Origin: the human T2T-CHM13v2.0 reference genome, Homo sapiens
Direction: 5' to 3' (one strand)
DNA: 64,000 bases
NCBI RefSeq assembly: GCF_009914755.1
Contig: NC_060925.1
Under the pieces are notes generated by a model, which searched no databases, was not told where the DNA came from, and was given only the letters and a program-made list of their open reading frames with translations. Shown here in pieces: positions 1 through 64,000 of this stretch (position 1 is the first letter of the stretch; each line of letters starts with the position of its first letter). A program made the position numbers and the translations under genes.

Positions 1-839
1 ATCCAGGCTTTCTCATTTTTCTGTGTCTCATTTATATAATTATGTTGGGTAATTGTCTTCTGTGATCAAAGGAGTCAAATTTATCTTCAGTTCTACAATT
101 TGTTTAGCCTGTGCAGTCATGACTCTTTTTCATTCTGAATATTATTTAATGTGACTTTTTTTTTAACAAATCTGTAACTATGTGCATGCCCTTCATTGTA
201 TGATTACTTTAATTTTCCTCTCCTTTATCCTTTCCTTCTTTTTTTTTTTTCTGGCCTGGCAGGGAGGTGTGGCTGATTATACAGGTGTTTTTGTTGTTGT
301 TGTTGTTGTTGTTTTGTTTTTCTTGTCAGATTCTCATTTTAGAGAATCATTGTTTTAGTTTATAATTTCCTCTTATATAACATACCTTCTATCTAAAGTC
401 ACATTTATTCTATCTGAAGTGGATCATCTAACATTACCTTTAATAAAATGTTTGTGGAAAACACTTGCTTCAATATATATTTGCTGGCTCTAAATGCCCA
501 CAGTATAAAAGTTATTACTTTACTATATTTAGCTTCCCTTTTCCCCAAGTGTCCAGCATCCAGTACCAAGTCATGTATTCAGCTAATTTTAATTTATCTG
601 GCTGCTTTTATGTAGTTCCTTCAGAATCTTTGTAGAGTTTTTATTTTTATTTTCTAATTGCTAGAAGTTTTACTTAGTACTTTAAAAATCAGCTTGGTTA
701 TTTATGATAGTTTCTTGCCCCTAACTCATACTTTCAAGTTTTTATTTTAACTTATTTTAGCATATTGAACTAACTTTTAATTTTCTGTATCTGAAAATGT
801 TATCTAAATTATTTTCAGAGGCTCTGCCTACTTTTTAAA

Positions 840-1480
840 ATTTTATAAAATTTTAGAGTATCACATACATATAAAAGGCACAAATATTTTAAGTATGCAG
901 AAGGCTGAATTTTCACAAACTGAATTCATGCTTATAACCAGTGCCCTGATCAACAAATCAGGCATTACTAGCACCACAGAACCCTCTTGTACCCTCTTCT
1001 GGGCACTATCCAGTCTTTTATTAAGGAGATTATTTTCTTCAATGTTATACTGAAGGTCAATTTTGTCTATTTTTTATACAGTAAGAACTATTTTGTTTCT
1101 GATTGTTTTCACCCTTTTTATTTCACAAGATTATTTTGTTTGCTGCAGTTGTGGCCCATTCATTTCCTTGGCTGAAGAATCTTTTAAGTGTCTGTAGAAC
1201 TCTATTCGCTGATAGGCATTTGCATAGTTTCTAGTTTGTGGCTATTCCAAATGCATTGCTATTTGTACAAGCATATCTTCATTTTTTATGGGTATGCCCT
1301 AGAAGAGGAATTACTGGGACATAGGACATATACATGCTGAGCTTTAATACACACTTCCAGTTTTCCAGGGCTTAAACCAATTCACACTTTCACCAGTGTC
1401 ATAGGAAAGTTCCAGTTGCTGCACAACCTCACAAATATTTACTGTTTCCCATCATTTAATGTTATTATTTTTTAAATCAG
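840..1480 (-). mobile_element. Ancient L1M (L1ME-like) 3' region fragment
   Basis: Diverged L1M 3'-end motifs in antisense, e.g. 'gaggaattactgggacatagg', 'ttcacactttcaccagtgtcatagg', 'gttccagttgctgcacaacctcac'. Confidence 0.6.
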
Positions 1481-1734
1481 CTTTTTAATTTTAGAATTTT
1501 TTGATTGTAGGTAATTAGGATTATAGTCATGATTTATACATACTTCTCTGTCAGATTTCTTAAAGTTGTTTTCAGCAAGAAGGCCAGCAGGGAATCTAGT
1601 TCTGGCTAGGCAGGGAATTCTAGCAGAATGCAGTTCTGCTAGAAATAGAAGTTTAAATTCATTCTTCAATTCACTTAAATACAGGCTCAAACCCACCACA
1701 GTCTTGTTGCCCAATCCAGTGAAATGCCTTTCGT

Positions 1735-2455
1735 CTCCTATCTTTGACTTTACCTAACAGCAGCTTTTGCCAAAGTCATTTACTCTTTCATTTTGAAATA
1801 CATTTATCCCTTATCTTTCATCATTTTCTTTTTCCACTGGACACTCCTTGACAGACCCTTTTTACTTCTTCCATTTCCACAATCAGATCACTAAAATTTG
1901 GTTTGTATCATTTCTCACATGTTCAGTATTTCATCCTGCTCCACGGTTTTAAATAGCTTGTATGGTAACGACTCTCAAACATCTGTATCAAGCACAGATC
2001 TCTTTGCTGAACTTCATATCTTTTACCCTAGTGCTTGCAACATTCTCACTTGAATATTTCCTAAACTTCTCAAAATTATTATATCCAAAAAGGGAACTCT
2101 TGATTTTTTCTGGTTTTCCAGGTTAGGACTTTACATGCACTTTCTCTCTTTTAGCAAAACTCTTGGTGCTTTTTTATCCTCATGTCTCATCTAAGACATT
2201 GCCTGCAAAGATTGGCTTTTCCCTACTTAAATAGCTTCCAAATCTGTAAACTCTATTTTATTACTATGCTTGTATTTTTTTTAGCTGTTTTCACAGCCTG
2301 CTTTATTTTCATTATATATTGTCTTGCATATTTCTAAGTAAGCTCTATGGAAACAAAATTCACATATATCTTCATCATTGCTGTATCCTTAGCAGTTGTC
2401 ACAATCACAATGAATAGCACTTGTAAACACTTACAAAATGTTTGTTGGGTGAATG
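1735..2455 (+). mobile_element. L2 LINE fragment including 3' end
   Basis: L2-like 'gactctcaaacatctgtatcaagcacagatctctttgctgaact' and terminal 'taagctctatgg...aaatgtttgttgggtgaatg'. Confidence 0.6.
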
Positions 2456-4739
2456 CTACTCCTGGAGGTTTTTAAGTCTTCTAGAGGATATAATAAAGTG
2501 TCAACGTCTTAATGACTTGGACAGCAGAATAAAAGAAAGAAAACTGCAGATTCTACTGAATATAATTTTATTAATGATCTCAATTCGTACAAATGCATTC
2601 CTTATCATGTCATGGCTATCTCAAAGACCTAGGTCTGGTCGATGATGACCTGTTATTTAAAATACATAAGAATTGGTGTGACTTGAATTCAACTCAAGGA
2701 ATATTGAAAAAAATTTAATATTGCCTTGTAAAAGTCTATGCTGGAAAATAAGAGGTGTGATGAGGGCATGGATTCCACTTATTAATAAATACTCTTATGA
2801 GAAAACATTTTTTCTTATGTATTTCCATCAAAAATGATTTTAGAATGGACTGAATGTCAATGACAATATGTACATTGCCAGGTCAAAGACAAATTCAAAA
2901 TATCCTTTTTGCATTCACAAGAAGTCTTTTATTGAAATTTAGTGTTTGAGCAGAATTGAATATTACTTATTAATTTACTAACATATTTGCAATTTACTTA
3001 ATTTTTTACAAGGTGGTTGTTCTTTAACCTGTATAATAAACAGCGATAGCCAGTCATTGTAAAAATTGGTTTTAAATTTTAGTTTATGTAGAAAATATTC
3101 TTCCAATGAAATAAAATAATTTTATTTCAATTTGCATTTTTCTGAAAGAAGAAAGGATAAGTGGATTGAACATGAAGTGGATTTGCAATTTTTAAAAAAA
3201 ATGTGACTATCAGAGATATCTGTCAATCAAAAAAAGAATGGATACCACTATTATTAAACCACCACAGTGTATTTAGTCTTGCTTTTTACTATTAGTTTTG
3301 CTATATATCAGCACATTTTTTGCAGTCAGAAAACTGCCTTCAACCATTAAACATATTTTTTTCCTCCATGCCTGGTTCTGTGGGGAAAAAAGACAACAAC
3401 AGTTGTTCTTCCATCTACTTTTGGAGGTACTAATGTCAAAGTTAACTAAAGAATGGTGAAACACTAAGGCATCTTCAATAATCAATATTTGTATGTTAAA
3501 TGCAAATTGAAATTATTTGTATTTGCTCTAAAACAATTATTTTAATCACAAACAAATAAGCTGGCAAATTCAACAATAATTTTAATCCCTTATTTACAAA
3601 GATTCTTTATTTTAATAAAATTTCATTGTTTATGAAAATTCTCAGACGAGTTCATGTAACCACATTTAATGCCTCATAATGCTTTGCTCAAATTGGCTAC
3701 TTCTTTGTAAGATGTTGGCAAGCCACTATATAAACAACATGTCCATGCAGGCATTCAGAGGATGAAGATAATAAAATTCTGGTTTAACGTACTAATTAGA
3801 AATCTATTGGGGCTTTCCAATTCAATTGTAATAGTCTAGCTGATAGGTCATACAGACAGAGTGTGCATATTTACATTAAAATACTTTCTATTATTATATT
3901 TATATGCAATGATTTGACTGAGCCCACTGATTTCCAAGCTCAAATGAGAACCTAAAACAAGATTAAATGAAGAAAGTGTGGTGTTAATATAAAAAATTAT
4001 AAGAATTTAAATAAAAATTAAATTATTGCTATATTATTGCCAGTTCCTTCTACATTATTGTGTTAATCATGAAGTAATTGGAAATAATTATCATTTTATT
4101 CCGTTTTAATATGACAACACCATGTGCAAAATTGTCTTTGCAATTCAACAGTGATTAAAAAGATTATTATTTTCAAAACACCAAATTTTTCAAAGAAAAT
4201 TATGGCAAAATTGTTGATGTTTTTTATTCTCACAAAAGGGTAATTCAGTCACTTACTAAAACAACAAAAACTCATCATTTATGCATCCCTGACTCATATG
4301 ACCATCTTATTATCTATTTTCCTTTTTTTGTATAATGACATGAATTCTGAGAATTTGGTGCGTAAATGGACTCATCATGTCCATCAAATGGCAAAGGATG
4401 TGACTAGATCGTCTTAGAACTCTGCCTTCATTTCTGAGAGCTACTCCCAAATAATCCACTGAACCTTATGTTCAGTGCCCCAAACATAAGCATGCACTTG
4501 CACACATGTACACATATACATTGAAGTTTTTTCTTTGGCATGAAAAAATGTCTTATATAGTCTTATATATATGTCATAGTCTTTTAAAACAAATATGACG
4601 ATTTAGAATTAGGTTTAATGATGTGTGATAATAACAGAAATCAGATTATTTTTAGCAACTTAAAATATCTTCTAGGATAAATAGAAAAGGACAAAAATAT
4701 TTGTGGGAAAAGGTGTATAATGTCTCACAATGAAATGAA

Positions 4740-4860
4740 GTTCAGGATTTTAGAGTAGAAAGAGAATTTAGAGATATTCTAGACTTGTCTATTCATTTTG
4801 AAAATGAGGAAATGTGGTCTACAGAAGTCAACTGATTTACTGAAGAATAGATAGCTATCT
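4740..4860 (-). mobile_element. MIR fragment
   Basis: MIR core-like 'tcattttgaaaatgaggaaatgtggtctacagaagtcaactgatt'. Confidence 0.5.
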
Positions 4861-4970
4861 AAACGACCACCTCTCTTTCAGTTTGATATTATTTTAAAAA
4901 TTGTTTCTCTCCTATGATTTATACATTTTTTATAGCTTGTGATGGTTAATTTTATGTGTCAACATGATCA

Positions 4971-5403
<433 letters not shown>

Positions 5404-5587
5404 TCAATTCAGTTAGGGCACAAATAGAACAAAAAGGTGGGGGATGAAAAAAATTATCTCTGTCTTCCTGAACTGGGACATCCATCTTCTGAATTACACC
5501 ACTGGCCTTCCTGAGTCTCCAGCTTGCAGATGGCAGATGATAGGACTTTTCAACTTCCACAGTCATTTGAGTCCTTCCTTCTAATAA

Positions 5588-5592
<5 letters not shown>

Positions 5593-5632
<40 letters not shown>
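5593..5632. repeat. (AC)20 microsatellite
   Basis: Read directly. Confidence 0.98.
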
Positions 5633-5635
<3 letters not shown>

Positions 5636-5741
5636 CTATTGGCTCTGCTTCTCTAGAGAACACTAATACTTAGCACTAACCCCAAATATTATGTCCACTC
5701 ATTCATCCATCCATTCATTCATTGATTCTGTGCCTATTTCT

Positions 5742-5857
5742 ATTAGAATATAAGCTCTGTGAGGGCAGAATCTTCATCACTGTATTCTCATGGCTTGAAC
5801 AGTGTTCAGCAAAAATCTGTGTATCTGTGTTCAATAAATGAATGCTGAATGAATGAA
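5742..5857 (+). mobile_element. L2 3' end
   Basis: 'tagaatataagctctgtgagggcag...tcaataaatgaatgctgaatgaatgaa'. Confidence 0.75.
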
Positions 5858-6019
5858 ATAATTCATGACCACAACTTGCCATTTATGCCTTAAATGATTG
5901 TATTCCAACTTCTGTCCAAACCACTCTAGAGATAGCACTCTGGCAAAGTTTACAGTTAAACTTTATTTCAAAATGTAAATATGTTTTCTTAGATCTTTTC
6001 CCTAATCTTTGCATTATGT

Positions 6020-6542
6020 ATTTCTTTTGAACTACAATTTGCATACAGTAAAAATGCATGGGTTTTAACTATCTCTGAGTGACTTCTATAACCAACTCAT
6101 TCAAAGTACAGAGCGCTTCCATTACTTTAGCAGTTTTCCTTTTGCTTATTTTCAGTCATTCTCCCTGAAAAGTAACCACTGCTGTAATTTCTTTTATCAT
6201 AAATTAGTTCCATTTGTTCTTGAACTTTATTTAAATTAAATCATAGAGTAGTATACTTTTTTATCTGAATTATTTTAATCACATCAATATTTTTTGAGCT
6301 ATATCTATAGTGGGTTATGCTTCTGTCATTTTTCCCTTTTATTGCAATGTAATATATCATTGCGTGCATATACCAAAATTTGTTTATTCACTCTCCTGTT
6401 CATGGACACTTGGGGTCTTTTGAATCTTGTGCTATGCACATTCTAATACAAATCTTTTGTATATATTGTATATGTTTCTATTTGGTGTTGTGGGCAAATG
6501 TATAAACAAAGAGTTGCTGGAGTATAAAGTAGTCTTATATTT
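6020..6542 (-). mobile_element. L1ME-like 3' fragment (left half of host element; resumes at 13900)
   Basis: L1M antisense motifs 'tttgtttattcactctcctgttcatggacacttgggg' and 'gagttgctgg', colinear with 13900-14135. Confidence 0.7.
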
Positions 6543-6567
6543 ATTTATTTGTTTGTTTTTATTTATT

Positions 6568-7255
6568 CTCATATTTGCCTTTCGTTGCTGGAATTCTCAA
6601 CTGATCTTCCTGGGATGCAATGGAGAAAGAAGCATGTTCTAATAACATATCTTCGAGGTTAGTTTACAAGGGTGTTTGCTTGTCAAAATCTTCCATTCAC
6701 TAAAATAAAACAGTTTGTGATGCATCTGAAAAAAGGCATGCCTACATTTTCTCTAATTGCTGGGTATCTTAACTTGTCTTAAAATGGCCTGATAAAGAAT
6801 CATGTTCCTGTAACATATTCTCAAGGTGAGCTTACAACAGTAATTTTTTTCAAACATTTTCATTCATTCAAACACAACAGGTTGTGATGAATCTTTAACA
6901 TGGTATGCTTACATTTGCTTTTTTTTGCTTCATATGTAAATTCATGGCATATGAACCAATATAGAAAGGAACATGTTCTAACGACACATTATCAATGTTT
7001 GCTTACAAAGGTTTTTCTCTGCCAAACACTTCCATTCACTGAAAGATATGAGTTTATGATGCATCCTAAAGAAAGCCTGCTTACATTTGCCTTTTATAGC
7101 TTTAATATATAAACCTGTGTAATATGAACAAATGGAGGAAAAAAACATGTTCTAATAACATATTTATAATGTTTGCTTGCACATTTTTTCTCTGAAAAAG
7201 CTTTCCATTCACTATTAGAAAACAGTTTATTATGCTTTATTATGCACTTCAAAAA
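6568..7255. repeat. Diverged tandem satellite, about four monomers of ~171 bp
   Basis: Anchor CATGTTC at 6633, 6801, 6972 and 7146 (spacing 168/171/174). Shared blocks include taacatat, gcttacaa, ttccattcact, gtttgtgatgcatc and tgcttacatttgc. Confidence 0.9.
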
Positions 7256-7618
7256 TATATTTTATGATGGATTCAAGGGGTACACGTGCAGACTTTGTTA
7301 CATGGATATATTGCTTAATGGTAAGGTTTGAGCTTCTAGTATACCCAACACCCAAAAAGTGAACATTGTACCTAATAGGTAATTTTTCAACCCTCAACCC
7401 CCTCCCAACTTCCCTTCTTTTGGTGTCCCCAGTGTCTGTTATCTCTTTATGTTTATGTGTACCCATTGTTTAGTTCCCACCTATAAGTGAGAACATGTGG
7501 TATGGTATTTGATTTTCTGTTTCTGAGTTATTTCACTTAGGATAATGGCCTTCAGCACCACTCATGTTGCAGCAAAGAACATGATTTCCTTCCTTTAATT
7601 ACTGCATTGTATTCCATG

Positions 7619-8515
7619 AAAAATATATATATTTATACATATATTTATATTTATATAAATATATAAAAATATATATAAATATATAAAAATATATATAAAA
7701 ATATAAAAATATTTATATAAATATATAAAAATATTTAAATATATAAAATATATATAAATATATAAAAATATATAAATATAAATATAAATATATAAAAATA
7801 TATATAAATATATAAATATATATTTATATAATTATATATTTATATAAATATATAAATATATATATAAATATATAAATATATATTTATATAAATATATAAA
7901 TATATAAATATATATTTATATAAATATATAAATATATAAATATATAAATATATATTTATATAAATATATAAATATATATTTATATAAATATATAAATATA
8001 TATAAAATATATAAATATATATTTATATAAATATATAAATATATATAAAATATATAAATATATATATTTTATATAAATATATAAATATATATAAAATATA
8101 TAAATATATATATTTTATATAAATATATAAATATATATAAAATATATAAATATATATATTTTATATATTTATATATATAAATACATATATTTCATATATC
8201 ACATATATGATACATATATGCAATACATCTATACATATAAATAATACATATATTTCATATAATGCATATTAATTATACATAGGTGTTATATATTTTATAA
8301 TATATAATTTGCATTATATATAACACATGTATTATATATGTTTATATATGAAATATATGTATTATATATTTTATATGTATTTCATGGAATACTATAATAC
8401 TATACCATACTATACTATGATACTACGCTATACTAAAATATATGTATAGGATACATATATTTCAAATATGTATTTCATATTTCATACATATATGAAATAT
8501 ATGTATCCTATATAC
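7619..8515. repeat. ~900-bp (TA)-derived AT-rich expansion inside the L1 3' region
   Basis: Near-pure A/T tract of atatataaat/atatattt units, followed by a degenerate TA-rich tract. Confidence 0.97.
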
Positions 8516-9142
8516 CACATTTTAAAAACTCAATATTCTGTTGATGGAAATGTAGGTTGATTTTGTGACTTTGTTGTTAGGAACAGTGTTGCAATAAATA
8601 TACAGGTGTAGATGTCTTTTTTAATGTAAAGATTTCTTTTGCTTTGGGTAGATACCCAGTAGTGGGATTGCTGCATCAAATGACAGTTCTATTTTTAGCT
8701 CTTTGAGGAATCTCCATGTTGGTTTTCGTAGGGATTGTATTGATTCGTATTCCCATCAACAGTGTATAAGGATGTACCTTTTCCTACATCCTCACCAACA
8801 TCTCTCATTTTTTGTCTTTAATAATAGCAATTTGGACTGGTGAGAGATGGTATCTCGTTGTGGTTTTAATTTGCATTTCCCTTATGATTAGTGATGATGA
8901 GCATTTTTTCATATGTTTGTTGGCCACTTGTATGTCTTCTTTTGAGAAATGTCTGTTCATGTCCTTTGCCCACTTTTTAATACAGTTGTTTTTTTCTTGT
9001 TGAGTTGTTTAAGAAACAACTTTTCATTTTGTTGATCCTTTGTACCCTTTTTGTGCTCTCAATCTCATTTAATTCTGCTTTGCTCTAATCTTTGTTAATA
9101 CTTTTTTTTGGGGGTGGGGCTGGTTTTGGGTTTGGTTTATTC

Positions 9143-9441
<299 letters not shown>

Positions 9442-12400
9442 TATTCTTGTTTTTCTAGTTCCTTGATGTGTGACATTAGGTTGTTAATTTGAGATCTTTC
9501 TATCTTGATGTAGGCATTTAACACTAACCATTTTTCTTTTACTACTGCTTTTGCTGTATCCCAGAGAGTTTGGTATGATGTATCTCTATTTTTATTCATT
9601 TGAAACAAATTTTTATTTCTTCCTTAATTTTCTTGTTTACCCAAAAATTATTCAGGAGCAGCTGTTTATTTTCCATGTATTTGTGTAGTTTTCAGATTTC
9701 CTTTTGGCTGTGATTTTTAATTTTATTCCACTGTGGTCTGAAAAGATACTTGATATGATTTTGATTTTTTTGAATTTATTGCTGCTTCCTTTATGGTAAA
9801 GTACATAGTCTCTTTTGGAGAATGGTTTATGTGCAGATTAGAAAAATCTATAATCCATGGTTGTTGGGTGGAATGTTCTGTAAGTGTTTATTCAGTCCAT
9901 TCAGTTCAATCCAGTTTAAGTACAGTGTTTCTTTGTTGATTTTCTGCTTGGATGATCTGTCTAGCACTGTCATTGGGGTACTGAAGTTCGCTACTTCAAT
10001 TATTATATTGCTCTCTATCTCTTCTTAGGTCTAGTAGTATTTGTTTAATGAATCTCAATGCGCTGGTGTTTGGTGCATGTATATTTAGGATAGTTATATC
10101 TTCTTGTTTAATTGAGCCCCTTGTAATTACATGATTTCCTTCTTTGTCTTTTTTTTCACTGTTGTTGATTTCAGGTCTTTTTTATCTGATATATGTATAG
10201 CTACTCATACTCATTTTTGTTTTCTGCTCTCAAGCTATATCTTTTACCACCTCTTTACTCTGAGCCTGGAGACCCATTAGGTATGTTTCTTGAAGACAGC
10301 AGATGACTACATCATGTCTTTTAATGTTGTTTGCCAGTCTATATGTATTAAATTCAACATTTAGGCCATTCACATTCAAGGTTAATATTAATATATGGAC
10401 TGTTGTACCTGTCATAATATTGTTAGTTGAATTCTAGTCTCAACTATGTAATTACTTTGTGGAATTTCTGAGCTTTGTAGTTATGCGTACTTATGTGTGC
10501 TTTTTTAGGATGGTGAGTATTGTGTTTTCCCTTCCATCTTAGGAACTCATTTGAGCATTTCTCGTATAGTTCATTCTAATAGTGACAAATTCTCTTAGCA
10601 TTTTTTTGGGAAATAATTTATTTTGCCTTCATTTATGAAGCTTAGTTTCACTGGATATCAAATTCTTGGCTGGAATTTTGTTTTAAGAAGGCTTTAAATT
10701 GATCCCCAATCTTTTCTAACTTATAAGGTTTCTGCTGATAAGTCCACTGTTTGTTTAATGGGATTTCCTTTATAGATAATTTGATGCTTCTCTCTAGCTG
10801 CTTTTAACATTTTTTTCTTTCACATTGACCTTGGAAAGTCTGATGACTATATGATTTGGTAATATTCTTCTTGTGAAGTATCTTCCAGGTGTTCTCTGAA
10901 CTTTTTGCATCTGCATTTCTACATCTGCAGCAAGATTAGGTAAATTTTTCTGAATTATTCCTTCAAATATATTTCCCAAACTTTTTACTTTCTCTTCTTC
11001 TTACTCAGGAATACCTATAATCTGTAGGTTAAGTCACTTTACATAATTCCATATTTCTCAAAGCCTTTGTTCATTTTTAAATTTCATTTTTTTCTTTATT
11101 TTTGTCTGGGTTAATACCAAACACTGGTCTTCAAGTTCTGTAATTTTTTCTTCCATTTAGTCTGGAGTATTATTAAATCTTTCAGCTGTATTTCAAAAGT
11201 CCCTCAGTGAATTTTATTGTCAGAAGTTCTGTTTGTTATTGTCTTAATAACTATCTATTTTTTAATGTTTCAGGGTTTTTTTCTGATTTGTTTGTATTGG
11301 TTTGCAACCTTATTTCGGATCTCATTGAGCCTTCTTACAGTCTATATTTTGAATTCTTTATCTGTCATTTTAGAATTTTCATTGTGGTTAGAATCCATTG
11401 CCAGAGAGCTAGTCTGATCCTTTGGTGGGTGGTGTAACAAAACACTGTTTCTTCATGGTGCCAGAGTTCTTACACTTGTTCCTTCTCATCTAGAGAAATT
11501 GACACTTCTTATTTTTGAATTTATTTTCATTTCAGTGGTATTTTTTACCCTTTGAGGGTGTGACTGTAGTACATGTTGCTTAGGGTGTTTTGGCTTTGCT
11601 TTTATAGCCCGGTAATCTTCTGACAGCAGGTTTTATATTGGGTTGAGCTCTTCAAGCTCCAGGCCAGTAGGTGGCACTTACTGGTAACAGCTAGCTGTGG
11701 CAAAAGCAGATGAGTATGTACTTGATCCTTTTTTACTGGGATGTGCTCACTGTCATTTTGGGCGACAAACTGGTCTGTGGAATGCCCAGTTCCCTGAGTT
11801 CCCTGTTCAGCTATTTGGTGCAGGCACACAGAGTTGAGCACAGCTGGACAACTAAGCTCTCCCACAACTACCTCAATGACCAGCGCAGGCATCATCCCTA
11901 AGAGGGTGGCTGGGCGAGCGCCTAGTGAAATGCACCAAGCTCTCTACAGATGGGGAGGTGGCTGCACCAACCTATGTCCTAGAGAGGCAGGAATACAATC
12001 TGTTTCCCTATCACACCCTTGACCCAAGGTTCATGACTCCCAGTTCAGACACACACCATCATCCATCTCCAGTGTAGGTGACAGCCACAGAAAACACCTG
12101 CCTTCTGGCTCTCTGTGAGGTGTTTTTGGCATGGAGCCTCTTCACTCAGCCCAGTACAGACATCTTTGTGTCTCGCTTGTTCTCTGATGTGGGATCACTG
12201 CTGCTGCATGTAGAGATGAGGAGGAGCTCCACCTTTCAACACCTGCAGGTGGGTGTCAGCTGTGGTGGTGTTGGCTGGTTGGGTTGGCCTGATGGTGGAC
12301 CCCTGAGAGAGTGCTCAGATGCTAGCAGTAGTGGACTGGGCCAGATAAACCCCCAATCCCCAGGTCCCTATATGGTCCCTTGGACAATGGTGTCCCAGTC

Positions 12401-13367
12401 TAGGAGGGAATGGACCAGTAACAGGCTGGTCCCAACTCCACTGGGAGTTGCCCTCAGGCCCCCAGGGTTCAGGTGCCGGTTGTGGTAGGGAGGGGTGTGC
12501 TGGTCCCAAGGTCACCAACCATGCTTTCAGGTAGGTATAATCAGAATGCTCAGGCAGCAGCAGAATGCTCAGGCAGTGGGGGCCCCAGGGCTGTTCATGG
12601 GCTCATGGGAGCTGGGCTTTCAGAAGGACTCCCAGCCTCAGTTTAAATGATCATGCAGGAGCAGAGCAACTGTACTGTGGGCCTGTCAGTGGGGAAGGCA
12701 GATCCCCTCAGTGGGAGCAGTGGAGACAAGCAGCTGATGGGTGCGTGTCTCACTTGCACCTCCATCCCACAGGAGCAGTGGGGATATCCTTCATGGAGGT
12801 GTGTGAAGGTGTCCTGTCTCCCACTACTCCCCTGGCCCAGCAGCCATAGTGATGGCAGCAGCAATGGCAGAGGTAGCCTCAGGAGAGAATACAGGCCTCT
12901 AGGGCTTGGGTTCTCAGAAGGGCACTGGGCTGTAGCCAAAATCCTCAGGTGTGGGCAAGGTGGCTATGCTCCAGGACTAATTCTGGGGAGGGCAGGCCCC
13001 CTCAGCAGGATCTGTGGAGGCTGGAGCTGTGAGTCCCTTGGCATACTTGTGCTTCCCTCCTGCAGAAGCAGTAGTGTATTCTGCTATTAGAGTACATGAA
13101 GGTGCTCAGTCTTTTTGGTTCCTCTGTGGCCCAGTGGTAGCAATGGCAGCAGGAGCACTGACGGCAGTGGGAGCCCCAGGATAGACTGTAGGCCCCTGGG
13201 GCCTGGACTCTCAGAAGAATGCTGAGCTACAGCCAAATGCTCAGATGGGGGCAGGGTGGGAGCCAGTTGTGCTGTGGACTTGAGGCCAGGGAAGGTGGAC
13301 TCTGTCTAGTGGGAGGAGCAGAGGCAGCAGAACCATGGAAGTGCACTGTCTGCCTACTCCTCTTCTT

Positions 13368-13368
<1 letters not shown>

Positions 13369-13398
<30 letters not shown>
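13369..13398 (+). repeat. (CAG)10 trinucleotide repeat inside the L1 5'UTR
   Basis: Read directly. Confidence 0.98.
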
Positions 13399-13401
<3 letters not shown>

Positions 13402-13899
13402 TATCCATCTTTGGAGTGTGTGAAAGTGCTTCCTCTCCCCATTCCTTCCTTGGCAGTGGCAGTGGTGGTGGCAGCTGGCTCTGGGCTGTAGCTGCTCAGG
13501 GATCAAAATCCTGTGGGAGTCCACATGCACTCAAGCAGTGCCTCTGCACAGTCTCCAGGCAGCTCCCTGTGTTAGCCTAGAGGTCCAGGGGCACTTAGGG
13601 AGGTCTCTCATGACTAGAATTGTAAAGGTCTTTGGCAGAAGTGTGAAACCCCAGGAGTCTCTCACCTACTCATCCCTTCCCCATGTGAGGGAGCATCTCT
13701 TGGATCCTCGCTGCTCCCAGCCCAGCAGGCTGCCCAGCTCTGCTCTCCTCTGCTTTCTGTGATTCCTGTCACTTCTCTGTTGAATTCCAATGTCCTCTCA
13801 GAGATGATCTACCTGAAGTCTTAATATTTACTCACTGTTTGGATTCCTCTCCGTGAGGGCAGTACCCACTAGCTGCTTCTAGTCAACTTGCACCAGAAC

Positions 13900-14135
13900 T
13901 AGTTTTATATTTAAATTGAAAAGATATTACCACCGAGTTTTCCAGAAAGATTGTATCATTTTACTACCATATGAACAACATCATGGGAGTTATTCCATAT
14001 TTTCTCCATTTCCTTTAAAAGCCTTTTCATTTTAGCCATTTGAGTTGGTGTATAGGGGCATCTGGTAGTTGTTTTAATTTGTATTACTTTAATGACAAAT
14101 GCTGGAGAGCAACTTTTCTTTTGCTTATTGTTATT
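13900..14135 (-). mobile_element. L1ME-like fragment (right half of host element)
   Basis: 'gttttccagaaagattgtatcatttta...tttagccatttgagttggtgtataggggcatctggtagttgttttaatttgtatt'. Confidence 0.7.
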
Positions 14136-15570
14136 CCCCGGGCTTCCATATTTGGCCTGTACTCTGCATATTTTCCATGGCTTTAAAAACATCACAGCAT
14201 AAGTATTCATTGCATCCAAATATCCTTCTTTTATCTCACTTCTTAACTTTCTATTAGTTATCACAATCATCTCTTGGATAACCTCTGTTGTATTTATGGT
14301 CCCTCAAATTTCTCGCTCTCTCTGGGACCAAACTCAGTGTCAAATAACCAGAAACTATTCTTGTGATTTCTGTTCTCTGGAACGGAACCTTTGATTATTA
14401 ACCACTGCCAAGACACATTTCAAAATTTCTGTACTTTAAGGAGACAGGTGTGGGTTGGGAGGCATGTGTGGGATTTCTCTTTTGTCACAGAGGTATCTTA
14501 GTCTATGTCTTACTTCCTTGATTCCATTATAATTTTTTTCCAGGAGCATGAAATTCTAGACTCTTGAAGTCACAGAAGATTGCAAATTCTAGGAAAACAA
14601 GCTGTACTCAATTTGTTAACTGTGATTTCAACCAGCAGTGTATAATGACACCTTCTCCATATATTGCGGAATCCTATTTCTGTAATACTCCTAATTAGAT
14701 ACCTGTTGTGTTTCATTCACATCTGTAATCATTTCCTATAGTAGTTACTCAATAGGTATTTCTTAATGTATTAATTTGTTTAATTCATTTACTTCATTAA
14801 TATTAAATATTTATTGAGTATATTGTATATATTGTATAGATACTTGTACTATAACAATGGGAAAAAAGACAAAAATCTCTAATGGAATATACATGATTTT
14901 ATATATACCTGCATATATAACTGAACTTTAGCTTATTGGATTGCTTCTAATTTTTCAGTCATGCTGGCCTGAGTGTTTCTCTCTCTAATCACAACTTCCT
15001 CTGAATCTTGGATTTGTCCAACTGTCATGGCCATTATAAGCACGTTGTGCTTAAACATTTGCCTAAAGAGATACTTTTTACCCCCCCAAAATTCCATAAT
15101 GATAATTTCTACCATATTAAGCCATATGCATGTGATATTGCTAAATCCTAGTGATAGAATAAACAGAAAAGAATTGCTTTTACAATTGGATTTCTCACAA
15201 CTTGCATTTTGAATATTGTTTTCCAATTGTTTTGTGGTCTATACAATAATATTTGAAAAACAAAACAGCATAAAACATTTAGAAATATGTTAGGCCACTT
15301 TGAAAATGCATAATAGCCCTTGAAAATATATGTTTTGATATAGCATAATTTGTATGAGATTATATTTTGTAACAACACAGGTTAAAGAAACTATCTGAGT
15401 TTTTCTAATTTAAAAATAAGTTCTGTAAGGTTGATGACAGAAAATGGTAAGGCTAATTGGAAAGTCATATAATCAATAATCAAACATAGTCACTCCTTTA
15501 GAGTGAGGCAGCTTTAGACCTTTACAAGTTTAGCAGAATCATTCTTTTCCTACCACAAGATCCTTTGCTA

Positions 15571-15964
<394 letters not shown>

Positions 15965-16039
15965 TCAAACACTTCTAGCACATTAAGAAAATTTCATGCT
16001 TTTCTTACTTTGCTAGTGGTTTAGAGAATGGGATTTTCT

Positions 16040-16195
16040 TTACTCTGCTGTTTCTTAACTGTGTGACTTTGGGCAGGTTTCATTGTTAAAGTGGGGCTAA
16101 TGATGCTTTTAAAGAAAAGTTTTGATGATTCTATTGAATGCCTGCAAGGCACAGTGCTATGCACATAGTTGGCACTCAATAATTGTTTAGTTTCT
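16040..16195 (+). mobile_element. MIR fragment (antisense MIR-like pieces on both sides)
   Basis: 'ctgtgtgactttgggcagg...gcacatagttggcactcaataa'. Confidence 0.65.
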
Positions 16196-18214
16196 TTTAT
16201 CATGAACTATAGTGAAGTAGGGTGTTATTTATCCTTATTGTGGATGAAAAGACTGAAGTTCCGGTACATTATGTAATGGAAGCAAGCATATACAACTGTT
16301 AGTTAATAGAGTTGAAATTTACTCTAAATATTTCCACTCCTCATAGTTGCCTTCAATTACTAAAATGAAATCATGTTTTTTTTTTTCCTACCTAATGTGA
16401 AAGGTGGAAATACTTATAGAGGAATGGGAAGACATTTAGATTTAACTAGTCTTATTTGATATGGTTAAGTTCTTTGTGACCAGGGAATTCAAACCTGGTC
16501 TAACATTAAAACACTCAGAGTCTGAAAATAAGCTTGCCACTGATAAATTTTGATATATGAATTATGCATATACCCAGACACACATACATATTTAATGTGG
16601 TCTCCATATGTGAGTAACAACTTAATTTCTTTCATTATATTTATAAAAAAAATTTCCACATCATCTTGAAGTTGGAATATAAAGTTCACTTAGTTACTCA
16701 TATATTATTAATTGTATTGTAGACTGATAACGTCGGAAATTATGTTTTTATCCCTTAAATCTGTCAATTTCAGTTAAATTGATTAATTTTCAGAATGCAT
16801 TGTGTGTCTTATTTATATCAAATAATAATAATTTTTCTCCACAGGTTATCACAAGCATTTTAGAGATCTCTTTTGGTTTTAACCCATATCAAGAAAAGGA
16901 GGTATATTATGCCACTATTTGCTACCAATTTTTAATAGAAAATACGAGTAAGAATCCTCATCAATCTTCCTGTCCGGACAGTTCATTGTAATACTTTTCT
17001 ATTTGGTTCTGAGTGGCCCCATGTATTCATTTTTAAATTGCAATTTGGATGCTTCATACTAAATCATTTTGATAGCATATATTTTGTTCCCCTTTGGAGA
17101 TAAAGAACACATGTCTTGACTCAGTTTGAAGCAAATAATCCTCTTAATAAGAAGATGATCTCAGCCACGTGTTTCTTTGATTCTTTTTGGTACAAGTGTG
17201 TTAATTAGAAATGAGTCAATGGTAGCAGGAAGAGTTGATACCCAATTTAATTACATTTCCTTGAAATAATACAAGTGGGTAACTGATACATTATATTTCT
17301 CAGATATACAGTAAGAACAGTTTGGTATTATTAGTAAGAATTTAAGATAGTGTAAGTAATAGTTTAATTTGCATTAGATGTATTTTTCTAGGTTTACTTT
17401 TAATTGAAGTATGATAAGAATAACATTCTTTCAGAATTTGTCTGATGTGTTTAAAACTTTTTCAGAAAATGAGAAATTTTTGGTTAAAACTATAAAGAAT
17501 TTAATACAGAACAAATAGATTAGTAAATAGAGAGGCATCTTATTTTAACCCTAATTAGAAGAATAATCTTGAAACATTTTGAAAGTCTGAAGGTGACCTC
17601 TTCATGAGCTTTTTATACATGGCTTAAATAGGTGCTAAAATAATTATCCTTTCATATGTCCAAATATTATGTATACTCTGAATTACATTTAGGTTGCCTT
17701 AGAGGAAGTAATCTAAGGTTTATATCAGCTATGAGTTTTTTCATATTTAAAACCTGTTGGAATATATCTGACTCTCTATCCCTAATTAGACTTTGTCAAC
17801 ATTGATAGACCCTCTATACTATAGCCATGGAACCACAATTTTGGGCAGTTAGTACAAAGTCTATTTCTCTGTTATACCGCCACTCAAATTCTAAGGATAT
17901 AATTCCGTGAAATGAGTTACTTCCCTTTCTGATTAAATGGTCTAGGATAGATTTTATAATCTCTAAATGATCCACACTTGATATAAATGTAAATAATCCC
18001 TGATACGGGAATATTAAAAAAAACTATGGTATAATTATTCTACGGCAAATGATGCAGTATTAACAATAATGTATTAAATTTATAAGTTTTAAGATGAATA
18101 TAGAAAATATGTTAACAATTTGCAGAACAATAAAACATGATATTTTATTTAAAAAAGCAATATTCAACAAAAATACAAAGCTGTGTGTATACGTATAAAT
18201 GTTTGAAAAAATTC

Positions 18215-18834
<620 letters not shown>

Positions 18835-20562
18835 TGTTTTACTTTTTTATTTTTGTTGTTGTTTGTTTGTTTTTGGATAATGAATACTTCTGATTAGAGA
18901 GGTGGATTTTGAGGATTTTGAGAAAAGAGCATGAGAAATTTTGTGTTTTTTTCCCTCTAAACTTTCGTGATAGTTTTCATAGTAAATTCACCCAAAAATA
19001 CTATTTGTGTTTAGTAACTTACACATTTAATATGCCATGAGAGATACCATATTGTACACAACCCCTTGCCATCTTTCTAGTACTTCCTTAATATCCCTCT
19101 CTCAACAATTTCTTTCACATATTACACTGTTAAATAGTTTTACCTCCTTTTCGAAAACCTTGTATCCTGACAACCTCACCAATCCCATAAAGACTTAGCT
19201 AACAAACATAGGCAAGTCCTGTAACTTTTGAGACCACCCATGAAGAGACTAAACCTCCTCCAATGGATGAGGATGGAAGGGAATCCCACTTAAAAATTAT
19301 ATTACTCCAATATACGTAGAAGTTCGGTACATTTTCTAGATCAAGATGAAGTTATTTTAGTGTATTTTGATTATTGTCAGGGATTTCTTCAAGGCCCAAG
19401 TATTTATTCACAACTATATTGTAAGCATATTGAAGAATTCTTGGCACATGGTAGATTGCTAATAAATATCTCATAATAAATTTCTGAAGGACTTAAACTG
19501 CCCCTTCTTTTGTGTCAAGATATTTATTTTCAGATCAAACACTCTCTGTGAGATGCTTCACCTATTAACTAATTAGGCACCCAGAGCTTTCCACATAGTA
19601 CAGTGCCTGAACCATGGTAGTGCCTTTAACTATATAGTATATGAATTAATGAATTGATGGACAAATAGATGGAGAATAGATTGATGAATGTTTCTTATAA
19701 CCAAAGCATTATTTACTCCAATGTAAAACTATCAAAAAGAATGCTTCTGGTGACAAGTGACTAACCTCATGTGATATTTATTTCAACCTTCTCACTAATT
19801 GAAGCAAAATTATTTTGTTTTATTAGAACATATTTTTGGTAAAAAGTCTTACTTTCCTATAATATTGACAAAAATAGTATTTCTCTTGATCTATAATGAT
19901 GATGGCAGCTATGGCTTATTTCACTGTTGAATAAGGCTCACTAGAGAAATTATCATTGAAGTTGCTCATACATTTCTGTTACTTTTGAATCTTAGAAAAT
20001 ACTGGGACTACAATGTAGAAAAATTACTTTTTCAACAAAGATCTTGTACATTTTATAAAAGAGTGGAAGAAATAATATTTTAAAAATGTATTGAAGTTTT
20101 TAAAAATTATTGTTTTGCCTTTTATCATAGGGGACCCATAACTTCTTTACTTTCAAAGGCACACATGTGTCTCTAAGGAATTACTGGATGGTTATTGGAT
20201 AGTTTGAAATTGCAAAATTTAGTGTTCAGGAACTTGGAATCTGCATAGACAAACTCTGGAAAGTTTGACTTTGGTAAAACTATTCACATTTTTTTTAACC
20301 CCTAAAAAATATAAAGCCATGACCTAAGGGACATCTAATTTCATTATAATCTCGAAAAAGGTTATGATTAGGAATCCAGATATAGTGGATGGAAAATCTC
20401 TTCCAGAAAAGGAGGAGGAATACCTGAATAACTCTTAGATACTGTAGACTATGAGAAGAAGAAAGGAATTGGAGATAGGATAAGCAGGAGGTAACACTTG
20501 TCAATAATTGCCTATCTTTCTGTAGTAGGATCCTCCATGGCTAGAACTGTTAGACACATTGA

Positions 20563-20943
<381 letters not shown>

Positions 20944-22019
20944 TAGTAAAACACAGTGTGTGGAGGTACTGAATGCATCTGCAGTGGTGGGAGATGATCA
21001 TCCAGATGAAACTTAATCACTTCCACATGACATTGAAGGGACTAAAAAGTTTCTCTAATTTAATGTGAAGCTGCAAAGGAGAGATTATATTGAATGTTAC
21101 TGAGAATCTGGCTAAAGAACTTTCACAATGTTGTCAAAGAGGGCACACAATGGCCTTGCAATCAAATTCCTCAAGGCAGATTGTCTAGCATAGAAAGTCA
21201 CAATCAAACCTCAGAGCATCCTAGAAATGCTGAGACCAAAGCAGACTAACCAAAGCAGACCGAGTTTTTCAGCTACACACTTTAGGAGCAGAAACCTATA
21301 CAATTCCCAGAGATAGAAGTATGCTAACCACACTTCAGGGAATACCAGCTGGCCCTCTCCTCGAAAACAGAACAGCCACAGCAGAGTCCAACAAATTGTC
21401 CCCAGGAGGCAGAAATTGTACGAAAGGGTAGAGGGAGAGCGGAATCTGATTCCGATCCTTTCATATTCTTTTTATATATCTTCAAATGAGAATATATGTT
21501 AAAGCTGGGAGAAGCTGAGATATGATTAAATAATAAATGTATATGCTGGGATAATTAGGTCACTTATAAAAATGAACTACTACTTCCTTACACATCTGAG
21601 TAGGACTATAAGAAAATTTCCAATTTTACTTCAAAAATGATAATAAAAATATGTTACTTTAAATACATATTTGGCTTTACATTCACAGTTTGTTGTCTGT
21701 TTATGTGTTTAAGTGGACCCTAAATAAAACCTTGTGGATAAGAAAATTAAAATTCTTTCAAGTAAATTTAGTAATTTTAAAACAGAACAAAAGAGATAGA
21801 AAAATCTTTTTATGATAGAAATTCTAGTGAATATTATATATATGATAAGTTTAAAGAAAATCAATAATTATGGTTTCATATATATTTAAATGTATAGCAG
21901 CAAAACTACAATTTTAAACATAATCAAAATCTTATAAAATTACATTGTTTTAATTCATAAGTTAAAGATTTAGTTTTGCTCTGTAATTTTGCTATCTATG
22001 CTTGAGACAATCAAGAACA

Positions 22020-22225
22020 ATGGAAAACACAGACTGTGTAGCTAAAGCAAATGAGTCCATTTTTTACTAGTTATGTGAACTTGGCCATTGATTAAATTTT
22101 TGTTCTTCAATTTCCCCATATGTACAATGGTAACAGTACATACCTCACTGAATTATTTTGTGGACTAAAATTAGAAATTATTCTAAGCTTAGTAAAGTGA
22201 TTCGAATCATGCCTGGCATATTGAA
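22020..22225 (+). mobile_element. MIR
   Basis: 'ttactagttatgtgaacttggcc...ttcaatttccccatatgtacaatgg...catgcctggcata'. Confidence 0.65.
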
Positions 22226-22894
22226 TGTCCTGTCTGGGGCTTGACTTTATTATCTTCAACCAGTGGCCAGCAGAAAGAATCCTTAGAAAACATTAAATAA
22301 TGCAAATTTCTGAAATATTAATGTCAAAATCAAATATATTTAAATATTATCTTTCTCATTTCTAACCTTAGAAATGTTTAAGATTACAATTTTATATGTA
22401 TAATCACCAGGCCTATGCATCATTGTTCTAATTAAAATTCTCCTTCTGCGTGCTTTTAGCTGTGATTTTTGAAGCAGCTTATAAAAATAAAAATAAAAAG
22501 TCACAAATATTTTCGATAAGCTGTGATACATGTTTCCCAGAATTGTTGTTAAGCGTTTCTTGGAATTTCTCAGGAAGTTTGTGAAATATTTCCATGCATA
22601 TAGTGTTAATTAAAAGGTAATATAAAAGTATCTTTAGCTCAGAGGCTTTACAAATATGGTTTCATGGTAATGGACAGACTCTGGAAACTGATAGCCATAA
22701 AGGCTTATTTCAGCATATGGAAGCTTAGATCTCTCTGATAATTAAAAGTCAACAAATTCACATTAAAAAAATTATGCAGCAGAGACTGCTTGATTTTGTT
22801 AGTAAAGAAATGCTTTCCTTCAACAGGCCTGCTGTGTTTGGTTAAAATATCTTAAACATTTTATGTATTGTTAATTTTTTTACACTTTGAAAGC

Positions 22895-24050
22895 TTCCAC
22901 TTCTGCTAAGGAAGAAGACAATATAAGAGAACATCATTCTCGCTGTCAATCAGGGAAGTAAGATAACTTACAAAATTGTAGATTCTTAAAAATCCTCCAA
23001 GAGCTGAGGCCATGAAAAAGCATAAATAAGCAAAACCCAGTAAGTGAGAAGACTTTCTAGGAGTTAAGAGACCCAAAGCTGCTTTTAACAGTGGTAGAGC
23101 ACAGGGAAAAGGAAAAAAAGCCTCCATTGATGAGGGTAAGTAAAAGACAATTTAGAATTTCTAGGGGGTACTAGCCATAGAGTCTGTACCCAACCACCAG
23201 CTCTTTCCCAGAGGCTATCAATGCCCAGGTGGAATTCTGGGGACAGGGCAAGAAGCTCTCCCTGCCTGGGTAATCCAGCCCTCATGGCAGCAGCTACCTA
23301 GACTGGCATAAGAGCAGGAGAACTCACAGTGACCTGCGTTGAGATGCAGCCATGCTTGGCGAGCTGAGGGCAGGGCTGTAAAACTTCTGAGGCACATTAC
23401 ACACCAAAAGGGTACATGGCAGAGGCTACTACAGCTGGGCTGGGGCAGGAGTGCTGAGAAAAATTCCTGAGTTAGAGGCACAAGGGTTTCTGCTGAATCC
23501 TGAGGGCAGACAGAGAAATGAAAAAAAATCCTTTAGGTAGTCTGAGATTCCATTGTGCGGTAAGAGCCACTGCTGGTGGCTGGGCAAGGAGCAGAGGAGC
23601 TGAGAGAGATATAACCTGAGGTGCAGGCATGCAGGAGTGCCCATGGCTGAAATGGGACTGCAGAATGGAGAAAGGTCCTTCAGGCTCTCTAGGTCTGAGT
23701 ACAAGAATGTGGCCTTCTGTGGTGGGGGGGCGGAGGTCGGGGGCGGTAAGGAAGACAGATGGAGACTCCTGAATACACACTTGATGTGTAGGTTCTCTGG
23801 GCCTGCTGCAGTCTGAGGACACAGCAGGAAAGCTGAGAGCACCTCCTCAGACACTCAGTTATTGAACCTTGCTGAAGGCTCTAATGCATATCTCTGAATG
23901 CATTTGGAGCCAGTGATAAACTAAATCACCGTAAGCAAAAGGAAGTCCAGATTCAGCTCCTTTAACAGATTAGATTGACTCAGCCATATTCACTAGCAGC
24001 CTTAAAGGAGAGTTTTGTTTTGGGGGTGCAACTAAAATTTTCTTCAGTCT
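22895..24050 (+). mobile_element. Probable ancient L1M-type 5'UTR (GC-elevated block)
   Basis: Begins 'cttccacttctg..aag', resembling old L1M 5' ends; G-rich composition; family recognition is weak. Confidence 0.35.
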
Positions 24051-24059
24051 CTCTCTCAT

Positions 24060-24180
24060 GATTGCCCATTAATCTATTAACTCATTAACCCCTTAATCTA
24101 TGAATGGATTAGTCAATTCATGAGGGCAAATCCTTTCTGATCCTATCACTTCTTAAACATTTCACCTTTCAATATTGCAT
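24060..24180 (-). mobile_element. MaLR LTR fragment (MST/MLT1A-like)
   Basis: 'atgaatggattagtcaattcatgagggcaaatcctttctgatcctatcacttcttaaa'. Confidence 0.6.
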
Positions 24181-24535
24181 GGACCAATTCTGAGCCAAGA
24201 ACTGTCATTAGTATTGGTGATAACACATTGAAGACAAAATTGTCTCCCTCAGTGGAATTGATGCCTAGGTTAATTGTATTTTGTGTGTTTTAAAATTATC
24301 ATTCATTTTTTAAAAAATATATATTTTTAGGATTTTAAAATAAGTTATTCATTGACTATTTAAAATTTTGTAACTGTGCTACATAGATTATATTTTTTGA
24401 GGGTCGAAAGGTATTAATCACTTGGACATCTTCATATTCTCCCTATTTTTCTGGATATTTATCTATTCATATTTGAATGTTCTTACTGACATGTACCCAA
24501 CATAACCACAAGGTTCATGTCAGGAGAAAAAGCAT

Positions 24536-24536
<1 letters not shown>

Positions 24537-24571
<35 letters not shown>

Positions 24572-24572
24572 A
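24537..24572. repeat. (CA)n microsatellite
   Basis: Read directly; one TA interruption. Confidence 0.97.
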
Positions 24573-25430
24573 ATTTTATGGGTTTCTATACAGAAATGCT
24601 GGATTTATCTTTTAAGTCTCTCCCTCTGGTAGGATTTCTTTCACACACAGTGCTCTAGCTTATCCTGTCTTTTGAGAGTTGACCTATCTCATCTCTCAAA
24701 ATTGTAACAAAAAAGTAAAGCAAAAAGTGAATTTAATGAACCTGTAGGTTACTGGAGCAATTTTGTTCCATATCGTGCATAAATGTACGCTATATGTAAA
24801 ATGTGCAATTAAGAATTCTAAACATAATAAGTTTTGAGAAATAGAAAATAAACATAAAAATAAAATGAAATTTTACATACTGATAAATTCCCCTGTGAAA
24901 TTCTGATTTCTTTGTTATTGATAATGAACTATTCTCTCATATAAATTGTATTTTTATTATGTTTTCAACTATACTTTTTTTCTCAAACAAGTACGAATTG
25001 AATAGAAACAGACAAATAGAAGTGGGTTATTATACTCTTGGAAATTAACTAAATATTCAAAAAAACAATTATTAATAAATGAGTCTTTAGCTCACATATT
25101 TCCCAATTTGTGAATAGATTAACCTCTGTGTGTTGGCTCAAATCTCAATTCAGTCCCCAAAGACTTGGCCATGTTGATTTGGGCCTGTCTCATGTGTGAG
25201 GTTCAGGGATTAGGATGAGATTTTGTAGCTTGCACAAATGTCAGTTCAGCTCTCAAAGCTTATGCTATATGGACTTGAGTTTGTGCAAAGAATTTGTGAT
25301 TTACACACTAGGCTGGGAATTTTATGACATTCTACACAGAAATGCTGAATTTGTCTTTTCAGTGTCTCCCTACTGTAGGATTTCTTTCACACACAGTGCT
25401 CTGGCCTATCCTGTCTTTTTTCCATTTTTC

Positions 25431-27405
<1,975 letters not shown>

Positions 27406-27409
27406 GCAA

Positions 27410-27652
27410 AGCTAAGAGAAAAGAAGAAACAAAAATAAAAACAGAAAATGCCCCTGTGACTGGATTGCTTCTCCAGGTTGTGAAGATGGCTATCTCCATG
27501 ACCCATGAGCCTTTGTTTACTTTTCAGGGTTCTCAGGTGGTTTTTTGTTTTTTTTTTTTGTTTTCTTTGTAATTTATCCAAATTTTAGAATTATAATCAG
27601 TAAGTGGGGTGGATCTTAGAAGCTCACATCATCATAGGCAGAATCGGTATTC
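27410..27652 (-). mobile_element. Ancient L1M 5' end (host probably extends to ~25120, split by the L1PA and the LTR)
   Basis: 'tttatccaaattttagaattataatcagtaagtggggtgg...catcataggcagaatcggtattcc' resembles an L1M4/L1MD-type 5' terminus. Confidence 0.45.
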
Positions 27653-28819
27653 CCATATGGCATACATTTTTGAAAAGTACATATTTCCTTTCTATAGTGA
27701 GATATTGAAGCTATTATCACCTACATTTTGAAAGATAATATGTTTGTAGCAATCTTTAAGTTGCATGTGATCAGTCAGTGGATGGTATAAGCTTCTGAAC
27801 CTGTACTGGGTTCAGTACTAACTTGAATACACATGGCTATTAATTGCCACCAGTTAGGCTGGTATGCCTTATGGCTGCCCAGCTGTTTGGCAGAAAGTAA
27901 GGTTGGGAAATCAACTTTCATGTTTGCTATTTAAAACTACCCATGTCTATTATTTTTGATTTTGAGCAGCTGCTATCCTCAAAATTGAAGAAACACATCT
28001 GTCTAAGTAAGCTGCTAGATTTAAACAATAAAAAAGGTTTCTGTTAAACATTTAAAAGATTAAATCTTGTTGCTACAGCTCTATCAGGCACTCTCATCCA
28101 ACTTTCTTCTTTAACTAGAAAATAATTTTACCCAAATTACATGCACTCTTATGCTTAGTAATTTTTTACTAAGAGAATGCAAAGAACATACAATTATCTA
28201 TTAATTTGCTAATTTTTAGGTGGTAACTGCCATAGCCACATACATATTAATGTTTAGATTTCATTAAAAAAATGGTTTTATCTTCTTGCTGATGGCAGTA
28301 GGTCTGGCATCCTGAACATGGAAGCTGTTGTTAAAACATTTTGAACCAGCAAAATATTTTAAAACACACAGCAGTGATACTTAGTGAATTATTCATGTTC
28401 ATTCCCAGGATGAAGATGGGGAGAGAATCATGGCATCAATAAATACAGGATATGATTCTATTTTAGTAATCCTCTGAAGATCATCCTGTAAGTTTGCAGC
28501 AATTTTCTGATAAATCCTGCCTTTATTTATCTGTTATATCCCTTGTGTTAGGTAAATTGACAAGTAATTGACTTTAGTTTAATGCTATAACACCACACAT
28601 TGACTTATCTTCTTTCCTTTTTCAGATAAATTCTATCTTCATTTATTTTATAGTTTATTGATGCTCATGCTCTTAAATTTAATATATTATGTATAAACAT
28701 TTTATAATTTTTGGAATGAAAATGGCACTTGCCATTTTTGTTTCCCAGGATGAGATGATGAAATGGAGGAATTATCTTTTTTTTCTATGAAAGCAACACC
28801 ATTTTCATTAAAAGAAACT

Positions 28820-30078
28820 TCTAAAATACAAATGGTTTAAACCTACAAATAAGCTTTAGAGTAAACTGCAAAAAGAGAGAAATGAAATGAAGATGGAATA
28901 TATAACTAAAAAGGAAGCACAACTTAAAGAATTGGAAAATTCTCAGCTTAGTCATGTAAAGAATTAAGTCATATTTGGAAGAGAATACAAAAGGTGTGGA
29001 CAAATAAAGTGTAATAAGGAGATTAGTATGGACAGAAGGAAGCCAGATGCTATCCATCAAGACAATGAAAGAATAACCTCAAGGACATTTTTTAAATCAT
29101 TGAGGCTGCCACTTCCATCGGCTCAGAATGCCAAGGCTTTGAGGGCAAAACAGTTTCAAGGAAGGGGAATAAGGCACACCTGGAACTGCAGGGCTGATTT
29201 CTCAGGGCCACCTCAAGTCTCTGTTCCCTAAATTGTGTTGCAGCACTTGCCACCCCAGCTGTGGCTCAAGTTAGCCCAGGCATGGCTTAGGCTGCCCTTC
29301 TCAAAGGCAGTACAAGTAGTAAACCTTGGCAGTGTCCATGTGGTGATAACCTTGCATATTAGCAGAGTGCGAGAGCTGTGGAGGCACGACTACCTCCATT
29401 TAGATTTCAGATGATGTCTCAGAGAGTCTTGGGACCCAGGCACAGAACTGCCACAGGAACATGGCTGGTGCAGAGTCCCCACTAGGGCAATGCCTAGTGA
29501 AGCCATGAGGACAGCTTCACCACTAAGACCTCAGAACTGTACAACCACCAAAATGGAACTCCAGCCTGGGAGAGTGACAGACACTAGACTTCAACCCTGG
29601 AGAGCTCTGGTGTGGGCTTTGCCCCACAAAGCTATGAAGGCAGGATCCCCTGGAGCCCTGGAGATCTAACCACCATGCCAGTGTGTGAAAGCAGGACATG
29701 GAATCGAAGATTATTCTCAATAATTAAGAGTTAATGTTGTTTGCCATGTTTGGCTTTGGATTCATTTGGGACATGTTACCCCTGTCTTCTTGCCCATTTC
29801 TTCTTTTGGGAATAGGAATGTCTATTCTATGTCTGTCCCACTTTTGTATTTTGGTAGCACATAATTGTTTAATTTCAAATGCTCGCAGCTAAAGGGGAAT
29901 TTGCTTCAGGATGAATCATACCTTCAGTCTCACCTGTATCTGGTGGAGATGGTATTTAGGTGAAACTCTGGACTTTAAACTTTGGAGTTGATACTGAAAT
30001 AAATTAAGATTTTTGAGGCTATTTGGATGAAATGAATTTATATTGCATGTGAGAAGGACATATATTTTTGGGGCAGAA
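28820..30078 (+). mobile_element. MaLR internal sequence (MST/MLT1A-int)
   Basis: 'ttggaaaattctcagc', 'cctccatttagatttcagatgatg', 'ctttggagttgatactgaaa', purine tract 'ttttggggcagaa' just before the LTR. Confidence 0.85.
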
Positions 30079-30473
30079 TGTTGTGGTTTGAATATGCTCC
30101 CTCTCAAATTCATGTTATCGAGGCCTAATCCCCATTGTGGCAGTATGGGGAGATGGTGCCTTTTGGGAAGTGATTTATGTCATGAGGGCTCCAGTCTCAT
30201 CAATAAATTAGTGTTTTGTAAAAGGGATACAGGGAATAACTCAGGCCCTTATTGCCCTTCTGTTTTTTTGTTCTACATGAGGGTACAACATTCTTCCTCT
30301 CCAAAGGATGCAGAAACAAGGCACCATCTTGGAAACAGATAAACGAGGCCCTCACAAGCCGGTGTTTTCATCTTAGCCTTCTCAGCCTCCAGAACCACGA
30401 GGAAATAAATTTTTACTGTTTCTAAGTTACCCAGGGTGATATTTTATTGTAGCAGTACAAAGAAACTAAGACA
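30079..30473 (+). mobile_element. MaLR 3' LTR (MLT1A/MSTD-like)
   Basis: TG...CA ends: 'tgttgtggtttgaat' ... 'cagcctccagaac', 'aataaa', 'actaagaca'. Confidence 0.85.
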
Positions 30474-30532
30474 GCTCCTGTGCCCATTTTAAAATTTGGT
30501 TATGTGTGTGTTTCGCTACTGAATTGTATGAG

Positions 30533-30930
30533 TGCTTTCTAAGTCCATTTTCTGTTACTACAATAGAATATTACAGACTGTGTAATTTATAAAGAAAAGA
30601 AATGTATTTCTCATAGTTCTGGAAAATCCAAGAGCATGGTGTTGATGTCTGGTAAAGACCTTCTTGCTGAGTTAGTTAGCCCATGGAAAACAGGCAGAAG
30701 GACACACAGGCATACAAGGCACAGAGGTAAATGAGCTGAACTCCTCCTTTCTATTAGGAATCCATTCCTGGCATACCTAACCCACTCCTGAGATAATGGC
30801 ATTAATCCCTTAATGAGGAAGGAAACCTCATGGCCTAATTACCTCTTAAGGCCCTGCCTCTTAACACTACCACAATGGCAACCAAGTTTCCACCAACTAA
30901 ATTTTGGGGGAACACGTTCAAATCATAGCA
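30533..30930 (-). mobile_element. MST-type MaLR solo LTR inserted in L1
   Basis: 'agtccattttctgttacta...taatttataaagaaaagaaa...cacgttcaaatcatagca'. Confidence 0.85.
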
Positions 30931-32930
30931 AATTCCTTATGTATTTTGGATATTTTGTATATTAAATTCATATCAGATGTATAGTTTTCAAACAGTTTCT
31001 CTTCATTTATAGGTTGTCTTTTCTTTCTTTTCTATTTTTTATTTTATCTTTTTTGTTTGCTTTGCAGAAGCTTTTTAGTTTAATGCAATCCCACTTACAC
31101 AGTTTTGCTTTTGTTTTCTATGCTTTTGGTGCCATACAAAAAAATTATTACCAGGACCAAGGGCAAGGAAATATTTCCTATGTTTTCTCCTAGGAGTTTA
31201 ATGGTCTCAGGTCTTAAATTTAATTCTCTAAGTTGTTTTCTGTGTATGGTATAAGATAAAGATCCCACTTATTGTTTTTCATGTAAATATCTAGTTGTTC
31301 CAACACCATTTGTTATAGAGACTAATAACCACATTGTATATTCTTTGTGCCCCTCTCAAAAATTAGTGGACTTTTCATGTGTGAGTTTATTTCTTGGCTC
31401 TTCATTTTGTTCCATTGGTCTGTATGACTGTTTTTAAGCCAGCACCATAATATTTTGAATACAATAGCTTTGTAATATAATTTGAAATCAGGAAGTTAAT
31501 TCCTTTAACTTTTTTCATTTTTCTTAAGATTGCTTTGGCTGTCTGCGTTTTTTGTGTGTGTGTGTGTGTCATTTCATACATATTTTAGAGGTTTTTTTCC
31601 CTAATTTGGTAAAAGATGACTGAAATTTTGATAGGGATTTTATTGAATGTATAATTTAATTTTGGTAGTATGGCCTTTTTTCAATATTAATTCTTCCAAT
31701 TCATAAATATGGGATATAATTCTCTTCATTTGTATCTTTTCCAATTTCTTTCATCACTGTATTATATTACACAAATCTTTCACCTTCTTGGTTAGCTTTA
31801 TTCCTAAATATTTTGTTGATTTTGGTGCTATTGTAAATAGGATTATTTTCTTCATTTTCTTTGGAAGTTTTGTTGATGTAAAAAAACACAAGTGATTTTT
31901 GAATATTAATTCTGTATCCTACAGCTTTACTAAATTTGCTTATTAGTTAACAGCTTTTAATGGGGTCTTATAGGTTTTCTACAAATAGAATCATATCATC
32001 TGCAAAAGTAATTTTACTTTTTCCTTTCTATTAATTTCTCATGTCTAATTTCTCTGGCTAGGAATTTCAGTACAGTGTTACACAAAAGTGGCAAGAGTAG
32101 GTACTTGCCTTGTATCAGAGTACAGAGGCAAAGTTTTCGGTTATTCCTAATGGATTATGATGTTAGCTATAAGCGTTTTATGAATGGTCTTTACTGTATT
32201 GAGGTAAGTTCCTTTGGTAACCAATTTTGTTTAGAATTTTTATCATGCATATATGTTGAACTTTGTCATTGTCAAATGTTTTGTCTACATTTATTTTACG
32301 ATAGAAAAATGTAATCCATTTATGTTTAAAGTAATTATTAATAGGTAAGGACTTACTAGTGCCATTTTGTTGTATTCTGACTGTTTTGTAGTTTAATCTT
32401 TGTTTTATTCTTTCTCTCTTGTCTTCTTTTTAATGTGATTAATTTTTTGTAATGGTATGCTTTAATTCCTTTATCTTTTTTGTATGTGGTACAGGCTTTT
32501 GCCTTTGTATGTTGTGGCTACTATGAGGCTTACATAGAATATCTTTTAGTTACGATATTCTATTTTAAGTTGATAACAATCTAACTTTTACTGCATACAA
32601 AACCCTACATTTTAACTTCCCCTCCACCAACTTTTATGTTATTGATGGCACAATTTACCTTTTACATATTAAGTTTCCATTGCCAAATTATTATAGCTAG
32701 TTCTTTTGAATACATTTGCCTTTTTACTTTAATACTAGAATTAAAAGTTATTCATGCACCATCATTAGAGTATTAGAATATTCTGAATTTGAATATAGTT
32801 TTACCATTATAGTGAGTTTCATACTTTCATATGCATTGTTAGCATCCTTTTGTTTCAACTTGGAGAACTTCTTTATCATTGCTTGTAAGACAGATCTAAT
32901 TGTGATGAACTATCACAGCTGATTTGTCTG
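30931..32930 (-). mobile_element. Old L1 (L1MA/MB-like ORF2 3' part, then an older L1M piece from ~32290)
   Basis: Antisense ORF2 motifs 'tgcagaagctttttagtttaatgcaatccca', 'ttttgatagggatt', 'atcatatcatctgcaaa'. Confidence 0.8.
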
Positions 32931-33530
32931 AGAGAATAGAATTACATATTCACTAAGATAGACTGCACGTTTGGTCATAAAATAGATCTTCATAAATCTA
33001 AAAGGATTGAAAACCTGTGACTATGTTTTCTAACCAAAAACAAAATTCAGTTAGAAATCAGCAATAAAACATCTAGGAAAATCCAAATATTTAGAAACAA
33101 GATGATGCGTATTTAAACAATTCACAAGTCAAAGATGGAATAAAAGTGATATTGGCAATTTTTTAAGTGAATATCAAAAAAACTCGCACTTCAAAATTCA
33201 TCAAATACAGCAAAGAAAGCAATTCATGAAGGGAAAGTTTAAATACCATCTTGAATACTTTTAAAGCCAGTGACTTAAGGATCTATATTAAGAAGCTAGT
33301 AAAAGAAAAGCAAAATGAGCTCAAATAAGTAAGAGGAAGGAAATAATAATGATAACAACAGAAATCAATTTTTTAAAAGCAGATGAACAATAGAGAAATT
33401 TAACAAACACAAAAATGTGTTCTTTAAAAAGATCAACAAAATTTACACATTCCTCTAAACACTGACCAGCAATAAAGGAAGAGAACACAAATCAATAATA
33501 TTATAAATAAAAAACAAGGTCATCACAATA
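32930..33530 (+). mobile_element. Old L1M ORF2 (endonuclease/adjacent) fragment
   Basis: 'cattcactaagatagac'-like, 'ttagaaatcagcaat', 'ttctttaaaaagatcaacaaaatt'. Confidence 0.7.
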
Positions 33531-34666
33531 GAAAGAATACTTACAGTGTCATTATAAAAATAGTTTTGACCTCAAGGGCTGGGTATTTTTAGGTGTGATA
33601 CACCCAGAGTGTTTTTAGTCTTTATTTTGTCACATTACTGGTTTTAAAATTACCTTTTTTATAGCTTCTTAAAAATATTATTTTCAGATCAAATGAATCA
33701 ACATTTATCTTGATGTTTGGAATGTTTATGGCCATTTTTCTTTCTACAGGTTGATTCAATATGTTTTTTAATTTGCATGTTATTTTACGATTCCCAACTG
33801 TCCACTTTAAATAATTTTCTAGTTCATGAATAACGTACATTCAAATTATTTACTTTTGCCCTAAAAAATGAAAACAACTATTTAAGAATAGTATTAACAT
33901 TAAAGTAGGATTAAGCTTTTGGAATGCCTCATCTCCTCTCTATTATATTCACTCATTTAATTACTTCTGAGACCTATCAACAACTAAGATGCTTCTAAAA
34001 TCTTAATATTTTTCCTAGAAATAAAACTATTAATCTTTATCTCTTCTCCTTCTCTAGAAAACTTGAATAGTCTATACCCAGATGTAAATATCATGGATTT
34101 TTTTTACTCTCTTCTTCAAGCAAAAGACAAACCTCTTAAAAAAGATTAATATTGGCAAATTAAGGTATCACCAGTAGGACATAAATAGAATTATTTTTAG
34201 TTTATACATGTGTTTGCAGACCAGTGTTTAGAGACTGTTTGGTGAAGTCAAACCCTTTAATTTTAAAAGCAAACATTTGTTGAATCAGTCAATCTTTAAA
34301 CATTGTACTATATTTATGATCTTTTCATCGTATAACAAATTATAGCTCCTTTTAGTCTGCTTATGGCTCCTCCAAGATACTGTGGAAACAACCCAAATTG
34401 CTTCTAACCCAAAAGATAAAAGTTCAGATTGTCCCCTCTTGTACTCTTTTAATGAAGATGAAACCAACCCTGTTACCCTATCTACAGATGACTGGGGCAA
34501 TTATTTCTGAAGCTGTAAAGGTAATTACATATCAGCTAGCCAAAAGAAAGAGACCAACCAAGTCAAATCTGTGAAGCGCATACTTCCATATATGTTAGCC
34601 CACGGTGAGTAATGCAACTATAAATTGTAAGTGAAGAAGGAGAGTCTGCAATTAAAGAATACTCCT

Positions 34667-34959
34667 GGCTAGGTGCGGTGGCTCACTCCTGTAATCCCAA
34701 CACTTTGGGAGGCCAAGGCGGTTGAATCACGAGGTCAGGAGTTCGAGACCAGCCTGACCAACATGGTGAAACCCCATCTCTACTAAAATACAAAAATTAG
34801 CCAGGCATGGTGGTGTGCACCTGCAATTCCAGCTACCCAGGAGCCTGAGGCAGGAGAATCATTTGAACCTGGGAGGCGGAGGTTGAAGTGAGCCAAGATC
34901 ATGCCTTTGCACTCCATCCTGGACAATAGAGCAAGACTTTGTCTCAAAAAAAAAAAAAA
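34667..34959 (+). mobile_element. AluSg-like
   Basis: 'atcacgaggtcaggagttcgag'; TSD aaagaatactcct at 34654-34666 and 34960-34972. Confidence 0.95.
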
Positions 34960-35479
34960 AAAGAATACTCCTTTGCACATTAACTTTATATTTTTGCTCT
35001 CTAGGATGCAAACAATAAACCTCAGAACATCTCAAACCCAAGGAGTCTGGGTGAGTGAGAAAGTTACTTTCTATACTACCTTTGTGTTACTTTATTCTGT
35101 TAAGCCAGAATTCCTGGAGGTATTATTATTTTCTTATATTTGGTAAACTTTGGATTATCTATCCATCTCACAGTAGCTTTCTCACTTGCGTAGAACTGTT
35201 TCTCACCCACAACAATGTGTTTTACCTGAAGTCAAAATTTGACTTAATAATTATGAGTGTTTATATTAAAAATTATAAGTTTATCATTGTTATTAAAACT
35301 GAAGTCACAATCAGAAATCCTTGGAATAATTAAAAACATCTGAGGCTAAGAGGCCTTGTAAGAAACTCAGATTCTGATACCCTAACTGAATTGTGTGAAG
35401 AATCTAGGTAGATAGATAAGGGTAATTGAATAGGTGCCAACAAGTAAATAACGTTGCAAGAAAACATTGATAAAATACT

Positions 35480-36105
35480 TATATTATATATGGCAGTAAC
35501 TGTGTTAAATGCTTTATATTCAATTAATGTAATCCCCACAATATAATCTGGAAGTGGTTCTATTTTTACTTGAAAGAGGCATATCAACTTTCCCATGGTT
35601 ATAATTACAATAACATTGAAACAAGTGTGCTAATCGTCATGCGGACTGACTTCAAAGTTTATAATTCCAAAGCCTATTTTAATATGTCCATGCATTATTT
35701 TCATCAAAAGCAACTGAGGAGCTCATTAAACATACAGATTTCTAGGATCCACATCAGACATTAAGAATTTTAATCTCTGAGTTCCAGTTAGGAAGTATAA
35801 ATACTTAATAGATAATGAGAATTCTGGGTGATTTTGTTACTGAGATTCATAGTAAGATACATAGGTTCTAGATAATGAGGCACCAAATCAAAGCCAAGGA
35901 GGGAAGCTTAAATGGAAACAGTTGGATAAGCCTGAGAAATAAAAACAAGTGACATTTTTGTTTGAGTGTGGCTCCACAAGGGAATCACTTGGAGAACTTT
36001 TAAAAACCTCCATGTGTTAACTCTACTCCAGACCCATGACATGTGGGTCCTTCACATCAGTACTTCAAAACTATTCCCAGATGATTTTTAATAAGAAACC
36101 AGGTT
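35480..36105. mobile_element. MIR fragment (-) followed by two MER5-like (hAT) fragments
   Basis: MIR 'taatccccacaataatctggaagtggttctatt'; MER5-like 'acagatttctaggatccacatcagac' and 'gaatcacttggagaacttttaaaa'. Confidence 0.5.
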
Positions 36106-38899
36106 TTTCATTAACATACAACTAAAACTAATTTGGAAGGATTTCTCCTATTAAATGTGACAATTGAACAAATTAAAACAGCCTCTCTGATCTCTGTTAT
36201 ATGTAAGAGGAGATCATTGGAGGTCTTTAGAGAGTGCCATCTGACTATTCTTATTTATGGCAGTTTGCCAAGCATGTGTATTCTACACATATCTAATAAT
36301 CTTATTGGTGTTCGGCAACATAATAGTTAATAATGACAAACTTTGTTTTCTATCTGAGTTTTGAGTTTATAAGAATAAATGATTTTAATTCATGTTACCT
36401 CACAAAGATTCCCATTGTAATTGCTTGTCATTGCTCAAATTCCTGATAAATAGTATATTTTACACCTGAAAATTTAAATTATAACCAAAAGTTGATATAA
36501 GAATTTTAAGAGGAGCTAAGCTGTGGTAACAGCAAAACCACTCCATGCTTTCAAATCAATTTATATGCCTAGATCTAGGAAATACACTAAAATGTTCCCT
36601 TTCCTTTCCCTAGAATTTATAAACAACATTTATAATTTAGTTAAAAAAATTCTGTATCTCTATTATGATGGAGGATAGTGGAAGTAGGAAAAAGTAAACT
36701 AAAGTAGCAAAATATACTTTAGAAATGAGTTTATTTAGAAACTCACTAGTACGGCATATGAAATAAGTAAACAGAATGTGTTACCAATGGTTCAAAATAA
36801 TTTGGCTCTACCATACTTGAAATTCTGATGTATATTCAGTTTCATTGACTCCTTCTTAGAAAACAGAACTCTTAAGAAAATAAAAATGCTCTTTTAGATA
36901 AATATATCTTTACCTACCTAATGTGACATGATTATTACTGGAAGAATATAATACCCTTCCTTTTTACTCCAATAAGTTGGTATATTTTAACTTTATTTTT
37001 CTAAGTGTATTTTATTACCTGAAATTGGCTGCAATTACTATATTTAGAAAGTAGATAATAAAACAACGTAGCATCTTAAACTATTGATATTTTAAAATAA
37101 GCAGAATCTAGAAAACTCATACATTTTTATACTTTATTAACTATTGTAACATCATTGGACCTGTTTCATAGAATGGCTGTGTCTAGAGACTCCCTAGAGA
37201 AAAATTTTTATCTCTAGACAATCATTATCATCGCAGAGAGACTACTCATAACAAATGCTTTTCTAAATTTAATTGGTAACTTTGCTCTTGATATAGATCA
37301 AGGACCAACAATACCAAAGTTATATGCTGACTTGCATTTGTTTTTTCCGGAGAGATATGAAATTCTCTGTGATTAAACTGCAGCTGAAATTGCTTTCACA
37401 TAAATACTTAGTAGTTTATTTTGCAATGGTAAAAGTAGTAACAAACCTCAAATTTTCAAAGTTGAAGATGATATCAAAAATAACTTTTAAAATCTGTAAA
37501 CAGAAAAGTTTAAGGACAGCTTTTAAAAACTGGGTTTGAAAAAGCAAATAAAATGCTCTAGATAATTCTCACTAGGAAAATATTTATCAGTTAGGATACC
37601 CAAATATTTTTATCTATATTCCATAATGCTACTTTATAGTTTGGATTCCCTTGGCTAATTTTCAAAATAAATCAACCACTGCTTGGCTTCTTCAGTATAT
37701 TGCACATTGCATATTTTCAACTGATATTAGTTCTTTGGATGAATTCCAAGAGAAATAAGGCATTATTAATTGATCTATTTATAACTGATTTAGCAGTGCG
37801 TTTTTAGTGTTCAATCTATCATTATTTAACATTGTATACTTTACTACAATACACAAATCTGTAACTGTTTCTTTTTAATAATCATTTGCAACCTGATGTT
37901 CAGGTGCCCTAGTTTTGTAGGGTCCTTAACTTTTAATAAGTGGGGACCTGGCTTTAGGAGACCATTGACTCTGACTCTGATTTGTGACTCAATGAGCTTA
38001 AACTGTCAAATTGAAATTAATGTATAATTGAAACTAGTTATATTGGTTGTTAAATGACCTGGGTGAGCCTACCCCAACAAAACCTTCTTTTAAATACATT
38101 CAAGCATACATAAAATGTAGTTCATATTTATTAACTTCTTATATGCCAGGAACAAATGTAAATGCATTGTTTACAGTAATCACACCATAACATAATGATT
38201 CAAGTAATTAACTTTGCCCTTAACTTATTTTCATTTTATTTTGGTCTCTATATATGGATATGTAATGGTTAATATATTGTAATAGTAGAAAATGTTAAAA
38301 GTATAAAAAGATATACAGAGAAAACAATCTCCCACCTTTGTCTCCCATTTATCCAGCTGCTATCTGCATCTACGCCTTGAGCCTAGTACTTTTTGAGGGA
38401 ATGACTCCTTAAGAATAGTTTATGCTCCTTTGGAAATATGTCTGTTTAGATTTTTCTACCTCTGTATATGAGATTTATAAAATGTATCTTTTTATTTGTG
38501 GTGTTTTCATTTTTATTTCTTTATTTTAAAAATTATTCCAACAATGGAAATTCATTTTGGTTTCCAAATTTCCAAATGGAAGGAGGATTTTTCTTTCCAA
38601 TATTGTCTTCAATTTCTCATGTCATTAAGTAGTGTTCAGAAAAGGTTTGTACTACTAATTTTTTGGAATTATTGTATATGCTTTATGCTGTAAAGTCAAT
38701 TTTCATAACTATTGAATGAAAATCTAGAAAGATATACTCTTTTCAGGTTCTAAATTTTGATATTAATCAATCAGATATATCCAGTTAATTATATTTATTA
38801 CCACTTCCACATCTTGTTTTTGTTGTATTCATTACTCATGAGCTAAAAGTCTTTAACTTTTACCAGTGAATTTTTTGTCTTTTTCTCCTTCATGAATGA

Positions 38900-39445
<546 letters not shown>

Positions 39446-39480
39446 AAAATTACACCTATTCTATTATAAAGTAATTGCCC

Positions 39481-39978
39481 CTGCTTTATCAGTTTTCTAT
39501 TCCACATAAGAAACCATATCAACCTTTATTTATTGTAAGATTCTGTGCATGGGCAGTTTTAGCTGGTTTCAACCAGGGAAGGGCTTTTGCTGGTCTCAGA
39601 TGGTGTCACTCATGCTTCTGCCCTTAGGTGCCAGATTGCCTTGAGACTGGCTGCTGTAGGAGGGCCTCACGTGGAGTTCTGGTGTCTTGTGTCTGCTCTC
39701 TAGGACTGGGAGTTGTCCAGTAGGCCAGCTCACTTCTTCATCAGACAATGTGCAGAAGTGTTCAAAGACTCATACATCTTTATAATGAGTGTTCTAATAG
39801 ATTGGAGCTAGCATTACATTACTTTTGCACATTGTCTTGTCCCAAACATGTCTGAAGACCATTTCAGAACGAAGGGAAAGGGATATAGACTCACTGTTTA
39901 ATGGGAGTAACTTCAAAGTCACATTGCAAAATACATGTCCCTAGAAAAGGGTTACGACCAATTTTATATCAATCCACA
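39481..39978 (-). mobile_element. Old MLT1 (H/I/J-like) LTR
   Basis: 'gggatatagactcactgtttaatgggagtaacttcaaagtcacattgcaaa'. Confidence 0.65.
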
Positions 39979-40077
39979 ACTATTTTCCTTGTGTTTACAT
40001 TGGCCTACCACTACTTTGCTCATTTTGTTTTTTTAATTCAAACTTTCTTACTTCCAGTATTCTTCCTTAGGGGAGCA

Positions 40078-40574
40078 CAGTAGTCCTTCCCTTACTGCAG
40101 GGGGATATGTTCCAAGATCCTTGGCCAAGGTCTAAAACCGTGGATAGTATCAAACCCTATATATACTATGTTTCTTTCCTATGTCTACATATTTGTGATT
40201 AAATTTAATTTATAAATTAGGCAAAGTAAGAGAATAACAAAAATGACTAATAATTAATTAGAACAATTAAGTAAAATAAGGGTTACTTGAACACAAGGCA
40301 CTGCAATGCCACAACAGTCATTCTGTAAACTGAGACAGCTACTAAGTGACTAATGGGCAGGTAGACAGTGTGGATCTGCTGGACAACGGGTAAATTCATG
40401 TCCTGGGAGGAATGGAGAAGACAGCACAGAATTTTATCATCATATTCAGAACAGTGCTCAATTTAACAAAGGAATTGTTTATTTCTGGTATTTTCAATTT
40501 AATGTTTTTGGACTGCAGTTGACCATAGGTAACTGAAACTGGAACATGAAACTGTGATTAAGGAGGGACTACTT
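40078..40574 (+). mobile_element. MER44 (Tigger7-derived) non-autonomous DNA transposon
   Basis: TIRs 'cagtagtccttccctta' / 'taaggagggactact'; internal 'aagtaaaataagggttacttgaacacaag'. Confidence 0.85.
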
Positions 40575-41119
40575 TCTTTTACATACGGAGCGGACTTAAC
40601 TTTGTGACTCAAAGTAAATATTAATATTTCTCTCTTGTTTGTAAATACAAGAATAAAGCCCTTTACATTTGTCCATATGACAGATATTGATGGCTGTATT
40701 TGTCATCTTGTTTTGTCATCTTTTAAGGGTTTGTTAGGCATTGCAAAAAGTCTTTCCTAATAATTCATTTAGTCCACTACCTCTTAAGCTAGTTATCTAT
40801 TTACTCTCTACAGGAGCAATTGTAAAATTAATGTTATGTTTTCAATAATATTTTATTTCTAGTTTTAAATTTACTTTCCAAAATTTTAATTTGTACTATG
40901 AATATTTTCATAATGCATTGAATGATTTCTTAGCTTTAAATAACATTTCTCTAGTCTAAATTGTTGCAGATAAAGAGTCATTATACTATCTTATGATCTT
41001 CCTCTCTCAAATTTTATTAGTTGTACTATTTCTGTAGGGTTAAAACATATACTGTTTATATTTTTTCTTGATAACCCTAACTTCCATGCTTGATTTAGTC
41101 TTGTTTCTAGAATTAAATA

Positions 41120-43872
<2,753 letters not shown>

Positions 43873-44740
43873 TATATTTAATGCATATTATTAGCGCTTA
43901 CCTAATATGTTTCTTCATTATCTTGTGTTGTCTAAAATTTCTACTCTTAATTTCCTGGTGAATTATGCAAATCTTTTTGCATTTGTGCATATTATGCTGT
44001 TTGGCTTTTGACTTTATTCCTAAAATATGTTTTCTTGGATTATAGTTTACTTTGCTTGTGGCTACACAAGTGTTTTTCACCTATGTTCTAGTGTTAAAGG
44101 GAGAAATATACGACTAGAGTGCTTTTTGTCTGTAGAATTGATTTTGTTTTACTGCTTGGATACTAAAAACTCTTAATTTATATTTAAAATACAAAACCTT
44201 TAATAGAGCATCTTCCTGTTAACTATTAAAGCTCAAAATTCCCTATTGTGTTCCCTTTCTGTATGTGGAGTTCAATTATCTTTTATTTTAGGGAAATGTA
44301 TTGAATTATAGCTTTAGTTTTTTAATTTAGATCTCTGTTTTTTGCATATGGAGCTTTTCCTTTGTCTATTGTTTCCCTACTATATTTTTTAGCTCTTTAT
44401 TTTAAATTTCTATTTGTTCTTTTTCTTTCTTTGATTCTATGATTCTCTTTGTTTCTATCTTCTTTCTTTGTTATTTCACTTCTTTTCTATTTATATTTTT
44501 ATATCCTTTGCTCTGATTTCCACAATGGTAATTATTCTTTCCTTTTTTTTTTTCAATTTGATGTTTCTGTGACTATTTTAACTGTATTTATTACCTTAGT
44601 TCTCTCAGATTATATTTTATTGGCTTTTGTTTTCTTACCTTCTCTTGCCCAAGTTCCAATAGTTTTGTTTTGTTATGTTTAAGTACACAACTACTTTGTT
44701 AAATTATATTTGTTTATCATGCAATTCTTATTAAGCACTC

Positions 44741-45036
44741 TTCTTTTCTTTTTTTTGAGACGGAGTTTTGTTCTTGTTTCCCAGGCTGGAGTGCAATGGC
44801 GTGATCTTGGCTCATTGCAACCTCCCCTTCCCAGGTTGAAGTGATTCTCCTGCTTCAGCCTCCTGAGTAGCTGGGATTACAGGCACGCGCCACCATGCCC
44901 AGCTAATTTTGTATTTTTAGTAGAGACGGGGTTTCAACATGTTGGTCAGGCTGGTGGCAAACTCCTGACCTTGTGATCCGCCCGCTTCGTCCTCCGAAAG
45001 TACTGGGATTACAGGAGTGAGCCATTGCACCCAGCC
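44741..45036 (-). mobile_element. AluS (Sq/Sp/Sg-like)
   Basis: Full dimer with T tail. Confidence 0.95.
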
Positions 45037-46181
45037 AACCACACTTATTTTTTGGCTATGTTTTGGTGAGTGTTCTTTAAATAAGCATAATTTTCTGATT
45101 TTTCCTTCATTTTTCTTATACTACCCTTCTAACTATGCTGTGTCACTTCATTTTTTGTTACTCATATTTGACCGTGTACATTTTTCTGATTCAGCCATTT
45201 TTCCAAGTTTTCTTTAGAGAAAGAGTATTTTCTCCCAGGCTATCTGGTATGCACAATCCATAGTGTCTCTTCTCATTTGCTGCCTTAAATGCAGATGACA
45301 TCAGTAAATATCCCTTATCCTATTTCCTTTTACAATTGACTGATTTCCAAGCTCCTCTCAAATTATAAAGATGACTCTATCTTCTCAGTTTCTATATCTT
45401 TTATTACAAAAAATAAATAAATATTTTTCACATGAGGGTCTTCCCTGTGCCTTTAGTATGTGTATTTTCATTGCATTTTTTTCTTATTGGATTCACTCTT
45501 AGCTCTCTTTTTTTTAAATCTCCTTTCGGATTGCTTTATTAACCTCACTTAACTGTGACACATTAAAATTGCAGAGTGTATAGGTTGACTATCACCTAGT
45601 TCCACAAAGTAACTAGAATAATGTACATATTCCCCAACATATACTTTTTTATATTTTTGACTTTTTGTTACATTTATTTGCATTATACAAGTATCAAAAA
45701 ATTAAGTTTTGCATCAAGTTCCTATTGAAAATCAAGAAATGTACTATTCATAATCTTTGTTTTATAATGAGGAAATTCGAGCATATGGTATTTAAGCCAT
45801 ATGCAACCAATTAAGCAATCAGTAAGGAGTAGAGCTAGGTTTCCACTCAGAGAATCTGGCCCCAGAAACCATGCTCAGGAACGTATACAATATTTCTGAG
45901 AAATTTAAATATGATTCTAGTTCTAGGTTAACAACGAGTATACTAATTATAGCAAAATATTTTCCCCAGATGAAATGGAAGATTATGCACACAAAACCAT
46001 AATTAATTTTCTTACTGCTCTTACCTGGAGGTTGAACTAATACTCAGTAGTTGAATGCTACACACACACACAGACAACACGTATATATACACATAAACAC
46101 ACATACACATAGTATAGCATTAAAAGGTATCTATGACTAGATGAATATAAATATTTTAATGTGTATTTTAAATAAATTTAA

Positions 46182-46563
<382 letters not shown>

Positions 46564-48329
46564 ACAAAGGAAGTATATATTTTTTTACTCAGGTATTATT
46601 TTTTACCCTTAATAATACCCTATTTTTAAAAATATTGCTCATATATTTATTAAACAAAAATTGTCACTAAAGTTTTTTTTATCTGTTTTGTATGTTCTAT
46701 ATGTTATATTCTCCCTCTGTTCTATTATGCAATTTATTTTTCAAATTCTCTCTTCCATGTGCTCTAAAAAGGTGGTTGAGATTTCTGTCACAAGTTTATG
46801 CTATTTTTTTTTAAATTCACTCTTTTTTTTTACTGTTTACATTTATAGCTACTAGGAGAATGTGTTTCCATTTATTGCCTCTGATATTCAAGAATACAAC
46901 TTTTGTTTATTTCACTTTATTGTTACCTCTTTCTTCTTTCTATTTAGCTTTATTTCTTCTGAATGGATATCACCTGTGAGTTCTGTGACACAACTTTACA
47001 TTTATTTGTGTCCTACATCTCACTCTGCTATGACATTTTATTCTCTTAGGCTTTGCAATAGAACTCATCCTCATCATCAAACACAGAGTAAGTAAGTTGA
47101 GAACACTATTTTATATTTTTAAGATAAAAAGGAATTTAGTATTTTGAAGTTTTTTAAACTTCTTACACTCATATTTCTTATTTTACTTACTATAGTGAAA
47201 TATATAGTGGAGTAATGAAAAATTCGAAGGGATTCGTTTAACATAAGTTCCTTTTTCATATGTTAGATTGAATAATCTTCATACAACTTGAATAAATATT
47301 AAACAATTGACTGGCTTTTGTTAGTTCATTGTACATGCTAAACATTTTTTGAGAGGTTTTCATTGTTGCTTCATTACCTAAAAATGTAACCTCTACTAGC
47401 AACATTGGTTTATTTATTATTCTCTTTGCTTATATGGTCTCATACATAAATTGGAAAATATTTTTATTTTCAAAGTCAACAAAATTATAATTTATGACAA
47501 TTTTAATACCTATGTTTGAGTCATTACAAAACTAATTTTTTATTGAAAATGTCACAAATGTCATTACTGAAACAATTATATATATATGTAATTCAATCTG
47601 TGTGTAGAATATATATATTCAATATATATTCAATCCGTGTGTAGAATATTGTTTGGAGATTGGGATCACCGAAGTGTTAGAAATTGCACTGAGCTAATTT
47701 ATACATACTTAATGGTAAGTGATTTTTTTAATATGAGAAACTCCTAGATATTAGAGCTGAGAAAGAAAAGATAGACTCTTCACCAGAGACATATGATGCA
47801 TCACAGATAGCCATTCATAAAAAGGGAGTTTTGAATTACATTTCTAAGTTAAAGAAAATACTCAAGATCATCTTAACTTAGTGGTGAGCAAACTTGTATT
47901 TTCTTTATAAGAGAGTAACTCCATTAAGAAGAATAATGATTATGGACCAAGTTTTGCTTTATATGTAAATATTTATTTATTTAAAAATTAGGCATCTAAA
48001 ATTGATATATGCATTATTTTATTCCCAATTACTTAAGAATTTATGTTCTGTGGTAACTGTGGTCATGGTAAGTGAAGTTTTAGCTATTATTTCAGGAACC
48101 ATATAATTATCATGCATTGCCATTCCTGGTTGTAACACCAGGCTTTGGTACACATTTTTTAAATGAAAAAATATGTTCTCAATCAGAATATGGCTTACCT
48201 TCCTTTGGCTATATTATTAATTGATCAGTTAAAATAACTTGTTCCTTAATATAATTTTAAAATAGATGTTTCTTTCACGATAAAAGGTGAAGTTGTAAAT
48301 TTTAAACTTAATTTTGGGATTAAGAGGAT

Positions 48330-50045
48330 TATTCACCTTGATTGAGATTTATCCCTGGGATACAAGGATGGATAAGCATATGCAAATTAATAAATGTGAT
48401 TCATCATATTAACAGAATAAGGATAAAACCGTATGATCCCCTCAATAGATGGAATAAAAAGCATCCAACAAAATTCAATATCTTTCCATTATAAACACTC
48501 TCAGCAAATTAGGTACAGAAGGAATGTTTCTCAACACAATCAAGGCCAGATATTACAAGCCCATAGCTAACATGATACTCATCAGTGACAAAATGAAAGT
48601 CTTTTTTTATTTTTTCTAAAATCAGGAGCAAGACAAGGGTGCCCACTCTCACCACTTCTATTGACATAGTACTGGAATTCCTAGCAAGAGTAAATAGTCA
48701 AGCAAAAAAATAAATAAAAGCATCCAATAGTAAAGAAAAAATGAACCTGTCTCTGTTTGCTGATGACATATTGTATACAAAATCTTAAAAGATTCCACAA
48801 AAAACTGTTAAAATTGATAAAGAATTTCAGTAAAGTTTCAGGAGACAAAATAAGCTGACAAAAATTAGTAGTGTTTCTATACATTAACAGTGAACTATCT
48901 GAAAAAGAAATTAAGAAAATAATCCCATTTACGTTAGTATCAAAAAATTACTTAGGAATAAATTTAACCAAGGACGTGACAGATCTGTATACTTAAAACT
49001 ACAAAATATTGAGAAGGAAATTGAAGAAGACAGAAATAAATGGAAAGACATCGTATAGTCATGGATTGAAAGAATTACTATTGTTAAAATTTCCATACTA
49101 TACAAAGTGATTTGTAGATTCAATGTAGTCTTTATCAAAATTCCCAAGTCTTTGTTAACAGCAATAGAAAAAAAACCTCAAAATGTATATGGAACTATAA
49201 AATCCCAAGTAGCTAAAGTTACCTTAACCAAAAAGAACAAAGTTCTAGGCATTATACATTACACAGATTTTAAAATACATTACAAAGCTATAGTAACCCA
49301 AACAGTGTGGTACTGTCATTAAAAAAAAAGGCACATCAACCAATGGATTAGAATAGAGAGCTGCAAAATAAATCTGCACACCTACAGTCAACTGACGTCT
49401 GACAAAGGTGCCAAGAACACACAATGGGGAAAAGACATTTCTTTTCAGTAAATGGTGCTGAGAACCCCTTAAAATTCAAATCAAAATGGATTAAAAACTT
49501 AGATTTAAAACTTAATAATGTAAAACTACTAGAAGAAACATGAGAGAAAACTCCTGACACATGTCTGGGCAGTGATTTCTTGGGTATGACCCCAAAAGCA
49601 CAGGCAACAAGAACAAAAATAGACAAATGGGATTGAATCAAACAAAACGGTTGCTCTACAGCAAAGGAAACAATTAACAAAGTAAAATATAACACACAGA
49701 TTGGAAAAAAATTGCAAATCACAAATCAAATAAGAGGGTAACATTCAAAATACACTGGGAACTCAGTCTACTCAATAATAAGGAAACAACCCTCTTAAAA
49801 AATGGGCAAAGTCCCTGAGTGGACATTTCTTATAAGAAGACATACAAAGGCCAGCAGATATTAGGTTGGTGCAAAAGTAATTTTGGTATATATTATTTTT
49901 AACATCTCTAATCATAGAAATGCAGATTAAAATCACAATGAGGTGTCATCTCGTATGTGTTAGATTAGCTATTATCAAAAAAATTAAAGATAACACATAT
50001 TAGGATATAGAGTAAAGGGAACACTTGTACACTATCAGGGAGATA
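48330..50045 (+). mobile_element. L1MA-like ORF2 fragment (RT domain to C-terminus), degraded
   Basis: 'caagacaagggtgcccactctcaccact' (RQGCPLSP) and 'tttgctgatgac' (FADD); many stops and frameshifts. Confidence 0.9.
49861..49882 (+). mobile_element. Solo Hsmar1/MADE1 terminal inverted repeat
   Basis: TA followed by ttaggttggtgcaaaagtaatt, matching the first 22 nt of the TIR as I recall it. Confidence 0.85.
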
Positions 50046-51299
50046 TTCTGTGACAATAATCAAACATTGATCAACATATAGCAAGAAGCAGAATGTGTGG
50101 ATAAACCAATGGTTATAAACAATTCAAATTATATGATAAATATCCCCATATTTGTCCATTGACTCCTAGCAAAGGATTAGTCCAAAACTCTTCACAGGCC
50201 TAGTTAAAATAAAACATAAATTTTAAAACATAGTTTACTTCCAACTGTATTCAAAATGGGAACACTCTAATTTATTTTAAAAGATAAGATAATTTTGTTA
50301 CGCACAAGTCATACTAGAAAAATGAGATAACTATAGGTCAATCTCATCTGTCAACAAACATGCAAAAACCTTAAAGGTATTACAGCAGAATAATAATTAA
50401 AAAAACAGTGTAGGAAAATCTCTTTAGGACTAAATAGATACCAGGATGGAATAAAACATTAGACTATATATGAATCCCCTAAATTAATGGATCAAATTCA
50501 TAGAATTTATGCCACATAGGAAATATATACACATATTAATAGATCTGAAAAATTCATCAGTAAAATTCAACAACATTAATTTAAAATTAAAAAAAAGTCA
50601 TTGAAAGGAATCCCCTAACCCTGAAAAAGTCTAGTATCCACCTCAATCAGGCACCATACTTGCTGGCGAATCTTTAGAATCATTCCCATTATATACTCAC
50701 CATCAGTGAATGAATGTTCCCATTGTTCCAGAAATCGGATAAATATTTTTTAGCAGTAGTAGTGAACTTGCCTTTTTTTTCAATCTGATAAATGTAGAAT
50801 TCTCTCTCTTAGAATTTTATTTTGCATTTTCTGTATGTACATTATATTAGGAATCTTTTCATAAGTTTATTTGCCATTTTGATTTATCTTTTGTGAAATA
50901 CTGGTTCACAATTTTTGTCATTTTTCTGTTTTTTTCTTATGAGTTTATTATATACTTGTATGGTTATACATACATATATGTACATAAATATATTTTTATT
51001 TTCTCCCCACTTTCTCTCTCTCTCTGATCAATCCAATCTCTTTCCAATTTGTTGCAGATGTAATTTCCATATTGTAATTATACTTTTGACACTAATAAGT
51101 GTAATTATACTTTTGATACTAATACATCTTTTGAGAAACAGTCTTATAAAATTTTAAAATAGTGGAATTTATCACTATTTTCCATTTTAGTTTGCATGTT
51201 TTGTGTTTTACATAAATAATAATTCATTATGCACATAATGATGCAGTGACTGGGAATTCTAAGCCAGTCAAATTGGCTTAAGTCCTCACTCATCCTGTT

Positions 51300-51762
51300 C
51301 ATCAAAAGAAAGATTACTTGAATAGGGCTGACCTAAACAGGTGAGTCCTTAAAATAGATTGAATCCTTCCTGAAATTATAGAGAATGGAAGTGTGGGGAC
51401 GCTTAGGCCTATGGAGGGGGTCCTTAAGTTAGATGATTTAAAGTATGAGACGGCCTATGAAGGGGATCAGGGAGGTAACCCCTGAAAGCGGTTCAATTGC
51501 TAGCAACACAATGGGGATTTCAGTTCTACACACGTGAGGAAATTGATTCTTCCAACAACTTGAAGAGTCCTGGGGTAGTTCTTTCCTATTTGATATTCCA
51601 GATGAAGACACAGCCAGCCAACACATTGATTTCAGCCTTGTGAGTCCCTGCGCAGAAAACTCATCTAAAGTGTTCTGCCTTCCCGACCCACAGAAACAGA
51701 TAATAAACTGGTGTTGTTTTAAGCTGATAAATTGGTGGTTATTCGGCAATGGAAAGTAAACA
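51300..51762 (+). mobile_element. MLT1E-like LTR (apparently splitting a MIR)
   Basis: 'ttccagatgaagacacagccagccaacacattgatttcagccttgtgag...tgttgttttaagctg'. Confidence 0.8.
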
Positions 51763-52038
51763 CCTCCTCTGTGACTTACTTCTTCACTTGTAAAATGAGG
51801 ATAATATTAGTATCTTCCTCATAAAGTAGATTATTGAGAAGATCGAATAAGTAAATCAATATAAACTTTGGAAGTGCCAAGTAGTGTACAATGCTTGATT
51901 GAGTAAACACTATATAAATAATATATTTTATTATGAAGAAGATAATCCTCCATGTTTTATTCTAAAGCTTTAAAGTTTTTTTACGTTAAGTTTATAATCC
52001 AATTGATAATAATTTCTGCATAGTATCTGAGGTGGAGA

Positions 52039-52108
52039 CCTTCCTTCCTTCTTTCCTTCCTTCCTTCCTTCCTTCCTTCCTTCCTTCCATTCTTCTTTCC
52101 TTCCTTTC
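52039..52108. repeat. (TTCC)n polypyrimidine microsatellite
   Basis: Read directly. Confidence 0.95.
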
Positions 52109-52379
52109 TGAAATGGAGAAGCTATAGTGCAGGTGCAGGTTCTATTGGATGTAAATTCCATTTTTTATTCATTGACCTAAAATACCATCTCTTTCACATG
52201 TAAAGTATTTATGTATGAGGGCTGTTTCTCTACTCTGTCTTGTGTTCCATTGATTTATTTCTTATTTCTTATAGCAATAACTCAGCTATTAACACAAGTT
52301 TTATTATCTGAAAGGAAAAATATTAACGTCTCATCCTTCATCAAATTTTCTCCCTTTTAATTTTTCTTTTGGAAGAACT

Positions 52380-53240
52380 AGATACATGTATTAACTTGTG
52401 TTAGTTAAGCTAATGTAACTGTATGAATAAAATATGTTTTACATGTATATACATCAGGGTAACCATCATCTAGACCAAGAGATAGAATAGTTTTGATACT
52501 TATGTTCCTTATGCACATTCCAAGTTAGTAAAACCCCTTCCCATCACAGAGGTAGCCATTATTTAAATTTCTAAAGCATGAATTTTTTTTGCTTGTTTCT
52601 AAACTTTGTATAAATAGGATTATATATATATATATATAGGTTTATTTGCATGTTTGTAGTATTTTACTTGATACAATATTTTTGAAATCTATTAATTTCT
52701 GCGTGTAGCAGGAATTATTTCAAGTTGTTATGTGATAGTTCATTGTGTGACTATACTACAGTTTGTTAATCAGTTTTCCTGGTAATAAGTATTTGGTTTC
52801 CAGTTTTTTACTATCTAAATAATGCCTCCGTGAACACTCTCTTACAGATATTTATATTGGTTTATGCACTCATTTACTTTGAATATATACAGAAAATGAG
52901 GAATCACTGGATCATAAAATAGGTATATGTTTAATTAGAAACTTCTAAACAGTTGTTCAAAATTGTAGCATAATTTTACGCTCGTAGTAGTAATGTATGA
53001 ACATTCCAATTTCCTTACACTTACATAAATATTTAGTATAGGAAATAATTTTATCTTTAACAGTTCTATTTTGTTTTAGCCAGTTGTTCTCTCCTTACAG
53101 ATGTTAGTTGACCTTTTCTTGAGAGCAAGTTTTTATATACTTATTGGCCACTTTTGAGTATCTTTCTGATGAAATGTCTCTTTAGATATTTTGCCCATTT
53201 TTAATTGGGTTCTTTGCCTTTTTCTTACTGACTTGTGATT
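52380..53240 (-). mobile_element. L1MC/MD-like 3' fragment
   Basis: 'taaccatcatctagaccaagagatagaata', 'gaatcactggatcata', 'ttttgcccatttttaattggg'. Confidence 0.75.
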
Positions 53241-53409
53241 TGTTGAATATATATATTTATATATATAATTTATGAATATATGAATTATACAGTTTATAAA
53301 TTTATATTGCTTATAAATTATATATAAAACTATGTTATATATAATTTATAGTGCTACAAATGATGTTATTGCAATAAAGGCTTTCATGCAAAAAACTTTA
53401 GAAAGCCCT

Positions 53410-53960
53410 TGATACATTTACTAAGCATGTATTGAGTGTATAACGACTGATGACCTAAACATTTGTTGAGCACTGGCTGCCAGGCACTGGGCTAGATACT
53501 GAGAATACAGCAGTGAAGAACATAAGCCCTGTATAATCTTTGATCTCAGGGAACATGAGATAACAGACAGTAAAAAAACAAACAAAAAATTTAATACTTA
53601 ATTGAAATTAGCATATGTGCTCAAACAAACAAAAACATATAGACTGTTCTTAGAGTGATTGTAACAGGTTAATGTATCCTAATTAAGGAGGTCAGGGCAC
53701 GTGACCCTGAAGAAGGACAGTTTAAGTTGAGGTCTTAAGTGTGATCTCAACTTAAAAAAATATGGCACAGCATGCAAGATTTTTATAGTATAATGGAAAA
53801 GGCAAATACTAAACACATAGTTACAATACGGTATGATTAAATGTTAGGATAGTAGGAATCCATGTATTATGCAAACACATAGAAGGAGCACATAACTTAA
53901 TTTGATAAGAAGTCTCATTGGGGAAATGATACCACAACTATTCTTAAAAGGATTTCAAAC
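53410..53960 (-). mobile_element. L2 fragments
   Basis: 'aaacatttgttgagcactggctgccaggcactgggctagatactgagaatacagcagtgaa'. Confidence 0.7.
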
Positions 53961-56519
53961 ATTTTAAAGATAATTTCTGACGGTTGAAATTTTACTCTTC
54001 TCTTACATTTTTACTATGCTGATTTATTTCCTCTTTATTTAGGAAATCTCAAGGTCCTTAAACTTTAGGGGTCTAGTATTATCTTTATGGTATATTAATA
54101 CCTAACAACAAAAAATATTAAGCCCTTGGCTCAAGCACCTGGACTGAATTTAATGGATTTTTCAACTCGATAGACCAGTGTACCTTTGTAACAGACCATG
54201 GTAAAGCAATATAAACTGATATAATATAAATTTTATGAAACAGATTTACTTACTTTACAGTTTTAACATAATTTATAGCATATTTGTGTCAGTCCTAACA
54301 CTGATTTTTGAACAATTACAGCATTCTTATAAATAAGTGCCCCTATTTGAATGCCACCATCCCCCAAAGAAACTGTATACTCATATGACATGCAATCTAA
54401 ATTAGTACCTCAATTAATCACTGGGGTAATGCAGAACTATTACCTTTTTTTCACACAAGGATGCATCATTAAAAACAGCCTCAATTTTCTTTTTTGATGT
54501 CTCACATGATTAATTGCAGTCTTGTGACTTGAAAAGGCAAATTATTTGCTGTTATGGAAATTGACATTTCTGGAGTTTTAAGGCTGTGCTCTTGCCCTTC
54601 ATCTGGAAATTCTTCAGTTCAATAACATAAACTAAGAGTAGCTTTCAAAGAGGCCTTTCCTCCCTACTAAACATGTTTTACATCCAAACAGCGCTTGTTT
54701 CTGAAAGTAATATTTTCATTATGTGAGATTTCAAGTTATAAATGTATTTTTATCTTATCATGTACCAGAATGGAGTTAAAGTAAAGCTAATATTAAATGA
54801 AGAGAGTCTTCATGTTCAAAATGAATAATACTACCTCCTCAATTTAACAACACTTTGAAATTATCAAATACTATTCTAACTTATTGAATGGTAAGATATT
54901 TTGTTCCAGGCCTATGAAATAAGTTTAACTTTGGGGGAAATAAATAAAATACATTTTCTTAAATTTTAAATATCTGCTATTCAATTTAAACCAGTAAATT
55001 ATAACAGGCTTGAAACACAATTATGATTCCTTTGGTTACTTCTATTTTCAGTATGCATTGCTTGAATTTGACAGCTGATGCTATTTTACCATTTAAAGAA
55101 AGGTTATGTATAAAGTCCTTCTGCTGTTTATAAACCATTTGTTTTTATTACTCAATGGCAAATAATTACTTATTATGCCAAAATCAGTGCCGATGTTTTA
55201 TATTAGTTTTGTCTGAGTTAGCTACAAATCATGAGTAAATATATGGAAACATCATTCAAGAAAATTGATCAGAATGAAAGTATCATTCTGCTTACCATAT
55301 TTAGACGTATGTGACCAACACATAAATAAAGATATCAGCTGCAGGAACCCACAAGAAAAATATTTTTAATTCTGACTTCAGCAAACAGAGGGGCACCTGA
55401 AAGTGTTAGACCAGAAGATACCACTGAGGAAGGAATGTTTAAAGTGGAATGATACATTTCCAACAGAACATAAACAACAAAATACTTAATATGCAGTCCA
55501 GACTGAAATGTGTAATGAAAATAGTTGGATATTAAAGAATTCAAGAGTGAGAGGCATCAGCAAGGAGGACCTCCTCCTTATTATTGAGGTAAGATAAATT
55601 TGTTTTTTATCAAAATAAATTATCACTAAGCAAAGCAGAGAAAACAATCTGTGATCCACTGCAGCCAGCAAAAGGCTTCCACAATTAGAAAAATATGAAA
55701 ATGATGCATGCAAGTTAGATGGGTTCACTAAATGACAAAACATATCTCAGGGGAGAAAAATAAAGATGAGGAAATATTCATTTTTACACAGGGACGTTAT
55801 CAATTTTTGATAAAGAGGCCACACTTGGAGACAATATGTAACAATTTTGGTTGCAGGTGGAGACTGGCATTCACCTGCCAACATCCAAATCCATGCTTAT
55901 CCACTTACAGTCCTGAGATTTTTTTCTAGTAAGTCCAGTGTATATATAAGACACTTTTTCTTTGTAAAATAGGGTCACATATGTCTAAGTTATGTGTGTA
56001 CCATGAATCTGAGAGGATATATACCTAGCCCATATTATATACCCAGATTCTGACATATGTTAGGCATTCAATGAATATTTGTTCAGTGAAAAATAAATGG
56101 GTTATATTTGTAAGTTTTCAGTAAATAATTTTATATTTATACCTATGAATTTTAGTTGTTCTACGTATTTGTCCTTTTGTTCCCAAATTCACTTAAGTAA
56201 TCTATTAATCTATCATACCATTCCAGTCTTAGCTCCCATTTTGTATATATATAGAATGTCTACTCATAATTCCTTGAATATACTTTACACTGTTAGTTTT
56301 TGCTTTAGCTCAACAAAAATGTCCTCCTTTCTTCTCATTCTGCCTAAAAATTTCTATTTATCTTTCAAATAAAATCTCACATACTTTTCCAACTGTCACT
56401 GAACACTTACTTTTCAATAATGATAATCATAATACTAAGATTGGATATGAAAGCATTTTAACATACAGTACATTCCTCTTAGTTCACATTACTTCTAATC
56501 ATCATCTTCTTTAAGAAAA

Positions 56520-56772
56520 ATCAGTAATGTGAAGTATGTGCTGAAAACAGAATTTCCTGTTTGTTTGTATTTGTTCTTGGTATTTTCTTCCATAGCATTT
56601 ACTGCCATATGATATTAGATACATATTTTTTTCTAGTATTTATTTTTGCCTCCCACCCTGTCCTGTAAGTTCCAACAGGATAGAAATCTTGTATTGTTTA
56701 CTCCAAATGCTTAGAAAAAGTGCCTGACACATTCCCAACATACAGCAAATACTTAATAAAAAATGGTCTGAA
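56520..56772 (+). mobile_element. L2 3' end
   Basis: 'ctgtaagttccaacaggatagaaatcttgt...agtgcctgacaca...acttaataaa'. Confidence 0.65.
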
Positions 56773-57428
56773 CATTCCTGCCTGAAGAGCCTGTGTTTCA
56801 TGAATGAGATCCTTAAATGCAATTAGATGCTTAAATATTGCCACACTGTGTTTGCAATGGGGACCTAACTGTTATCATATCCACTGTTACTGCTGATGTA
56901 GGACATAATTCATTCTTTCAGTAACCACCCTTTTTAAAAAAAGAAAGTCTAGAGTGAAATATTATTACATTATAAAACCACTTGATTCTAGAGGTAAAAT
57001 GGAATCTGGTTTTATGCCACAATGTTTGACTCTTTAAACCTGTAAAGTGAGAGTCATTCATATATTATTCATATTGCTGTTTTTTAAAGCGGACTTCTTT
57101 TTATGATTTTTTTGTCAATGATCATTTGGAGGTAGTCACTCTAAATTCTAATTTATCAAAATTTTACATAAACTATAATACAGGAATGATAGGTAATTCC
57201 ATATTTCCATTGTAAGATAATTCAAGAAAATATGAGCAAATATTTCATTATAGGACCCTAATTTTGAAGAGTGGTTCAAAGATGTGAGTATGGTGATGTA
57301 ATATTTGCCAGACCCTTTGAGACCTCATTACTGTAAGTGTAATTTTAAGATGATAATTTTTCTCTTCATCCAAATTGAGGTAGAAGTGCATTGTAAGTAA
57401 AATTTTTATTTTATGAAGAAAGATGAAC

Positions 57429-57803
<375 letters not shown>

Positions 57804-59249
57804 TCATACCGTTTTGTGAACAACTTTAAATCTTCGTACAGTCTAAATTAACCATGAATCATCAGTAGAGACATTTAAAAATCTATGGTCCTTTACCGAA
57901 GTGTATTTTTAGGCTGCTGTCATTTCAAATACACACTCAAAAATCAGGATGCTGTGGAGACTCTAAAAAATATTTATGTTCTTCTAGCTAGGACATTGTA
58001 CATGCCAGAATGTTCTTTGAAACTTACCAAGAAAATTTCAACCTCTTTCATGTGTTTATAAATACCTTATTATTCTAAAACTTAGCATTCTGGCATTGGT
58101 TAGTCTCTCTTCCTCAGATAAATGAGGCAATTAATAAGTTAATATTATCCCTATGCTAATCTATGTATGAAGTAGAAAAGATTCTCTAACGTTAGACAAT
58201 TTAAAACAATAATTTATATTGACTTTGATTAGATTACAGGACCATTTAGTAACTGCCATTTCAAAAGTACTGGCAATTTTTAAAGGCCTTAATGGAAATA
58301 GAGCTAAAAGAACAGTCTTTTTTTTGTAATTATGACTAATAAAATTTCTGTTTGTAATCAACCTAATATAAATTCAACACACAATTAAGATTTAGGAATG
58401 TGTAACACCCCAAGGCTCTTAATTTTCAAAAGTCACAAAACTATGTTTACTCAAATGGTTTGACATTATTTAAAAATTGGATTCTATCTTATTCTCTTGA
58501 GGAAATTTCTGGGTAGTTAGAAGTTTTGACATAATTAATTTCTGAATATTTCACATTTATCTTTCAGATTTTCCTGACATCAATGTATCCTTTTGAGTAT
58601 ATTATCGTATCTCTTAACATTTCTGTTTCATCCTTGACCTGAGACTTTTTTTTTTTTTTTTAATCTTGAGATAATTCTTGGCTTTGTCAAGGCTACTGGT
58701 GACAAAAGCATTAAAAAGCAGGTAAGTTCTGACCTTTTTTGTACCTTAAGTTATTTTTTTTTCATTATTTTACTTCTTTTTTCTTTTTGGTGATTTGTTT
58801 TACAAAATTCAGATATTTCTACTTTCAGCAATAGACTCTGCAGGAGTCTTTCGGTTTCTCAAAATCTATTGTGATAATTTATGGAGGTGTTTTACAACAC
58901 ACATACATAAAATACTGTGTGGTTTTATTTGTCTTAATGTGCACTGACTTTGCTATAAAATATATTTAACTTTTATCATTAGCTACAGCAGTGTATCTCA
59001 TAACATTCAATAGCCATGCATAAAACATCTGATGATTACGCTGTTTGAAATCTAGCTTCAAAGATTGCAATTTAAGTAATTAGAAAATTGGTGGAATATT
59101 TTTCTTGCATATCATTAAAATTTTTTTTCTGCAAACTACAAAAACACATTTCTGAAAAGTACTGTAATTGATTGCCACCAACACATACCAAGTGTCACTT
59201 CTGATTCTATTAAAACAGAGATTTCTGTTAGTCACTGTAATAAAATATT

Positions 59250-59635
59250 CTTATGTTCAGATTCTGTGCAAATGCAATGTTTACTTTGATAGAATAAGAC
59301 AAGTGATATCAGTATATTGTCTATTGGATCTGATGTGTAATAACTCAGATGAAAGCTTAGCTCACATACCATGCTGCAGAAAAATGACAACCAAATCTGG
59401 AGAGTCTTGGGTTTTATGAAAAATTCTATCAATAACATGAGTCAGCTTGGAAGTGGATTTTTCTCTAATCTCAGATGAGAATATAGCAGTTGATAGTTTG
59501 ATTTAATTCTAATGAGACCATGAACAGAGGACCCAGTTAATCTGTGGCAGATTGGGGACCCAGAAACCTGAAATGATAAATTTGTATTGTTGTAAGCTGC
59601 TAAGTTTATTCTAGCAATTAAAAAAAAAACCTAAT
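59250..59635 (+). mobile_element. Old MLT1 LTR
   Basis: 'cagatgagaat...tgaacagaggacccagttaa...tgttgtaagctgctaagttt'. Confidence 0.65.
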
Positions 59636-60412
59636 GAGGGAACCAACTATTTCCTCTATTCCTTATATTATGGATTTGATTAGACTTCTCACTATGCTTG
59701 ACAGTTGTATAGCTGTAATCAGTTACTTAATTTATAAGACTGATTTTAATAATTTTGAAAGTCAAAATTAAGAGAAAGGACCACAAATTCTTTTGTCAAA
59801 GGAGAATATTGAACAAATTAATTCACATGTCAAACAGATATATACAGGAGGACTATGGCAAACATTGCCTGCTTTGTGGTCCAATTCCAAAGCTACACAT
59901 ATCACCTCGAAAACAATGGTTGGGTCTTCCCTTTATATTTGTATTATGAAAAGATCTAATTGAAGTATCTAGAAGGCAGATATTGATTGTAAATTTCAGG
60001 ATAGTAGTTTTTAGCTTCAAAATAGTCATAAGATTTTATGTTGCTTGATTTCTTATATCAGTTTTGGAAAAGTGTAAGATATCTTTTCAAATAGTCTTTG
60101 TTTCACTTTCTTTCCTCTCCGTCTGGTACTACAATTGTTTCTGAGAAGATTGCAGTGCATCTCCTCAATGACTTTCTGTTGTTTTCATACTTTTTTTAAC
60201 CACATTTTTGTTTGTCTCTTTGTATTTCATTCTCTTTATGTCCTTCCATTTATTTACCACCTAATACTTTTATTCAGCTGTAAATCCATACAGTAAGCCC
60301 TTAATTTCAGTTATTGTATTTTTTAGTTCCACTTTCCAATTGATTTAGTTTCCATTCTGTGGCCAATATTATAATTCTGTTTTTCATATTTCTGAATTGA
60401 TTAAATGTAACC

Positions 60413-60720
60413 TTTTTTTTTTTTTTTTTTTTTTTTTTTGAGACAGAGTCTCTCTCTGTCCCCCAGGCTGGAGGCAGTGGTACAATCTTGGCCCACTGCA
60501 ACCTCCACTTCCTGGGTTCAAGCAATTTTGTGCCTCAGACTCCTGAATAGCTGGGACTACAGGTGTGCATCCACCATGACCAGCTAATTTTTGTATTTTT
60601 AGCAGAGACAGGGTTTCACCATGTTGGCCAGGCTGCTCTAGAACTCCTGGCCTCAAGTGATCTGCCCACCTGGGCCTCCCAATGTGCTGGGATTACAGGG
60701 GTGAGCCACTGCAGCAGACC
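60413..60720 (-). mobile_element. AluS (Sz/Sx-like), inside degraded L1M-like sequence
   Basis: Full dimer; T27 tail; 14-bp TSD at 60398-60411 and 60721-60734. Confidence 0.95.
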
Positions 60721-62844
60721 TGATTAAACATAACATTTTAAAATTGATATTTAATGGCTTCATTATTTGGATTATCTATGGGTCTATTTCTATTCTCCAT
60801 TATTTATCTTACGTTTGCATAATCTTATCTGGTTTTCATAGGTATGTGCCTTTTTTTTTTAACTAATTGTCAACTTTTATGAATAAATAGAGGCATCAAA
60901 TTGTGTTATCTCCATCAAGACATCAAGAGAAAATTTTCATTCTCATAAACTGGATCACCATAATCCAACTGTAGAGATTAAAATAAATCAAAGCTGGGTT
61001 TACTTTCTATATTGACATGTCTGATTTTGGTTAATCCTGAAGCTGTAGTATCCCCTGTAGCTATCCAAACTAAAAGCCTGCGTAGAAAGGTTACCAATCC
61101 ATCAACATACATTTTGGCAGGCTATGAGCCCCAATTTGGATCTCCCTACTCAGACAAGGCTATTCATCTCTTGAAACTTTTCTCTGAGTCTTCCTCTTTC
61201 AGCTGTCTCTTTTTGAATTGACAGAGAACCCTATGAGAAATGCATTACAAATCTTATATAACATCACTGACATTCCTCATACTTCTATATTGGATCATAA
61301 GAGATATATTTTTGCAGATTTTTACAGATTTTCTGGTTATATAAAAGATTATGATTTTAATTGCTTAGTCTGTCATCAGAGCAAAACTGGTCTAGTTTAC
61401 ACATGCTGTCTCTCTCTCACTCTCATGTATACCTACATATGCACTTATTTTATGCTTTTATGCTTATGAGGTATCTTTAACCATGGGTTAAATGAAAGTC
61501 CATAAGGTTACTTTTTGATATTTACCTAAGTGGTAGGTTATGCCAAGCATTTGTGATAGAATGATAAAATATCGTAGTTGCTTATTTGAAATCTCTACTC
61601 TTTCTATACATTTCAGAGTCTTGAGATAGCTGGAATAAATTTAAAATGAATGGAAACCCACTGAATTAGAAATCCTGGAGTTAATAATGGTTGATTACTA
61701 TTACCAAAGTTTATTTGCAGCTTAGAGTGCATCTTGATTTAGCATTTACTTACTTATTTTTCAGTATTTTCCCTTAGTTTATTTCCAGTTATAGACATTT
61801 TGCATTACTAATTAAATTTGGTGTACAATACATACTGGGAAGAAAGGCAAGAATTTCATTTTTTTAAATAATTTAGCAAAATACATAGAATGTTTTGAAT
61901 ATTTACATTATCCAATAGAAAATAATGTTTACTCAATTTTTGTAGACCCAAATATGTGATCGATAGCTCTCTATAACAGTGGTGTTTTCTCAAACAAGTT
62001 TTGAAAGTAAAAACAAAAATGTGCATTCTTACAACAAACCCTTAGTATTCTAAAATAAACTCTCAAAACTTTATTGACAATCAACAATTAAATCATATAT
62101 CTAATAGGATCCTCTTATTTGAACAAGATTGTTTAGAAACATTTTTTAAAAGAGTTTGTTGACAACAACAATATTGAGGAGATGAAAGGGAAAATTCTGT
62201 ATGATGTTATAATTTTATAACTATAGGCATTCGCAATATATTCTTTTTGCAGAAATTTGAGTTGATATACTTTGAGATTTCTGACAGACCAAACCATGCC
62301 AAGAATCATCTTTTGCTAATAAATCTAGCATGTAGAATTTATATGTTCATAAATATTCATATATCTAAAACACATTTTTTCCAGGAATTATTCAGTGAAA
62401 TTTTATTTCCTAAAACATTAATACTAAAATTCTTTCTGAGATGCAGTAAAGAGCTACTTCTAATTTTATAGCAAATAATTCTCATTTAACATATAATTTT
62501 AAAAATACTTGTATTGTAGCTCAGAACACAATAATACATATATAGGGTATATTTTATTTAAAAATACAAAAGAAAAACCGTGGTATTTTAGCATTATTTT
62601 AAATGTAAATTGATGTGTTTTTGTTAAACACCTTAAATTGAGTAATAACATTGAAAGTGGTTTTCCTTTATTATTTTATTGTTGGTCTATGAGACCAGAT
62701 GGGAGGGTTATTGTTTGTTGTGTTTTCAGCTTTTTGGCTATATGATGGAGATTTACATATATATATATAAACATTAATAAATCTTATTATTGTAAGTTTG
62801 CAGTGTAGACTCATTTGATAATATAGGGTATAAAAATGATTTTT

Positions 62845-63175
<331 letters not shown>

Positions 63176-64000
63176 TCACTCAAAAAAGTCATCATTTTAC
63201 AACAGCAACATTTTGTTTCCAGAATATTATGTATATTCCAAAAAAACAAAACACTGACACAATAACTCTATCTTTATAAATGATAGGAGTGATGTCAGCA
63301 TCAGAGTGAGCAAATTCTGTCTCAATATTCAAGGTCATTTTGGGCTGAGGGAATACGGGCATTAGACAGATTCATTCAGCAAAAATATTTTTGCTTCTCT
63401 GATTCAGGCAAAGATAAGAACTGAAACATGATTATAGTTCAGATCATTTGTATTTTATTCAAATAAACACACCTTTTTCTCCTGAAAATAGGCTAATTTC
63501 AAAAAACAATTTTAGTATAGTTATAGGTAATTTACTCAGTTACTATTGAGTTAATATACACAGGATAACATGTTGATCCTTAGGGATGAATTATATTTCT
63601 CTAGTATGTAGTCTAGACTTACAATGTCTCCCTTCAATTGTCTTCCAAACTAAGTGTTTTTAATCAGAAAATGAACTGTTGACAGTATGTATAGCAATGT
63701 ATTGATGCAAATACATCACTCAAGGGAAAGCAAGTCATGGTAGTGCAAAGGTAGAACCTTGTGATGCTATATACTTAGAAAATAAAGCATATTCATTGTT
63801 ACTGATGTTATCTATGACCTGAAATTTATAGTTTCTAGAACAATATTCCCTCTACTTCGCTCCTATTTTACTAAAGAATATTAATTAGGGACCAAAACAT
63901 CTTCAAATTGTCTGGAAAAAAATTAAAGGTCACAGGTTGTAGATATATAATCTTATTTTCTAAGAATTCAAGGTTAGTTGTATTTGTTATTTGGAAACCC

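What the first reader, a model, noticed from the sequence alone, without database searches (positions are those of the whole stretch)
6568..7255. 171-bp monomer: extinct or pre-alphoid centromeric satellite?
Seen in sequence: period 168/171/174 bp, monomers very roughly 60-70% alike by eye, no intact CENP-B box. Established: primate alpha satellite has a ~171-bp monomer. I do not recognise this sequence as canonical alphoid. Monomer 6633-6800 has only a patchy, gappy resemblance to the reverse strand of monomeric alphoid (atatc-ttcg, tacaa, gtgttt, tatct-aa, ggcct in the same order), which AT-rich DNA can give by chance. Inference: it may sample a dead, very old alphoid layer, or an unrelated nucleosome-length satellite lost elsewhere.
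Basis: partly seen in the sequence, partly recalled or inferred. Interest (0 to 1): 0.75.

Follow-up and report, generated by a model that had tools for sequence, protein, structure and literature searches.

The report
Fossil satellite DNA spread by L1
This four-copy 171-base repeat belongs to a family scattered over most human chromosomes; it was carried here on the tail of an L1 retrotransposon and is likely the remnant of a large satellite of early primates, likely older than alpha satellite, whose main arrays are gone.

Summary
The repeat is real: three whole and two partial ~172-bp monomers, 66-75% alike. It is neither local nor alphoid. CHM13 holds 57 alignment-verified loci on 17 chromosomes, including a 21-23-monomer A/B dimer array at chr19:31.277-31.284 Mb; no large array turned up. 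In the window a 14-bp target-site duplication (13/14) brackets an L1 with both ends, the monomers and a decayed poly(A): an L1 3' transduction. 22 of 51 fetched stretches abut an L1 3' end, from three L1 clades and several junctions, so several source L1s likely sat in arrays now lost. Divergence gives roughly 60-80 Myr, older than the oldest dated alphoid layer (40-58 Myr, PMC2729386). Likeness to alphoid is limited to a weak ~45-bp stretch; the rest is not significant. A centromeric role is inferred only. Untested leads: sifaka Pc170 (171-bp centromeric dimer), MarmoSAT, and a possible Dfam/Repbase entry.

The parts
6530..6543 (.). target-site duplication, copy at the poly(A) end
   Evidence: 13/14 match to 13900-13913; 3 such matches on the + strand of the whole window, these two included
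6544..6567 (-). decayed poly(A) tail (T-rich on +)
   Evidence: sequence; 80% T in the 20 nt before the array
6568..6622 (+). partial monomer, model positions 118-172, type X
   Evidence: nhmmer E 1e-4; typing
6623..6790 (+). monomer 1, type X
6791..6961 (+). monomer 2, type Y
6962..7135 (+). monomer 3, type Y
7136..7255 (+). partial monomer 4 (model 2-102) running into the L1 3' end
7256..13899 (-). L1 with both ends, internally deleted in ORF2; holds an (AT)n expansion (7623-8380) and an Alu (about 9125-9455); L1PB-like (name recalled, not tested)
   Evidence: PF02994 ORF1 piece E 9e-18, PF03372 endonuclease piece E 9e-4, 2 of 6 pieces matched; genome matches to its 5' end mostly begin at 13880-13900
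13900..13913 (.). target-site duplication, copy at the L1 5' end
6250..6529 (-). older host L1, left half
   Evidence: aligns to L1 3' regions, collinear with the right half
13914..14150 (-). older host L1, right half, resuming where the left half stops
   Evidence: left flank extrapolates to L018 position ~876, right flank starts at 878

Best explanation
The array is a 688-bp piece of a dispersed 172-bp satellite family, carried here by L1 3' transduction, likely from large homogenised arrays of an early primate ancestor that have since been lost. Shown: family, dimer structure, the TSD-L1-satellite-poly(A) anatomy in the window. Inferred: L1s inserted into the arrays at T-run/A endonuclease sites of the monomer (model ~135 and ~105), transcription ran past the weak L1 end into the satellite's minus strand and was polyadenylated about 25 nt after the AATAAA that types X and A carry there; type Y has TATAAA and was read through. 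This gives tails of 32 bp up to four monomers. The copy is likely an inert fossil today. Whether the source arrays were centromeric is not shown (about 40%).
For: TSD 13/14, poly(A), host element resumes, no monomer beyond the L1. 57 alignment-verified loci on 17 chromosomes; 106 on 20 with two pattern scans (controls 0 and 2 hits); 15 of 16 fetched pattern-only loci look real, many a 32-bp piece (model 104-135) between a T tract and an antisense L1 end. 22 of 51 stretches abut an L1 3' end (16 antisense, 9 sense, 3 both) against 2 such ends in the 64-kb window. Junction L1 ends fall in three groups (supports 0.965, 0.990) and meet the monomer at ~30, ~105, ~135. TSD-like pairs by eye at L016 9/9, L004 13/17, L017 11/12, L009 13/14. 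chr19 array alternates A/B (tree supports 0.955, 0.978); no antisense L1 end was found in it, and its types are 75-87% alike to X/Y, so it is not the source of most copies. Polyadenylation signals by type.
Against: 29 of 51 stretches show no L1 end at the array edge, among them long ones (L002, L003, L005, L006, L009, L012). Sense-side L1s may be later insertions at the tail junction, not sources. The L1-end model was built from 17 junction ends, the 16 pattern-only loci (of 49) were picked by me, mostly at low mismatch, and some stretches are not independent (three from one chr7 cluster; L019/L022 share a flank). Full TSD tests were possible only where the L1 5' end was in hand. The lost large arrays are inferred, not seen; genome searches score only 40 candidates each. 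Ages rest on one borrowed rate and are upper bounds.
Confidence: 0.75

Rival explanations
1. A very old layer, ancestor or sister of alpha satellite.
For: Same 172-bp length as ancient alphoid and a dimer (PMC2729386 passages). Profile-profile scores 12.4-19.1 in one orientation, same register in 8 of 9 tests, 0-10 of 100 shuffles reaching them; reversed and complemented controls 7.9-13.0. The anchor stretch scores higher with old than young alphoid. The rest of the monomer lay above the shuffle mean in 8 of 8 tests.
Against: That rest is not significant (16-78 of 300 shuffles); about 50% identity with many gaps; consensus tests gave z up to 3 in both orientations; a reversed control reached 15.8; nhmmer best E 0.05 in 110 kb of panel. 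The alphoid arrays tested are not independent, and the oldest families SF13-18 were not knowingly in my panel.
Confidence: 0.2
2. Never abundant: a few small local arrays (such as chr19 and chr7) that happened to catch some very active L1s.
For: Only about 100-190 loci (capture-recapture ~190); the chr19 array is under 7 kb and its left flank looks like ordinary old euchromatin (element names recalled).
Against: At least seven combinations of L1 group and junction; two distinct dimer systems; dispersed L021 is closer to the A consensus (16%) than the chr19 monomers are (20-26%, leave-one-out), which points to a homogenised source elsewhere.
Confidence: 0.2
3. Human remnants of an already catalogued satellite (Repbase/Dfam Sat-1_TSy, recalled; MarmoSAT/CgoA; sifaka Pc170). 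Compatible with the best explanation; it lowers novelty only.
For: Pc170: 171 bp, dimer, FISH with CENP-C, no homology to alphoid (PMC13228423). MarmoSAT 171 bp, 338-bp dimer in Callimico, L1 dispersal proposed (PMC5737874).
Against: None of these sequences could be read. MarmoSAT primers did not match above shuffles, but the positive control failed too. MarmoSAT is reported absent from Aotus and Saimiri. Top repeats of tarsier, galago and mouse lemur in PMC4053949's file differ by eye, and 4 family motifs had 0 hits there.
Confidence: 0.4
4. A tandem repeat inside a transposon or retrovirus-like element.
For: Dispersed copies of like age.
Against: Flanks of 51 stretches cluster only as L1 ends or Alu, plus one duplicated pair; ends and copy numbers vary; a 21-23-mer dimer array exists.
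Confidence: 0.04
5. A purely local duplication.
For: None.
Against: Other loci match window monomers at 68-85%, as well as or better than the monomers match each other.
Confidence: 0.01

Closest known systems
Ancient alpha satellite layers H1-H4, SF13-18 (PMC2729386; preprint 10.1101/2021.07.12.452052)
   Same: 172-bp AT-rich monomer, dimer, no CENP-B box, small divergent relic arrays broken by transposons, some far from centromeres
   Different: no significant sequence match over the monomer; within-type identity at chr19 66-68% against 71% for H4; associated L1s look older than L1PA7
Sifaka centromeric satellite Pc170 (PMC13228423)
   Same: 171 bp, dimer arrays, not alphoid
   Different: GC 39% against 30-35% here; live and centromeric; sequence not compared
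MarmoSAT/CgoA (PMC5737874)
   Same: 171 bp, non-alphoid, dimer in Callimico, L1 transduction suggested
   Different: subtelomeric, reported only in callitrichines; sequence not compared beyond primers
L1 3' transduction; Alu-transduced WaluSat (preprint 10.1101/2021.07.12.451456)
   Same: retroelement plus flanking DNA plus poly(A) within a TSD
   Different: here many L1 sources sample one satellite whose arrays are gone
Dispersed euchromatic alphoid pieces (PMC7719264)
   Same: short satellite pieces in chromosome arms
   Different: attributed there to circular DNA with no role for retroelements; here L1 carriage is shown for the window copy

Membership tests
alpha satellite | ~171-172-bp head-to-tail monomer | tested here: met
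alpha satellite | significant sequence similarity to alphoid over the monomer | tested here: not met
   best 12.4 bits by nhmmer; remainder of monomer not significant; SF13-18 not knowingly tested
alpha satellite | remote common origin (shared ~45-bp stretch) | tested here: inconclusive
alpha satellite | CENP-B box (only in younger families, so not decisive) | tested here: not met
   0 matches in the window
L1 3' transduction | non-L1 DNA directly 3' of an L1 | tested here: met
L1 3' transduction | poly(A) after the extra DNA and a TSD around the whole | tested here: met
L1 3' transduction | source locus identified | tested here: not met
   no antisense L1 end found in the chr19 array; source presumed lost
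satellite DNA | homogenised tandem arrays with monomer types or dimers | tested here: met
   A/B alternation at chr19
centromeric satellite | megabase arrays bound by CENP-A or CENP-C | not testable with these tools
   no large array found in CHM13; no other primate genomes held
Pc170, MarmoSAT, Sat-1_TSy | monomer sequence identity | not testable with these tools
   sequences not readable; primer test uninformative; no Dfam

The most novel reading that the evidence does not exclude
This is the centromeric satellite of our lineage before alpha satellite: a 172-bp dimer of the early primate ancestor, possibly still live as sifaka Pc170 or in tarsier and possibly the root of alphoid, whose sequence survives in humans as L1-transduced fossils and a relic array on 19q12.
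Probability: 0.3. Interest if true: 0.85.

Novelty: new variant of a known kind. Interest (0 to 1): 0.65.

Why it matters
What served as centromeric DNA between the primate radiation and the first alpha satellite is open: none is found in tarsiers or lemurs (PMC2729386, PMC9549924 passages). This family has the right size, dimer structure and rough age, and its consensus can be tested at once against the new lemur, tarsier and marmoset assemblies. It also shows a general method: L1 3' transductions keep dated samples of satellites whose arrays have vanished.

Tried and rejected
Local duplication and transposon-internal tandem rejected. Rfam: 0 matches at E<=1. Single-strand folding of a dimer not unusual (z -0.9). 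Alphoid tested by nhmmer, consensus and profile alignments: borderline; the anchor-segment score is post hoc and not counted. Of 20 stretches fetched as alphoid, 9 held alphoid. MarmoSAT primer test uninformative. No monomers in the 10 kb on either side of the chr19 fetch. Nine literature searches showed no paper describing this family; 'TSy' had no satellite hit in main texts or in the supplements searched. Two papers were not held; supplements of PMC13228423, PMC11312596 and of the bioRxiv preprints could not be read and may name this repeat. Earlier findings were not open. NCBI's masking is uninformative: most of the L1 is not among the listed stretches either.

Full report
Observation. The repeat is at the stated place. 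Copies start at 6623, 6791, 6962 and 7136, are 66-75% identical and score far above 200 dinucleotide shuffles each. A fifth partial copy lies at 6568-6623. Neighbouring stretches on both sides score at shuffle level. No CENP-B box pattern (recalled motif) occurs in the window.

It is a dispersed family. Searching CHM13 with the array gave 45 matches, self included, at 68-85% identity. Four alignment searches (40 candidates scored in each) merge to 57 loci on 17 chromosomes; two 26-nt pattern scans (70 and 58 hits, reversed controls 0 and 2) raise the union to 106 loci on 20 chromosomes, with a capture-recapture guess near 190. I fetched 16 of the 49 pattern-only loci, mostly low-mismatch ones: 15 look real by extension or context, one (L063) is doubtful. 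Three more patterns gave 54, 7 and 1 hits. No scan showed a large array.

It behaves like satellite DNA. chr19:31,277,124-31,283,911 holds 21 monomer hits head to tail (23 or so counting pieces cut by insertions), period 171, broken by a DNA transposon, an LTR element, an L1 end and an Alu (element names recalled). Its 12 whole monomers alternate between two clades, A and B (supports 0.978 and 0.955). Dispersed copies mostly belong to two other types, X and Y; consensus lengths are 172-173 bp, types 75-88% alike. A and B also occur outside that array (L021, L023, L046). chr7:88.527-88.551 Mb looks like a second broken array. Flanks of 51 stretches share only L1 ends or Alu, apart from one duplicated pair, so this is not a tandem inside a transposon.

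How the window copy arrived. An L1 lies on the minus strand from 13899 to 7256: ORF1 and endonuclease pieces match Pfam (2 of 6 pieces), and genome matches to its 5' end mostly begin at 13880-13900. 6530-6543 and 13900-13913 match at 13 of 14, with three such matches in the window in all. Between the left copy and the array is a T-rich tract, a decayed poly(A) on the L1 strand. The older L1 that was interrupted continues in register on the far side, and no monomer lies beyond the L1. L1, satellite and poly(A) therefore came as one insertion: a 3' transduction as defined in preprint 10.1101/2021.07.12.451456 (passages).

The same process elsewhere. 22 of 51 stretches have an L1 3' end within 130 bp of an array edge, 16 antisense and 9 sense; 29 have none. 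The window has 2 such ends in 64 kb, one being this junction. Many short copies are a 32-bp piece, model 104-135, between a T tract and an antisense L1 end; on the L1 strand this is AATAAA followed by about 25 nt, a canonical polyadenylation site. Types X and A carry AATAAA there, Y carries TATAAA, B AGTAAA; the window's tail runs through two Y monomers and one X with an altered signal and ends in an X. The 17 junction L1 ends fall in three groups and join at about 30, 105 and 135, at least seven combinations. If junctions reflect sources, several L1s sat in arrays; I found no antisense L1 end in the chr19 array, and L021 is closer to the A consensus than chr19's own monomers. Inference: the sources were larger, homogenised arrays that are gone. 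Caveats: sense-side L1s and some antisense ones may be later insertions at the same endonuclease sites; the detection model came from these ends; TSDs at L004, L009, L016 and L017 are by eye and AT-rich.

Age. At 0.216% per Myr (rate quoted in PMC2729386, passages), X and Y copies give 73-76 Myr, junction L1 ends 78-82 Myr, chr19 monomers 87-111 Myr. These are upper bounds, as source diversity, CpG decay and the fast decay of dead arrays inflate them; I read them as about 60-80 Myr. That paper dates the oldest alphoid layer it studied to 40-58 Myr with L1PA7 as its oldest L1, finds no alphoid in tarsiers or lemurs, and names L1PB3 as shared with lemurs. By eye the junction L1s are L1PB- and L1MA-like (recalled, untested).

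Alphoid. Against real CHM13 alphoid (9 of 20 fetched stretches held it) the family model scores at most 12.4 bits, members 100-155. Consensus alignments gave z up to 3-4 in either orientation. Profile comparisons with 172-bp alphoid show a weak ~45-bp stretch in a shared register, but the remaining ~120 columns are not significant (16-78 of 300 shuffles). It is not a member; a remote common origin is not excluded, and the oldest families SF13-18 (preprint 10.1101/2021.07.12.452052, passages) were not knowingly tested.

Known relatives. Sifaka Pc170 is a 171-bp centromeric dimer without homology to alphoid (PMC13228423, passages and tables; preprint passages; sequence in an unreadable supplement). 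MarmoSAT is a 171-bp subtelomeric satellite (PMC5737874, parts 1-4 of 5; PMC13041921 passages); the primer test had no power. Tarsier, galago and mouse lemur top repeats in PMC4053949's supplement differ. A Repbase/Dfam entry Sat-1_TSy is recalled only; searches found no mention. PMC7719264 (passages and section 12) ascribes dispersed alphoid to circular DNA. Also seen as passages: PMC9549924 (supplement search), PMC7767330, PMC13103737, PMC5059674. The 13 new interstitial arrays of the T2T repeat preprint are in tables I could not see. I put the chance that the family already has a library name at about 40%.

Verdict. The centromeric role is a hypothesis that one alignment against lemur and tarsier assemblies would test. 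Interest 0.65.

Noticed in passing
window 8977-9010: The L1's ORF2 jumps from just after the endonuclease region to the C-terminal end, so most of ORF2 is deleted.
   Followed up: partly
window 7623-8380: About 760 bp of almost pure A/T repeat inside the L1 3' region, with many long inverted pairs.
   Followed up: no
window 12857-13237 and 13368-13400: The L1 5' UTR has an 84-bp duplication 297 bp apart and a (GCA)11 run.
   Followed up: no
L043 1124-7911 (chr19:31.277-31.284 Mb): Longest relic array of the family, A/B dimer, on proximal 19q.
   Followed up: yes
L002, L044, L045 (chr7:88.527-88.551 Mb): About eight monomer pieces on one strand over 24 kb, split by L1 and LTR elements; the gaps between the three fetched pieces were not read.
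   Followed up: partly
L019 and L022; pattern hits on chr9 (4), chr5 (2), chr7 (2): Shared flank or identical motif copies, probably segmental duplications.
   Followed up: no
L047 1015-1491: Monomers in opposite orientations on the two sides of an Alu.
   Followed up: no
L003, L005, L015, L046: Later insertions cut monomers at model ~105 and resume at ~92-93, a 13-bp duplication at one recurrent site.
   Followed up: partly
window 51073-51124: 27-bp unit in two copies, 96% alike.
   Followed up: no
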